Notes under the pieces: generated by a model | Seen by the model: only the letters and a program-made list of their open reading frames with translations | The model's database searches: none | What the model was told of the DNA's origin: nothing | Made by a program: the position numbers and the translations under genes | Virus record (IMG/VR): IMGVR_UViG_3300018063_000007 | Location: 1-50,846 of that record | DNA length: 50,846 nucleotides | Direction: 5' to 3' (one strand) | DNA from: a virus | Lineage: Duplodnaviria > Caudoviricetes | Shown: in pieces, positions 1 through 50,846 of the stretch | How the letters are laid out: each line of letters begins with the position of its first letter | Numbering within the stretch: position 1 is the stretch's first letter

Positions 1-123
1 CAATCTCCCCCATCGGCACGTTCTCGCTCACGGCCTTTCGCACCCGTCGTGCCAGCTCCAACGTCTCCCGGTCGCGGGTGTTCAACAGCCCCAGCTCCAA
101 CCTCCGTCGAAACGCTAGTGCTA
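1..123. repeat. 123-bp terminal direct repeat, left copy (circular assembly overlap)
   Basis: Identical to 50724-50846. Confidence 0.97.
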
Positions 124-154
124 TCGTCCCCGGCCCACCTGCAATCTTTGCCAT
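1..154 (-). CDS. 5' part of putative terminase small subunit; continues across the circular join into 50272-50723
   Basis: ATG at 154 reads MAKIAGGPGTIALAFRRR in frame into LELGLLNTRD of ORF 50272..50823. Confidence 0.7.
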   Translation of the reverse strand, partial: MAKIAGGPGTIALAFRRRLELGLLNTRDRETLELARRVRKAVSENVPMGEI

Positions 155-163
155 CGCCCACCA

Positions 164-192
164 GCCCTATATCAAATACCGTTCTATTGCAA
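164..192 (-). promoter_or_regulatory. Possible sigma70-like promoter for the packaging genes
   Basis: TTGCAA-N17-TAGGGC just upstream of ATG 154. Confidence 0.3.
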
Positions 193-373
193 GCCCATAG
201 CCGCGCGCCACGAGTTTACAGAAACTAGCCAAGATCGCTAACATCCGCATAACCATCGGCGGCCCGACGAATGCCCAACAATAACGCACACTAGAGTGAC
301 ACCATATATACAGGGCCTAGGGGAGGTGCGTGGGGGCCATGCCACCTAGCATGGCAGATGATGTGATGAGCAT

Positions 374-389
374 AGCAACTATCGTGCCA
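374..389 (-). promoter_or_regulatory. Sigma54 (-24/-12) type promoter facing the virion arm
   Basis: TGGCACGATAGTTGCT matches the TGGCACG-N4-TTGCW consensus, in the non-coding divergence region. Confidence 0.65.
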
Positions 390-417
390 TGTGATGCACA
401 TAAGGATGTGCGCGCTG

Positions 418-515
418 GCTATGTGTACACTTCATGTGTACATATCATCATCATGTTGTGTGTACACGTGTGAGACCCTGTGTCATAACAACACATATGT
501 AACAATGCACATAGC
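418..515. repeat. Cluster of TGTGTACA repeats bounded by an inverted repeat (operator, enhancer, origin or pac candidate)
   Basis: TGTGTACA at 422, 435 and 459; GCTATGTG (418-425) pairs with CACATAGC (508-515). Confidence 0.6.
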
Positions 516-710
516 GGCTATGGTCCTTAGCGCTTAGCATGTCAGTAGGATGGCAGCATCTTGCCGCTTGGCATGATTGTGACGATCGGGGGCTTTACCT
601 AGTGTTGACGATGTGTTATCGTGCGCCAATGGGCTGGATTGGGCGTTGCAGCGTTGCAATTGTGACAGGTATGCACGATGACTGATGTTGTGTTTTCGAG
701 GTGTTGCGCT

Positions 711-726
711 CGGCGCGGGGATTGCA
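711..726 (+). promoter_or_regulatory. Possible sigma54-type promoter, early arm
   Basis: CGGCGCGGGGATTGCA has GG-N10-GC spacing with TTGCA. Confidence 0.35.
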
Positions 727-738
727 ATGGGGAGCGGC

Positions 739-960
739 ATGACCGACAACACGAGTACGAGTACGAGCGCTCTCGCTGAGCGCTACACCACGGCGTGTAA
801 GGACGCCTCGCGGCATCCTGACCCACGGGAGCGGAGCATCGCGCGCACCGTGGCAAGAGGATTGCATGCGGTGATGCGGGAGCGGGGGCTAGCGGGAGAC
901 GGGGACGTGGCGATAGGTGGACCGCATTGGTTGACGTACAACGAAGGGAGCATGACATGA
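739..960 (+). CDS. Hypothetical early protein
   Basis: GGGGAG before ATG 739; ATGA overlap with the next gene. Confidence 0.45.
   Translation: MTDNTSTSTSALAERYTTACKDASRHPDPRERSIARTVARGLHAVMRERGLAGDGDVAIGGPHWLTYNEGSMT
851..866 (+). promoter_or_regulatory. Sigma54-type promoter, early arm
   Basis: TGGCAAGAGGATTGCA has GG-N10-GC spacing. Confidence 0.45.
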
Positions 961-1241
961 GCTACTACCGCGTTAGAGTAAGCAAGGTTCGCGTCATCGG
1001 CCAGATTTGGCAGCCTGGCTTTACGTGCGCGCAAACCTACACTCTTAGTGCCAATGATGAGCACAACATCGGGGAACCGACTCGCGAGAACGTCGAGGAT
1101 TGGCTAAGCACCCATGCTGGTGACTTCTCGCACATTCAAGACTTTGAGGCCGATATCGGAGATGCGGTGCTTATCCCGTGGGCGGACCCAGATAGCGAAT
1201 GCGTCTACAATGATTGCATGTGTCCGAACGAGGAGGAGTAA
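957..1241 (+). CDS. Hypothetical acidic early protein
   Basis: GGGAG SD; ATG 957; part of a coupled gene chain. Confidence 0.7.
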   Translation: MSYYRVRVSKVRVIGQIWQPGFTCAQTYTLSANDEHNIGEPTRENVEDWLSTHAGDFSHIQDFEADIGDAVLIPWADPDSECVYNDCMCPNEEE

Positions 1242-1246
1242 ACGAC

Positions 1247-1447
1247 ATGAGCGACGATCGAGGCTACAAGGTGGTTCGCACCTACTTCCGAGGCGGGAAG
1301 CGCACCATCATCGCGCGCTGTACACTCGCGGAGGCGCAGGCGCACTGCGACGACCCCGAGACTAGCTCGTCAACGTGTACGAGCGCGACGGGGAAGACGC
1401 GAACGAGGCGCATGGGGGCGTGGTTTGATGGGTACGAGACACGCTAG
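1247..1447 (+). CDS. Small conserved phage early protein (EAQAHCxDPETSS...WFDGY type)
   Basis: GAGGAG SD; motif recognised from other phage early regions. Confidence 0.75.
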   Translation: MSDDRGYKVVRTYFRGGKRTIIARCTLAEAQAHCDDPETSSSTCTSATGKTRTRRMGAWFDGYETR

Positions 1448-1467
1448 GCAACGAGGAGGGAACGACC

Positions 1468-1647
1468 ATGCAATACAAGTGGGGTAGTCCTTACGATTGG
1501 CTTGCTGAAAAGGCGAGGGACTGGGGCGAGTGTGAGTTGTACAGCGTACTCATCACCCTCGCCGCACAAGTAGATAGCGACATGCTACAAGACTTGTTCC
1601 AAGCCGAGATGGACCGAGACGGGTACTTCAAAAAGGTGCGACGATGA
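1468..1647 (+). CDS. Hypothetical 59-aa protein, paralog of 2317..2511
   Basis: Hand-translated MQYKWGSPYDWL...LQDLFQAEMDRDGYF; GAGGAGG SD; absent from the ORF track. Confidence 0.8.
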   Translation: MQYKWGSPYDWLAEKARDWGECELYSVLITLAAQVDSDMLQDLFQAEMDRDGYFKKVRR

Positions 1648-1973
1648 CCAAACGTGATTTCCTAGACCGCCAGCACTTCGTCGAGGTGCTGTGCGAGGTG
1701 GGAGTGCCCGAGCATGACGCAGCGCTGGTGCTTCGCCACGCGGCCACGCTGCAACGGCTGGCCGCCGAGCGGTGCAACCGGGAGTTGACGCGGGTAGAGG
1801 AGAAGCGCGACGAGAGTAGCGAGCGGCGGATCAGGGAGTTGTGCGAGCCGTACCGCGTGAGGGTGCTCACGAGTGGCGACCCTCGCGGCAGCGTTGTGAC
1901 GCTGATGCTCCCGAACGGGTACACGGATAACTTCGCAGGGGATGGCGTTTATGTACCGACGCCGAGGTACTAA
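1644..1973 (+). CDS. Hypothetical phage protein with GDPRG motif
   Basis: ATGA overlap; ERCN...GDPRG pattern. Confidence 0.75.
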   Translation: MTKRDFLDRQHFVEVLCEVGVPEHDAALVLRHAATLQRLAAERCNRELTRVEEKRDESSERRIRELCEPYRVRVLTSGDPRGSVVTLMLPNGYTDNFAGDGVYVPTPRY

Positions 1974-1974
1974 C

Positions 1975-2151
1975 GTGGACAAGCAATGGACGTTTGAGAT
2001 TGTAGGGCGCAAGGTTGGTGCAATCGGTATCTGCTATCCGATCACGCTGACGGTAGAGGCACCGACCTACGATGAAGCAGTGTTGAGAATGAACGACACG
2101 CATGAGCATATCTCAGTGAAATCATACACAGTAAGAGAGCCGTCGCCATGA
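1975..2151 (+). CDS. Hypothetical protein (GRKVGAIG motif)
   Basis: GAGG SD before GTG 1975. Confidence 0.6.
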   Translation: MDKQWTFEIVGRKVGAIGICYPITLTVEAPTYDEAVLRMNDTHEHISVKSYTVREPSP

Positions 2152-2324
2152 CCTGCCGTCGCTGTCACGCCCCCATCGATGAGCGCTACCGCTTCGACAC
2201 ATGTTCACGGTGCTCCATCGAGAGTGTCAACGAGGCGTGCGAGGAGTGGCAGGAGGCGAAGAAGGTCGCGGCGTATGAGCGGATTAGGGCGATGCGGGAG
2301 CGACAGGAGGTGGAACGTGAGTGA
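2148..2324 (+). CDS. Small CxxC/CxxC zinc-ribbon protein
   Basis: Hand-translated MTCRRCH...TCSRC; overlaps both neighbours. Confidence 0.6.
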   Translation: MTCRRCHAPIDERYRFDTCSRCSIESVNEACEEWQEAKKVAAYERIRAMRERQEVERE

Positions 2325-2511
2325 CTACAAGTGGGAGAGCCCCTTTGATTGGCTCGTGGACAAAATGCATGAGTGGAGCCCCGAGAGAATCGCGTACACG
2401 TTGCGCCAAGTTGCAGCAATGGTGTCAAGCGACGACCTACAGGACCTTTTGCAAGTCGAGATGGACGCGGATGGCTACTTCGACAAGCAGGAAGGGGGGC
2501 GGCATGGCTAA
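2317..2511 (+). CDS. Hypothetical 64-aa protein, paralog of 1468..1647
   Basis: AGGAGG SD, GTG start; YKWESPFDWL...LQDLLQVEMDADGYF. Confidence 0.8.
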   Translation: MSDYKWESPFDWLVDKMHEWSPERIAYTLRQVAAMVSSDDLQDLLQVEMDADGYFDKQEGGRHG

Positions 2512-2719
2512 ACGTCTAACAGTCGATGAAGCAGTAAAGGCTTTATTTGGCGCTTTCAAGCAAGGTGTTCGTGCATATTACTTAGGAGAGACATCGTTTT
2601 GCACAACCTGCGGCGCCCCCGAGGGCTGGTGCTCCCCCGAGTGTGAGGTACGCACGCGGGCGATGGACGGGGACGACGAGCCGCCGGACTACCCACCGAG
2701 AAGGAAGGTGACGACATGA
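2504..2719 (+). CDS. Hypothetical Cys-containing protein
   Basis: ATG 2504 after GGGGG; coupled to neighbours. Confidence 0.55.
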   Translation: MAKRLTVDEAVKALFGAFKQGVRAYYLGETSFCTTCGAPEGWCSPECEVRTRAMDGDDEPPDYPPRRKVTT

Positions 2720-2880
2720 CCAAGCCGATGTTCTATGACTGTGGTTGCTGTGGGGCTTACCACCCCGCCGACTACGACGGCGACTGCCGCGAGGATCCCA
2801 TGCGCTATCTGGGGGACGACCTCGACACGCTGTATGGTCCTGATGGTTGGGTTGAGGTTGACCCCGTGGAGGTGGTATGA
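2716..2880 (+). CDS. Small Zn-binding protein, paralog of 3020..3208
   Basis: Hand-translated MTKPMFYDCGCCGAYH...DGDC...GPDGWVEVDP. Confidence 0.75.
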   Translation: MTKPMFYDCGCCGAYHPADYDGDCREDPMRYLGDDLDTLYGPDGWVEVDPVEVV

Positions 2881-3023
2881 CACGCGATGAGTTAGAGCAG
2901 AAGGTCTTTGAATTACTCGTTAAGTTCTTGGAAGCACACCCGGAACATATCATTAAGCGTATCGATGTGGATTGTGGCGGTGTTGAGCCTTACGTAAACG
3001 TACACGTAGGTATGCGCCCATGA
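2877..3023 (+). CDS. Hypothetical 48-aa protein
   Basis: GGAGG SD; ATGA overlaps at both ends. Confidence 0.55.
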   Translation: MTRDELEQKVFELLVKFLEAHPEHIIKRIDVDCGGVEPYVNVHVGMRP

Positions 3024-3208
3024 CCCACTCCCCGAGGATTACCACGAGCAAACCAATGTTCTACAACTGCGGTATCTGTGGCTATTATCATCTTACCAGC
3101 TACGACGGGGATTGCCATAACGATGACGCACGGTGGAGTGCAGGTGAGCTTGACGACAAGCACGGGCCTGACGGGTGGGCAGAGGTTGACCCTGTAGGGG
3201 TGGTATGA
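3020..3208 (+). CDS. Small Zn-binding protein, paralog of 2716..2880
   Basis: KPMFYNCGICGYYH...DGDC...GPDGWAEVDP. Confidence 0.75.
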   Translation: MTHSPRITTSKPMFYNCGICGYYHLTSYDGDCHNDDARWSAGELDDKHGPDGWAEVDPVGVV

Positions 3209-3456
3209 CCCACTCCCCCCTCTACTACGTCGCCAAGGCTGCCATGCTCAACGATGGCGTACGCATTATCATTGAGAGGCTAGAACAATGGGAGTTTGAG
3301 GATTATCCTGATAAGGATAGAGCTATTACACAAGCACTTCGAGGGTTGCTGTGGCGGGCGACTGCGTATGCAGAGCGTGAGCACGGCGACCACCGAACCG
3401 CCCCCTTCGAGCCCCTCGTGCAGCTAGGCCATATCCCTCCGTTCGTGAAATTGTGA
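3205..3456 (+). CDS. Hypothetical protein
   Basis: ATGA overlap; first 14 nt identical to those of gene 3020. Confidence 0.65.
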   Translation: MTHSPLYYVAKAAMLNDGVRIIIERLEQWEFEDYPDKDRAITQALRGLLWRATAYAEREHGDHRTAPFEPLVQLGHIPPFVKL

Positions 3457-3869
3457 GCAACTCTCACCCACATGGTGGAGACCACGGTAACGCCCTTGAC
3501 GCACAGTGCGTCCCTGAGACACTCCTACCTATTCAGCTAGTTCCTACACGCGAACAGTCAGGCGAAATGGCCCTTCTATGGGCAATCCTCGAACGTGCAT
3601 TTCTCGATCTACACCCCAGCGAACGCGAGCCCGGTTCGCGCCCATGGCGTGAAGACGAGGCCCACCGCGCAGACGCTTTGCGCTTCCTTACGACGGGGTG
3701 CGTCATCCAAGGTGGCATTAGCCTCTGCGATGCGTTCGACCTCGATCCAGAGTATGTGGCTCGGCTCGCGAAGCGTGCGCATTCGCAACAATCGTGGCCC
3801 GTGAGCCGTGGGCGCCCCAATCGCCCACAGCGTGTCAGACGCACGCAAATCAACGGAGTCTTAGCGTGA
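3453..3869 (+). CDS. Helical hypothetical protein of the PxxLLPxQ...GExxLxxAxLExA...CxxxxxDPxY family
   Basis: PETLLPIQL, GEMALLWAILERA, LCDAFDLDPEYV. Confidence 0.65.
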   Translation: MSNSHPHGGDHGNALDAQCVPETLLPIQLVPTREQSGEMALLWAILERAFLDLHPSEREPGSRPWREDEAHRADALRFLTTGCVIQGGISLCDAFDLDPEYVARLAKRAHSQQSWPVSRGRPNRPQRVRRTQINGVLA

Positions 3870-3998
3870 TAGGTTCCGAACCTCTGCGTCGCTCTCAGGC
3901 CAAACCTGTGCGTTCTAAGGCCACTCTGTGGCTGGTCCTCGCCATCCTAGGCTGGATGGTCTGTGTGTTCCTCCAGCATTGTCACGACCCCTTTTAAC

Positions 3999-4026
3999 TT
4001 GACAATCTGCCTCGTAAGCCTATCCT
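3999..4026 (+). promoter_or_regulatory. Sigma70-like promoter for the replication/recombination genes
   Basis: TTGACA-N16-TATCCT in an intergenic gap. Confidence 0.55.
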
Positions 4027-4129
4027 TGGGACGTGCGGCATAGCGCGAGCGGCCATGCCGCCATGTACCCGGTAGGGAGAGGCGAAATAGATCACAGCTA
4101 TTGCCATGTTTAGGTGCCCAGCATAACAT

Positions 4130-4495
4130 ATGGCAGATAGGTCGAAGTGGTTCGCCTACGACAATCCAAAGTCATGGGCTAGGTGGCAGGAGCGCCCTAC
4201 TAACTTTTGGGCGCACTGCCGAGCCACAGGTCAATGCCCTGGTTGCGGGCATAGAGAAGCAGCCCTCAGCCGGGCTTATTGCTTAATCTGCGTGAAGAAG
4301 CGTGTCTTGCAGTACTGGAATCGTAAGTTTTACGAGCTGGGCCGGCATGGTAGTAGGGTCTTTCACGTGAGGCGCATTCTCAACCCACCTAGCTTGCACA
4401 AGCGGCGAGCGCTGCGCCAACTCAAACGTCGGCTCAAGGCTGCTGGTATTGTATTACCGCCACGTTCTCGCAAGTCTGCACGGCAGACCACATGA
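4130..4495 (+). CDS. Basic Cys-rich putative Zn-binding nucleic-acid-binding protein
   Basis: CxxxGxCPGC...YCLIC and an Arg/Lys-rich C-terminus. Confidence 0.6.
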   Translation: MADRSKWFAYDNPKSWARWQERPTNFWAHCRATGQCPGCGHREAALSRAYCLICVKKRVLQYWNRKFYELGRHGSRVFHVRRILNPPSLHKRRALRQLKRRLKAAGIVLPPRSRKSARQTT

Positions 4496-4541
4496 CAAAC
4501 ACTGAGGTATCGATGGCACGTAAGGTGCTACGAAGGTGAGC

Positions 4542-4709
4542 ATGGCACCGATCACCGTTCGTGACCTCGCCGAGCGCATCGCTGACGTGGTGATGGCCCT
4601 CGAAGACATCCCCATGCACTGGCCCCAGCGGAGCGCCGTGAGCACGCAATGTAACACACTGCGCACCATCGTGGCCGTGTTAGGGGGCGAGGTGAGCGAT
4701 GTCGAGTAG
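4542..4709 (+). CDS. Hypothetical 55-aa protein
   Basis: Hand-translated MAPITVRDLAERIAD; overlaps the nuclease start. Confidence 0.5.
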   Translation: MAPITVRDLAERIADVVMALEDIPMHWPQRSAVSTQCNTLRTIVAVLGGEVSDVE

Positions 4710-5694
4710 CGGTACGGGCACGAGTTTCAATGATTCGTTCAAAGCGTGCATGCAACTCGGCTACCTACACCACGTGCGCGGTATGCGCAAGCGTGGTGAG
4801 ACCTTCGCCCCTCCACTCGTTGTGGGCGAGGCTGCCCACAAGTACGCTGAGACGATCTTCAAAGGCTGGATCGCCGGGCTGACCAGCAAGCCGGAGATGT
4901 TACGCGAGGAGGCCGAAGCACAGTTTGACGCTATTGTCAAGCCGTACTACGATCAGGCTGCTGGCGACGATCTGCTCTACGCGAAACTCAACAAACGTGT
5001 AACCTCGGCTCGCAACGTGTTGCGTATTTGGCGTGACCTCCAGTGGGCACGTCTTGAAGCACACGTCGACATCCCCATTGCGGCCGAGAAAGACATACTC
5101 GTTGAGTTTCCTGCTGAGACGCGCTATGGGCCGATCGCCCCTCACTTACGGCCCTTTACTGGCCGCATCGACCTCGTGGTCGAACGCCGAGACGGGCTTG
5201 ACGCCGTGACGCGACTTGGTGTAACAATCAGGGACATCAAGACCAGCTCAGCAAACGACTTGAAGGGCATGCTCGCCAACCACTACCGCTCAGACCAGCA
5301 TCTCGGATACGCCTTTGGGTGGAATCTCGAACATCCGTACGTGCCCGACAACCAATGTACGCAAGTTGAATATGAGGGCATGCGCTTCGCCGATTGCGCG
5401 ATCAACGACAAGTCATTTTGTAACCTTCGTCGGCCCGTACGCCAATCGCAACTCGACAATTGGTACGAGCGTACAATGGCGCTCCGGGCTCGGCTGTCGC
5501 GGATGTGGCCCGAGCCTACGGTGTTCGACGTCCGTGAGGCGTGGGAGCAAAACAACACGAATACTGGCCCATGCGAGAACTTCTGGGGTAAGTGCGAGTT
5601 TTGGGACTTGTGCGAAAATCCTGGTGACACCGACGCCATTGGGCCAGTGGGCTCAGGCGCTCCGTTTGAGGAGCATGGGCCGGTGCTTGCATGA
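4699..5694 (+). CDS. PD-(D/E)XK (Cas4/RecB-like) exonuclease, probably Fe-S
   Basis: N-terminal Cys, GEAAH, GRIDLV, IRDIKTSS, C-terminal CENFWGKCEFWDLC. Confidence 0.85.
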   Translation: MSSSGTGTSFNDSFKACMQLGYLHHVRGMRKRGETFAPPLVVGEAAHKYAETIFKGWIAGLTSKPEMLREEAEAQFDAIVKPYYDQAAGDDLLYAKLNKRVTSARNVLRIWRDLQWARLEAHVDIPIAAEKDILVEFPAETRYGPIAPHLRPFTGRIDLVVERRDGLDAVTRLGVTIRDIKTSSANDLKGMLANHYRSDQHLGYAFGWNLEHPYVPDNQCTQVEYEGMRFADCAINDKSFCNLRRPVRQSQLDNWYERTMALRARLSRMWPEPTVFDVREAWEQNNTNTGPCENFWGKCEFWDLCENPGDTDAIGPVGSGAPFEEHGPVLA

Positions 5695-5840
5695 CCCGCA
5701 CAATCGAGCTAGACTGTGGCCACACGTTCACTCATCAACCCAAACCACGCCAACGGGCGCGCGTAGCATACTTCTGCAAACAATGCAAGGGTGTGCGGTA
5801 TGCGAAAGCGGTGAAGGAAGGGAGTATCTATGTCCGTTAG
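5691..5840 (+). CDS. Small zinc-ribbon protein
   Basis: Hand-translated LDCGH...FCKQC, ending YVR*. Confidence 0.6.
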   Translation: MTRTIELDCGHTFTHQPKPRQRARVAYFCKQCKGVRYAKAVKEGSIYVR

Positions 5841-6114
5841 GGAGTTTCTTAAGATGTTTCGGCTTGTGGTCAGACGAAAGCATGTTAAGTGGAAGATTAA
5901 GGACGGAGAAATACGAACAGTGTCAAGAAACGAATGTCCATTGACGTTCTTATCTAAACGTGAAGACCTGTGGGGGTGCTTGTTTACCCGCCCGCTAGGA
6001 CCTAGGCTTGGCCTTAACGCAAAGGACACCTCTGCTATCATGGCCGCCGCTGACTACGAATGTGGTAGCCTTAGACGAAGCCTTCTTCGTATAGTAGCCC
6101 CTTATGTCCGTTAG
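5830..6114 (+). CDS. Basic hypothetical protein, family copy 1
   Basis: MSVREF...KW...CP...AAD...LR..LL.IVAPYVR; paralog of 6104 and 9118. Confidence 0.75.
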   Translation: MSVREFLKMFRLVVRRKHVKWKIKDGEIRTVSRNECPLTFLSKREDLWGCLFTRPLGPRLGLNAKDTSAIMAAADYECGSLRRSLLRIVAPYVR

Positions 6115-6385
6115 GGAATTCATGAAAGCGTTTGAAAGAAAGCTGAAGACGCACAATAAGCTAAAGTGGCAGGTAAGCGCATATATTAGGGGGTACGCAA
6201 CTGACCAACACAGACAATACTGCCCAATAGAGTTTGTGGCCGGTGTAGAGGGCGCCTACTTAGCTGGCGAGTCGATTTTGCGGCTGAGAAAATCTTCTGC
6301 TTACAGTATCATCGACGCTGCTGATGGTAAGCCAGGCCGTATTCGAAATCAACTCCTTAAGATCGTGGCCCCCTATGTCAGATAG
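6104..6385 (+). CDS. Basic hypothetical protein, family copy 2
   Basis: MSVREF...CPIEFV...DAAD...IVAPYVR. Confidence 0.75.
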   Translation: MSVREFMKAFERKLKTHNKLKWQVSAYIRGYATDQHRQYCPIEFVAGVEGAYLAGESILRLRKSSAYSIIDAADGKPGRIRNQLLKIVAPYVR

Positions 6386-7292
6386 CACGACCGTTGGCGC
6401 CCGCCCCCTCGCAACAGCCTACGACCCTTCGCGATTTACGCTAGGGCTCTACGCTCGTAATGGTGTAGGCAAGACCGCTGGTGCAGCGTCCTTCTGCGGC
6501 GGCGAGGCCGGTAAGGGCCTGGTGCTGAACATCGAGGCTGGCGTTGTGAACGACGCTGGGGGCGCAACTACGATCCAACACCTCGCCGGCATCTACGACC
6601 ACGTAACCCAAGACGACTTCTCTATGCTCGATGTGCGTGACTGGCAGGACGCCGAGAATCAGATCCGCTGGCTCCAGCGTGAGGCGCCCAATCTCGTCGA
6701 GGATGGCTTTACCACTCTCATCATGGACTCGGGCACCGATAGCGTGCAACTTCTCAAACGTGCCCTCACCCGCATCAACCCCGCGAACCTCAAAGGTAAC
6801 GTCGACAAGCATGGTCAAGAGGACTCCGCGAAGAAGAACCACAAACGCGCCCTTGTGCCTTGGATCGACGGCAAGCCCGGTCGTGGCATGGAATTTGACG
6901 ACTGGGAATACATTGCCGACTCGTTCTTCTTCGTGATCGCCACGCTTAAGGGGCTACCGTTCAGGCTTATTGTGACGTTCACCGAAGGTGAGGGGTACGA
7001 CGAGAACACCGGCATGAAGATGGGCTATGGCCCTAGCACCGAGGGCCAGAAGATCGGGAAGTCGATCATGGGGAAGTTCAACGCATTCTTTCATTGTCGG
7101 GTGGCGGAGACAGGTCAGCACATGTGGTTGACGCAAAACACCGTGGGCGCAACCGACTCGCTGGGCGATCCCTACTGGGCCAAGCATCGGTATGGATTGA
7201 AGCTCGATCGGCTGGAGCCCGCTAATGGTTTGGCGTTGATGAAGAAGATTGGGGTGCTCAAGTGCCCGCGCACAGAGGAGGAGGAGGCGTGA
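6375..7292 (+). CDS. Sak4-like / AAA_24 P-loop ATPase (single-strand annealing recombinase)
   Basis: Walker A YARNGVGKT, Walker B TLIMDSGT, late WAKHR; lies between exonuclease and SSB; start MSDSTT inferred at 6375. Confidence 0.8.
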   Translation: MSDSTTVGARPLATAYDPSRFTLGLYARNGVGKTAGAASFCGGEAGKGLVLNIEAGVVNDAGGATTIQHLAGIYDHVTQDDFSMLDVRDWQDAENQIRWLQREAPNLVEDGFTTLIMDSGTDSVQLLKRALTRINPANLKGNVDKHGQEDSAKKNHKRALVPWIDGKPGRGMEFDDWEYIADSFFFVIATLKGLPFRLIVTFTEGEGYDENTGMKMGYGPSTEGQKIGKSIMGKFNAFFHCRVAETGQHMWLTQNTVGATDSLGDPYWAKHRYGLKLDRLEPANGLALMKKIGVLKCPRTEEEEA

Positions 7293-7510
7293 CCATCTGG
7301 AATATTTATGGTTTTGATGCTGGCCCACACGGCGATCAGGCTTATATTGAGGCGGCGACTTTAGAAGAGGCGTTCAATGTCTTAGAGGAATGTATCAAGA
7401 ACGTGGACGATCGCTCAGATACAGTATGGAAGCCTACTCCACGCGAGGAGTGGAGAGGGGTATCAGAAACACGTCCTTTAGTATCTGTCCTCGGGGCTGG
7501 CTGCCGATGA
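7289..7510 (+). CDS. Hypothetical protein
   Basis: GGAGG SD, GTGA overlap. Confidence 0.6.
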   Translation: MTIWNIYGFDAGPHGDQAYIEAATLEEAFNVLEECIKNVDDRSDTVWKPTPREEWRGVSETRPLVSVLGAGCR

Positions 7511-7731
7511 CCGTCGACGACCGCGTTGCCCTTGCAACCATCACCGCTATGGTTCACACTATCCTGCAACGCCTGAACGTTTCGCGTGAGGAAGTCGGCG
7601 CCAATATGCGCGCCGCCTTCGATTTGTGGGGCGTCACCACAGCCGAGAATGTGGCACCCGACCACGAGCACGTGGCGGAAGAGCCCTCCGTTGGACAAGC
7701 GATAGAGGGTAAAGGAGAGGTGACAGACTGA
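7507..7731 (+). CDS. Hypothetical protein
   Basis: ATGA overlap; TGATG junction with the SSB gene. Confidence 0.55.
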   Translation: MTVDDRVALATITAMVHTILQRLNVSREEVGANMRAAFDLWGVTTAENVAPDHEHVAEEPSVGQAIEGKGEVTD

Positions 7732-8279
7732 TGAGCGACACACGTAGTATGTACGACGAAGGCACAGGCGACATTCAGTACCCACGTCCTCTTATCCATG
7801 AGGACTCGCCAGGCAGGGAACATCTAGAGTTGGTAAGCTTGACGATGACTGACGAGCCTCGTGGTAACGGTAACGAGAGTGCGAAGGGCGTTTTCTATGA
7901 TGCGCGTTTCCGCGTCGTGACCCCCGATGGTGGCAACAACGGATACGAGTTCACTCAGCGTGTTTACGCCGACGCGCGTATCGGTAAGAACGACGACGGG
8001 ACGCCGAAGAAGGCGTCGGTGTGGTTCTCCCGAGGGCGCCCGTTCCTTAACGGGTTGGTTGCTGCGACTAAGGGCCAAAAGGCCATCGGCTCGTTTTGGA
8101 CCGTCTGTAAAGGTGGTGGGCTCAAAGCGTACGTTGATCGGGCTCTCACCCTTACAGGTCAACGATTCAAGGCCAGCGTGGGTGTAGAGAAGGGAGACTT
8201 GATCGACAAGAATGACAAGGACGGTGGTAGGTATCGAGATAAGCAAATCGTCAAGGGCTTCTACGCGCTGACCGCGTAG
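7731..8279 (+). CDS. Putative single-stranded DNA-binding protein
   Basis: Beta-rich 182 aa after the Sak4-like gene; LTGQRFKASVGV...YRDKQIVKGF pattern. Confidence 0.6.
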   Translation: MSDTRSMYDEGTGDIQYPRPLIHEDSPGREHLELVSLTMTDEPRGNGNESAKGVFYDARFRVVTPDGGNNGYEFTQRVYADARIGKNDDGTPKKASVWFSRGRPFLNGLVAATKGQKAIGSFWTVCKGGGLKAYVDRALTLTGQRFKASVGVEKGDLIDKNDKDGGRYRDKQIVKGFYALTA

Positions 8280-8285
8280 ACTAAC

Positions 8286-8377
8286 CTAGCGTGTGCAGTT
8301 TCTTCGTCGCGTGGCCTAGCTGCACACGTTAGACTAAGGGGAGGGAGCGTCCCCGAGCCCACCAGTGGGTGGGCTCG
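8286..8377 (+). other. Three consecutive stem-loops between SSB and polymerase piece 1
   Basis: 8286-8300 pairs with 8318-8332 (15 bp, 2 G-U); GGGGA/TCCCC; CGAGCCCACC/GGTGGGCTCG. Confidence 0.65.
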
Positions 8378-8401
8378 AAGCAGTTCCCTCACGCACACAT
8401 A

Positions 8402-9121
8402 ATGGAACTCACAGCCCAAAACGTCATGGCGTGGCGGTTGCAGTTCACACGCTGTGATCTCTGCCCATTTCAACGTCGGCGCAAAGTCGGCTTCGCTGGT
8501 GACATCAACGCCGACATCATCTTGTGGGGCGAGGCGCCTGGCGCTGATGAAGCCTCCTACCGTGCCGGCCAGCAACTCTATGGCGAGCCGTTCGTCGGCC
8601 GTGCTGGTTGGGCGTTGAAGGAGCACATTTTGCTAGAAGCTGGCCCGAAGTTCGCGGTGCGTGAAGGCAAGGGCCACCGGCTGACGTGCTTTGTCGGTAA
8701 CACCATCATGTGCAACCCTCCAAAGAACAAGATCACTGGCACACTCGCCCGCAAGGCCCGTGCGGCATGCACGCCCTCCGGTCAGTTGCTATTAGCTGCA
8801 CTAATACGCAAAAAACGCCGTACACTGGTCCCTATGGGCGATGTGGCCCTCGAAGCCACAAAGGGCGTGACTGGCATTGGCAAGCACCGAGGGCGTGTCA
8901 ACGTCTTTAACGCACCGACGATCATGTTTGAGCATGAACAACTCAAGATCCTGCTCCGAGGTGTGAAGCCACCTACGGAGTGGAAAGGCCACAAGAACGC
9001 TGAGGGCAAGAAGGTGCTGGGCCACGAGGGCATCGTGCGATTGCTGTTGGCGTGGAATAGACGTATGATGAAGCCTAGGAAGCTACCGAAGGTGAAACGA
9101 ACGAAGCAGGAGACTCCATGA
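8402..9121 (+). CDS. DNA polymerase piece 1: N-terminal part of family 4 uracil-DNA glycosylase-like (SPO1-type) domain
   Basis: CDLC, GEAPG, PFVGRAG, MCNPPKN, AAC, PMGDVA, GKHRG; lacks the C-terminal HPA motif; start could be 8369. Confidence 0.85.
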   Translation: MELTAQNVMAWRLQFTRCDLCPFQRRRKVGFAGDINADIILWGEAPGADEASYRAGQQLYGEPFVGRAGWALKEHILLEAGPKFAVREGKGHRLTCFVGNTIMCNPPKNKITGTLARKARAACTPSGQLLLAALIRKKRRTLVPMGDVALEATKGVTGIGKHRGRVNVFNAPTIMFEHEQLKILLRGVKPPTEWKGHKNAEGKKVLGHEGIVRLLLAWNRRMMKPRKLPKVKRTKQETP

Positions 9122-9915
9122 CTATTGGTGAGTTCTTGAAGAAGTTTGAGCGGAAGGTGAAAGCAAAAAAGGTAAAGTGGCAGGCAACCGTAAAAATACG
9201 GGCACAATTAGCTGTGGGCGCCTCTACAGCGTTATGGCCTATGTGTCCAATTGAGTTTGTAGTAGGCCGTAGGAATTACCTTATTGGAGCAGAAAAACTT
9301 GGGTTGACAATGGCACAAACTCGTGCAATTGCTGACGCCGCCGATTTTGCTGACTCCGAGGCAAGCAAGCGCCTCCGTATACAGCTCATCAAGATCATAA
9401 AGCCTTACCTTGTTGCCCTACTTCTCGTAATGCTGACGAGCGCTGACTTGTGGGCCGTCCCGGCGAGCTGTAAGTGTTTTACTGAGAATGGCTTTTGGTC
9501 TTGTACCTGTCCTGATGGGTGGATATTGGAACCTACACCCGCGCTAACCTGTGTCCCTACCGTCCCAATCGTCCGCATCAAGCCTGGCTACGACCACCCG
9601 CTCCTCGTGGCGCCGGGCGAGACGGGGACGTTCCTGCTCGCTATCAAGAACCGGGACCAAGCGGGCTGCCCAGCGCACACGTTCGAGATTGGCGCGGCAG
9701 CGGCGTACGGCGCGGGTACAGGGGCGATTGAGGCCGTGCAGGACGCCACGCTCACGATCGAGCCACGCGAAACGAAGTACACGCGGGTGTACATCACGGT
9801 AGTGCCGGAGAGTGAGGTTGGGCCGGCGATCGTTGTGAGCCCGTATGTGCGGAGGACGGATGAGAGTCGACTGTATGGGCAGGCGGTTGGGCGGATTGTG
9901 GTGGTGGAGCCGTGA
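9118..9915 (+). CDS. Fusion of basic family copy 3 with a signal-peptide-bearing Cys/Ig-like domain
   Basis: Residues 1-95 resemble 5830/6104; then KPYLVALLLVMLTSADLWA; C-terminal domain resembles 26398..26826. Confidence 0.7.
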   Translation: MTIGEFLKKFERKVKAKKVKWQATVKIRAQLAVGASTALWPMCPIEFVVGRRNYLIGAEKLGLTMAQTRAIADAADFADSEASKRLRIQLIKIIKPYLVALLLVMLTSADLWAVPASCKCFTENGFWSCTCPDGWILEPTPALTCVPTVPIVRIKPGYDHPLLVAPGETGTFLLAIKNRDQAGCPAHTFEIGAAAAYGAGTGAIEAVQDATLTIEPRETKYTRVYITVVPESEVGPAIVVSPYVRRTDESRLYGQAVGRIVVVEP

Positions 9916-10184
9916 GCGTACTTAAAAGTAACAGGTCGAAACGTAAAACGCGCTGCTCTGAAGGCTGCCCACATAGTAGTAGGAGAGTTGACGCGTGGAT
10001 TAGGAGAGAGTTGACTAGGGTTCAAGTTACACGTCCTGGCTTTAGTTATCGTTACTGGCTTGCTCTTACATTACTTTTAGAAACACGCGAGGCAGCTAGA
10101 TCATTGCTTATGAAGGTGTGTCAGCCACCGTACACTACTTGTACTTACCATGGGGAGTTAGCTCGTGCCCTCGAAAATGAATAA
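9912..10184 (+). CDS. Hypothetical protein, similar to 10623..10886
   Basis: DAWIRRELT...YWLALTLL versus DEWITAELA...YHRALTLL. Confidence 0.55.
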   Translation: MSVLKSNRSKRKTRCSEGCPHSSRRVDAWIRRELTRVQVTRPGFSYRYWLALTLLLETREAARSLLMKVCQPPYTTCTYHGELARALENE

Positions 10185-10413
10185 GGGTAAGTTTCCGGCG
10201 TTTCCGTTACCACGCGTGTCAATACCAACTGGCTACGTGGAATGGAGTGGACAAGAGGGCATGTCCCTCCGCGCGTACATTGCGACACATGCGTTAGCGG
10301 GGCTACTCGCCGCCCCTGATGTTCATGGGCGCCCTGAGTGGTTTGTCCATAGTGCTGTAGTGTATGCCGACGCTCTCCTCGCCGAGCTAGCGAAGGAGCC
10401 GACCGATGGCTGA
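10177..10413 (+). CDS. Small phage protein with GMSLRxYxA...ADALL motif
   Basis: PAFP...GMSLRAYIATHALAGLLA...YADALLAEL, a common phage motif. Confidence 0.75.
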   Translation: MNKGKFPAFPLPRVSIPTGYVEWSGQEGMSLRAYIATHALAGLLAAPDVHGRPEWFVHSAVVYADALLAELAKEPTDG

Positions 10414-10630
10414 CCTCCGCCTGCTGACGGTCCTCCTCGTGCTGGCACTCGCCGGGTGTAATGGCGGCATGGTACTTCCTGAACGGCCTCAAGAGTGCCA
10501 CCTTCTTGTAAACGGGAAGCCTGTGGGCATTTCGTGTCAATGGTCCGGTGGGCGCTGCATGAGCGACACATACGTAACAGTACAGGTAGGAGACGAAATC
10601 CATATCGTATGTAGGAGAGCCGATGGCTGA
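10406..10630 (+). CDS. Putative lipoprotein
   Basis: Signal LLTVLLVLALAG-C with LAGC lipobox; AAGGAG SD; four further Cys. Confidence 0.7.
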   Translation: MADLRLLTVLLVLALAGCNGGMVLPERPQECHLLVNGKPVGISCQWSGGRCMSDTYVTVQVGDEIHIVCRRADG

Positions 10631-10886
10631 CCCCACGCTGGACGAATGGATCACGGCCGAGCTGGCGCAGTGCGAGGGGGCTAAATTGCCGCTGGGCTCT
10701 TACCATCGCGCCCTCACCCTGCTACAACAGCACCGCGCGGCGCTGCGGAAGCTATTCGCGCTTGTTGAAGACGGGACGCTCGTACGTGACATCTCTCGGG
10801 ACGACTTACGAGGTTGGGCGATGCGCCAAATACCACTTGTGAAAACGTTAGCTGAGGTCAGCGTCGTGCTTGCAGAGAAGCCATGA
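10623..10886 (+). CDS. Hypothetical protein
   Basis: AGGAG SD; coupled to neighbours. Confidence 0.65.
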   Translation: MADPTLDEWITAELAQCEGAKLPLGSYHRALTLLQQHRAALRKLFALVEDGTLVRDISRDDLRGWAMRQIPLVKTLAEVSVVLAEKP

Positions 10887-11248
10887 GCAAAGCCAACCCC
10901 AACGTGACGCACGCCATAGCCGATGTAATGAGCAGTTTGCTCAGTCGTGCCAACCGTGCAGAGGACCGCATCGCCCACCTCGAAGCCGACAAGGCACGGC
11001 TCACCACCGTAATACGAGAGCTACATCGCGTAGACTCACTTGGCTCAGACATCCCCAATGCTGGGCTGTACTGTCGTGCAATGGAGAAGGCTATTGATGC
11101 TCTCGCTGGCGTAGGCGACGTGCTCACGCCGGAGGAGCGCTCCCTCGTAACGAAGTGTGACCGCTGGCATGGGGGACCGCCGATATTCTACGCACTCCTT
11201 GCCATCCTCGACCGCATCGCCCCTGCACCAAAGGAGCCTGCGGCGTGA
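10883..11248 (+). CDS. Hypothetical coiled-coil protein
   Basis: ATGA overlap; RAEDRIAHLEADKARL. Confidence 0.6.
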   Translation: MSKANPNVTHAIADVMSSLLSRANRAEDRIAHLEADKARLTTVIRELHRVDSLGSDIPNAGLYCRAMEKAIDALAGVGDVLTPEERSLVTKCDRWHGGPPIFYALLAILDRIAPAPKEPAA

Positions 11249-11272
11249 CCGCTCGCTACTTTCAGATGACTG

Positions 11273-12115
11273 ATGACTGACCGTGCGTGGACGATGGGAG
11301 AGGTGTACGACCTGCTCGCGCTAGCGTGGGCGGTGCAGGAGCGTGAGGTTCGACGTTACAGTCAACTCCCGATAATGTTCCAACTATCGAACACCTGTGG
11401 AGACTGCGGTCGCGAGGGCACGTTGCACGAGTATTACTGCCTTACCGCGCCGGCCCGCCGCATCCTCGCCCCGATCCTGTTTCCTGAGAGGGAGGGAGTA
11501 TGAGTGACTGGGTAGAGAGAGGTCTAGCGGCCATGATTGGATTCTTAGCTTTCGTTGGGCTACTTACTGTGGCTGCTATCGGGGGGCAACTGGTACATCG
11601 TTGCTCTTGTGCGTGCGTACCATGACCATCACCCTCATCTTTACCCTTCCTGACGAGCAAGCCGAGTACGACGACGCGCGGAACGGCACGAAGTGGAAGT
11701 GTGTCGTCGAGGCGCTCCGCGAGCACCTACGTGCGAAGCTGAAGTACAGCGACATACCTACCAAGCAACGGGTGATTGTTGCCGAATTGCTCACCACACT
11801 CCACACCATCTGCCAGGACTGGGACGTGTCGTTGTGAGCGCAGTCGCGCCCGGCCACACCAATTCCCTCGTTGTCTACCGCTGCGCCGGCTGTGGGAAGG
11901 ACATTGAGCGCCGCCGGGTGAAGGTCAAGAAAACCCGCATCGGCTACGAGCGCACGATGCGCGGGTTCAAGACCATCTACACCTACACCCTCTATCACGG
12001 CTGCAAGGAGAAGCGCTGCGCCCCCGTCATCGCGTGGGATCGGCGCAAACAGAAACCGCGCTACGACAAGCGCTACAACAAAGAGGAGAACGCTCATGAG
12101 TATGCAAGTACCTAG
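11273..12115 (+). other. Run of small hypothetical genes (11273..11503, 11622..11837, 11834..12115)
   Basis: Short coupled + strand ORFs, some with CxxC. Confidence 0.55.
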
Positions 12116-12425
12116 CGGAATTGTTGCGACGGCAGTGATGATGGCTGTGCTGACCGTACCCGCGTCGGCGGAGTGGGCATACGCACCACCCTTCCCGCTC
12201 GTCTCCGGCACGGTGGTGTGCCCTGCTCGCAACGACTCCGCCATCCCCCTGACGGTATGGATCGAGTGCGTGGAGGCGACGAACGATGGGACGGTAGAGA
12301 GCCCAAAGGTGTGCGTTGACCTCCTCCCCAACACGGCCTGCGCGATCACGAGTACGGACTCGCGGTGTCGGCGGTGCAAGGCGTCGTGGGATGGGGGCGT
12401 GGGGCGCGTGAGCATCGCGGAGTAG
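12096..12425 (+). CDS. Putative secreted Cys-rich protein
   Basis: AGGAG SD; hydrophobic IVATAVMMAVLTVP then ASA cleavage site; 6 Cys. Confidence 0.6.
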   Translation: MSMQVPSGIVATAVMMAVLTVPASAEWAYAPPFPLVSGTVVCPARNDSAIPLTVWIECVEATNDGTVESPKVCVDLLPNTACAITSTDSRCRRCKASWDGGVGRVSIAE

Positions 12426-12434
12426 GAGGACAGC

Positions 12435-13175
12435 GTGAGCACCTGGACAATCGAAGTCGTCACCCGTGAGGCGTGGCTCGCCCGCATCGCCAAGCACGAG
12501 CGCCGCTGCCGGAAGTGTAAGCGGAGGGTGGTGTACAACGCCGGGACGACGACACATCCGCTGCCGCCGATCTGCTTGCGGTACATTGGGATGCTGTGGG
12601 GCCTACGGGCGTGCGAGTTAGCGAGGGTGGCGTGAGCCCAGTGTTAAGTGAGGCTCGGAGGTTGTTTATAATGAATCGGGCTCAACAGATGATATTAGCT
12701 GGTACAGCGCGAAAGTGCCCCTCAGACGGTTTGCTGTGTGATCGTTGTAATGATTTAGTCGAGGGTGCTTGCGGTATGATAAATGATGCCAATGCCGACT
12801 TCAACAGCATTCTTTGGCATGATAGCATGGCCGACAGCCACACCGACCTCACTATGTGGCTGTTGAAGCATTGGAGCGAGAGCATGCAAGTCCTCGCGGA
12901 ACGGCTGATGCGAGAGTACGACATTAGCAAGAAGGAGTCTTAGCCATGTGCGAATGCTGCCGCCTCAGCGGTGTCGACTACATCTACCGTGGCTTGCTCA
13001 TCTGTACGCTGTGTGTCAAACGGTGGTGCGTGAGGCAGACGGAGTTGAGGAAGTTGTGAGCGCCTGTTCATATTTTGCCGACATCGGCGCCGGTATCATG
13101 CTTTCGGGCATAGGGGCGCTCATCTGGCTCATCGTGGGCAGCTTGTTGTACCACGGGTGGATCAATCGTGAGTGA
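12435..13175 (+). other. Small hypothetical genes (12435..12635 zinc ribbon, 12632..12943, a membrane ORF ending at 13175)
   Basis: AGGAGG SD before 12435; GTGA overlaps. Confidence 0.55.
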
Positions 13176-13178
13176 GCC

Positions 13179-13277
13179 TAGCGGGTGTTTCCAGCATCGA
13201 GTTCGTGACGATGGGGCGTGGTTTCACGAGATGCGCGCTGTCAACGCAGTAGCGCTGGCGACGCCCAGCACCCGCTA
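13179..13277 (+). ncRNA. Putative structured cis-acting RNA (three-way junction with pseudoknot) before polymerase piece 2
   Basis: Hand-derived pairings: TAGCGGGTGT/GCACCCGCTA, GCATC/GATGC, TCGTGA/TCACGA, GCGCT/AGCGC; loop GGGCGT can pair with ACGCCC. Confidence 0.5.
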
Positions 13278-13284
13278 AATCTTT

Positions 13285-14106
13285 ATGAGTGAACTCCCCA
13301 GCTACATCGTCCCTTCGTACCACCCAGCCTACCTCCTTCGTAACCAAACTCTCACGAAGCCGACGATCGAGGATTTTCGCAAGGCCGCACGTATTCACGA
13401 GACAGGCCCGACACGCATTCCTATAGCTGAGCGAGAAAATGGTAGTATGGCTGACGCAGCGCTATTCCCGCTGCTTGATGATGTAGAAGGTTTCTTCAAA
13501 GGTTGGGGCCGTACTCATACCAGAATGTCCATCGACTTCGAAGCCACTATGACCGGCATCCCCTGGTGCGTGGGCTTCTGGCCGTGTGATAGTGAAGACC
13601 AAGTGCTTACCACTCAGGGTATCTGCATCCCCTTCCACAAACAGGGCGGCGAGAACTATTGGTCTCCACGCGACCACGAAGCGACCATGTGGCTGTTGAA
13701 GGAGTACCTCGAAGATCCTACACAGCCCAAGGTCGGGCAAAATTGGGTTGGTTATGACGGAGGTTACAACGATCATGGCTGGGAAGAAAGCGACCACTCG
13801 CTCGCATACCGAGCTTTCGGCATACGGGTTAGAGGCTTGGTACTCGACACGATGGTTGCACACCATGCGGTCTCTCCTGAGCTACCACATTCTCTTGCAT
13901 TCCAATCCTCTCTCTGTACTGACCTTGGTGCATACAAGCTGGAAGTCCACGCCACCTCATCGGTCGACGACGAAAAGGAAGACGACGCGCAGAAGGGCAT
14001 CCAAAACGTGAAGGACGTAGACGATAGGGTGTTACGGGGCTACTGCTTGAGGGACTGTTTTGCTGCTGGGCTGAGCGCGTGCGAGTTAGAGCGGGTGATG
14101 GCGTGA
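13285..14106 (+). CDS. DNA polymerase piece 2: UDG C-terminal motif plus 3'-5' exonuclease domain
   Basis: IVPSYHPAYLLRN (UDG motif B); ExoI SIDFEA; ExoII GQNWVGYD; DTMVAHH; ExoIII YCLRD. Confidence 0.88.
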   Translation: MSELPSYIVPSYHPAYLLRNQTLTKPTIEDFRKAARIHETGPTRIPIAERENGSMADAALFPLLDDVEGFFKGWGRTHTRMSIDFEATMTGIPWCVGFWPCDSEDQVLTTQGICIPFHKQGGENYWSPRDHEATMWLLKEYLEDPTQPKVGQNWVGYDGGYNDHGWEESDHSLAYRAFGIRVRGLVLDTMVAHHAVSPELPHSLAFQSSLCTDLGAYKLEVHATSSVDDEKEDDAQKGIQNVKDVDDRVLRGYCLRDCFAAGLSACELERVMA

Positions 14107-15081
14107 AGCGTTTCGTAAACCTCGGTGAGCAGATTTGCCCTGGGGCTCCGTGCTTCGCGTGGTTTGATACTGTTGTATCCCAATTCGAGGAACACAATGG
14201 AGCACAAATATGGGATAGCTGGGGTGAGTTCAAAGCTGATTATGTGGGTGGTGACTTAAAGCGGTACTTAGGGCTATTCATGCGGTCAGATTTTGGTGGC
14301 ATTGTTGGCGCTCATGATACCACTATACTAACGGACGAGTAGTGGCTACCTTGACCGACCACGAAGGCCTTTGGTATTGTAAGCACTGTGGCGCGTTGAA
14401 CGTAGCCGTGTGCGATTGTGATTTCTGTTTAGTATGCTGCCAAGTAATATGTATAGCACATGATGGGCACGAGTCGTGACCACCTACACCGTCTGCTCTA
14501 CCTGTGGCACACCACACCTGTTCGACCCTTCGTGGGACGTAGAACAATGCCCAGACTGCTACTACGCCGACAACCACGAGCCGCTAGACGACACAAGTGA
14601 AAATGACTGGCTTGACTTTTTAGAAGACAGTTATCTTGATGATAGCCCCTGGGATTTAGACGAACATGATGAGGACTGAAGCTGCTGAGCTTGAAGACCT
14701 CCGCACCCAGAAATCCATCTGGCAAGGGTGCTACACCCGCCAGGTCGTGCGCCAGCTCAACACGTTTCACCTCGCCACCTCGGCGGTCGTGGCCCTTATA
14801 GCTATGCGCGACCAGCTCCCCACGCTCACCGAAGCAACCACCCACGAGCTATACCACCGGCTCGACGTGGCGATCGAGCAGTTGTCGTCGGCGTTGAAGG
14901 TGGCGGAGGGTGAGTTGTGACGGTAGAGAATGTAAACTGGCACTTTACGTATACAGAAGACAAACGTGCTGTTGTAACAGAGGTTGGTGGGCGAGTTAAG
15001 TGGTACGTATATCGATGTTATGGTCTTCAAGGCTACATTTGGGTAGCTGCTAGCATACTTGAGCGTGGCGCATGGGCCTAG
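14103..15081 (+). other. Island of small genes between polymerase pieces 2 and 3 (14103..14342, 14476..14679, 14666..14920, 14917..15081)
   Basis: Coupled short ORFs, partly AT-richer; 14917..15081 hand-translated. Confidence 0.6.
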
Positions 15082-16352
15082 GCGTCAGGCACATCCACGA
15101 CATCGGCCTCCCACTCCTCCCAATCGTCCAGCAAGTGGGCATGCAGGGCCTTCCCTTCGACGCCCAGCGCCGCGAATCTCTGTTGATGGACTTCATCGAA
15201 CCTGAGCTAGCCAACCTCGCGGGCTCGCTTGCCGATTGTGGCATCACCGACGCCAAATCCACCAAGAAGCTGGGCGCTGCACTGGCCGCGCTAGGGGTGC
15301 CGCTGGAGAAACACACGAAGGGCGGTGAGCAATTCGCTGTCGACCTCGAAGTCCTCCGGCGTAAGCACCATGAGTTTAACGAGGCCGACGATCGCGTTCG
15401 CTTTCCCTTTCTCCCCACCCTCATACGCTTCAAGCAGTTTGAGAAGGCACGTGCGAACCTGCACAGCATGGTCTTGTGCAAGGACGGTCGCCTGCGCTGT
15501 CGGTTGAACTCGCTGGGGACGGAGACGGGTCGTTATTCGAGCGCGGGTCTTGGATGGTGCCCGCGTTGCCACCAACCGGATCATGGCACGAACCTCCAAA
15601 ACATTGCTAAGAACAACGCTGAGATAGGACTGAACCTCCGAGACGTTATTGTAGCACGCCCAGGGTACACACTACTAGAGTTCGACTACTCGATGCTTGA
15701 GCTAAGGATCTTGGCATACGTAGCGAACGTCAAACTGCTCATCGAGCGCCTCGAACGGGGCGACGACATCCACAGCGAACATGAACGCGACCTGTTCGGC
15801 ACGGTGGGCGAAAGTCGCACCCTCGCCAAGAACTTCGGTTTTGCCGCCATCTATGGTGGTAAGGCCAAAGCTATTCAGATGGCCCTCGCCAAGAAGGGCA
15901 TTTTCCTCGAACTCGCTGAGATTGAGCGTCTTCGCTCGATCATGCTCTACGAACGCTACCCCGAGATTATCTCGTGGCAGATCGACGCTGAACGTCAGAT
16001 CAACGCGCTGAAGCTGGCGAAGCTTCCTGTGGCGGTGCGTACGGTGTTCGGCTCCGCGCGAGTCTTACTCGGCTACGAGCCCCTCAAGGAGTGGCTCAGC
16101 ACTCGCATCCAGGGCACGGCTGGGTGGATTATGTCGTTTAACCTCCTACGGATGCGCAAGCAAACGCGGGGCTACCTATGTACGCAGATCCACGACGCCT
16201 TCTTAGCCGAGGTTCCCGCAAACATGATGATGCAGTATACAGCGGAGATGGTGGAGTTGATGGAACGTAAAGTCTGGATGCATGACCGCTTCGTGCGCTT
16301 TCCCGTCGATGTCAGTTGTGGTAGACGGTGGAGCGAGATGACGAAGTGCTGA
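15072..16352 (+). CDS. DNA polymerase piece 3: family A polymerase domain
   Basis: TETGRYSS, NLQNI, motif A EFDYSMLELRILA, motif B RTLAKNFGFAAIYG, IQGTA, motif C QIHDA. Confidence 0.93.
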   Translation: MGLGVRHIHDIGLPLLPIVQQVGMQGLPFDAQRRESLLMDFIEPELANLAGSLADCGITDAKSTKKLGAALAALGVPLEKHTKGGEQFAVDLEVLRRKHHEFNEADDRVRFPFLPTLIRFKQFEKARANLHSMVLCKDGRLRCRLNSLGTETGRYSSAGLGWCPRCHQPDHGTNLQNIAKNNAEIGLNLRDVIVARPGYTLLEFDYSMLELRILAYVANVKLLIERLERGDDIHSEHERDLFGTVGESRTLAKNFGFAAIYGGKAKAIQMALAKKGIFLELAEIERLRSIMLYERYPEIISWQIDAERQINALKLAKLPVAVRTVFGSARVLLGYEPLKEWLSTRIQGTAGWIMSFNLLRMRKQTRGYLCTQIHDAFLAEVPANMMMQYTAEMVELMERKVWMHDRFVRFPVDVSCGRRWSEMTKC

Positions 16353-17320
16353 AGGCCCAATCGCTTGGCTGGCTCATCGACCACCCGCCACCGGAGGTAA
16401 AATCACTATGGGGCAACGCATTGCTTCCACGCCGGGGTCTTACGCTTTTACATTCAGCCTCGAAACAGGGGAAATCTATGTTAGCATTGAACCTTGCTTT
16501 AGCTGGCGCGGCTGGATTGCCTCACTACTTAGGTTTCCCTATAGAATCTACGTTTACGACCTTCGTACTTCAAGGCGAAATCCACTTACGGGGAGTGTGG
16601 GAACGTGCCTCCCAAATGATTCGGACTATGGGCGCGACCCTACCGAGCGAGGCCATTAACCGGGTGATCGTGAACGAGGAGCGTACCCTGCGATTGGCGC
16701 AGTCGGAGATGTGGGATGAGTTCCGAGAGGTAGTGCGGTGGCTTCGGCCCGATTTGGTAATTCTCGACCCCTTCGCCCACGTGCTCACCGAGGATGAGAA
16801 CTCGAACGTCATCGTGGGCAAGATCCTCGAAAAGATCGCGGAGTTGCGTGACGACCCTGGATGCGCTATCCTTCTCGTACACCATGACGGCAAGCCCAGC
16901 GAAAGCACGTCGTCGCGCCAACCTCGCCAGCGCTCGCGTGGAGCAGATCGCCTTAACGCAGATCCAGACAGCATTCTCTCGTTGGTGCCGCTCCGCCGTC
17001 CCAAGGGCTCAGGCCCGCTCAGCCGTCTTGAGCCTGTCTCTCGATACGGGCGAAGTGTGGATTCTTTCGACGTGGCCCTCAACGAAGACACGCTCTGGTT
17101 TGAGCGTGCGACGCAAGAGGACACGGAAGACTTTGACATCGCCATCGCCTCGTTGGTTCCCCCTGGAGGCTGCTCCGAGCAAGAATTACTCAGAGCCTTT
17201 AACACTGTCAAAGGATATAGTGACGGGCGGTTACGTCAAGCTCGATCAGCTTTCGCAGAAGCCGTTGGGCAGGGTATTTTGCAGGTAGAGCATGGAGTCG
17301 TGAGAAAAAAGGAGGAGTGA
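16328..17320 (+). CDS. RepA-like (AAA_25) replicative helicase
   Basis: Walker A HSASKQGKS, Walker B LVILDPF, DENSN, ILLVHHDGK, RGA. Confidence 0.85.
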   Translation: MERDDEVLKAQSLGWLIDHPPPEVKSLWGNALLPRRGLTLLHSASKQGKSMLALNLALAGAAGLPHYLGFPIESTFTTFVLQGEIHLRGVWERASQMIRTMGATLPSEAINRVIVNEERTLRLAQSEMWDEFREVVRWLRPDLVILDPFAHVLTEDENSNVIVGKILEKIAELRDDPGCAILLVHHDGKPSESTSSRQPRQRSRGADRLNADPDSILSLVPLRRPKGSGPLSRLEPVSRYGRSVDSFDVALNEDTLWFERATQEDTEDFDIAIASLVPPGGCSEQELLRAFNTVKGYSDGRLRQARSAFAEAVGQGILQVEHGVVRKKEE

Positions 17321-17556
17321 TGCCATACATCCCTCAAGACGCTCGTAAACAGCTTGACAGCGGTGACATCCAAGGGGGAGGTTCCCTCTGTTACCTCATC
17401 ACCATGTTGTGTAAAGGCTACCTCCTTCAACGTGGCGAGAGCTACGACCATTATGGTGAGGTACGCCACGCCCTTGCTACGACGTGGGATGAGTACGTGC
17501 TACCGCGCTTTCGCACCTACGAGGCCAAGAAGCGCGAAACCAATGGTGAAGTGTGA
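17317..17556 (+). CDS. Small conserved phage protein (MPYI...GxLxYLIT...YExKKxxxNGxV family)
   Basis: Motif pattern; GGAGG SD. Confidence 0.7.
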   Translation: MMPYIPQDARKQLDSGDIQGGGSLCYLITMLCKGYLLQRGESYDHYGEVRHALATTWDEYVLPRFRTYEAKKRETNGEV

Positions 17557-17930
17557 GGATATACGTTGCGGGCACCTTCGGCGACCGCTCCAAGCTCAAG
17601 AAGATTGTCAAGCGCATCCGCGCCACGGGCCACGAAGTCTCTAGCTCATGGATGTACGAGGGCAAGCGCCCAGAGGGGCAAACGCATGAGCATTGGTTCC
17701 AGCAGCTCGCCCTCAAAGATTTGGCCGAAGTACGTAAGGCGAACCTCTTGATCCTCGACACACGTACCCGCTCGCCTCGTGGAGGTAAGAACGTAGAGTT
17801 TGGGGCTGCGCTCGTTGAGTATAAGTTCGTGTGGGTCGTCGGTCCAGTGCGCAACGTGTTCGAGACGCTCGCTGATGAGCACTTCCCAACGTGGGCGGCT
17901 GCGATAGCGCGATTGAAGGAGGCTGTGTGA
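17553..17930 (+). CDS. Nucleoside 2-deoxyribosyltransferase-like N-glycosidase
   Basis: IYVAG, GHEVSSSW, DLAEVRKAN, GKNVEFGAA, VVGP. Confidence 0.75.
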   Translation: MRIYVAGTFGDRSKLKKIVKRIRATGHEVSSSWMYEGKRPEGQTHEHWFQQLALKDLAEVRKANLLILDTRTRSPRGGKNVEFGAALVEYKFVWVVGPVRNVFETLADEHFPTWAAAIARLKEAV

Positions 17931-18328
17931 CCACGAACCTACTAACATGTACGAAGTGTCATGGTAAATACCCTCGTGAGGAGCTTGACACACATCCATG
18001 CGAACCTCGGTCACGCAAAGAGATGCTTGACGCGCAGCGGATGCTTGACGCACAGCGACCAGGTGTCGCGTACGATCTAAGCGAGCAAGATGAAGTGCTC
18101 GCCATCTTCATGGTGATGCTGAAGGAAGTTACCGCTGATGGGGGCCGAAAGCGGGCAAAGGGTGCAAAGCCGTCATGGAAGGTCGATCCTTCACATGAAG
18201 CAGCGATCTTCTCTCACCTAAACAGGTGGAAGCATGGTGAGAAGGTCGATCCCGATAGTGGTACTCACCCACTCGTGCATCTTGCGTGGCGGGCGCTGGC
18301 GATTGCGTATCAGGAGGGCGCCCGTTGA
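17927..18328 (+). CDS. dATP/dGTP diphosphohydrolase-like protein (DUF5664 type)
   Basis: AIFSHLNRWKHGEKVDPDSGTHPLVHLAWRAL; AGGAGG SD before GTG 17927. Confidence 0.7.
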   Translation: MTTNLLTCTKCHGKYPREELDTHPCEPRSRKEMLDAQRMLDAQRPGVAYDLSEQDEVLAIFMVMLKEVTADGGRKRAKGAKPSWKVDPSHEAAIFSHLNRWKHGEKVDPDSGTHPLVHLAWRALAIAYQEGAR

Positions 18329-18693
18329 AAATACTCCTGCTGGACATCGCGTGGCTTGCTGGGCTGTTAGAGGGCGAAGGTTCTTTCCATATTAGTACAA
18401 AGCGAGGTAAGCCAAGTTCATTGCTCGTTGTTGTGCAAATGACTGACGGCGATATAATTGAGCGGGTGGCGCAGCTATTCAATAGGCCGATGCATGGGCC
18501 CTACAAACGCCGCAATCCTTCGTACAAGCCTTTTTACTCTACGAGTATCTCGGCGAGTAGCGCTGCTAGCTGGATGATGACGCTTTATCCTTTTCTTGGT
18601 CAAAGACGCCGAGAGAAGATTAAGGAGCTTTTACATTTCTGGCGAGCACAAGCTGCTGGACGAGGAGGACGGCCACGCGCATCTTATTGCTAG
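18325..18693 (+). mobile_element. Free-standing single-motif LAGLIDADG homing endonuclease gene
   Basis: AWLAGLLEGEGSF, VQMTD, LYPFLGQRRREKI; AGGAGG SD and TTG start at 18325; AT-richer. Confidence 0.82.
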
Positions 18694-19415
18694 ATATAGA
18701 GACGAGCCCAAATACTGTATTCACATGGGGTTTGTTCAAACAAAATATCTCTACCGACAAGATCATCGACTCTAGTTCTGTCCTCTGCTGGGCCGCTAAG
18801 TGGTACGGTGAGCGCCAAGTGATGTTCGATTCCGTGCATGCATCGAAACCTAAGATGATGCTCCGCCGTATGCACAAACTCCTTGACGAAGCCGACGCCG
18901 TGATAACCTACTTCGGTGACTCGTTCGACCTTCCTACGTTGTCGAAGGAGTTTGTGCTTCATGGATTCACACCCCCGGCACCATTCAAGAAGGTGGACCT
19001 CTGCCGTGTTGTCCAACGTACGTTCAAGTTCCCGTCGAACAAGCTCGACTATGTTGGACAAGCCCTTGGCCTAGGTATGAAGACGCGCCACACTGGCTTT
19101 GAGATGTGGGTGCAGTGCATGGCGGGCGACGCGAAGGCGTGGAAGCTGATGGAGAAGTATAATCGTAGAGATGTGACATTGCTTGAGCAACTCTACGACC
19201 GCCTCAAACCTTGGATCAAGTCTCACCCCAACCATCGGCTCTACGACGACGACGCCCTCTGCCCTAACTGTGGGAGCGTACGCCACCAGCGAAGGGGTTA
19301 CGCTATGAGCAAGGTGCTCAAGTATTCTCGTTTTCAGTGCTTAGAGTGTGGCACGTGGTTCCGCTCGACGCATTGCGTGAAGGATGCGACAACGCGGTAC
19401 ACACAGGTTCAATGA
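18675..19415 (+). CDS. DnaQ/RNase H-like 3'-5' exonuclease with C-terminal zinc ribbon
   Basis: ILLLDIETSP, YFGDSFD, NKLDY, YNRRDV, CPNCGS...CLECG; start is ACG 18675 or TTG 18687. Confidence 0.85.
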   Translation, partial: TRILLLDIETSPNTVFTWGLFKQNISTDKIIDSSSVLCWAAKWYGERQVMFDSVHASKPKMMLRRMHKLLDEADAVITYFGDSFDLPTLSKEFVLHGFTPPAPFKKVDLCRVVQRTFKFPSNKLDYVGQALGLGMKTRHTGFEMWVQCMAGDAKAWKLMEKYNRRDVTLLEQLYDRLKPWIKSHPNHRLYDDDALCPNCGSVRHQRRGYAMSKVLKYSRFQCLECGTWFRSTHCVKDATTRYTQVQ

Positions 19416-19690
19416 AAAAGTTCATCCCCCTCCAAGTCGACGTAATCTGGGACGATGCTCGCGACGAGCCCGGTGAGTGGGATCTTGACGACGTAATCGC
19501 TGGGAAAGGGCCACAACCCAAGCGCAACCGCTCAACTGGCGGTCGACTCTGCTACGTATGTGAGGAGTACATCACGCTTATGCACGACTGGGACGCTGAT
19601 ACTCGCGACGTAGGCAATGCAACGACGATCTTCGTGGGTTGGATTAAGTTAATCACACACCCGCGTCGAGGAGCGCTCTACCGCCGATGA
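19412..19690 (+). CDS. Conserved phage protein (VxWxDA motif)
   Basis: VDVIWDDA...STGG...TIFVGWI. Confidence 0.65.
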   Translation: MKKFIPLQVDVIWDDARDEPGEWDLDDVIAGKGPQPKRNRSTGGRLCYVCEEYITLMHDWDADTRDVGNATTIFVGWIKLITHPRRGALYRR

Positions 19691-19853
19691 CAAGCTGGCT
19701 CGATCTTCGTATCGAATGGGGCCTGTTCACGTGCATGAACTGCTGGCGCATCCAGCTATTCTGGCCGGGAGGTGCGTTCGCACGAGGGCCGAGCGGCAAA
19801 CTACGGTGGCTATGCCGTCCATGCTGGTTTAGCTGGTACAGAAGGGCACAGTC

Positions 19854-20267
19854 ATGAGTAAGCGGAAGGTGCCGAGTGGTGCGGCTGAACTCACACCCGC
19901 TGGGGCGTGGCTTGCTGGCTATCACGCTGGGCTGCGTGTCGGGCAGGTAGCGTCACCACCGCCAAGTCCTACGAAAGAGCCAGAATCGAACACCTGGGCT
20001 ATCCTTTGGTTCGGGGCCACTTTGTTGCTTGCTTGTGCCCTCGTGGCTTGTGTTCTGACTGATCCTATTTGCGACTGCGCTAAGCCACGTCCAGAGGCTC
20101 AGCCGCTGGAGACGATTCCCCGGCAGAGTCCGCTGGTCGTCCACGACCCAGGAGCCATGCTGTTGCCTGCCAACTGGCGATGCGGAGTCGGACGCTCCAG
20201 AGTTCGAGTCGGAGCCAGGCCGTTCGGCGTTGTCGTCGCCTCTCAAATAATCCATGAGCGTAGATGA
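19854..20267 (+). CDS. Putative membrane protein, last gene of the + arm
   Basis: Hydrophobic WAILWFGATLLLACALVACVL; stop lies 10 nt from the convergent stop at 20277. Confidence 0.5.
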   Translation: MSKRKVPSGAAELTPAGAWLAGYHAGLRVGQVASPPPSPTKEPESNTWAILWFGATLLLACALVACVLTDPICDCAKPRPEAQPLETIPRQSPLVVHDPGAMLLPANWRCGVGRSRVRVGARPFGVVVASQIIHERR

Positions 20268-20276
20268 CCTTTCCCA

Positions 20277-23200
20277 TTAACGCACGCTAGGGTGGGCGCG
20301 CGGCTTCGCTGGTTTGGGCTGGCCAGCGACCTTCTTCCGCGCAGCCTGTAACGTCTGCATGATCTTGCGGCGCTCCTCGGGGCTTGCATCCCGCCAAATG
20401 GTGTTGAGGATTTGTGAGGTCTTGCCACTCTCGGTTGCGCGTTGCTGCTTCGTAGGACGCTCGATGAACGCCAACGGCGGCTCGATGGGCGCAGCAAGTG
20501 TACGCACGAGGCTAAACGGACGTTGAATTTGACGCTGGGTCGTCGAGTCCTTGCGATAAGCGTCATCAGGATCAAGGATCTGATCTAATAACGTAGAGTC
20601 GTCTCGCTTCACACGCCCACCAGCCACGATGTCTGAAGTCATCTTGTAAGGCCAGAAGTTCATCAAGAAGTTGTCGACTGGGTTCTGTCGGGCCATGCTT
20701 GGCACAAACCCCCCAGTCTTCGGGTCGAACTCCTGTCCCTCATGAGTAGTAAGCCTACCACGTACGCGCTGAAAGCGAAAGAGGTCGACGCCCAAGACGG
20801 TTTCGATGGCGGTGGAGAGCACGGGGTCGAGTTGGTTAATGAGGTCGGCACCGGGGTCGTTGGAGCTAAGTACCGACGACGGGTCTGGACCGCGAGTGTT
20901 GAACATGCGAAGGACTTGCTGGCCGTCTGGGCCTTCAACGACATCAACGGGGATGGAGTCTTGCAGCCAGTGAGGGATGTCGCGCGACTCGAAGCCCCAC
21001 ACGTCGAGTTGGTCATTTAGGTCTTCACGGGCCATCTGGGCGAGCGTGCGAATGGTCTTTGCCGCGATAGGCTGCTCGAACGGAAACCGCCACGTCATCT
21101 TCACGGCGTGCTTCCAGAAGGCGTGAAACGGCATCACTGAGCGCAGGATGCGCCTACTGTGGGGGTCTTGTTTGCGGTAGTTGGCGTGTGTGTCGTTCAT
21201 GAATTTGAGGGCGGCGTCCCAGTCGTCTTGTTTCATGGTGGCCTGGGCGCCCATCTTGTAGAGGTCGTCGATGCGCTCAGCCTGGTCCATGAAGTTGAGG
21301 AAGCTGCGCCCGGTAGCCTTCATGTTCGCTTTAGCGTTCTTTTCGAGTTTGTAGATAGCGGCGACGGAGCGAAAGAAAGCGTCGGTGTCGGTGTTGAACT
21401 GGGCGGCGGCGGCGCCTACGCGGCCAATAAAGCGCTTGGCTGGGTTACGAGACGCCTTGAAACGCGCTGCGACGTTGCGTGTACCCTCGGTGAATGCTTT
21501 CTCAACCATGCCGCCCTGCGCCACGCCAGGGAGTTTGCGAATAGCAGAGAGTTGGCGCCCACGTTCGCCAAACCACCCAAAGTGGTCGTAGGCAACACCT
21601 TGGAAGGCTTTGAAGTGCGCGCTGTACGTTGCTGGGTTAAGCGGGTGGATACCAGCCATTGCGTTGAATGTTGCGCCGCCGATGAGGTTGTTACGGAGCC
21701 ACGCCGGGCGCAAGGGGAGCGTGATGAAGCGCCAGTTGTCACTGAGGTTGTCCCATAACCGCATGAGCCCACTCGTTGGCTTGAACCGTTGGGTCATGTG
21801 TTCGTGGACGATTTCGGCGGCCTCACGAGGGACCGCCCATGTCTCGCCCTTTCGGACGCCCATCGTGCGAGGCGCGCGAGCAGAGGCGTTGTCGAGCAGC
21901 TTGTCGAATCGCGCGACGCTCGCAGCTTCGTCACCAGCGTCTACACGCTTGCGCATGCCGTCGAACAGCGTGTCAAGTTCGTGGGAGAGCGTATACATCT
22001 GGTAACGCCCATTTGGGTGGAGGAACTGATGGGTAGCTTGCTCACCAGTCTTGGCGTCACCAGCGAAACGCTTGTCCTTCGCAAGTTCAGTGAAACGCGC
22101 CTTGTCGCGCGGAACCTTTTCACCACCATAGGCGTTGATGACATGGTTCATCACGTCAACGTAGTTCGCGTGGGAGGCGGCTTGCTCGTTCATGTTGAGC
22201 ATGGCACGTAGGAGGGGGTCGCCGAGTTTGCCCATCTCAGCCCGCACGAGCTTCTCGACCTGGGGGTTGCCACGCTCAAGGGCGGTTTGGAGCTTCTCTT
22301 GAAGGCGACGAAGGGGTTCGTGAGGCTCTAACACCTCAAGGACGCCGGCACGTTGAAGCGCCCCTCGGTTGTACTTCCACGGTTGTGCTTCGCGGAGTTT
22401 GCTTGACACTGCGCCGAAGGTCTGTTGCGCCTTCGTGAGCACCTCAGCAGAATGCGGTACGTAGAGGGCACCCTGCCCCCCAGCGAACTCGTTGAGAATC
22501 TCATGGGGGTCAATGCTGCCTTCGAGGATTTGCTGGATGCGATTCCCCGGCTTACCAGGGCCGGGAATGTCGGGCATTGGGTTTAGCCAATGTGCCTGCT
22601 CAACCGTTGTGGCAGCAAGCCCTTCGAGGCGCATCTTGTCGACGCCCTTGTTCCACTCAGCCTTCTTCGCGTCGTACACAGCGTCGCGGAGCGGTTGAGT
22701 ACGGCGGAGCAAGCGTTGCTCTTCAGCCTTCGCGAACTCAGTCTCATGTACTTCATCGAGACGCTGTTGACGTACGGCTGGGTCGGCGAACGCTGGGTCG
22801 GTGTCGATACGCCGAGCCTCCTGCAACACGCGCTCCTGGGCGATCGTCTCAGGGTGGAGATTGAGCGTTGTTTCTACACGAGTCTGGATCTGCTCCCACT
22901 CAGCCATATGCTGGGCCATGCGCTCGCCAAACTGGTCTAACTCGCCGCCAGTTGGGGGCATGAGTGACATTTTCCCCTGAGTGTAGGTTGGGAAGTAGGC
23001 GCGTTCCTCGGGTGACATGCGACCATAGAAGGCTTTGATGTCGGCATTGTTCTGGTTAATGATCGCTTCTTTGATGATGTCGGCGCGGTAGGTGGCTTCT
23101 TGGAGTTCGTTGCGTACCTCTTGCTGACGCATGTACGATGGGTACTTCGTACGCGCGATCGCTTGGCCACCTTTGTAGAGGGCGTTGATTGGGTCGAGGG

Positions 23201-23795
23201 AGGTGCTAGCGTTAACGACGGCTTCGCCGATTCTGCTGAGTTTGGCGATCTTGGCGGCGCTACCGGCTACTTTGAGCCCGAGCCCGGTGCCCGTCCCTAC
23301 GGTGGCGATGTCGGAGAGCGTGAGTAGTGGGTCGTCAAGTGTCCTTCTCGTCACAACGTCCCACACGCTCTCACCTTCGCGTGGGGTGTAGTCTTCGACG
23401 AACGCTTTACCTAGAAACTTGGTGGCGGCGGTGAGCGGCCCAAGGATTGGCCCACCAGGCTCAGAGATAAGCGCCTTGGCGCCGTGCTTGATGGTTTCGC
23501 GCCCAGCTTCGGTGAAGGGGAGAGTGATAAGACCGACGTAGCCTTGGGCGAGTTCGCCTAGATCGCCGAACGCACCTCGGCTAAACCGATCGAGGGTTCC
23601 TCGTGACTGAGGCACGAGCGTCTTAAGCGCTTCAATACGCGCTTCAGGCTCTATACGAGGGGCGAAACGTTCGCTCGCAGGGGCGGGACGGACAGGCGCA
23701 CCGGGGGCGGGCGCAGTCGCCTCTAAGCCTGCTTCAGTGTCTTCGTCGTCGTCTTCCTGACGCCGAAGAAGCTCCTCAATGTCTCGGAGTGGCAT
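20277..23795 (-). CDS. Large internal virion / DNA ejection protein (putative)
   Basis: 1172 aa, helical, last gene of a podovirus-type structural arm. Confidence 0.6.
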   Translation of the reverse strand: MPLRDIEELLRRQEDDDEDTEAGLEATAPAPGAPVRPAPASERFAPRIEPEARIEALKTLVPQSRGTLDRFSRGAFGDLGELAQGYVGLITLPFTEAGRETIKHGAKALISEPGGPILGPLTAATKFLGKAFVEDYTPREGESVWDVVTRRTLDDPLLTLSDIATVGTGTGLGLKVAGSAAKIAKLSRIGEAVVNASTSLDPINALYKGGQAIARTKYPSYMRQQEVRNELQEATYRADIIKEAIINQNNADIKAFYGRMSPEERAYFPTYTQGKMSLMPPTGGELDQFGERMAQHMAEWEQIQTRVETTLNLHPETIAQERVLQEARRIDTDPAFADPAVRQQRLDEVHETEFAKAEEQRLLRRTQPLRDAVYDAKKAEWNKGVDKMRLEGLAATTVEQAHWLNPMPDIPGPGKPGNRIQQILEGSIDPHEILNEFAGGQGALYVPHSAEVLTKAQQTFGAVSSKLREAQPWKYNRGALQRAGVLEVLEPHEPLRRLQEKLQTALERGNPQVEKLVRAEMGKLGDPLLRAMLNMNEQAASHANYVDVMNHVINAYGGEKVPRDKARFTELAKDKRFAGDAKTGEQATHQFLHPNGRYQMYTLSHELDTLFDGMRKRVDAGDEAASVARFDKLLDNASARAPRTMGVRKGETWAVPREAAEIVHEHMTQRFKPTSGLMRLWDNLSDNWRFITLPLRPAWLRNNLIGGATFNAMAGIHPLNPATYSAHFKAFQGVAYDHFGWFGERGRQLSAIRKLPGVAQGGMVEKAFTEGTRNVAARFKASRNPAKRFIGRVGAAAAQFNTDTDAFFRSVAAIYKLEKNAKANMKATGRSFLNFMDQAERIDDLYKMGAQATMKQDDWDAALKFMNDTHANYRKQDPHSRRILRSVMPFHAFWKHAVKMTWRFPFEQPIAAKTIRTLAQMAREDLNDQLDVWGFESRDIPHWLQDSIPVDVVEGPDGQQVLRMFNTRGPDPSSVLSSNDPGADLINQLDPVLSTAIETVLGVDLFRFQRVRGRLTTHEGQEFDPKTGGFVPSMARQNPVDNFLMNFWPYKMTSDIVAGGRVKRDDSTLLDQILDPDDAYRKDSTTQRQIQRPFSLVRTLAAPIEPPLAFIERPTKQQRATESGKTSQILNTIWRDASPEERRKIMQTLQAARKKVAGQPKPAKPRAHPSVR

Positions 23796-23801
23796 GCACG
23801 C

Positions 23802-24707
23802 TTAGCGTTGGAGGTATTGACGAAGCTGCTCGTCGTCCGACTCACCTTCGCCCGCACCAAACGCTAGTGAGCGTGACTCTAGCCGGCCGAGCAAATCTGC
23901 CTTATCAAGCATCTCCTTACGTTCACGTTCCTCGCGGGCCTGACGTTCTTCATCGAGTATCGTGTCCAAATCCACTTTCGCTTGCGCGGCCTCGGTAGAG
24001 GTTCGTTGGATGGTATGGCCAGGGATGTCCTTACCCAGCTTTTCAGGATTATACAAGCGCTTATAGGCTTGCTTCATGATGTAATCGTATGCCTGTTTGT
24101 TGATGCGCTTGTTAATTAAATCGCTGTGAACTTGCTCCTTCATGCTGAGAAAGCCTTCAAGAACGCCTTTGTCAAGGTAACGTTCTCCAACCTCGATAGC
24201 CTTAACGGCTTCGTTCTCCTTACGTTTAGCAGTTGCGGCTTTTGGGCTTGGCGCCAACTTCTTCAGCTTCGTCCGCGCAACCATGCGGCTGCGTTCGTCT
24301 TTAGGTGAGAGTAAGGCATTTTCGCCCATGAGCGCACTAGGATCTTCGACGAGTTGCCCTTCGCTGTCACGCATGCTCGACACGCCAGCGGCGGCTTCGA
24401 GGGATGCACGATGAATCTCTGCTGGGTCGTACTGTGGGAGCGTGGCCTTGCCAAACGGTGCGTTGGTAAACGTGCGTGTGTCGGCGCCAAGCATCTCCGA
24501 GAGGCGAGAGGCACCCTCCGTTAGAGGAGCCTTGGTAGGCTGCCCACTTTCATGTGATGGACGTGGTTGCTTACCCGGTCCGATCCAGCCCTCCTCCTCA
24601 ACATTCCCAAGCAACTCGGCTTCAGAGGAGCCAGGGCGGATGATGCGGCCTTCTTGAGTAAGAAAACGATTGCCGCTAGGGATAGCGACGAGTGGTTTAC
24701 GAGCCAT
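23802..24707 (-). CDS. Hypothetical charged protein, possible ejection protein
   Basis: 301-aa ORF overlapping the lysozyme end. Confidence 0.5.
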   Translation of the reverse strand: MARKPLVAIPSGNRFLTQEGRIIRPGSSEAELLGNVEEEGWIGPGKQPRPSHESGQPTKAPLTEGASRLSEMLGADTRTFTNAPFGKATLPQYDPAEIHRASLEAAAGVSSMRDSEGQLVEDPSALMGENALLSPKDERSRMVARTKLKKLAPSPKAATAKRKENEAVKAIEVGERYLDKGVLEGFLSMKEQVHSDLINKRINKQAYDYIMKQAYKRLYNPEKLGKDIPGHTIQRTSTEAAQAKVDLDTILDEERQAREERERKEMLDKADLLGRLESRSLAFGAGEGESDDEQLRQYLQR

Positions 24708-25209
24708 TTAACTTCTCCAAATGTCCGATCATAGCGTTTGCACCGCCCTCGGCGAACATTCTAGCTTCATCCTCACGACGCACAACCAAGCCTGCAAGGC
24801 GGCGCTTGCCCGCTAGCGTCCACCGTCGTAGTTCATAGGGGACCGCGCAACAAAATCCGGCGTTGAGTTTACTAAGGAGTGTAGCCCGGGAGAATGCCCC
24901 AACACCTACGTTGAACACAAATGATACGAGAGCGTCGAACTGGGCTTGGCGGATTGATGCACGTACGAGGCGATTGACAGCTTCTTCAGCAATCTCTAGA
25001 TCACTACGAAGCAGTTCAGCCGCTTCTGCCTCAGAGATGCCGTTGCTGAACGGCGCTTCACTGGCAAGATCGGTACCAACTTCTCCTTTATGCACGAGGT
25101 GCCCATAGCCTACAGTAGCATGTCCAGCAGCGTCATTGTAAAGCTGGGCACGAAACCCTTCATGTTGCGCGATGAACTTTACGCCGGTTTCGCTAGTGCG
25201 ACGTTGCAC
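24697..25209 (-). CDS. Endolysin, GH24 phage lysozyme
   Basis: HEGFRAQLYNDAAGHATVGYGH (E-8x-D-5x-T), QFDALVSFVFNVG, GLVVRREDE. Confidence 0.93.
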   Translation of the reverse strand: MQRRTSETGVKFIAQHEGFRAQLYNDAAGHATVGYGHLVHKGEVGTDLASEAPFSNGISEAEAAELLRSDLEIAEEAVNRLVRASIRQAQFDALVSFVFNVGVGAFSRATLLSKLNAGFCCAVPYELRRWTLAGKRRLAGLVVRREDEARMFAEGGANAMIGHLEKLNGS

Positions 25210-25596
25210 TAGAGCCCCTTGTACTCATCCTGCAACTGCCGCTTGCGCACGGGATCTTGCTCCTCAGAAATCTTGCGGAGCAAGTCTTGCTTATGCCGAT
25301 CGACGGTAGAGCCCATCGGACTGGGCATTTCCTTACGGAGCTTGTCGGCACGGGCCTTGAGGGCTGCTGTGGCACGAACCTGCTCCTCCTTGCTAACGCC
25401 GGCCATGTTACTTCCGCCCGCCATACTGTGAGCCACCAGTAATGGCCTCTGTGTAGTCGTCCTCAGCCTCTACACCTGTCGCGCGTTCTGATAGTTGCTT
25501 GCGTCGACGCCGCTTAGCGGCATCTTCGGCCAAGGCACGTTTGCGCATGATAGAGGCTTCGTCGTCCTCAAAAGCCGGTCGTTGTTTGGCTGCCAT
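25209..25596 (-). other. Two small charged hypothetical genes (25209..25436 and 25408..25596)
   Basis: Coupled ORFs inside the lysis region. Confidence 0.55.
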
Positions 25597-25599
25597 CGG

Positions 25600-25905
25600 C
25601 TACTCCGGCTTACCAGGGTCGAGCGCAACCACGGCATCCTGGATGAGTTTGTCGAGGATGCGCTTAGTCGCGGGGATACCATGTTCGCGCGCGAGTGTAG
25701 CTAGCGTCTCACGAACCCGCACCTTCTTGGTATCGCCTGGAAGCTCGACGCCTTCATAATTAGCAACGAGGCGCGCGGCTTCAGCTTCCAGCACAGCCAT
25801 ACCCACAGCACCAACTACGCTGAGGATGTTCGCCGCAGCTGCGCGAACGATGTCAGTGATACCCGAGTTGACGAACCACGCCTTGATTGTGCTGAAAAAG
25901 CTCAT
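25600..25905 (-). CDS. Putative holin (LL-H-like)
   Basis: Hydrophobic segment, then GDTKK...GI...LDKLIQDAVVAL. Confidence 0.5.
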   Translation of the reverse strand: MSFFSTIKAWFVNSGITDIVRAAAANILSVVGAVGMAVLEAEAARLVANYEGVELPGDTKKVRVRETLATLAREHGIPATKRILDKLIQDAVVALDPGKPE

Positions 25906-26096
25906 TTGACAACTCCCTTTACAAAGCGCACGACATCTGAGGTCGTTTGCCCAGTGATGTAAACTCCGCTGATGACGGTGATGAAATCGAGGTACTTGCT
26001 TGCTGTCACCCCATCCGTGATATACTGACAGGCGACGAAACCAGCCCCTAACGACGCGATAAAGCTCAGGAACCGCTTGCCAATGATGTCGAGCAT
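25902..26096 (-). CDS. Putative two-TM holin or antiholin
   Basis: GKRFLSF, two hydrophobic segments, YITGQTTSD. Confidence 0.55.
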   Translation of the reverse strand: MLDIIGKRFLSFIASLGAGFVACQYITDGVTASKYLDFITVISGVYITGQTTSDVVRFVKGVVK

Positions 26097-26103
26097 CTAC
26101 GTC

Positions 26104-26132
26104 GTTCTATCAGAAATAGAATGGTGTATCAA
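26104..26132 (-). promoter_or_regulatory. Possible promoter for the lysis genes (near-leaderless transcript)
   Basis: TTGATA-N17-TAGAAC, 7 nt before ATG 26096, which lacks an SD. Confidence 0.35.
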
Positions 26133-26149
26133 GTCTGCTAGGAGCTAGC

Positions 26150-26401
26150 CTACCTCTTTGTAATACTTGACGCAAGCTTCCCCTCGATCTGACCGAGGGA
26201 GCGGTTGATCTCCCCAAGTTGTGCTATCATCTTGTCCTGCCCGTCTGCCATACGCTCGATACGAAGGAGGAGTTCGAGGGAGCGCTGCTCAACCGTGGCG
26301 ATACGGGCCTCGTTTTGAAGGGTGACGCGGCAGGTAGCGCCCCCGAGCGCGAGGGCGACGACGACGGCGGAGTTGATGAGGATTTGAGTCCAGGTGTTCA
26401 T
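26150..26401 (-). CDS. Single-TM coiled-coil protein (lysis-associated candidate)
   Basis: ATGA overlap at 26401; ILINSAVVVALALGG then heptads. Confidence 0.6.
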   Translation of the reverse strand: MNTWTQILINSAVVVALALGGATCRVTLQNEARIATVEQRSLELLLRIERMADGQDKMIAQLGEINRSLGQIEGKLASSITKR

Positions 26402-26826
26402 GGTATGAGTGTGAGCAAGGAACAATCTTCAGCAAGGAGCGTTCCACCCCCTTCGTCGTATTCGGATACTTGAATGCAGACAGCGTGCGAGCCAAGTTGG
26501 GAGCCCTGGTCAGTTACGACGATTGCACCAAAACGCTCTTTCTCTCCGGGGCCGAGCATGAATGTTTGATAAGGAAACGTCGTTCCATTTAACCATATGT
26601 CGGAATCGTTGGGAGCAACATTAGCAGCGACGAAGAAGGTACGTGTGAAGTTACAGCTAGGAGCGTCGTGGTTGATAAGGCGTACTTCAAATGGTACTTG
26701 CTCCCCAATCGCGGCAACCTCGGTGCCAGGAGTGATAGCGAGACCGGGGGTGCGCTCAACGCAGGCACGGGCCTGGGCAGTAGTAGTAAGGACGGCGAGC
26801 ACAAGGATTGTGACGAATGGTTTCAT
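26398..26826 (-). CDS. Secreted Ig-like protein
   Basis: AGGAGG SD; signal MKPFVTILVLAVLTTTAQARA; paralog of the C-terminal domain of 9118..9915. Confidence 0.75.
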   Translation of the reverse strand: MKPFVTILVLAVLTTTAQARACVERTPGLAITPGTEVAAIGEQVPFEVRLINHDAPSCNFTRTFFVAANVAPNDSDIWLNGTTFPYQTFMLGPGEKERFGAIVVTDQGSQLGSHAVCIQVSEYDEGGGTLLAEDCSLLTLIP

Positions 26827-26842
26827 GTGAACCTCCTACTGT

Positions 26843-29275
26843 TCATGGTTTACCCTCCATTGTGACAGTAATGCGGCCCGCAGCTGCTAGCGTTCCGCTC
26901 AGATCATACTTCAGACTCATGCACGCACCCGCAGGGACACTGACAGCAACGTCGGACCAACAGGCAGACTTTGCGGTAACGGTCACGAGGGTTGAGGTTG
27001 TACTGGTGCTGGAGGCATACGCTGCCACGCAGTCCTGCCCTACGGTCGGAGCCGCCGTCGAGTACGAAAGTGTAATCGTTGCTGTGATCCCACTGTCCAT
27101 CGCCGTGTCGAACGCTGTGCAGCCCGAGAGTTTGCCGATTGCGCTCCCGGTGACCCAACTGCTTGCGTTGTCGGTAAGGTCAGGGGTTACCGCCGTACCC
27201 ATGAAGAAGTCGGTAGTGAAATTGCCGCTCTCGCCGTACCACACCATGCCCCCGGCGGTGAAGGGGGAGCCAGTATCTGTGCTGCACGCAAGCCCCATGT
27301 TCTGCCCACCGGAATTTGCTGGGCTGCTTATCGCGTCCATCTGGAGTTGGAAGCATCTCCCGGCGGGGATTGCCGCTGCGGTTTGGGCGAACGTACAGTT
27401 ATTGATCGCGCTGGTTACCGTGCAACTAGCGAGCGTCGAGTAGCTCAGATCTGTGCAGTCTTGGCTGCTCGTAAGGGCCGCCGTAGACCCCAACAGATTG
27501 TAGACCCAGCTTGCTGCCCCACCTGGCACAGCGTCTACAATGAGCATCCCTTTGCATGTTTGGATGCTTGTAGGCGAAATCCAGAAGGTTTGGTCCGTGG
27601 CTGTCGCCGCATTGTGCGGACCAAAGAACCGATCTGCCGTGAGGCCAGTTGGTTGGGCCCCGTTGAACGTCATTTCCCCGTCTGTGGGAGAGGATGTAGT
27701 TATGCAGTCTATAGAGTAGTTAAGGTCCCCAGGAGACATTGGGGTAGTAACTGGAGTAAACCGCAAAGTCATACAGGTATTCGCGGCGGCATTGCCGGTA
27801 AGCGTTGCAGTGCCAGTGAGGTGGCGGTTCGTTAGGGCTATCGACCCGACGTTTGCTACCTCCATTGAGGCGAGGTTCCCAACACAATCTGTTGTTGTCC
27901 CAAACGCCGTATTCTCGTAGAGAAGGTCGACAGTCCAACTACCAGTAGTTGGGGCGCTAAGCAGCGCTATATCTACAACACAGGAGGATAGCGTTTCGGT
28001 TGTGACTACGTACGCAGCTTCCGTAGAGCCGCCTGCGATACAGCCGTCGAGATTATTCCCCTGTCCACAATGAAACGTGGCCGTGCTCCCACTTCCGTAG
28101 TTGCTCGCAAAGTTTGCTCCACCGTCTGGTGTCGAGGTTGCGGTGGGGGTAGGCGTGGTAGTGGGGGTCGCGGTAGCAGTGCGGGTAGCTGTGAGAGTGG
28201 GTGTGGGAGTTGGAGTGCGCGTCGCGGTGGGGGTGGGAGTTTGCGTAGGTGTTGCTGTTAACGTCGGGGTCGGGGTCGGCGTAGTAGTTGGGGTTGCCGT
28301 TGGTGTTGTCGCGCAGAAGATGTCGCCTTCGGCATCTGTAAGGAGAGCGGAGGAGCAGTTAGGCTTTTGTATGAGGCGTACTTGGGGAATAGTGCCGGTA
28401 CCACCGTCTGAATGAAGTAACAAAGCCCCAAGTGGCGTACCACCCGCACCGGACACGCCAACATTAAATTGTATCCTTCCTGGAAGATCAGTGCCGCTTG
28501 GTGCCGCATCAGCAAAAGTCTCAATCGTTATGCCGAGACTTTCAAATAAACCGTTTTTCCCTAAGAACGCGATTGCTCCTAAGCTATCATTAACCGCAAC
28601 TGATGTTGGGCTCGCGCTTGTTCCTCTAGCCCGGAAGAAATGTATTTGCCCGTTTGTAACCCCAAACGCAGACAGTTTATGTATTAAGCTTGTACCCTCC
28701 GACTGGAGCCTAAGTTCAGCATTACCTCCGCTTGTGTCTACGACCCCCAACACATTCGTAGCCTTATTATATGTTAACACCCCCGTATCCGTCCCAAGCA
28801 CCCCTCCATCGTTGAAGATTACGTCCTGGTCGGCGGGTGGGACGCAGATGAGGCACGGGGCGCTGCTCGGCCCTGTCGCCGTGGGGGTAGGCGTTGGCGT
28901 GAGCGTGGGAGTAGGCGACACAGTTACCGTGGGCGTGGGAGTTACCGTGGCCGTGGGAGTCGGGAGCGCAGCGACACACGGCGTGCAGATAAGGTCCCCC
29001 GTCGCCTCAATCCCCACCGCGCACGTCCCTGGGGCGCAGTCGGTAGGGTCGAAACAGAGTTCGTTCGCGCACTGGTGCTGGTGGCAGAGCGGGGCGTCTG
29101 CCGCCCCACCTATGCATAATCCCCACTTGAATATGTTGCCGTCGTCAATAGGGCACTCGCCGAGTTGTGGAGGGTCGTCAGGAGCGAAAATCTCATGGGG
29201 GATGATAGACTCTTGAGCAAACGCCCGCCCAGCGGCAGCGAACAGCAACAAAAGTATCAGTACGAGCTTGGTCAT
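26843..29275 (-). CDS. Fibre-like protein with signal peptide, Pro-Thr linkers and three Cys-rich repeats
   Basis: [20 protein letters not shown]; fibre motifs [21 protein letters not shown] and [26 protein letters not shown]. Confidence 0.75.
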
Positions 29276-32200
29276 GGCGTACTCGTCGGTGATGGAGTCG
29301 GCGTCGCAGTGCGAGTGCGGCTAGGGCATGGGCCACCAAGACACGGCGAAGGCATCGGGCACGTGGGGGTGGGTGTTGCCGTCCTCGTGGCCTGTGGTGT
29401 TGGCGTCGGTGAGGTCGACGGTGTTGGCGAACGGCTGGGCGTAGGAGTCCGTGAGGGCGTTGGGGTACGCGAGGGAGTTGGCGTGCGGGTGCGCGTAGGC
29501 GTGGGCGTGCGTGTGGGGGTTGGGGTAGCGCCGCCAGTGCAAGAAAGTAGCTCAAATGCCTCAGTGTCGGGAGGCGCCGCACCTGCCTCACCTCGCAACG
29601 TCGCGGTGAGTCCTGCGTTGCCTGTTGGGTATGTTACACAAGAAGTAGCCACCCCTGGTTGTGCAGTCACGGTGCCACAACCAGCTTCCCAAATCGCCAC
29701 ACAAGCTGGTTCAACTCCAGTGTCTTCGGGGGACGACGGGGTAGTAATGGCTGGGCCGGTGATGTCAATGAAGTTTACGTCAGTCCCGTTAGCAACTGGG
29801 TTGCTGTTGATGTCAGAGACGATTGCAGAAATAATCATCATGCATTGACCTGCTGTAAGCACAGTGCAGGCAGGCGGTTGGACAAGCACAATCTGATTTG
29901 GTGGCAAAGGAGTTGCTGTGGCCGTTGGGGTGGGTGTCAGCGTAACCACCGGTGTGGGCGTGGCCCCTCCAGCGTCGCACTCTAGCGTCCACGTCTCACC
30001 GCCTGTGCCTATGGCCGTCCCGCTCTCCACTGCTTGTAGCTGTAGGCAGCCCTTAGCCAAAAAGGGGATACTCGCACCAGTGAAGCTGCAATTACGGTCA
30101 TTGTCAGCAATGGTGCAGAGAGTGGCAGTCGAGGTCATTGTGGCATTGATGCAATGCTGGGCAGCGGTGAGCGCAGGGGAGTAATTTGCCCGGATCGCCC
30201 ACGAGTTACCCACGCCAGGCGGATTCACTACGTTCACGACCCCAGAGCACGAACTTGGCCTAACATTGTAGCCGTTAGGCACAATCCAGCGTGTGAGTTG
30301 TGAGTCGATAGTTGTGGCCTCGCGGGCCATTAAGAATGACGAAGTGCGGTTCGTTGTGGACACACCTTGCCAAACAGGCCCCCCGGCGACGTAAGGTGCA
30401 ATGGGATCGCCTGTACAGTCTACACTCCATGACCAACCGCCACCTGTGCTGTCAGGTGGGAGGCAAGAGTGTGGCCCGTCAATGCAGGTGCAGTTAGCGT
30501 TAACAGTGCAAGTACTACCAGCAGAACAGCCATCGTGGCACCGGGAGACTTGCGATAATCGTAACCGCATACAGCTATTCGTGGCTATGTCAAATGATTG
30601 GTCGACTGTAAATGCACAGTGTTCTTCTGCCCCAGAGATAGAACATTTCGTGATTGGCGTGTACGTGAGATCTGTACAGCGTTGAGTGCTTGTGAGCGGG
30701 GCCGTTGAGCCTTCAAGAACTACGTCCCAGTTACCTTTTATTGGGTTTGACGCTGTAGGGGGGCTCGTGAGATACACACCGCCTGCGCAACCTTCAATGT
30801 CAGTTGTAGTAATCCACTGAGAAAGCAATGTTGGTGGGTTGGTACCTGATATATGCCCCATTACGAAATTGGCTTGGCCAGATGTATTACCAGCATTGCC
30901 AGGGTCGTTATACGATGAGAAGCCATCGGCGCGCTCGTCTTCGCAGTAGACTGAGGCGTTGATTGAGCCAGGAGTAGTGGTGTTGCCGACACTGGGCGTT
31001 AGCTTATACTGCAAGCACGAGTCCACTGCCACACCAGGGGCAGCGAACGTGTGGGACCACGAGCAGTTCTTGTTTGGTGGTATGATGATACACGCTACGC
31101 CTGTCGAGAGGTACGTAGCTTCGTCGCAGCTTTCGTTAACCCCTAGAGCAATGTCGCTGTATAGCAACTCAATTGCAAAATTCCCTGTGGGCGACGTTTC
31201 CACGGCGACTGTGCCGCTGCACTTCTTGAGATTCTGTTGGGTCTTCCACCATGGCGCTGGCTCAGAAAGACTACGATCAGCGCTTGCGGCTCGACCAATG
31301 AAGCAAGGCGCGGTTGTAGAAGTGCATTGCAATGTGTTGCTACTACCGTTGCTAAAGAACATCGGCCCACCGTCGATTGGCGTTGGGGCGGCTGTTGGCG
31401 TCGCTGTAGCTGTGGGTGTGGCTGTGCTCGTCGGGGTGGGCGTAGGGCTTTCTGATGGTGTTGGAGTAACTGTTGGTGTAGGTGTGGCAGTCAGCGTAGG
31501 GGTAGCAGTTACAGTCTGCGTTGCAGTCACCGTAGGTGTGACTGTGATGGTTGGCGTCGGCGTGGCCGCAGAAACTTCCTCGCACGTCACTGCCCACGTC
31601 TCCGCGCCCGACCCTTGAACACCAACCTCCGTCACACGTAGGCGCAGGCACCCACCCGCAGGGACGTTGAGCGTAGCGTCCGTGAAGCTACATGAGTTGG
31701 TATTTGTCGTTGCATCGATGGCGCATACAGTCCCCGTACTAGTCCAGTCAGTGCTGAGTATTGGGCAGTCGTCAGCGTTGGCGACAGCGGTGTCTGTGCC
31801 TTCGAGTTCGATAGTCCACCCGTTCGTCCCGCCGCCCCCTGCGGAGGTGTTCATCGCGACGTGGCCAGAGCAGGACGTGAGCCCGGTTGACGTAACCCAC
31901 TGCCCATTCGCGTTACCCGCTCCTGCGATCCGCTCGCCGCTTCCGAGGAAGTGGCTGGTCGTGCCGCTAGAGCCGTCGCCGCCGTAGAACACCGGGGGGC
32001 CACTCTCGAACGTTGCAGCGTTGTCAAGGGAGCATGAGACAACGACGTGGTGGCCGGCTGTGTTGACTGCGGTCAGCACCTCATCGAAGAACACCCGGAA
32101 GCAACTCCCCTTGGGGATGTTGATGGCGGAATCGATGGCCTTGGTGCAGTTGTTGTCGGTGGCGGTGAGGGTGCAGAGGGCAGTCGTAGTTGTGAAGGCC

Positions 32201-32967
32201 AGGTCGACGCAACTCTGCGTCGTAGCGAGCGTGGTATCCGAAATCTGGAGGCCAACGTTCCACGTCCCTGAGCCTCCCGAGGGCGTATCCACCACGATCC
32301 ACGCGCTACACGCGGAGTAGTCCTCCGTGGCAATCCAGTGGTTCGCGTCGGAGCTGCTCGCCACGGCGTTCGACTCAGGGCCGATGAACGTGTCCCCCTG
32401 GATGCCCGTGTCGGTGTCGAAGTTAAAGGTGGTCAGGCCGTCGCTGTTGGCGTCTTCACAGTCGATGGTCTGACCCACGAGGGTGGCCGCTGCGGGAACC
32501 CCTGTTGCGGTGAGCCGGTACTGGAAGCACGTCTTGGCCGCAATCCCGATCCCCCCGTTGATGCTGGTGAGGTCCTTCGTCCAGTCACAAGAGTTGTCGG
32601 TGTCGGAGATGGTACAGAGCGTCCCAGTGGTCTCCATTGAGGCGACGTTCGAGGCGCAGTCGGCAGTGACCCCGAGGGCGGTTTCCTCATATAGCAACTC
32701 GACCGCCCACGACGTTCCCGCGCCTGGAGCGGTCCTGAGCGTCACCATCCCCGTGCATGTCTTGAGCGCTTGGTCCGTTACCCAAAACGTCCCGTCGTTG
32801 GTTTGAGTCGTGCTTGGAGTGGACGCGCCGCCGCCGAAGTAGGTCGCCGTCCCGATGGTATTCCAATACTGGTTAGCGAAATGCGGCCCGCCGTCCTTGA
32901 CTGCCCCCGCAACAGCAGGGAGTAGTAGCAATAGGACTAAGAAGCCAAGTCTAACGACGACGCCCAA
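29272..32967 (-). CDS. Large signal-peptide protein with six Cys-rich repeats, Pro-Thr linkers and an Ig-like domain
   Basis: TTG 32967 after GGAGAGGA gives [22 protein letters not shown]; internal repeats; [22 protein letters not shown]. Confidence 0.75.
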
Positions 32968-33856
32968 AAGTTCCTCTCCCTCTAGAGGAAGCGCTGCCAA
33001 ATGCCGGCCCAAATGAGCTTCGAGGGCGTTGTGCTGGGTTCATGCCCTCTGGGCCAGCTAGGCGCTCATCCTCAAAACGAGGAAGGCCGTAGCGTTCGGC
33101 GCCGACAGTGCCAATGCGCTCAGTTTCGGCTCGCGCCCAGTCAAGTGGCTGGCGTGCGTTGAATTGGCGTGCGTCCTCGGCCAACTTGGCCTTTTGTGCC
33201 TCAAGCTGCGCGGCGATCGACGAAGACATTTGTTCGTACTTCGCGGCGTCGATGAGTTGGTTGTTGAAGGCAGAGTCGAGTTGGGCTTGCAACTGTCGCG
33301 ACTCTTGGAGCGCGCCTGCATACGCGAGATTACGTTGGCCCATCTGTTCGTTGAAACCGCCTGCGAGGCTTGCGTAGGCGCCTGTCGCTGCTTGGTAGCC
33401 AGGCAGGGCCTGTTGGCGGATTGCGCTTGCACCTTCGAGGCCGGTAAGCGCAAGGGCTTGCATACGGTTGGTAGCGGCTCGACGGCCAGCACTGCCACCA
33501 CCATAGCCCTGGCGTTGCCGTTGGATGCTGGCAAGCCGGGTGTCCTCGCTTGCCGCAATGGCTGTACGCTCAGAGGCGAGGTTCATCAAGTCCTTGAAGG
33601 CAGCCGAGTTCTGAGGGTGGTTGAACTCGTTGAGGAAGCCGAGTGCTTCCCCACGTACCTCGCCAATACCCTCACGCGACGGGGTGCCAAAATCACCCAA
33701 CGCCGGGCCTTGGACGATGGGCCGCGCAATAGGCGGCTTACCAAGCACACCGCTTGAGCTACTACTAACGCCAAAAGCGCCACCGCTACGACGGCTACCA
33801 ATGATTCTACCACCAAATGGCCGAGAACTGGTTGGGGTAGCATAGTTAATTGGCAT
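32951..33856 (-). CDS. Gly/Ala/Gln-rich putative ejection (DNA pilot) protein
   Basis: Composition, EDARQFN motif, position after the nozzle. Confidence 0.55.
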
Positions 33857-33868
33857 GATATATCACCT

Positions 33869-34309
33869 TTATCCTACTGTGATGTAAATTGCAAATAGTG
33901 CATCACCCGCTGCTGGGGGATCGCCAACGATTAGGAGGAAGGGATTGTCTCGATTCCAATAGAAGGATTCGGTTGGCGGTGGGTTAGCGTTTGAACGTTC
34001 AAGCCGGATGGCAGTGTTCGACCCGGTACGATGGTGGATGACAGCAATGTTCTCACCTGTTGGGGTGTTCGAGAGTGTGTAGGTGGTGTTGGCACCATCC
34101 ATTACGCCTAATGGTGGATCGTCGATGACGAGCCGTTCGCGGGTGAGCGTGGGCGCCTGGTCGTTGATGAGCGATTTTGTCTTGAGGGCAAGCGAGCGCT
34201 CCGTGTGGCTTTGGCGCTGGCGCTCGGCGTCGATGTCGATACCGTAGGCTTTCGCTTTGTTGTAGATACGCTGGCGTGCATCGCGAATACGTTCGCGGGG
34301 CGTGCTCAT
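33869..34309 (-). CDS. Virion protein with GxxDGxNTTYTL module
   Basis: GVMDGANTTYTLSNTP...PPAAGDALFAIY. Confidence 0.55.
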   Translation of the reverse strand: MSTPRERIRDARQRIYNKAKAYGIDIDAERQRQSHTERSLALKTKSLINDQAPTLTRERLVIDDPPLGVMDGANTTYTLSNTPTGENIAVIHHRTGSNTAIRLERSNANPPPTESFYWNRDNPFLLIVGDPPAAGDALFAIYITVG

Positions 34310-34992
34310 ACTGTACCTACCCTAGATTCACGTATGCGCGGACCGAGGACGTGCCACGAAGCTTGCCAGTGTTCGAGGCGGAAGGGCTCGTTTGCCGCGT
34401 GTTCGACGGTTACGCTGAACGATTGGGCTTTCACGTTTGTTTGAAGCCGCATGTGTTGCCGCCCCACGCGCAGCCCTGCACGACGGTTCGCCAGTTCATT
34501 TTGGTACTCGCCAACGTGAAAGCGGTAGACAGAGGTGGGCGACGTAGGGATGTCGCGGAGGTTGAAAGCGAACTCACGAAGCCGTTTGAGGTAGTCGAGC
34601 CGATAGGCGTCAAAACTACCAGCATCGTCCATCGACGATGGTATGGGGCCGAATTTCGCCATGCGTTGTATAGGGGCAAACGTGTTATAGTCCCATTCGT
34701 CTCTGTGTCGCTCCCAGTCTAGGTAGTACAGGCGGTTGACGACTGCCACGACAATGATGTCGTTACCTTCTTCATCTTCGATCTGAGATACGTGTGTTGC
34801 AGGGATGTCCCAGAGTGTCCATGCACCATAGACATTGCCCAGTTCGTCGTCCTCTGCATCAGGCGACAAATCCATGGAGTAGACGAAGTTAGCCCAACGG
34901 TCGGCAATACACCCAGCGCGCGTGCATTTAATGCGCTTGGGGATGACACCAGTAGGGTCGTCGAAGAAGTCTTGGCAAAGTATTTCAGCCAT
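34306..34992 (-). CDS. Tail nozzle / stabilisation protein, C-terminal piece (putative)
   Basis: NFVYSMD...WTLWD, YLKRLREF, KAQSFSVTVEH..NEPFRL resemble gp10 / tubular B C-termini. Confidence 0.6.
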   Translation of the reverse strand: MAEILCQDFFDDPTGVIPKRIKCTRAGCIADRWANFVYSMDLSPDAEDDELGNVYGAWTLWDIPATHVSQIEDEEGNDIIVVAVVNRLYYLDWERHRDEWDYNTFAPIQRMAKFGPIPSSMDDAGSFDAYRLDYLKRLREFAFNLRDIPTSPTSVYRFHVGEYQNELANRRAGLRVGRQHMRLQTNVKAQSFSVTVEHAANEPFRLEHWQASWHVLGPRIRESRVGTV

Positions 34993-35582
34993 TATGACAC
35001 GTTCACGAAGCTAATGTCGACATCGGGGGCTGGGATAGGCCCTGCAACAGTCACTACGACAAACATGCTGGAGACTATTGTAACGATAAAGGAGTCTGTA
35101 GTTACGTCGCCACCCCTGAAGAACGGGAGAGGAATGCCATCTGGCGCTAGCAGGTCTGTTTGAGGAGTGCCGAACACGCCGACTGTATCGTTTGAGAGAA
35201 CGAAGATGCCTTTCTTGTGGATAGCTCCCGAAAAGAAAAATGCAAATCTGTACTGTGGTCCACAGCAACCTCCTGAGCGGCTCCTAAGCAGAATACTTAC
35301 TATGCTATTCTCAGGCGCGTTTGTGACAGCTACCGTCATCTGGCCATTGATATTGCCAACACTAGAGGTGAGGCTTACGTTAGGGTCGCCATTAAGGAAT
35401 TCTTGGTGTGCTTGGAGCACCTCATGGGACTCAAAACTAAGATTATCGAGGAATGCTTGATAGAACCCAGCATCTTCGAAGGCAAATGCCTTCTTGGTAA
35501 CTGTAAAAGTCACGCCATTATCGTCTGCGGTTGGTGGCACGCGTTTAGGGTTGAACGCTGGTCCTGGTTCACACAGCGGCAT
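34992..35582 (-). CDS. Hypothetical beta-rich protein
   Basis: TAATG junctions at both ends. Confidence 0.65.
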   Translation of the reverse strand: MPLCEPGPAFNPKRVPPTADDNGVTFTVTKKAFAFEDAGFYQAFLDNLSFESHEVLQAHQEFLNGDPNVSLTSSVGNINGQMTVAVTNAPENSIVSILLRSRSGGCCGPQYRFAFFFSGAIHKKGIFVLSNDTVGVFGTPQTDLLAPDGIPLPFFRGGDVTTDSFIVTIVSSMFVVVTVAGPIPAPDVDISFVNVS

Positions 35583-36529
35583 TAGGCTTCAACCTTATCG
35601 GGGTCACAAGCAGGCTCCCCAGTGATTGGGTCAATGTAAGTTTCTTGGGGTTGCTCTGGCAAGCATGGGGGTGACGTGGTGCCTACGCCACAAGGATTGA
35701 TGTCGGCGCCTGGATCATCACATGGTGGGTGGTCACATTCATCGTCGTCGGAGCAATCAAGCTCAACTGTCTCTATAAGTTCGTGCCAGTGCGCAAGTTG
35801 CTCTGGGGTTAGCGTAGCCTCGAACGCGGCGACTGCGGCTTCGTCGCACAGGTCGATAGGAGGCGGGCCAGGAAACTCGACGACAGGCGGTAGGGGATCT
35901 GGCTCAGGGTTAATAGGGTCGGTGAAGCAAGGGACGCCGTTCTCATCTACACCTTCAGGGTGTACGAGGCAGGCGGGCGGGTCGAGGCAGTTGTCGGGGT
36001 CAACCTCACACGGATCTTGGGGGGTCACGTCGGGATTGCACTCACCGAACAGGTGGATGGCGATGAAGCGGTTGACTGGAGTACCAACGGCGCCTGGGTC
36101 CATAGTGATCCAGACAGCGCCTACATCTCGAAGGTCCGTAGTGAGAAACAGGTCGAAGACCTTGCGCTCGCCGCTCCGCACTCCCGTGAACAGGCTGTTA
36201 AGCGCAAAACGCCTGCGCCGCGCCCACTCTAAGGTCGCTGTGCTGCGAGTCCACAGTTCTAGGAATGGGACATCAAGGGCCGCGTAGCTTGGGCGTAGCT
36301 TCACGAGCGCGCCAGAGAAGAATGCTGGGAAGCGTAGGAATGTGAGGAGGGCGCCTTCACGCTCCAATTCGCCGGTTTGCTCGAAGTCCTGGTCCATCAA
36401 GCCAACTTGTGCGGCGGTACCCCACGACGCGGCGGTGGCGGCCGGGTTATCTACATCATAGTCAACAGTTTGCTGAAGGGTGTAGTTGTCTCCTGAATCG
36501 AGGCCGACTCGGCGGATGCGCCTACTCAT
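35582..36529 (-). CDS. Hypothetical protein with Cys/Asp/Pro-rich C-terminal half
   Basis: CNPD..DPCEVDPDNCLDPPAC...CSDDDECDHPPCDDP. Confidence 0.7.
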   Translation of the reverse strand: MSRRIRRVGLDSGDNYTLQQTVDYDVDNPAATAASWGTAAQVGLMDQDFEQTGELEREGALLTFLRFPAFFSGALVKLRPSYAALDVPFLELWTRSTATLEWARRRRFALNSLFTGVRSGERKVFDLFLTTDLRDVGAVWITMDPGAVGTPVNRFIAIHLFGECNPDVTPQDPCEVDPDNCLDPPACLVHPEGVDENGVPCFTDPINPEPDPLPPVVEFPGPPPIDLCDEAAVAAFEATLTPEQLAHWHELIETVELDCSDDDECDHPPCDDPGADINPCGVGTTSPPCLPEQPQETYIDPITGEPACDPDKVEA

Positions 36530-36726
36530 TAAACGTCTCGGAGGCCCCGTTGTGCTCGCTCAGCTGGTGTAAGGTGAAGAAGCTCCTCAGCGTCCTTGCC
36601 TTTGCGAGGCTTACGTTTTAGTAAGTCCTCAATGTCCCGAATAGCATCTAACTCCTGCTGACGTTTCTTACTGGCGCCAAAATCCTCAAAGGCTAACCTT
36701 TGTTTAACTTTAGATTTGTCACTCAT
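36529..36726 (-). CDS. Small charged hypothetical protein
   Basis: MSDKSKV start overlapping the nozzle stop. Confidence 0.55.
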   Translation of the reverse strand: MSDKSKVKQRLAFEDFGASKKRQQELDAIRDIEDLLKRKPRKGKDAEELLHLTPAERAQRGLRDV

Positions 36727-38107
36727 TACCGAGATTCTCCACTTCTCGCCGTTTGCGCGTCGCACCGAAGCCCCACCACATGAATACACGGCGTTTACGG
36801 TCGAAGGCTGCTGAACTGCCGAGCGAGAAGTCCAGCGCAGCGTAGAGTTGGTCAATCGCGCCGCTCAGCCGCACAGCGTGGATGCCCCCAGTGCCGCTCT
36901 CATACCGCTCGATGCGGTATACGCCATCGCGGGAGGCGAACATGATTGCGTTCTCGACCGCTATCACTGATCCAGGAGCGAAGCACCCAATACCGATACG
37001 GTGGCCACCACCAGCAGCCAGCACGGGCACAGGCTTGTACTCCTCGAACACCTCGCCAGCAATGGCCCACGTCCCAACTTCCTTGAATGCGACGAGCCAC
37101 TCGTGCATGGAGCTAAGGGCAGCGAGCCTGTCACCGTCCCCATGAGCCACGGGGATTTCGTTATCATCGGGCCAGCCCTCAGGCACCATGTAGTCGGGGT
37201 GTTGGTTAGAAAAGCGCACGAGTGAGAGGTCGTCGATCATCACAGCGGCGAGTTGGCCTCGATGCTCTGCGAGCGCTGAGAACGGGTGAGGAGGCGGTGT
37301 GTTGACTAGCTCCTCGGCGGGCGTGCGTCCTTCGAGCACAGCATCCGACGTAGTATCGGTGATGTCATTGCCAATGTCAGCAGTCCCAATGAATCGGTAA
37401 CTACCACGCGAGGCATTCGTGCGATAGAGGGACCATTTGGTGACCTGGGGGTCGTTGTAGTTTGCTGGATCGGTAGGTGAGGAGAACGTGTTCGTCTGAC
37501 ACGTTGTATTGGTGACGGTGAGTGGATTCTCGTTAAGGTCACTTTCGTGCCACGGAGAGCTGAGCGTCCACTTGTAATCGCGCTTGCCAGCCTCGATACA
37601 GTTGGGGGCGACGCCAGCGGCTATGACGGGCGCGCCTGGCGGCATGAGCATCGTCTTAATGCCCACGCGCGTCAGCGCTTGGGTTACACCATCGTACTTG
37701 AGGTTGGGGTTTAGCCCGTCGTAGATGAAGGTGAGGTTTTGCCCGCCTGAGATAGAAAGGAAGTTGACCTTAAGCGGCGTCGCCCGAGTTTGCTCGTCAT
37801 CAGGCATGCTAGTGAGCAAAAGCTCCACTGGATCGGCACCAGGCAAGAGTCGATAGAGTTTCTCACCAGCAGCAACAATGAGTTCACGGGTACCATCCTC
37901 ATAGACATGCCATCCGTGGCCGCGAATAGGATCGGGGAAGGGTATAGCGTGGATGGGGCGTAGGCCGGGGCGGCCCGCGAGAATGCCCCCAGGGACGTAG
38001 ACGTTTAGTGCCTCTCTTAGATAGCCGGCTTGATGTTTACGGGGGTGCTCGCGGGCGAGAATGCCACGAAAGTAGGTGTCCTGAGTTTGAGCGGCGCGAG
38101 TAGCCAC
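36719..38107 (-). CDS. Tail nozzle / stabilisation protein, N-terminal piece (beta-propeller, gp10-like)
   Basis: ALNVY...RPG start, WSLYRT, AEHRGQL, VRFS, LVAFKE, IGCFAPGSV, FASRDGVY; ends at AAFDRKRRVFMWW. Confidence 0.7.
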   Translation of the reverse strand: MATRAAQTQDTYFRGILAREHPRKHQAGYLREALNVYVPGGILAGRPGLRPIHAIPFPDPIRGHGWHVYEDGTRELIVAAGEKLYRLLPGADPVELLLTSMPDDEQTRATPLKVNFLSISGGQNLTFIYDGLNPNLKYDGVTQALTRVGIKTMLMPPGAPVIAAGVAPNCIEAGKRDYKWTLSSPWHESDLNENPLTVTNTTCQTNTFSSPTDPANYNDPQVTKWSLYRTNASRGSYRFIGTADIGNDITDTTSDAVLEGRTPAEELVNTPPPHPFSALAEHRGQLAAVMIDDLSLVRFSNQHPDYMVPEGWPDDNEIPVAHGDGDRLAALSSMHEWLVAFKEVGTWAIAGEVFEEYKPVPVLAAGGGHRIGIGCFAPGSVIAVENAIMFASRDGVYRIERYESGTGGIHAVRLSGAIDQLYAALDFSLGSSAAFDRKRRVFMWWGFGATRKRREVENLGNE

Positions 38108-38113
38108 ACTACG

Positions 38114-38479
38114 TTAGCTCCCAAACGAGAGCGACGAGACGGTTGGGCGCCCAGAAAACGCGACGGTGATGTAAGTACCAGCGCCAGTCGTGATAACAGT
38201 GAGGCCCTTCGAGAATGTCACTGGGCCGTCAAACTGAATCCCAAGCACTGACGTGTTGACCGTAGCGATGAGCGTGGTGTCGTCGGTAGTACCACCAGCG
38301 GGGGTGTCATAAAACTTAGCGAGGGTGCCAACCACGCCGACGTTCACGCGCGCAAGTACGCCGCCACCAGCAGCAACCATTACCTCAGTGCCATCGCCCT
38401 TAAGTTGTGCGTATTGATACTCACCAAGTGAGTAACTTGGGTTGCGGTTTGTTGGTCCGTAGACTGCGGTGAGTGCCAT
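38114..38479 (-). CDS. Small beta-sandwich virion protein, similar to 40756..41220
   Basis: VAAGGGVLARVNV...FYD...VTFSKGLTV. Confidence 0.55.
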   Translation of the reverse strand: MALTAVYGPTNRNPSYSLGEYQYAQLKGDGTEVMVAAGGGVLARVNVGVVGTLAKFYDTPAGGTTDDTTLIATVNTSVLGIQFDGPVTFSKGLTVITTGAGTYITVAFSGRPTVSSLSFGS

Positions 38480-38491
38480 TAGTTCTCCTAA

Positions 38492-39253
38492 CTACGCGAT
38501 GAAATCTTCCAAAAATCCATCAACCGTTCGTGTATCCTTCACCTGTCGCGGCCCGGCGGCCCTCGTCACCATGTCCAGCTTGTCTGAATAGTCGGCGCCA
38601 GCGATGTTTACTTCGTCGGCGATCCCCTGCTTCCGATAACAGTCGAGCACCACATAGCTAATCACGGCGTCGAGCATGATGTCGTTGAAACCCGAGCCTT
38701 CGAAGGTATCGCGGCCAATGAGGGTGCGTGGGCCTTGGATGTAATCGAGGCGCACGTTCTGAGGTTCAGAGAGTTGGGGCGTAGGCCGCACGAGCAAGCG
38801 CGGGCCAGCTTCGCGCCAGATGACTTCCATGACGTAACAGCCACCGGTGTCGGGCGCGAGTTCGTGTTCGAGCTGGCGGAAGTCGCTGTGGGTGATGTCA
38901 CGCATCACGAAACGCGCAATAGGGTCGGCCAACGGATCGGGCACGACCATCTCGAACGCCAACAGTTCGTAGAAGTCGGGTGGCAACTCCATCTCGCTTA
39001 CGTTGGCGGTGAGTTTGAGCGCCGCAGGGTTATATTGGCGCCCGTAGATGCCAAATGGGGCGTCGCTCGACACGATTGAGCGCACGAACCAGTTCTCCTT
39101 GGCCTCGCGCGCTCGTTGCCACACCTTACGCATCCCCCGGTTCATGGACTCGATGATGAATCGGGTGGGCCAGAGGTTGTTGTTGGGGTCGCTGTCTTCG
39201 TCGATCTCGTCGCGCACCCGGCGTACAAGCGTGGAGACGGTCATGTTCGTCAT
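38492..39253 (-). CDS. Head-tail adaptor (tubular A-like)
   Basis: LVRRVRDEIDE...W...ESMN, LPPDF, LLVRPTP; ATGA overlap at 39253. Confidence 0.7.
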   Translation of the reverse strand: MTNMTVSTLVRRVRDEIDEDSDPNNNLWPTRFIIESMNRGMRKVWQRAREAKENWFVRSIVSSDAPFGIYGRQYNPAALKLTANVSEMELPPDFYELLAFEMVVPDPLADPIARFVMRDITHSDFRQLEHELAPDTGGCYVMEVIWREAGPRLLVRPTPQLSEPQNVRLDYIQGPRTLIGRDTFEGSGFNDIMLDAVISYVVLDCYRKQGIADEVNIAGADYSDKLDMVTRAAGPRQVKDTRTVDGFLEDFIA

Positions 39254-39792
39254 CGAGGCACCGCCACGCGCCGCTTCTCCTCCCAACAGAGGTCTTCCCA
39301 CGCCTCACACGCCACATCTCCAGACATTCGCTGCACTTTCGCTTTGTGGTCGCTCACGGCTTTATCGTATCGGGCGTCAGCCTCGTTTGAGCTTAGCTCA
39401 GCGTCACGTGCATGTGTGCCAGTCTGGCCCATCAACTCGGCGGCATTCCACTTGAGGATGAACAAGAACTTGTCGAGCGCGGGCAGGCCATCGCGGCGCC
39501 AACCAGTGTTCACGTAGCTGGGGTCGGTGCGCGGGTCGTACGCCCACAAGAACTGGAATCCATCCTGATAACATGTAAGCGTCTCGGGGGAGGCTTTGCC
39601 AGACTTGAAATGAAGGTAGGTGCGCTCGTCGACTTCTGCACACCCACACCGAAAGCGTTGCTCAACACGCCACCGTTGCTCGTACTCGCTCCACCGCACG
39701 CGGATTGGGGGGATGCCGCACAAGCCCAGGGCGAATTTGTTGTAGCTATCGAGACCTCGGGCGAAATTACTCGGCAGTCGGGGCGTCATCAC
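39250..39792 (-). CDS. Hypothetical structural-region protein
   Basis: 180 aa; VRWS...RWRVE. Confidence 0.6.
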   Translation of the reverse strand: MMTPRLPSNFARGLDSYNKFALGLCGIPPIRVRWSEYEQRWRVEQRFRCGCAEVDERTYLHFKSGKASPETLTCYQDGFQFLWAYDPRTDPSYVNTGWRRDGLPALDKFLFILKWNAAELMGQTGTHARDAELSSNEADARYDKAVSDHKAKVQRMSGDVACEAWEDLCWEEKRRVAVPR

Positions 39793-40249
39793 TCAGTACG
39801 GCCTCGACCAGTTGCGAGTCAGCTTCCTCCAACCCACGATCGGGCGGCGGAGTGCGCTGCCCAAGGGGATTGGTCTTGAACCCACGGCCTTTGAGGGCCA
39901 TCGCGCGGGTGCTGATGTCCATGACCTTGGGGGTGAGCGGTGTGCCATCGTCCGCGAACTTCTGCTCCATCGACTCTAGCGGGAATGACGAGGTTGGCGC
40001 GGCTTCCTCAGAGGTGAGGTCTGGCTTCGTCGGCACGCCATTGATAACGGTGCAGAGGCGCTCAACACGATACTCAGTGAAATGGTCCCACGTCACCGCT
40101 GAGTGGTAGATGTAATGGCGGGCCTCACCCACGGAAGGGATGAGTTTCTCTTCATGCGGCCCCCACACCTCCTCTTTACCGTCGAACGTGACGCTCACGG
40201 GGGCGTCGGTGCGATTGCGGATGACGACTGTTTCGTACCTGCTTGCCAT
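39767..40249 (-). CDS. Hypothetical structural-region protein
   Basis: AAGGAG SD; IRNRTD...TFDG. Confidence 0.65.
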   Translation of the reverse strand: MASRYETVVIRNRTDAPVSVTFDGKEEVWGPHEEKLIPSVGEARHYIYHSAVTWDHFTEYRVERLCTVINGVPTKPDLTSEEAAPTSSFPLESMEQKFADDGTPLTPKVMDISTRAMALKGRGFKTNPLGQRTPPPDRGLEEADSQLVEAVLSDDAPTAE

Positions 40250-40283
40250 AAATGTGTTCTCCTTTGGTCTCCTTTGTGAAAGC

Positions 40284-40326
40284 GAGCCCCCAGGCCGTAA
40301 AGGAGGGCAAACCGGCCTGGAGGCCC
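40284..40326 (-). terminator. Stem-loop after the capsid genes (terminator or processing site)
   Basis: GGGCCTCCAGGCCG pairs with CGGCCTGGGGGCTC, followed by GCTTTC. Confidence 0.5.
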
Positions 40327-40337
40327 CTACTTCCTAA

Positions 40338-40742
40338 CTAAGACTTCAGAGGCTCGACAACCAGCGTCACGATAACGCCGGTGAAATCGTCCCCTGCGGC
40401 CAGGAGCTTGCTTGTGACCACAATGAGTTCGCAAGCATCGAGTTGCTCGCTAACCTTGATGCCACAAGCGCCTTCTGGGCCGGCCCCGGCCGTAACGAGG
40501 GCCACTGAGCCAAGCACCCTGCCTGTGAGGCTTGCTTCTCGTACACGAATGGTAATGCCGTCACCGGCACCAGTCGACGTAAGCACCCCAACAACCACTC
40601 TCTCCAACTCCAAGTTCTCTGGGACTTGGATGACAGCAATCACTGCCTCGGTGTCGGTAGTTGCAACGAGGGCATCGGGGATTGGCCCAACAGTAAGGTA
40701 CTTGCCACCGTACAACTCTCGTTCAATGTCACTTTGTGCCAT
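40338..40742 (-). CDS. Putative capsid decoration protein
   Basis: Beta-rich 134 aa downstream of the capsid gene; AAGGAGG SD. Confidence 0.55.
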   Translation of the reverse strand: MAQSDIERELYGGKYLTVGPIPDALVATTDTEAVIAVIQVPENLELERVVVGVLTSTGAGDGITIRVREASLTGRVLGSVALVTAGAGPEGACGIKVSEQLDACELIVVTSKLLAAGDDFTGVIVTLVVEPLKS

Positions 40743-40755
40743 TATTCATTCCTCC

Positions 40756-41220
40756 TTATGACCACACAACGTCGATAGCAACGGGGTCGGTGGCGTCGAG
40801 GTCGGTAGTCCCATCAACGGCTTGGTTTGCCACGACGTTGATGCTCGTACCGCATTCGATGCCGTTGTCTTCAGTGAGATAGACAGTCTCCGAGGACTGT
40901 CGTACTTTGCACCACACACGTGCGCGGATGACCGTGCCATCGAGAATGTCAACTGAGGCGTTGGCAGTTGCCTCGACCCCAGCCGAATCAGCGTTGGACT
41001 TCACCCGGATTCCATACACCCTGCCAGGCGAGCCCTTGATGACAGTGGCGGTTGCGTTCGTACCGGAGGGCACAGCCGTATAATTCGGCTCTGCAACCTC
41101 TCGGCGCTCCACAAGGCGCTCGAAATGCTCCTTGAGAGCGAACAACCACGCACTCGTGAGACGGCCAGTCTTGTACTGGTCGCGTGCGATGAATGAGAAG
41201 AACTTGTCTGCGATAGCCAT
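40756..41220 (-). CDS. Putative capsid decoration protein
   Basis: Directly after the capsid gene; VIKGSPGRVYGI. Confidence 0.55.
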   Translation of the reverse strand: MAIADKFFSFIARDQYKTGRLTSAWLFALKEHFERLVERREVAEPNYTAVPSGTNATATVIKGSPGRVYGIRVKSNADSAGVEATANASVDILDGTVIRARVWCKVRQSSETVYLTEDNGIECGTSINVVANQAVDGTTDLDATDPVAIDVVWS

Positions 41221-41232
41221 GTCGTTCTCCTC

Positions 41233-42531
41233 TTACCTTACGTGCACAACCACTTTGTTGGTCGAAATCCCGGAGAGCTTCGCGCTCGCGTGCGAGTTCT
41301 GATTAGCGAAGTTGCCTGCCCACTCGAACACCGCCTCGTAGGCGTCCTGGCCCATGATCGGGCGCAGCACGTCTCCACCCTTGTCGACCCACTGGCCGGG
41401 GGTGTTCTCGTACCGCTTGAACCAGCGCTTGTCGACGAAGTACATGATGTCGTAGTCGCAGTCGCGGTCCACCTTAACGGGGTACCCGCTGAACTCCACG
41501 TCCTTCGTAAGAGCCTGGCCCTTGAAGCCGCCGTCGTGGTCGTTGGCCCCACCGCTAGAGATGTACATACGGTTTGCGGAGAGGATCGCTTGATAGGCTC
41601 GACGAACGGAGTGTTCGCACCAGTATTCGCGGATCATCGAGTTACCAAGCTGGGAGGCCACGTCGAGGGCTTGCTGCATGACATCGGTGTTGAGCGCACC
41701 CACGGAGCCAATCACAGTCGAGCGGCAGATGTCTTGCTCGGTGCGGTTGATGCCGTGGTAGTTGTTGACGAACTCACCATCGTCGATGTGTCCACGCATG
41801 CCCATCGGGTCGAGGTTGAAGTGTGCATCGGCAACCTCGGTGATGTTCATGGTCGGGGCAAGGACGATGATCGCGTTGTCGGGGGCCTGAACTGCTGAGA
41901 GGGGGCTGTTGACGGTCACGCGATTGCCGTCGTTCGTACCGGCGAAGCCAACTTCGGTCACCCGACGCACAGCGAGGACGGCCGAGCCGTCGGCGCTAAG
42001 GATGGCGATTTTCTGGCCTCGGTTGAGGAAACGGGCGCCGTTCACAGCGCCGGGGACGCCACCAGGAGCATCGACGATCAACTCAGTGGTGTCGGTGGCT
42101 GCGCCATTCTTAAGGGCTTGGATGCCCCGACCATCGGCCCACATGATCTGATTCATGAGGTCGGTGAAGTCGGTACGGGCACCCTCGCTCTCAAGCGAGA
42201 AGGTCTGCTTGTACGCGCCCTTGTTGGTCTTGGAGACCTTCATGGACACGCCAGACAGGAAGATGCGCGAGTAACCGAACCGGCAAGGGATACGCATGTT
42301 GATGCCGGTCTGGGGCTGCGGCTCAGGGAGCGGGCCGAGTTCGCGAACGAAGCCGGCGCCGTAGTTACGCCCGGAGTGGAGCGCAACGGTGATGTAGTCC
42401 TTGCCTTCCCAGGTCATGCTTGGAACTTTCTGGAACATGTTCCACGCAGCAACCTCGGTCGGCAAAAGTTCGATGTACGTCGGTTCGTAGACGTACTTGA
42501 GAAGGTAACTAGCAGTCGTGGTATCAGCCAT
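41233..42531 (-). CDS. Major capsid protein
   Basis: 432 aa after the scaffold; LLKYVY, E.GPLP, WADGRG, FSGYPVKVDRDC, QDAYEA. Confidence 0.85.
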   Translation of the reverse strand: MADTTTASYLLKYVYEPTYIELLPTEVAAWNMFQKVPSMTWEGKDYITVALHSGRNYGAGFVRELGPLPEPQPQTGINMRIPCRFGYSRIFLSGVSMKVSKTNKGAYKQTFSLESEGARTDFTDLMNQIMWADGRGIQALKNGAATDTTELIVDAPGGVPGAVNGARFLNRGQKIAILSADGSAVLAVRRVTEVGFAGTNDGNRVTVNSPLSAVQAPDNAIIVLAPTMNITEVADAHFNLDPMGMRGHIDDGEFVNNYHGINRTEQDICRSTVIGSVGALNTDVMQQALDVASQLGNSMIREYWCEHSVRRAYQAILSANRMYISSGGANDHDGGFKGQALTKDVEFSGYPVKVDRDCDYDIMYFVDKRWFKRYENTPGQWVDKGGDVLRPIMGQDAYEAVFEWAGNFANQNSHASAKLSGISTNKVVVHVR

Positions 42532-42552
42532 TCTATCCTCTGTGCGCTAAGG

Positions 42553-43473
42553 CTATTCTGAAGCGAGCACCCTATCAGTTTCGCGGTCCTGCCAGTTCCG
42601 AAGGTCTGCAAGCCACTTGTCGGTGCCGGCTTCGTGCTTAGAGCTGAAGCCTTCGCCTCGGGTGGTTGGGCCTTCGCTGGTGGTTGCTCGACTCAGATTT
42701 GCCTCGCGGCGTTGTTTGACTTTTTCGATGTCTCGTGCCCCAAGTGCCGTCGCTACTGGGATGAACAAGTCGCCCTTAACGGAGTTGAAGACTTGGGTGA
42801 TAACTTTGCGTTGGAGTTGGGGGTCCCAAAACGCTTCAAGCATGGTCTCGTTGCCAGGTTCATTGATGTCGTGGCCAACGAGGTCCTTGATGCGCATGAG
42901 GGTCTTGTCGCTCGGCTCGGAGCCGAACTCCTCTTTGTAGAGCGAACGCAAGTGCTCCAGCCCGGCCGTATTGTGCGAACGGGCGTAGATTTGACGATCG
43001 CGCTCGGAAGCGTCGATCTCTGCAAAAAGCCCTGGGCGCCGAGACTCCAATCGACGAATAATTTCGTCGGTGAGTGCTTCGTCGCGGCTGTCGCGCGTTG
43101 CTGCGAGACGTTCGGCCTCTTGCTGCGCGAGGTAGTCAGCTTCAGCTTTCTCGTACTCAGCGAGTCGAGACAGCTTTGATTTGGCTTCCTCGGGCGTGTA
43201 CCCAAGCTCACGATACTCTTTCTCGCGCTTAGCGCGCTCGTTGAGTTGCGTGAACCGCTTGCGAAGCCCGGCCGGGATACCTGAGAAATCTGCATCGCCC
43301 GTATCGTCGGCGTCACGGTCAGTTTTCTCGGCTCCAATGCCTGGTTCGTCATCGTCGGTTTCGTCGCTTGGTTTAGCATCACTTGCTACTGTGCTCGTTG
43401 CTGCACCTTCGTCGTCCCCCTCCAACTTCCAAGGGGCGTCCTCCCTTTCTGGCTCTCTGTACCCGTACCGCAT
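42553..43473 (-). CDS. Capsid scaffolding protein
   Basis: Acidic disordered N-terminus, IP..RKRFTQLNERAK coiled coil, directly before the capsid gene. Confidence 0.75.
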   Translation of the reverse strand: MRYGYREPEREDAPWKLEGDDEGAATSTVASDAKPSDETDDDEPGIGAEKTDRDADDTGDADFSGIPAGLRKRFTQLNERAKREKEYRELGYTPEEAKSKLSRLAEYEKAEADYLAQQEAERLAATRDSRDEALTDEIIRRLESRRPGLFAEIDASERDRQIYARSHNTAGLEHLRSLYKEEFGSEPSDKTLMRIKDLVGHDINEPGNETMLEAFWDPQLQRKVITQVFNSVKGDLFIPVATALGARDIEKVKQRREANLSRATTSEGPTTRGEGFSSKHEAGTDKWLADLRNWQDRETDRVLASE

Positions 43474-43546
43474 GGCGTTGTCTCCTCTCGGTTTTTACCG
43501 TGGTTCCGGGCCACGCGAGGCGCTCAGCGCCCTCTTAGTCTTACTA

Positions 43547-43575
43547 TCGTTATACTAGATCAAACACTGTGTCAA
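43547..43575 (-). promoter_or_regulatory. Promoter candidate upstream of scaffold and capsid genes
   Basis: CTTGACACAGTGTTTGATCTAGTATAAC shares an extended motif with 45383-45411. Confidence 0.5.
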
Positions 43576-43967
43576 GTGACCAACAACCTCCGTACCTTCA
43601 CGTTGTCGGTGACGCTAGGATTCGTGATACGCAGGCGCGTGATGAGAAGGCCGGTCGATGGGTTGGCACCACTGAGAAAGCACGGGAAACCTTCACGCAG
43701 CCCAGTGCTGAAAGTGGTGAGACCATCAAAAATCTCAAGTGTGACCTCACCATCTAGGGCAATGATGCCGGCCCAGGTAAACGCGGTGAGTGGGCCAGCA
43801 GTGTTCACCCAAATGACAGTGTTGGTCGCCGCTGCAACAATGTCGTAAAGCTGGTCATCCTTCTTCGTGAGGCTGTCGATAGAAGGGGGGGTCGTTCCCT
43901 GAGTGAAAACGGCCTCCTCACCCCCTATGAAGATTCGAAAGTCAAACCTGCCTACGAGTGTTGCCAC
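43572..43967 (-). CDS. Hypothetical beta-rich protein
   Basis: 131-aa ORF abutting 43968. Confidence 0.6.
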   Translation of the reverse strand: MATLVGRFDFRIFIGGEEAVFTQGTTPPSIDSLTKKDDQLYDIVAAATNTVIWVNTAGPLTAFTWAGIIALDGEVTLEIFDGLTTFSTGLREGFPCFLSGANPSTGLLITRLRITNPSVTDNVKVRRLLVT

Positions 43968-44270
43968 TTACGGCGTTGAAGTTGCCGTTGGTGTTGGGGT
44001 AGCTGTGGCAGTGGCGGTCGGGGTCGCGGTCGCGGTACTCGTAGCGAACGAACACGCTCCACAGCCCGAAATCACTCGACGGCTACCGTTCTGGCACGAG
44101 TAGATGCAACAATCACCCTTCGCGCCGTAAAGGCCAACGTCAGCAGCACCACACGTAGGCTGCACCGAGGGGCGTGGGAGCCCCATGATGAACGGGCCGT
44201 CCGCGCGTACAGGCACGACTGCGCACACCGCCAGCGTAATGAGGAACACAATAGCGAGAAATGCTTTCAT
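43968..44270 (-). CDS. Small secreted Cys-rich protein with Pro-Thr tail
   Basis: AGGAGG SD; signal MKAFLAIVFLITLAVCAVVPVRA; 6 Cys; [14 protein letters not shown]. Confidence 0.75.
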   Translation of the reverse strand: MKAFLAIVFLITLAVCAVVPVRADGPFIMGLPRPSVQPTCGAADVGLYGAKGDCCIYSCQNGSRRVISGCGACSFATSTATATPTATATATPTPTATSTP

Positions 44271-44278
44271 CGTTCCTC

Positions 44279-44963
44279 CTATGAAGGGATCGCCGAGCTA
44301 ACGACGACGGCGTTCTGGTCGTCGTTGATCGTCAGGTAAGCGGTTTCGCCCTGGGCGTTTCTTAGCTCAAGCACGGTCTGGCCGGACTTGCCTCGAATGA
44401 CGCCGAGTAGTGTACCAACCTTATCGATGAAGACATGCCGGTCTTGCTGGCCGTTCGCCGCGTTTGCGGTAACGCCATCGCCGGTGTAGTCCTTGCGGGC
44501 CGCACCAGTCATGCGCTTTGCTTCGGGGAAGTTTTCGACAACTGTGACTGCCATTTTGGTCTCCTTAGCCTATGTACTGCTTGTTCATGTAGTGTGCGAA
44601 TTGCTGCTGAGCGGCGCAGAGGACACCAACCGCATCTGGAGTAGCCTTTTGGCCGGTGTAGCCAAGGGCGGTGATTACAGCGGCGATCGTGCCGTCTTCG
44701 TAGTAAGCGGCGAGTGCGTCGGCGCCGTCCTGGGACTCTACGGCGAATTCGACGAGAAGTTGAGCGAGAGTTTTCATGCGTTACTCCTTAAAGGCTTTGC
44801 GGTGCGGGAGTTTCTTCTTGACGTTGGTAGCGAGCTGGCTGATAGCGGTGAGGGCTTGGGGTGCGCTCACGGTGGATTTAGAGCGGGCGAACTCGGGGAG
44901 CACTTCAGGCGCAGCGACAGCCGGTGGCGCGGGGTAGACAAGTCGGCGTTGGGTACGAGACAC
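44279..44963 (-). other. Three small genes (44279..44554, 44565..44777, 44781..44963)
   Basis: AAGGAG SDs before 44554 and 44777; tight spacing. Confidence 0.6.
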
Positions 44964-44965
44964 AG

Positions 44966-45139
44966 CTAATCGGCGAACGCCCTACGTTTCTTTGCTACGT
45001 ACTTCTTACGGGCTTCGGGCGACGTGCCCTTGATGGTGCCTTTACGTTCACTGGCGTAGAAGACCTGTTCACCTTTCTTGCTGCCATACTGCTTCTTCAT
45101 GGCAGACTTTATCTTCTGGCCCTTCTCGGTAAGCGGCAC
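44966..45139 (-). CDS. Small basic conserved phage protein (MPLTxKGxKI...YG.KKGEQVFYAS family)
   Basis: Hand-translated 57 aa; absent from the ORF track. Confidence 0.75.
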   Translation of the reverse strand: MPLTEKGQKIKSAMKKQYGSKKGEQVFYASERKGTIKGTSPEARKKYVAKKRRAFAD

Positions 45140-45141
45140 GC

Positions 45142-45366
45142 CTAACGCCCAAACGCCTGTGGGAGTGGGATCTTGCGGCCAGGTGGGCGTAGGCCGGGAG
45201 CGTTGACCTTGCCGGGCATTGGCCGGCGCCCAGGCGCCTGACGACCCCCACGTGGAATAGCCATAGTAGGGGCGGGGCTTGGGCCAGCCTGACCAGGCGG
45301 GCGCTGTCCACCAGGCATCGGCGAATAGGGCATCGGGGGCTTAGCGCTAGATCTGTATGCAGCCAT
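45142..45366 (-). CDS. Pro/Gly/Arg-rich small protein
   Basis: AAGGAG SD; follows the promoter at 45383. Confidence 0.6.
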   Translation of the reverse strand: MAAYRSSAKPPMPYSPMPGGQRPPGQAGPSPAPTMAIPRGGRQAPGRRPMPGKVNAPGLRPPGRKIPLPQAFGR

Positions 45367-45382
45367 TCAATTCTCCTTGGGG

Positions 45383-45411
45383 ACCATATATTAGAACAAC
45401 GTTTGTGTCAA
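45383..45411 (-). promoter_or_regulatory. Sigma70-like promoter
   Basis: TTGACA-N17-TATGGT. Confidence 0.55.
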
Positions 45412-45617
45412 GCATATCGTGCCTTGGTGCAAGCGTAGCAAAAGAGCGCTCTATGGTGGGAGGCGCCCACAAGTGGACAGGGGGGCGTTTCCCACTTTTG
45501 CGTGTTTCGCGCATGGGCTGGTTGCAAAGCGGCAGTGGCCTTCACAGCGGCGGACATTGGCATGGACTTTGCTAACCTGGGACCACAACCTGGGCATTTC
45601 AACTTCGTAACGCGCAT
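45408..45617 (-). CDS. Small zinc-ribbon protein
   Basis: TAATG junction with the portal gene; CPGC...CYAC. Confidence 0.45.
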   Translation of the reverse strand: MRVTKLKCPGCGPRLAKSMPMSAAVKATAALQPAHARNTQKWETPPCPLVGASHHRALFCYACTKARYA

Positions 45618-47755
45618 TACGCGGCGGCTACCTGTTGACGTTCGGAGCGTCCGGCGGCGCCACCACCTCTGGCGGAAGCGTTTTCGTTCTTCGCGCCCGT
45701 AGTGTCACCGGACTGTTGGCCACCCGCGCCACCTGTGGGCGCGGCGGCCTGTTGAGACATCATCTTCACTTGAACTTGCATTACCGTCTCTTGGAGGTGA
45801 ATACGCATCATGTTCTGGACTGGCGGCGGGAGAGTGCGAAACTCCTCGGACTTCATCCATGTGCTGTGACGCCCATAGTGGAACTCACTATTGTCGACCA
45901 GTGGGTCGACGATAACGGGGAACGGCGGTAGTTGATCGATAGGGGTGAGCAACTCACCTTCAGGTGAGAAGTGCTGCTTGGTGTAGTCAATGACCATGCC
46001 GTGCTCGCGGGCCACTACGTCGTCGTCAGCGTGGGTGTCGTCCATCAGCTCATGGACCTGGAGGGCGCGAATGACCGTCAGGCGCACACGGGGGTCGTTG
46101 ATGTCCACGAGGCCCATTTGCATGGCTTGTTCGTAGGCAGCACGTTTCTGGAGTTGGGTCTTGGGTTGTGCAGACCCGGCTTCGACGCGAATGTCGACCG
46201 AGCCATAGAGGTCGGCAGCCTTAACTTGGGCCATTTGCCAACGGGCTTCCTCACCCTTAATGGCGAAGAAGCTAATATCCGGGGCGTTGTTGCGGAAAAT
46301 GAGAAAGGCTTGGCGCGCCAGCTCCTGATAACTCTGCTCCCAGCCGAAGTAGAGGGCGGCGAAGCGAGTTTGGGCGCGCTGTTGAAGGATGTTCATTGCG
46401 TAGCCACTGTCGACCCGGCCAGGGGCGGCGCCCGTGAGCACTTCTTCGATACCTGCTATGCGCATCATCTCGTCGTCGATTTGCTGGAAGCGCTGGGAAA
46501 AGGAGTTAGGGAGACGCCCACCCTCTAGGCGCTTGGGCTCGCCCAGATCCTTGTTGAACTCGATGATTGAGCCTTCCTCGCCGGGGAAGGTCTTGAGGTC
46601 GCTGCCCTGCGGCATGGCAATTATGCCGTTGGCGGTACGCGCGAAGTATAACTCGACGGAGGCTTGGACACGGTTGCGGTTACGTTGTGGTGCCTTCAAC
46701 GAGTCGGCTGGGCCGGTCTTGTAGTGACAACCAGGTACATCGTCGAAGCCCCAGTGAACCACTGGAATGAAAGGACGGCCACGCTTCTCGGGGTTGCCAT
46801 CATGCGTCGCCAGTTCGGGCTTAGCCTCCAAGACTTCATTACACCCAGCGAATCTAGCGGTCGCGCCGCGTTTATACTCACGGCAAGGCATGATGTAGAG
46901 GTCGTCGACTATTTCGCTGTTATCGAAGACGGTGGCGCCAGAGCCTCGGTTGAGCGTCGAGCCAGTTGCAATGCGAATGATCGACTGCAAGTAGGTCATG
47001 CCAACGTCACTCGGTACCATGTACTGCGCGTCACGTTTGGCTTTCCCTGGGTACTTATTCTGCACCCACGTGAGGCTCTTGAGCCGCCGCACCATAATCA
47101 TGGGTTGATCGTCGATGTGCTTGATTGTGGGGTCGACCCAGACCTCAAATGGGGTGAGCACTTCAAGGTACGGCGTACCTCGCGGGACTTCACTCGACGA
47201 CGGCTCCAACGGTGACTTATGGATGGGGCACTTGCCACCAACTTTCTCGGCTTCTTCGGGTGCCCAGGGCTCTCCTCCTTTGACGCACACCATTACGGGC
47301 ACAGAGTCAACGCGCCCACCGTCGAAGTCCCAGCCCATGAGCGTGTACATATTGTTCATCAAACACACGCCCTTCGATAACTCGGGGCGATGACGGTCGA
47401 GTTGGATGAGGTCTTCGACATGACCAATGACGATTTTGGCGCCATCGGCGGCGGTGCGGTCGTTGTCGCGGTTGCTGCCTGGGGCGAAGGAAAGCGAAGG
47501 CTCGACGCGGCTCAACTCAGCATCGACGCGCCCGAGCACCGATTTGTAGATGTTGGTGACGGGCATAGGTGCAGATTTGCGCAGGGGTGGGCGTTGGAAA
47601 TGCCCCGAGAGGTGGTTGAACTCGATCCACTGGTGGTCTACATAGAACATAGTGTTCTCGTAGAAATTGCGCATAGGGCCAGCACGCGACCCTTCAATAC
47701 GGGCTTGGAACTTTTCGCGCGAGGAGAGGAGCTTGATTTCGAGTTCAGTTGGCAC
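45617..47755 (-). CDS. Portal protein (P22-like podovirus type)
   Basis: 712 aa after the terminase; FYVDHQW, VTNIY, TPFEVWVDP, SGYAM..LQQ, DIRVEAGS; Gln/Ala tail. Confidence 0.85.
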   Translation of the reverse strand: MPTELEIKLLSSREKFQARIEGSRAGPMRNFYENTMFYVDHQWIEFNHLSGHFQRPPLRKSAPMPVTNIYKSVLGRVDAELSRVEPSLSFAPGSNRDNDRTAADGAKIVIGHVEDLIQLDRHRPELSKGVCLMNNMYTLMGWDFDGGRVDSVPVMVCVKGGEPWAPEEAEKVGGKCPIHKSPLEPSSSEVPRGTPYLEVLTPFEVWVDPTIKHIDDQPMIMVRRLKSLTWVQNKYPGKAKRDAQYMVPSDVGMTYLQSIIRIATGSTLNRGSGATVFDNSEIVDDLYIMPCREYKRGATARFAGCNEVLEAKPELATHDGNPEKRGRPFIPVVHWGFDDVPGCHYKTGPADSLKAPQRNRNRVQASVELYFARTANGIIAMPQGSDLKTFPGEEGSIIEFNKDLGEPKRLEGGRLPNSFSQRFQQIDDEMMRIAGIEEVLTGAAPGRVDSGYAMNILQQRAQTRFAALYFGWEQSYQELARQAFLIFRNNAPDISFFAIKGEEARWQMAQVKAADLYGSVDIRVEAGSAQPKTQLQKRAAYEQAMQMGLVDINDPRVRLTVIRALQVHELMDDTHADDDVVAREHGMVIDYTKQHFSPEGELLTPIDQLPPFPVIVDPLVDNSEFHYGRHSTWMKSEEFRTLPPPVQNMMRIHLQETVMQVQVKMMSQQAAAPTGGAGGQQSGDTTGAKNENASARGGGAAGRSERQQVAAA

Positions 47756-48138
47756 TAAGCGTAATCTCCTCTAGCTTCCACGTCATCTTTGAAGCGGCAC
47801 TCGGGATCATCGTACGGAACGGGCGCTAGCGGATCACGGGCGAGCGACTTCGTAAGCGCAACCTTACTTTCGAGCGAGCGATGCTGCGCACGTTCATAGG
47901 CTTGCGAGATACCCGTGCGACCGTAGACTTCGAGGAGACGGTCAGTCGCGATGTCAGCGCGTTCAGTTGCTTCCACGTGCCGCCGATTAAGCTCAATGAA
48001 GTCTTCATGTGCTCGTTCGAGGGCGAACTCCAAGCGTTCGATAACTCGCTCAAAGATTCGGCGTTCTGCGGCGATGAATTCCTTTGCGTCAGCGACACCA
48101 GCTTCGTAGCCATCTGCAAATCTCCTAAAGAGCTTCAT
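47755..48138 (-). CDS. Coiled-coil hypothetical protein
   Basis: Coupled between terminase and portal. Confidence 0.65.
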   Translation of the reverse strand: MKLFRRFADGYEAGVADAKEFIAAERRIFERVIERLEFALERAHEDFIELNRRHVEATERADIATDRLLEVYGRTGISQAYERAQHRSLESKVALTKSLARDPLAPVPYDDPECRFKDDVEARGDYA

Positions 48139-49985
48139 GCATACCTCGCGTTACCGTCAGCTTGCGTATCGCCTCGAAACCACGAACTATCGCTGTAGTC
48201 GCCTGAGTCCTCCACGATTCGCGAATTGCGAATCTCCCACACTGCACGGGAGCCGGGGTCGACTTTCATTAAATCGCGTTCGATCTGCGTCGTCGCGGTC
48301 AACTCACGTGGGAGTGTCTTACCTGGGGGGAAGGCTTTCTTCACAGCAGCGGAGAGCGCGTCGCTCAAGTCGTCGAACTCGGGGTTAGGGAAGTCAAGAA
48401 GTTCACCTTCGAGGTCTGCAATCCCTTGGTTAACGATGTCGCTACCTTCAAGGTGAAAGATCATGCCGTTGGCGTAGCGAGATTGAAGGGAGCTGATGCG
48501 GTCAGGCTTGCTAATCGGGGAGCCGTCCCAGTCTAGGAGCAGAAATGGCGTACGCCCGCGCTTGAACTCTGTCCTAAAGATGTGGACGTAGAGGATTTGC
48601 ATACCACGTTGCTCAATGAACACGGCCTTGGGTGCCCACTGGTCGACGAGAGTGAAAGTCTCTTTAACGAACGTATCGACGCCCCAACGACGGCGAATCG
48701 AACGGAGCACGTACCAATTGTTGTCTGGCCCCACGGCCAAAACGATGATGCCGAAGAAGTCACCCTCACGGCCCTCCTTGCGATGTTGGTTGGGGTCGAG
48801 GCGCTTGCCAGGCTCACGCGCTGAGGTGGGGTCGACGAACACGAAGATGTTGCACAGCGCGAGGCGAATCTTCCTGCCTTCGCGGCCCTCATGGTCGAGT
48901 TCGATGAGGTGGTCACCCTCGCGCCGGCACTGACGAAACAAACTCTCGCTGAAGCCTAGCTTGTCAGCGTCGCGTGGGTTGTTACAATACCAACATGAGA
49001 ACAGAAACGGGTTTGCCTTCTTCAACTTCAACGCAATGTCGACGTTGCATTGGCTGAAAATCATGTGCTCGCGCGAGTAGTCCTCAGTAGCCTTACCATC
49101 TTTCTCACACCACGAGCGTAGCGCGACCATCGTGCTTGGTGACGCCCGCTCGATCCGCGAGTACGGGTCGAAGAAGGCCCACCGCGTGCCGCAGATCCTT
49201 CGCTCGCTCGTGTTGAGGTTGGCGAACATGGGCGTCAGGTTGTCGTACGCAGCGCACACCTTGTCCATCTGGGCACGGGGCAGCTCATCTCCCACTATGT
49301 CGTCGACAAGCTGGAGTGTGAAATGCCCTCCTACGAGGGTGCTCCCGACACCGGACGCTCGAATCGAGGGGTCGGTGTATACCCCATGACGTTTGATGGT
49401 CAGCGCTGTGGCGCTCCACTTATCCTGCTCGCCCTTACCGGGCACGATCTCGCCAAAGCACGCCAAGAACAATTGCCCTCTAGGCCCTAACCCCTGCATG
49501 AGCAGCCGAATGGGCGTCAGCATGCCCTCAGCCATCGACACGTTGTGCGTGTAGATGAGGATGCGTTCCTCAGGGTCGCGCACCAAGCGCCAGGCACAAT
49601 AGGCTTGGGTGAGCATAGTCGTCTTCAGATGCCCTCGGGGTACGATCGCCATGCGTTCGCGGCCTAGCACCTGCCCGCTCTTGGTCTTCCACCCATTGGG
49701 CGCGGACCAGGCCCACGCGAGGTCGCTGTGAAATGGCACTTCGAGCAACGAACCGCTCGCGTCAGCGTTGAACGCACAGATGAACTTGGCGAAGAAGAAG
49801 AAGTCGCGCAGCCCACGCTGACGATGATACTCGGTGAAGTCGGCGTCGTTGAACATCGCTGTGCGCGGGCGACCTTCGGCCTCCCAATGCTCGAAACGCC
49901 TGTGCAAAGGTTCGAGTTCGGCGGTGAGCCAATGCTCAATGGGCGCGGCGTCGGGGATTACGAGGTCGGTGAGTCGACGGGCCAT
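48135..49985 (-). CDS. terL: Terminase large subunit
   Basis: Walker A PRGHLKTT, Walker B LVDDIV, GTRW, nuclease FVDP and FPNPEFDDLSDALS; start MARRLT at 49985. Confidence 0.92.
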   Translation of the reverse strand: MARRLTDLVIPDAAPIEHWLTAELEPLHRRFEHWEAEGRPRTAMFNDADFTEYHRQRGLRDFFFFAKFICAFNADASGSLLEVPFHSDLAWAWSAPNGWKTKSGQVLGRERMAIVPRGHLKTTMLTQAYCAWRLVRDPEERILIYTHNVSMAEGMLTPIRLLMQGLGPRGQLFLACFGEIVPGKGEQDKWSATALTIKRHGVYTDPSIRASGVGSTLVGGHFTLQLVDDIVGDELPRAQMDKVCAAYDNLTPMFANLNTSERRICGTRWAFFDPYSRIERASPSTMVALRSWCEKDGKATEDYSREHMIFSQCNVDIALKLKKANPFLFSCWYCNNPRDADKLGFSESLFRQCRREGDHLIELDHEGREGRKIRLALCNIFVFVDPTSAREPGKRLDPNQHRKEGREGDFFGIIVLAVGPDNNWYVLRSIRRRWGVDTFVKETFTLVDQWAPKAVFIEQRGMQILYVHIFRTEFKRGRTPFLLLDWDGSPISKPDRISSLQSRYANGMIFHLEGSDIVNQGIADLEGELLDFPNPEFDDLSDALSAAVKKAFPPGKTLPRELTATTQIERDLMKVDPGSRAVWEIRNSRIVEDSGDYSDSSWFRGDTQADGNARYA

Positions 49986-50275
49986 CAGCCAATACACCAA
50001 CGACAATACAGTGCATGCGTCGCCGGCCAGCCCAGTTGCTTCAACTCAACCAACCGTGCTTGGCCGTTGTAGCTGGCCGAATGGCGCTCAGTACCACCTA
50101 GCAACTTCAAGCCAGCCTCCGCGTTCCCACACCCAGCGCACTTCCCACCATATGCTGCTAGCATCTCTGCCCTGAGCTTAGCCCGGTAGTTGCGTCCCAC
50201 GAGGCGCTGCCGGTCCACGGTCATGGTTCCGGCAGCGAGTCGGCGGGCTCGTGGGGAAGCTACACCCGATCTCAC
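49985..50275 (-). mobile_element. Degenerate HNH-endonuclease-like ORF between the terminase genes
   Basis: LRAEMLAAYGGKCAGCG...GWP...LYCRWC; the catalytic DH and N residues are not apparent. Confidence 0.55.
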
Positions 50276-50846
50276 GAAGGAGGCTCGGGCGCAGGCAGCG
50301 CAATCGGCTCGACTATCACCTCGGCCTGGATTGCACGCGCTTTCAACTTGGCGTCGTCGGCGGCGACTCCGCTCATTTGGTTGATGATCGTCAACTCACC
50401 AACTTGGATGATCGGTCGCTGCGCCTTCGTATTCTGATCCCACCCCTTGAACTTCATCATCTTCTCGGTGGCCCATTGGGCGAGCGGAGGCGACTTCCAC
50501 TGGCGGCCCTCCCTCGTTAACTGATACCGAAAGCAATCCTCGATGAACGCGATCGAGTTCTCCCCTTGAGCTTCCAAGCGGATGCGCTCCCCTTTGCGCT
50601 TACGCTCAGCAATCAGCTCGTCGTCCTGCGAGTCCTCCTGCTCTAGATATGCGAACGCCTGCTTGGCCATCCCCCGGCGCAGCCAAGCCCGAAGCGAGTC
50701 CTCCTTCATGTTCACATCGTGGCCAATCTCCCCCATCGGCACGTTCTCGCTCACGGCCTTTCGCACCCGTCGTGCCAGCTCCAACGTCTCCCGGTCGCGG
50801 GTGTTCAACAGCCCCAGCTCCAACCTCCGTCGAAACGCTAGTGCTA
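50272..50846 (-). CDS. Putative terminase small subunit (201 aa with the part at 124..154)
   Basis: First gene of the arm, upstream of terL; HTH-like PMGEIGHDVNMKEDSLRAWLRR. Confidence 0.6.
   Translation of the reverse strand, partial: ALAFRRRLELGLLNTRDRETLELARRVRKAVSENVPMGEIGHDVNMKEDSLRAWLRRGMAKQAFAYLEQEDSQDDELIAERKRKGERIRLEAQGENSIAFIEDCFRYQLTREGRQWKSPPLAQWATEKMMKFKGWDQNTKAQRPIIQVGELTIINQMSGVAADDAKLKARAIQAEVIVEPIALPAPEPPS
50724..50846. repeat. 123-bp terminal direct repeat, right copy
   Basis: Identical to 1-123. Confidence 0.97.

Follow-up and report, generated by a model that had tools for sequence, protein, structure and literature searches.

A UDG-PolA-type phage DNA polymerase encoded in three collinear genes and cut inside its uracil-DNA glycosylase fold

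The window, the complete 50.8-kb genome of an uncultured phage, encodes a DNA polymerase of the uracil-DNA glycosylase (UDG)-exonuclease-PolA type in three collinear genes, and the UDG fold itself is divided between the first two of them (Table 1). Three plus-strand open reading frames (ORFs), here called pieces 1, 2 and 3, map collinearly and without overlap onto single-chain UDG-exonuclease-PolA enzymes, with all three modules in the order of the fused homologs. Instead of one polypeptide, there are three ORFs with their own starts and stops, 4163 and 965 nt apart. An initial annotation made from the sequence had proposed this arrangement, and the three ORFs were present on the plus strand where it had placed them. 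The arrangement is likely to have arisen through two gene fissions that left a non-covalent three-protein polymerase, with the gene islands inserted later.

Table 1 Features of the split polymerase locus and its neighbours in the window.
Feature	Position	Strand	Content	Basis
Sak4-like AAA_24 protein	6324..7292	+	Conserved upstream neighbour	Profile searches
182-aa ORF	7731..8279	+	Conserved; upstream neighbour of piece 1	
Piece 1	8402..9121	+	Family-4 UDG, N-terminal three quarters	Pfam, PDB, Foldseek
Gene island 1	9118..13278	+	About 14 small overlapping ORFs between pieces 1 and 2	ORF list, GC pattern
Piece 2	13285..14106	+	UDG C-terminal part, then ExoI-III	
Piece 2, residues 1-42	13285..13410	+	Strand β4, motif B, C-terminal UDG helix	TM0511 alignment, co-fold
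Piece 2, remainder	13411..14106	+	3'-5' proofreading exonuclease domain	phrog_17, invariant residues, Foldseek
Gene island 2	14079..15081	+	Five small ORFs between pieces 2 and 3	ORF list
Piece 3	15072..16352	+	Family A polymerase domain (thumb, palm, fingers) with motifs A, B and C	Pfam
AAA_25 protein	16328..17320	+	DnaB/primase-helicase-like	Pfam AAA_25, E = 7e-24

Piece 1 is a truncated family-4 UDG. The Pfam UDG model (PF03167; E = 6e-8, 33.3 bits with a cut-off of 24.3) has 141 positions, of which only 4-105 are matched. Against TM0511, the T. maritima family-4 UDG in the PDB, piece 1 aligned over its residues 15-151 with residues 15-130 (E = 2e-6), and a Foldseek search with its model returned family-4 UDGs as the best matches (E = 2.6e-8). 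Four cysteine ligands of a 4Fe-4S cluster are a feature of family-4 UDGs, and at the sequence level the cysteines C18, C21, C104 and C123 (a CxxC and two further Cys), invariant in 12 piece-1 sequences, match this ligand pattern. Motif A is present as G43-E44-A45-P46-G47 (GEAPG; family pattern GE(A/G)PG), together with the Phe of PF..G and the Asn of N..MC.PP. On direct reading of the sequence, the H-P-[AS] motif is absent from piece 1, as is strand β4, and the model of piece 1 folded alone has three sheet strands only. A tail of about 70 aa (residues 171-239) is clade-specific and conserved among relatives. An alternative start is a GTG at 8369; the alignment of relatives begins at the ATG at 8402.

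Motif B, HP(A/S), is expected after β4 in the same chain, and in single-chain UDG-exonuclease-polymerase homologs the N-terminal part of the UDG (with its RG) is contiguous with the β4/HPA strand. Here it is found on a second polypeptide, 4.2 kb and about 14 ORFs downstream of piece 1, where piece 2 opens with a strand and YHPAYLLR (motif B being H13-P14-A15) and residues 8-35 align to TM0511 residues 156-185 (E = 0.43). The exonuclease part retains ExoI (D84, E86), ExoII (N153, D158) and ExoIII (Y253, D257), all invariant in 15 sequences, and matches phrog_17 at positions 607-815 (E = 3.9e-12). The best Foldseek match with piece 2 was the exonuclease domain of the Klenow fragment (E = 9.5e-5); the Pfam model PF01612 scored 19.5 bits on piece 2, below its cut-off of 23.6. 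When piece 2 was folded alone, residues 1-12 had a pLDDT <50 and the exonuclease domain was predicted confidently.

Piece 3 matches the Pfam DNA_pol_A model (PF00476; E = 2e-34, 119.5 bits with a cut-off of 34.3), and all 31 sequences compared share its residues D205, E210, K253, G263, H374 and D375. Among its 51 relatives at 37-55% identity, 48 are of stand-alone size (400-468 aa), the remaining three being one exonuclease-polymerase fusion and two intein-bearing proteins. The C-terminus of piece 2 lies 16 residues past YCLRD, and in comparison with three fused relatives, pieces 2 and 3 together make up the 11-15 linker residues to within 1-3 residues. The second cut separates the exonuclease and polymerase genes in the interdomain linker with nothing lost, and alignment to full-length homologs likewise found nothing missing at the first. 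These results bear out the initial annotation, which had described a first gene with four Cys and GEAPG lacking motif B, a second gene opening with motif B more than a dozen genes later and ending about 15 residues after YCLRD, a join to the third gene with normal Pol I spacing, and intact catalytic motifs. No recognizable Shine-Dalgarno sequence precedes piece 2 or piece 3; conservation suggests that each is expressed.

The ORFs of the two islands are tightly packed and most have coding-like GC1/GC2/GC3 values; overlaps in island 1 are 4-8 nt, and the last ORF of island 2 runs 10 nt into piece 3. None of the spacer ORFs in the window had a significant Pfam or family match, and neither the island 1 ORFs (six related loci) nor the island 2 ORFs (related loci) had homologs at the corresponding loci. 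Homing endonucleases were found neither in the spacers of the window nor among the 10 largest spacer ORFs of relatives scanned, of about 60 listed. The initial annotation had described the spacers as ordinary gene islands. A LAGLIDADG-like ORF is present elsewhere in the window genome, outside the spacers. In the compared loci, the flanking replication genes are common to relatives and the spacer genes are not: the Sak4-like AAA_24 gene and the 182-aa ORF keep their order in locus L002, and the AAA_25 gene follows the polymerase gene in L002-L005 as well.

The cut inside the UDG fold is common to all nine distinct loci of the clade in which both parts are visible, each with the piece 1 ORF upstream of piece 2 and 0.36-4.2 kb of unrelated genes between them. 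At the exonuclease-polymerase junction, 10 distinct loci comprise one fused pair, two overlapping pairs (L005 and L103, in different frames), two within 100 nt and five spaced 0.5-2.1 kb apart. Spacers vary in length and content between all relatives. Motif A (E-x-P-G, first gene) and motif B (H-P-A, second gene) are both intact in five loci and both decayed in four, a concordance of 9/9 that does not amount to nine independent events and might stem from no more than one or two losses, because the loci include the close pairs L002/L098, L007/L100 and L005/L107. Since both genes are kept in the four relatives with decayed motifs, the conserved role may be structural rather than catalytic. The same cut was found again in at least two further clades. 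Among 138 representative homologs, 30 begin at the β4 strand, 26 of which keep H-P-[AS]; in L017, from a second clade, a UDG-N gene is followed after 200 nt by an exonuclease-polymerase gene that begins at β4.

Co-folding, which covered pieces 1 and 2, predicted a complementary interface with an ipSAE of 0.90 in three runs, the best of three controls reaching 0.00; at the ipSAE mark applied, 58 of 80 solved complexes pass, compared with 2 of 110 mismatched pairs. The runs shared at least 88% of their contacts, and partner pLDDT was at least 82. In the models, the N-terminal strand of piece 2 docks at the open edge of the piece 1 sheet through an interface of piece 2 residues 3-18 and 26-42, with the tightest contacts between residues 7-11 and piece 1 residues 141-144 (β3) and 165-168; motif A residues 43-44 of piece 1 fall within this interface. 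The high score may come simply from two chains recreating a one-chain fold that has been solved many times, and would then reflect likeness rather than binding. Because the cut lies inside the UDG fold, the UDG domain is probably complete only on docking of the two proteins. A contact between pieces 2 and 3 would be expected by analogy and from the fused relatives.

These observations suggest the following course of events. The ancestor would have been a single-chain UDG-PolA enzyme that underwent two gene fissions, one at the hairpin turn that leads from the strand following the conserved RG into strand β4 of the family-4 UDG fold, the other in the linker past the ExoIII helix. The three products would be translated separately and, we infer, come together non-covalently. 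About 40 residues at the N-terminus of the exonuclease protein (β4, HPA and the last UDG helix) would take their place in the three-stranded sheet of piece 1, completing the UDG fold and active site and tethering the glycosylase to the proofreading subunit, and the exonuclease and polymerase proteins would associate like the two domains of one-chain enzymes. The new intergenic junctions would subsequently have served as slots that collected unrelated small genes, amounting to 4.2 and 1.0 kb here.

Alternatively, the three proteins may act apart, as a stand-alone polymerase, a trans-acting exonuclease and an inactive or repurposed glycosylase remnant whose HPA strand on piece 2 is vestigial. 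Such a reading would accommodate the four related loci that lost motifs A and B and retained both genes, the conserved piece 1 tail, which could confer a role of its own, and the exonuclease score under the Pfam cut-off. However, 26 of 30 representative orphan-strand proteins keep H-P-[AS], which a vestige leaves unexplained; in addition, the two motifs decay jointly, the co-fold fills the open sheet edge with a score far above its best control, and each half alone is incomplete or disordered at that very strand; separate action is thus unlikely. The same evidence, including the cut in 9/9 loci, argues for the composite UDG site, for which binding is predicted; of the two possibilities raised by the initial annotation, a heterotrimer with such a site and a rejoining at the DNA, RNA or ribosome level, only the former gained support.

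Rejoining into one chain, whether by DNA excision, RNA splicing or trans-splicing, ribosomal bypass or split inteins, would suit the collinearity of the pieces and the absence of any loss at the cuts, the inteins found in polymerase pieces of relatives (for example P0025, P0026 and P0109) and the overlapping frames in L005 and L103. Against it, an Rfam scan of 7500-17500 contained no intron, its sole match being a chance snoRNA (E = 0.44), the new termini showed no intein signature and no Cys/Ser/Thr +1 context, and no flanking direct repeats were found at the cuts; intron cores and intein ends had likewise gone unrecognized in the initial annotation. Moreover, split-intein halves would not fit, as homology to the neighbouring domain begins at most 8 residues from each new terminus; the spacers, with their roughly 14 and five ORFs, differ in every relative; and only the unjoined form was seen in contigs from two runs, although assembled contigs drop rare variants. 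Rejoining is accordingly very improbable. An artefact, either misassembly or a dying polymerase gene in pseudogene fragments, deserves hardly any credence, even though the genome is metagenome-assembled. The 8.1-kb stretch is reproduced letter for letter in two Logan assemblies and occurs in no RNA run, and an identical 50,753-nt contig was obtained from both runs (depths 33 and 67, one circularly permuted, 0 differences over the 8.1 kb), which is not a fully independent confirmation in that these runs are possibly the origin of the window DNA itself. The same cuts, intact ORFs and invariant catalytic residues recur in relatives 37-55% identical, and the window genome contains no further polymerase, exonuclease or UDG match of the UDG-PolA type.

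The three-protein polymerase can be set beside several known systems. Single-chain UDG-PolA enzymes are described for SPO1-like, SP15-like (YerA41, phiLo) and N4-like cluster 17 phages by Czernecki et al. 2023 (PMC10201439) and Missoury et al. 2026 (PMC13697223). They likewise comprise a family-4 UDG, a 3'-5' exonuclease and a family A polymerase in that order. The intact UDG motifs A and B of the window resemble those of the SPO1-like and SP15-like groups, and those relatives whose motifs have decayed are comparable to the N4-like group. In contrast to these enzymes, the window has three polypeptides, one cut falls within the UDG fold, the pieces are separated by 4.2 and 1.0 kb of unrelated genes, and the sequence is remote: the nearest annotated phage polymerases are <27% identical among the 30 matches listed, among which SPO1 is absent. 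In the S-SBP1-like group of T7-like cyanophages, the exonuclease and polymerase genes are split and predicted to reassemble (Czernecki et al. 2023, PMC10201439). There too, a cut in the interdomain linker puts the family A exonuclease and polymerase in two genes, and the ORFs reported there overlap in different frames, as in L005 and L103. However, the window polymerase belongs to a different, UDG-bearing lineage with a second cut inside the UDG, and its exonuclease and polymerase genes are separated by ~1 kb containing five ORFs, whereas the S-SBP1-like genes are adjacent.

Two deposited genomes offer further comparisons. MW202554 carries two adjacent 'DNA polymerase' CDS cut past the ExoIII helix, as in the window, and in Caulobacter phage Kuura (OQ067476, genes 029 and 026) two small genes separate the halves. 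Unlike in the window, the UDG of both is whole and fused to the exonuclease part, and the Kuura cut lies between ExoII and ExoIII, so that ExoIII opens the polymerase gene. In T4 topoisomerase (genes 39/60) and in nrdA of Aeromonas phage Aeh1, inserted DNA divides the enzyme into subunit genes, and these splits are associated with a homing endonuclease located at the cut. They share with the window an essential enzyme in collinear pieces and non-covalent reassembly, which is proposed here, but no such endonuclease was found in the window's spacers. UDGs supplied in trans of a viral polymerase are described for herpesviruses, poxviruses and many metagenomic phages (PMC13697223). As predicted for the window, the glycosylase is there a polypeptide that binds to the replicative polymerase; yet trans-encoded viral UDGs are complete, whereas the free protein of the window lacks the last strand and the catalytic His, both of which are on its partner. 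The near-unprecedented status initially given to the arrangement does not stand, since exonuclease-polymerase fission of family A polymerases is already published (PMC10201439), MW202554 had been deposited and the UDG cut occurs in at least two further clades. For the cut inside the UDG fold, nothing was found in print.

Whether the cut in the UDG fold is a selected design rather than a tolerated accident, confining uracil excision to the assembled replisome, is a tentative proposal that we regard as doubtful. If true, it would offer control over glycosylase dose or timing, or an escape from inhibitors of free UDG, and could explain why several phage lineages cut the same hairpin independently and why the HPA motif is kept on the orphan strand. 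A twice-cut replicative polymerase would be a natural instance of an essential enzyme working by fragment complementation, since one cut crosses a catalytic fold and places its two active-site motifs on different proteins. Annotation is liable to label piece 1 a plain 'uracil-DNA glycosylase' and pieces 2 and 3 partial or separate polymerases. The loci also suggest that new gene junctions quickly turn into insertion slots for accessory genes. The recurrence of the UDG cut in several clades means that the case generalizes past the window genome. Coupled replication and uracil repair by UDG-PolA was structurally described only in 2026 (PMC13697223), and the split enzyme would allow the attachment of the UDG module in UDG-PolA enzymes to be tested directly.

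The split polymerase in the window is real and conserved. All three plus-strand ORFs of the initial annotation were found in place. Piece 1 exceeded the cut-off of the Pfam UDG family but covered only profile positions 4-105 of 141. Its residues 15-151 aligned to residues 15-130 of the solved family-4 UDG of T. maritima (E=2e-6), and residues 8-35 of piece 2 fell at the expected place, residues 156-185 of the same 192-residue chain, in a match that was itself weak (E=0.43). The UDG domain was thus cut in two as claimed, both halves mapping onto one solved chain. In three single-chain homologs retrieved with piece 2 (P0096, P0131 and P0139), the RG motif and the β4 strand with its HP(A/S) motif were contiguous and preceded the exonuclease. 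Against phrog_17 ('DNA polymerase'), piece 2 covered positions 607-815 and piece 3 positions 898-1234, and piece 3 also matched Pfam DNA_pol_A (E=2e-34). At the second cut, between exonuclease and polymerase (exo/pol), pieces 2 and 3 aligned to three fused relatives (P0088, P0011 and the ORF of locus L006), and the linker of 11-15 residues was accounted for to within 1-3, in keeping with the claim that nothing was lost there. Since the ORFs, the structural mapping and the single-chain and fused homologs all agreed, the original observation was correct in every detail that could be checked.

Coordinates of features in the window and in related loci
Sequence	Feature	Position	Strand	Remarks
Window	GC-rich inverted repeat	8351-8376		8-bp arms; between upstream gene and piece 1
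Window	Alternative GTG start of piece 1	8369	+	
Window	Piece 1, UDG N-part	8402-9121	+	ATG start
Window	C-terminal tail of piece 1	8912-9121	+	Residues 171-239, after the RG motif
Window	Spacer ORF	12435-12635	+	
Window	30-nt direct repeat, two copies	12600-12629 and 14068-14097		24/30 nt
Window	Piece 2, β4 strand/HPA and exonuclease	13285-14106	+	
Window	Piece 3, polymerase	15072-16352	+	
Window	Cys/His residues of piece 3	15477-15584	+	Residues 136-171
Window	ORF preceding the PF18909 ORF	within 17553-18328		Weak nucleoside 2-deoxyribosyltransferase-like match
Window	ORF with dATP/dGTP diphosphohydrolase N-terminal domain	within 17553-18328		PF18909, E=7e-9
Window	LAGLIDADG-like ORF	within 18286-19415		135 aa; weak matches, E=3e-4, below Pfam cut-off
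Window	RNase_H_2-type exonuclease gene	within 18286-19415		242 aa; adjoined and slightly overlapped by the LAGLIDADG-like ORF
L005	Exo/pol ORF overlap	9561-9601		Different frames
L103	Exo/pol ORF overlap	1290-1293		Different frames
L004	Passenger ORFs, exo/pol slot	6990-7559		RNA-ligase-like and metallophosphatase-like ORFs among those of L004 and L100
L100	Passenger ORFs, exo/pol slot	7181-7747		See L004
L015	UDG-PolA of Caulobacter phage Kuura	6542-9946		OQ067476

None of the three pieces had a clear Shine-Dalgarno sequence at its start (the ATG in the case of piece 1). Ordinary UDGs lack the tail of piece 1, which the clade conserves as a K-x-x-L-R-G-x-K-P stretch followed by W; it was modelled as helices and a small hairpin, and another subunit may dock on it. 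Within piece 3, C136, C163 and H171 were invariant and C166 nearly so among 31 polymerase pieces, and they may belong to an insert in the polymerase domain that binds metal.

The window spans an entire IMG/VR virus record (50,846 bases, rated complete, with direct repeats at its termini); its replication genes run on the plus strand as far as ~20.3 kb, and the large structural genes lie on the minus strand. An assembly artefact is extremely improbable as the origin of the split. Logan contigs of two freshwater sediment metagenome runs, possibly the source of the window DNA, matched the stretch without difference; one of the contigs was circularly permuted. Profiles for the UDG N-part, the strand-exonuclease and the polymerase each gave a single match in the entire genome. 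The initial annotation had also allowed for rejoining of the pieces into one chain at the DNA, RNA or ribosome level. Such rejoining, or joining by split inteins, is very unlikely. Homology to the neighbouring module begins only a few residues from each new terminus, so split-intein halves have no room. An Rfam scan of 7500-17500 found no intron-like RNA (the sole match, snoRNA-like at E=0.44, was a chance hit). The spacers vary in every relative, the direct repeats sought at the cut sites did not flank the islands, and a joined form was absent from the Logan contigs of both runs, although such contigs drop rare variants.

Piece 3 had 51 relatives at 37-55% identity. Viral contigs yielded none when searched with its single sequence, but did so with an alignment as query. 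Among these, 48 were stand-alone polymerases of 400-468 aa, one (P0011) was an exo-pol fusion, and two carried inteins, in motif A (P0025) or motif B (P0026). Another relative, P0109, contained a large insert. The polymerase family is thus targeted by mobile elements, as the two inteins and this insert attest. The nearest relative was only ~50% identical, with synonymous sites saturated. A search with piece 1 for longer proteins found no fused form at E<=0.001, which is weak evidence.

Related loci were collected from viral and metagenome contigs and then searched with clade-specific HMMs; L105 and L109 were dropped as repeats of L005 and L003, and L100/L101 were counted once in the exo/pol tally. 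In all nine distinct loci showing both pieces, piece 1 formed an ORF of its own, ~358 to 4,163 nt upstream of piece 2, indicating that the UDG cut is ancestral to the window's clade. The exo/pol junction, seen in ten distinct loci, covered the full series between fusion and wide separation: fused in one (L006), overlapping in another frame in two (L005 and L103), less than 100 nt apart in two (L003 and L102), and 0.5-2.1 kb apart in five (the window, L002, L004, L007 and L100). This series fits a fission of the gene, with passenger genes then inserted at the new junctions; under such a course, fission would come first and the passengers would enter afterwards. The overlaps in L005 and L103 resemble the frameshift-type fission of S-SBP1-like phages, and a programmed frameshift is possible there.

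The spacers of the window (4,163 nt with ~14 ORFs, and 965 nt with five) consist of small, tightly packed plus-strand ORFs, most of which overlap by 4-8 nt and show a coding-like GC1>GC2<GC3 pattern. None of 18 spacer ORFs had a significant Pfam match, and no spacer ORF had a homolog in six related loci. Among the ten largest of ~60 spacer ORFs in relatives, one RNA-ligase-like and one metallophosphatase-like match were found, and no homing endonuclease. The best direct repeat obtained in the search around the cuts was equalled in one of 30 Markov shuffles, and thus exceeds chance at most weakly. At its first copy, a spacer ORF ends with nearly the terminal peptide of piece 2, and the next overlapping ORF likewise starts in the same way at both copies; the repeat may be the trace of a recombination event or have arisen by chance.

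To survey the wider family, phmmer was run with piece 2, which retrieved 649 proteins at E<=0.001; the best 150, with earlier matches, gave 138 rows with an aligned N-terminus. Among these listed matches, 102 had at least 100 residues of the UDG N-part upstream, 30 started within 12 residues of the β4 strand and six were intermediate; H-P-[AS] was kept in 26 of the 30 strand-starting proteins. The wider family also has cuts at other places. Many 320-390-aa UDG-exo proteins among the matches listed ended their alignment at about residue 220 of piece 2. A FastTree phylogeny of the exonuclease region (135 rows, omitting matches without an aligned N-terminus, ending before query residue 200 or shorter than 150 residues) required at least eight changes of the strand-starting state, five of which well-supported branches make unavoidable; label shuffles averaged 25.5 changes and in 0 of 500 were as low. 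Two solid all-split clades emerged, the window's (9 rows) and one of P0101-like exo-pol proteins of 700-1000 aa (13 rows). In L017, which represents the latter, the UDG N-part gene ends soon after the RG motif, 200 nt before a gene starting at the strand. Some singleton strand-starters may be miscalled or truncated genes. In MW202554, the polymerase is cut at the same place as in the window. In the cultured Caulobacter phage Kuura, UDG-PolA is cut instead between ExoII and ExoIII, with ExoIII at the start of the polymerase gene and two small genes between the halves; its UDG-exo gene is annotated as a 'hypothetical protein'.

The histidine of motif B is catalytic in family-4 UDGs. In the window, L002, L098, L005 and L107, motif A of gene 1 and motif B of gene 2 were intact together, and in L004, L006, L007 and L100 both had decayed, so that their states agreed in 9/9 loci; close pairs are included, and the count therefore reflects few independent events. 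The four cysteines of piece 1 were invariant throughout, the motif-decayed loci included. Three runs of the co-fold of pieces 1 and 2, from alignments of 12 and 15 rows, scored 0.90, a mark attained by 58 of 80 solved complexes and by 2 of 110 mismatched pairs; none of the three controls exceeded 0.00. Contact agreement between runs was at least 88%, and partner pLDDT was at least 82. The predicted interface places residues 7-11 of piece 2 between β3 (141-144) and residues 165-168 of piece 1, and also involves motif A residues 43-44, piece 2's final UDG helix (26-42) and exo-domain residues 205-216. Because the family-4 fold is known from many solved single-chain structures, the pass may reflect likeness to that fold rather than binding. 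Folded alone, piece 1 formed only three sheet strands, with residues 165-176 as coil, and its best structural matches were family-4 UDGs; piece 2 alone had pLDDT below 50 at residues 1-12 and a confident exo domain resembling that of Klenow.

No annotated phage was close to the window: a megablast search for near-identical DNA gave no match, and the best tblastn matches of piece 3 were below 27% identity. In the comparison with six related loci, the order of a Sak4-like gene, a 182-aa ORF, the three pieces and an AAA_25 helicase-like gene was kept. Downstream, the PF18909 ORF has a homolog in L004 (65% identity); together with the deoxyribosyltransferase-like ORF before it, it may point to roles in the nucleotide pool or in base modification that would matter to an active UDG. 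A homing-endonuclease-like gene is present in the genome, yet away from the polymerase cuts.

Split enzyme genes have phage precedents in T4 39/60 and Aeh1 nrdA. According to Czernecki et al. 2023 (PMC10201439), UDG is packed between exo and pol in UDG-PolA enzymes, appearing active in SPO1-like and decayed in N4-like ones; the exo/pol fission of S-SBP1-like T7-like phages, reported there as the first in family A, arose by a frameshift, leaving adjacent overlapping genes with predicted reassembly. Missoury et al. 2026 (PMC13697223) solved the YerA41 and phiLo UDG-PolA structures, in which UDG removes dU from the template in front of the fork, and also note that many metagenomic phages encode a UDG in trans. 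A cut within the UDG domain is described in neither text: PMC13697223 nowhere uses the word 'split', and in the passages covered of PMC10201439 it refers to exo/pol; our literature search found no paper describing such a cut. The exo/pol fission of a family A polymerase is already published, and the window adds another case; the cut within UDG, like the scattering of the pieces over a wide stretch, is apparently not in print. Of the two outcomes first proposed, rejoining found no support in the termini, the Rfam scan or the contigs, and the heterotrimer with a composite UDG site gained from the motif concordance, the co-fold and the incompleteness of the lone pieces as a predicted assembly. 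Sequence and models together point, with fairly good confidence, to a working three-protein polymerase as the most likely state, in which the UDG fold would be completed in trans.

Follow-up and report, generated by a model that had tools for sequence, protein, structure and literature searches.

A predicted long-range pairing at a tightly packed gene junction before the exonuclease piece of a split phage polymerase gene

The window (the whole stretch of DNA analyzed, 50,846 nucleotides of the Caudoviricetes virus record IMGVR_UViG_3300018063_000007) encodes a family-4 UDG-like domain, a 3'-5' exonuclease domain and a family A polymerase domain on three separate ORFs (Table 1). The exonuclease domain was recognized by phrog_17 (3.9e-12) and, below the cut-off, by PF01612 (8.9e-04). 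The three pieces are collinear with single-frame relatives, and the distant relatives L002, L003 and L004 have one frame of 828-926 aa. The same three domains occur in UDG-PolA phage polymerases, considered together with the split exo/pol PolA of T7-like cyanophages, in the available part of Czernecki et al. (2023, PMC10201439). Unlike the systems described in that part, the gene is in three pieces here and in four distinct related phages, its first cut falls inside the UDG-like fold, with piece 2 starting mid-fold, and the gaps between the pieces are variable slots of 0.5-4.2 kb. The gap before piece 2 of the window measures 4.16 kb and holds about 14 co-oriented ORFs, many with SDs. In one relative (L008), an HNH_3 endonuclease ORF lies directly upstream of the exonuclease piece and overlaps it, which recalls nrdA/mobE of Aeromonas phage Aeh1, a gene in pieces reportedly created by a free-standing homing endonuclease. 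However, no endonuclease was detected among the scanned gap ORFs of the window, all of which lie outside 9912-11625 (eleven with Pfam and eight with PHROGs).

Table 1. Features of the split polymerase gene and of the junction before its middle piece.
Feature	Position	Strand	Remarks
First polymerase piece	8369..9121	+	UDG-like domain up to the cut (PF03167, 6e-08), then tail of about 73 aa
37-codon Cys-rich (zinc-ribbon-like) ORF	12946..13059	+	AGGAG SD (-8.3); codon score weakly positive; no Pfam match
39-codon hydrophobic (membrane-like) peptide ORF	13056..13175	+	strong coding score (14.8/15.6); SD -6.3
ORF36, 36 codons	13168..13278	+	SD-like GGGTGGA, -5.9; codon score 4.0
5' arm of 11-bp long-range stem	13179..13189	+	pairing probability 0.91-1.0
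Three-way junction of first reading	13191..13258	+	complementary on paper, disfavoured by energy model
GGGCGT, partner of 13261-13266	13214..13219	+	P about 0.95; duplex -10.0 kcal/mol
ACGCCC, partner of 13214-13219	13261..13266	+	predicted fold
3' arm of 11-bp long-range stem	13267..13277	+	at -18..-8 relative to the exonuclease ATG; its last two bases are the TA of the ORF36 TAA
Middle polymerase piece	13285..14106	+	last strand and motif of UDG-like fold, then 3'-5' exonuclease domain; SD-less, buried start
Third polymerase piece	15072..16352	+	family A polymerase domain (PF00476, 2.1e-34)

Immediately before the middle piece lies a coupled chain of short ORFs, of which the Cys-rich ORF is the first member. 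The GTG of the hydrophobic ORF, a start that we chose inside ORF 12948..13175, overlaps the preceding stop (GTGA), and the GTG of ORF36 overlaps the stop of the gene before it (GTGAGTGA). ORF36, already noted in the first-pass annotation and confirmed in the ORF list, ends at a TAA (13276-13278) 6 nt 5' of the exonuclease ATG at 13285 and in the same frame, the stop-to-start spacing being +6 nt here, as against -4 and -8 nt between the short ORFs. The frame of ORF36 scores best of its three frames by codon usage, and its score is attained in 0/262 and 2/262 cases when chunks of known genes are read off-frame, and in 5.65% of 2000 shuffles, which is borderline. The gap is also spanned by an open frame in 83% of 2000 shuffles, so ORF36 is not a proven gene. 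Homologues of ORF36 were absent from the relatives and, bar three weak matches, from 1.84 billion protein representatives. These matches (E 7e-5 to 5e-4) are to repeat units of long proteins, in two of which Pfam recognizes domains of cell-wall-hydrolase type (NlpC/P60, CHAP) and of Ig/Fn3 type (30-36% identity over 33 aa), and were judged to be due to chance or inflated by repeats. ORF36 also has no self-match among the representatives, which suggests that it was left uncalled by gene callers or filtered out. Its layout, SD and codon score indicate that ORF36 is probably translated, as an orphan peptide. Further upstream, ORF 12596-12943 has no relatives among viral contigs.

The first-pass annotation had drawn a compact pseudoknotted RNA across this junction, in which a closing stem (13179-13188/13268-13277) surrounds a linker-free three-way junction and a loop pairs with the tail. 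The closing stem is present and lengthens to 11 bp with one G-U pair, and the helices assigned to the junction, namely CCA/TGG (13191-93/13256-58), GCATC..TCGTGA/TCACGA.GATGC and GCGCT/AGCGC, are all complementary (0 non-pairing positions in a scripted check). As a fold, however, the junction can be drawn but is disfavoured, with -33.6 kcal/mol vs. -47.8 kcal/mol for the MFE structure and helix pairing probabilities of 0-0.05. The loop GGGCGT is indeed complementary to ACGCCC, but the energy model stacks this pairing as a nested helix on the closing stem (P about 1.0) and not as a pseudoknot. The 11-bp stem and this helix are the only robust pairings of the predicted fold. When the 6-bp helix is credited to the pseudoknot version with its energy as a duplex (-10 kcal/mol), about -44 kcal/mol is reached before any pseudoknot penalty, which is near the MFE, so energy alone is insufficient to exclude a pseudoknot. 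The three-way-junction pseudoknot is most likely a by-eye pattern in G+C-rich sequence.

As originally described, the exonuclease ATG lies 7 nt 3' of the end of the closing stem and has no SD. Its anti-SD pairing is the weakest among 52 putative starts (+1.2 kcal/mol vs. a median of -5.8; -5.9 for the ORF36 GTG), and its -18..-1 region is predicted to be less accessible than that of any other of these starts (0.15 unpaired; 0.01 for the start codon). Two features of termination-reinitiation are thereby found, a downstream gene without an efficient start of its own (by in silico measures only) and co-oriented ORFs with a very short spacer (TAA-N6-ATG). Were ORF36 not translated, the nearest upstream stop would lie 109 nt off, and a stop-start distance of ~20 nt already nearly abolishes reinitiation according to the available part of Huber et al. 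(2023, PMC10666635). Stop-codon read-through fusing ORF36 to the exonuclease piece was also considered and was rejected, as the proteins of the relatives have no such extension and begin at this conserved strand as well.

Upstream sequence is available for four distinct relatives, and in 4/4 the exonuclease start overlaps a stop codon that belongs to a preceding, non-homologous ORF (ATGA in L005 and L007, GTGA in L009, and an ATG 11 nt before TAG in L008). The sequence 5' of the exonuclease piece is unrelated in 4/4 relatives, is not alignable and has no common structure (folding z-scores of -2.06, +0.82, -0.36 and -1.07), and the junction before the third piece of the window is unstructured (z = +0.53). 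No alignable counterpart of the element was detected in 14 related loci or 2 whole related records, where the neighbouring protein of the closest relatives compared has no more than 46-50% identity. The suggestion that the element is tied to the split gene is contradicted by the unrelated DNA that relatives with the same split carry at this place, and by the unstructured third-piece junction.

On balance, this stretch is probably not a dedicated structured RNA but a densely packed gene junction of ordinary type, with termination-reinitiation coupling, in an early/replication operon of the phage. Ribosomes would be loaded on ORF36 through its own SD-like site, would open the stem while translating, and on ending at the TAA would re-initiate 6 nt on at the SD-less ATG. 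Because the ATG and the 18 nt before it would be buried by the 11-bp stem and the 6-bp helix, independent initiation at this ATG should be poor, and we infer that the exonuclease piece depends on ORF36 translation. We regard the stem pairing as incidental; at most, it would passively reinforce the coupling. From the earlier idea of a ribosome landing or re-initiation element, re-initiation is retained as plain translational coupling (TAA-N6-ATG, with overlaps in 4/4 relatives), for which no special RNA device is needed. Termination-reinitiation coupling at overlapping or closely spaced co-oriented genes is said to have been described by Huber et al. in 2019 (PMC6728339). In the available parts of PMC10666635 and PMC12548453, the coupled genes resemble the present case in their co-oriented ORFs, short spacings and SD-less downstream start, and the ATGA/GTGA overlaps of our relatives fit the same pattern. 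The present case differs in that its upstream partner does not encode a subunit of the same enzyme but is an unconserved orphan ORF of 36 codons, and in that the case is known from sequence alone.

A structured functional RNA would be expected to have a sense-strand folding energy clearly under that of shuffled sequence, which is not seen here: the 125-nt stretch has a z-score of -1.16 (25/200 shuffles equally stable), its 150-nt context has -1.39 (14/200), and folds at least as stable as that of the element are found in 200/2029 genome windows of 125 nt. When the segment is cut exactly to the stem, which is a biased choice of segment, the z-score is -2.45 (4/200 shuffles as good) and the segment falls within the top ~1% of 99-nt genome windows; these two values leave room for a selected role of the helix. 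After correction for composition, the 99-nt fold is equalled or bettered at 29 other genome loci. The reverse strand of the trimmed segment folds even more strongly (z = -3.86, 0/200 shuffles), so the pairing is not strand-specific. Stems of at least 11 bp number 8 genome-wide, vs. 5.0 +/- 2.5 in 25 shuffles. The ends of the stem match the ORF boundaries, as the 5' arm begins 4 nt past the upstream stop and the 3' arm finishes in the ORF36 stop.

These observations bear on a first alternative, in which the 11-bp and 6-bp helices form a selected RNA-unfolding coupling device that would keep the start closed until its 5' arm is melted by ribosomes on ORF36 or on the membrane-peptide ORF, and would also appose the upstream stop and the ATG. 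We consider this possible but rather unlikely. The exonuclease start, least accessible and most SD-poor of the 52, the near-certain predicted stem with ends coincident with ORF boundaries, and the trimmed z-score are in its favour, and precedents exist in MS2 coat-lysis and E. coli rpmI-rplT, where the downstream start likewise lies in a helix whose other arm is in upstream translated sequence (in the available part of PMC12548453). In contrast to these, the helix here is neither above chance nor conserved, and in silico it is not specific to one strand: without trimming its z-scores are ordinary, the fold of the reverse strand is at least equally good, chance alone would give about 5 such long stems in the genome, and the relatives couple by direct overlap without shared structure. 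In a further reading, the 17-bp composite long-range helix could be a selected 'hand-over' device, which folds out ORF36 and places the upstream membrane-peptide stop beside the SD-less ATG, so that terminating ribosomes melt the helix (unfolding coupling) or cross its base (shunt-like re-initiation, about 110 nt). This seems improbable to us; if true, the output of the middle piece would be tied to upstream translation.

RNase III-type processing takes place between early genes in T7-like phages, and the irregular long hairpin could be such a processing site or an mRNA-stabilizing structure between early genes. The internally branched composite helix of about 17 bp, situated between genes, is consistent with this, but no similar element occurs elsewhere in the genome and the region is probably coding, which makes such a role very unlikely. 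About as little weight is given to a DNA-level palindrome, serving as a protein-binding or recombination site at the right edge of the variable cassette between pieces 1 and 2. Both strands do fold equally well, and the stretch is at the edge of a slot with different content in every relative; however, a search of 8200-15200, including the left edge of the slot, gave no matching repeat, no direct or inverted repeats join the stretch to the other edge of the gap, and the only places where the arm sequence comes back are the element itself and the terminal repeats, with a mismatch in each case.

An autonomous pseudoknotted riboswitch or ribozyme, which the first-pass annotation had put forward, was evaluated by searches for known RNA classes and sequence counterparts. 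The whole window gave 0 Rfam matches at gathering score. With Rfam 15 at E<=10, only two noise matches were obtained in 12700-13500, both far under gathering: RF02047 (E 2, 13044-13193), whose last 26 bases coincide with the start of the element, and RF01134 (E 9.6), which is outside it. At E<=1, the sole match in 8200-15200 was an unrelated snoRNA model at 14636-14689. A single-sequence covariance model recovered only itself in the window and 14 loci (139,307 bases; next match E 0.99) and nothing in the two whole related virus records searched. The terminator scan, for compact G+C-rich hairpins with a loop of 3-8 and then a U-run, detected no intrinsic terminator at 13179-13290, where the stem encloses 77 nt; the promoter scan gave nothing at the element, and the tRNA/tmRNA scan found none. 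No match was obtained by distant blastn of 11500-17500 against the phage collection, no exact 21-mer of the element occurs in viral contigs, no exonuclease-piece relatives were found in genome contigs, and no RNA sequencing run containing the stretch is listed. An exact 21-mer match in a Pseudomonas chromosome (L016) among the genome contigs was rejected, because about 0.3 such matches are expected by chance in 596 Gb; the similarity ends at the 21-22-mer. On paper, the element does resemble the pseudoknotted riboswitches and small ribozymes of Rfam 15, with a compact multi-helix junction of linker-free helices, a loop-to-tail pairing just 5' of a start codon, and an energy near the MFE once the pseudoknot helix is added. 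It differs from them in that no covariance model matches within the element even at E<=10, the z-score of -1.16 shows no excess folding energy, the junction helices have probabilities <=0.05 and the pseudoknot is unfavoured, no conservation or homologue was found in the relatives or anywhere searched, and the stretch is inside a probable coding ORF. A riboswitch or ribozyme is thus extremely unlikely.

An intron 3' end, or another splicing or bypass signal rejoining the split UDG-like domain, would suit a piece 2 that starts mid-fold and an ORF36 in frame with it, but can practically be dismissed: no group I/II model matches, whether at gathering score (whole window) or at E<=1 (8200-15200), the 4.16-kb gap is packed with co-oriented ORFs whose counterparts in the relatives are unrelated, piece 1 has a conserved tail after the cut, and the contigs of two DNA sequencing runs (X1 and X2) show neither a variant in 8000-16500 nor a joined form without the gaps, although these runs may be the source samples and their contigs are no evidence either way.

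Control of a split replicative polymerase by a genuine new class of pseudoknotted RNA would have been notable; the pairing here is instead probably at chance level inside a small coupled ORF, and for that reason it should not count as an RNA discovery. For the split polymerase gene itself, the inter-piece slots hold unrelated cargo in every relative examined, and whichever ORF precedes the exonuclease piece of the three-gene UDG-PolA, the start of this piece always overlaps or nearly overlaps it.

Script comparison found 0 non-pairing positions among the pairings that the first-pass annotation had proposed for the 125-nt stretch upstream of the exonuclease piece, all of which are present. The closing stem exists and ends 7 nt before the ATG at 13285, but its length had to be corrected to 11 bp (13179–13189/13267–13277, one G-U). 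The 36-codon ORF running through the element (ORF36) was confirmed. In the partition function, pairing probabilities are 0.91–1.0 for the closing stem, ~0.95 for GGGCGU/ACGCCC and 0 to 0.05 for the helices of the three-way junction. The energy model nests the 6-bp GGGCGU/ACGCCC duplex, stacked on the closing stem, adds two other small hairpins and makes no use of a pseudoknot. The nested three-way junction of the annotation has −33.6 kcal/mol; together with the 6-bp duplex (−10.0 kcal/mol) it reaches ~−44 kcal/mol before any pseudoknot penalty, so the pseudoknot is energetically possible. By these modelled energies, it is compatible yet not favoured.

The stability of the stretch was compared with that of shuffled and genomic sequences. 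Its MFE is −47.8 kcal/mol vs −43.3 ± 3.9 in dinucleotide shuffles (z = −1.16, 25/200 as good), and extending the context to 150 nt gives z = −1.39 (14/200 shuffles). Of 2029 genome-wide 125-nt windows, 200 are at least as stable; when corrected for G+C, the element lies at the 5.6% level. If the segment is cut to the exact limits of the stem, a choice that introduces bias, z becomes −2.45 (4/200). Because the antisense strand of this segment folds still better (z = −3.86, 0/200), the pairing is not specific to the mRNA strand. Equal or better composition-corrected folds were found in 85 of 10,150 99-nt windows, in 29 other loci. When contiguous stems (at most one G-U, span ≤110 nt) were counted against 25 shuffles, the genome had 25 stems of at least 10 bp (17.3 ± 3.6 in shuffles) and 8 of at least 11 bp (5.0 ± 2.5), so that a single stem of this kind can be expected by chance. 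Separately, no 125-nt window of the genome folds more stably than the intergenic 8251–8375 just before piece 1 (MFE −62.1, z = −4.44, 0/200 shuffles). It forms three or four hairpins, with a 15-bp stem among them, and might represent a regulatory leader or a terminator/promoter region. GTG 8369 falls within its last hairpin, and thus an ATG near 8402 may be the true start of piece 1.

Relatives were compared at the DNA level for locus L005 (a viral contig), L006/L007, L008, L009/L010, L011 and more distant loci. The 330 nt 5' of the exonuclease piece are unrelated in every relative. When the window and 14 loci (139,307 bases) were searched with a covariance model that combined the window sequence with the annotated structure, the model recovered only its own source, the next best match having an E of 0.99 (39071–39117, − strand); two related virus records, searched in full, gave no match. 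For the 125 nt that precede the exonuclease piece in the relatives, fold z values are −2.06, +0.82, −0.36 and −1.07, and for the junction before piece 3 of the window z is +0.53. These comparisons thus show neither a homologous nor an analogous element, and no alignable counterpart in which paired base changes could be counted.

At 50,846 bases and a G+C of 55–60%, the window is a complete virus record that carries direct terminal repeats; its genes lie on the + strand to ~20 kb and on the − strand beyond; the element sits within the + strand replication block. At blastn sensitivity the window had no match in the phage collection, and ARAGORN detected no tRNA or tmRNA in it. One 21-mer recurs exactly in a Pseudomonas chromosome; this was rejected, as the similarity goes no further and lies at the level expected by chance. 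A direct repeat of 30 nt with 80% identity (12600–12629 and 14068–14097) is located at the 5' ends of two small ORFs, 12596–12943 and 14079–14342. A perfect 13-bp inverted repeat (18872–18884/18945–18957) contains AAGGAG within its 3' arm and might sequester a Shine-Dalgarno (SD) site.

Pieces of the split polymerase and ORFs preceding the exonuclease piece
Feature	Location	Strand	Remark
Piece 1, UDG-superfamily domain	8369–9121	+	PF03167, 6e-08
Cys-rich ORF	12946–13059	+	AGGAG SD
Membrane-like peptide ORF	13056–13175	+	Start at GTGA overlap
ORF36	13168–13278	+	Start at GTGAGTGA overlap; TAA 6 nt before ATG 13285
Piece 2, 3'-5' exonuclease domain	13285–14106	+	PF01612, 8.9e-04 (below cut-off); phrog_17, 3.9e-12
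Piece 3, family A polymerase domain	15072–16352	+	PF00476, 2.1e-34

In 4/4 distinct relatives with upstream sequence, the exonuclease start codon overlaps the stop of an unrelated upstream ORF (ATGA in L005 and L007, GTGA in L009, ATG 11 nt before TAG in L008), and the window follows the same stop/start logic. Anti-SD pairing of ≤−4 kcal/mol was found for 67% of 52 putative phage starts vs 38% in a set of 300 random 20-mers. The weakest value of the 52 (+1.2) indeed belongs to the exonuclease ATG, annotated as lacking an SD, and the GTG of ORF36 is at their median (−5.9). The ORF36 frame scores as coding, with a minimum log-likelihood ratio of 4.0. Only 0/262 and 2/262 off-frame chunks attain this value, 88% of in-frame known-gene chunks exceed it, and 5.65% of 2000 shuffled versions of the stretch reach it. 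The open frame alone is no evidence, since 83% of shuffles retain some open frame. Its peptide had no tblastn match in the related loci and only three weak, repeat-inflated matches, with no self-match, among 1.84 billion representatives. The weak similarity of the peptide (13168–13275) to a unit repeated in P0010 and P0011, two long proteins with NlpC/P60 and CHAP domains (30–36% over 33 aa, E ~1e-4), is probably due to chance.

The most economical explanation of the exonuclease start is ordinary translational coupling. Ribosomes would translate ORF36, terminate at its TAA (13276–78) and re-initiate at ATG 13285; expression of the exonuclease piece would then depend on ORF36, and the stems would be irrelevant. 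According to PMC10666635, termination-reinitiation needs an overlap or a very short spacer and is nearly abolished by ~20 nt, so that the 6-nt spacer fits coupling. A silent ORF36 would not fit, as the previous stop would then be 109 nt from the exonuclease ATG.

A second mode of coupling, described in the review PMC12548453, is RNA unfolding: ribosomes translating the upstream gene open a structure that covers the start of the next one. In the predicted fold, positions −18 to −1 of the exonuclease start are the least accessible of the 52 (0.15 unpaired), and positions −18 to +12 rank fifth lowest, with the start codon 0.01 unpaired. It is nevertheless rather unlikely that the 11-bp stem adds such an effect, which the fold statistics do not require and which relatives do without. 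An RNase III or stabiliser hairpin is improbable. A DNA-level palindrome at a cassette edge is quite improbable, as no repeat was found joining the element to the other edge of the first gap. The riboswitch or ribozyme of the annotation is very improbable and has no positive evidence: Rfam 15 gave no family at gathering score in the whole window, two noise matches at E ≤ 10 in 12700–13500, neither contained in the element (one, RF02047 at 13044–13193, overlaps its first 26 bases), and only a snoRNA model (14636–14689) at E ≤ 1 across both gaps (8200–15200). Therefore no intron, riboswitch or ribozyme model was obtained, and an intron or bypass signal, likewise without positive evidence, is extremely improbable. 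Among sequencing runs, no RNA run contains the element. Taken as a whole, the complementarities are real, but the status of RNA element is not supported. The stretch belongs to a series of coupled ORFs, of which it forms a short and probably translated member, and pairing of its strength occurs at ~30 other places in the genome.

The split polymerase proposed in the annotation is correct, because distant relatives carry all three parts in a single frame (L002, 828 aa; L003, 926 aa; L004, 845 aa). It is a UDG-PolA of the kind described by Czernecki et al. (2023; PMC10201439), but is in three genes. The first cut interrupts the UDG-like fold. Alignment to the fused proteins stops at residue 177 for piece 1 and begins at residue 8 for piece 2, on the strand with an HPAYLLR-type motif, and ~11 residues separate these points in the fused forms. 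Past the cut, piece 1 has a tail (~73 aa; 8900–9121, residues ~178–250) that relatives conserve, as tblastn alignments reach residue 250 in L009/L010 and residue 235 in L007, and that has no counterpart in the fused proteins; it might serve for docking during reassembly. Among 5.8 billion proteins, the exonuclease piece has seven relatives of similar length (239–271 aa, 38–50% identity), and all of these begin at one and the same conserved strand. The species genomes searched yielded no relative.

The first gap is 4.16 kb in the window, with ~14 co-oriented ORFs inside. A small ORF in this gap (10406–10630) has a lipoprotein-like N-terminus in a translation read by eye. The UDG piece lies 0.6–1.0 kb upstream of the exonuclease piece in L005, L007 and L009/L010, and is not found within 2 kb of upstream sequence in L008. 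The polymerase piece lies 0.5–2.1 kb downstream in L005, L008 and L009/L010, the second gap of the window being 0.97 kb. The UDG-PolA split is therefore old, with variable slots as its gaps. The ORF 5' of the exonuclease piece is an orphan in L005 and L009 and a 63-aa, zinc-ribbon-like one in L007. In L008 it is an HNH_3 endonuclease ORF (1623–2057, E 6.2e-07), directly upstream of the exonuclease piece and overlapping its start, and this homing-endonuclease ORF hints that the slot arose, or persists, through selfish nucleases.
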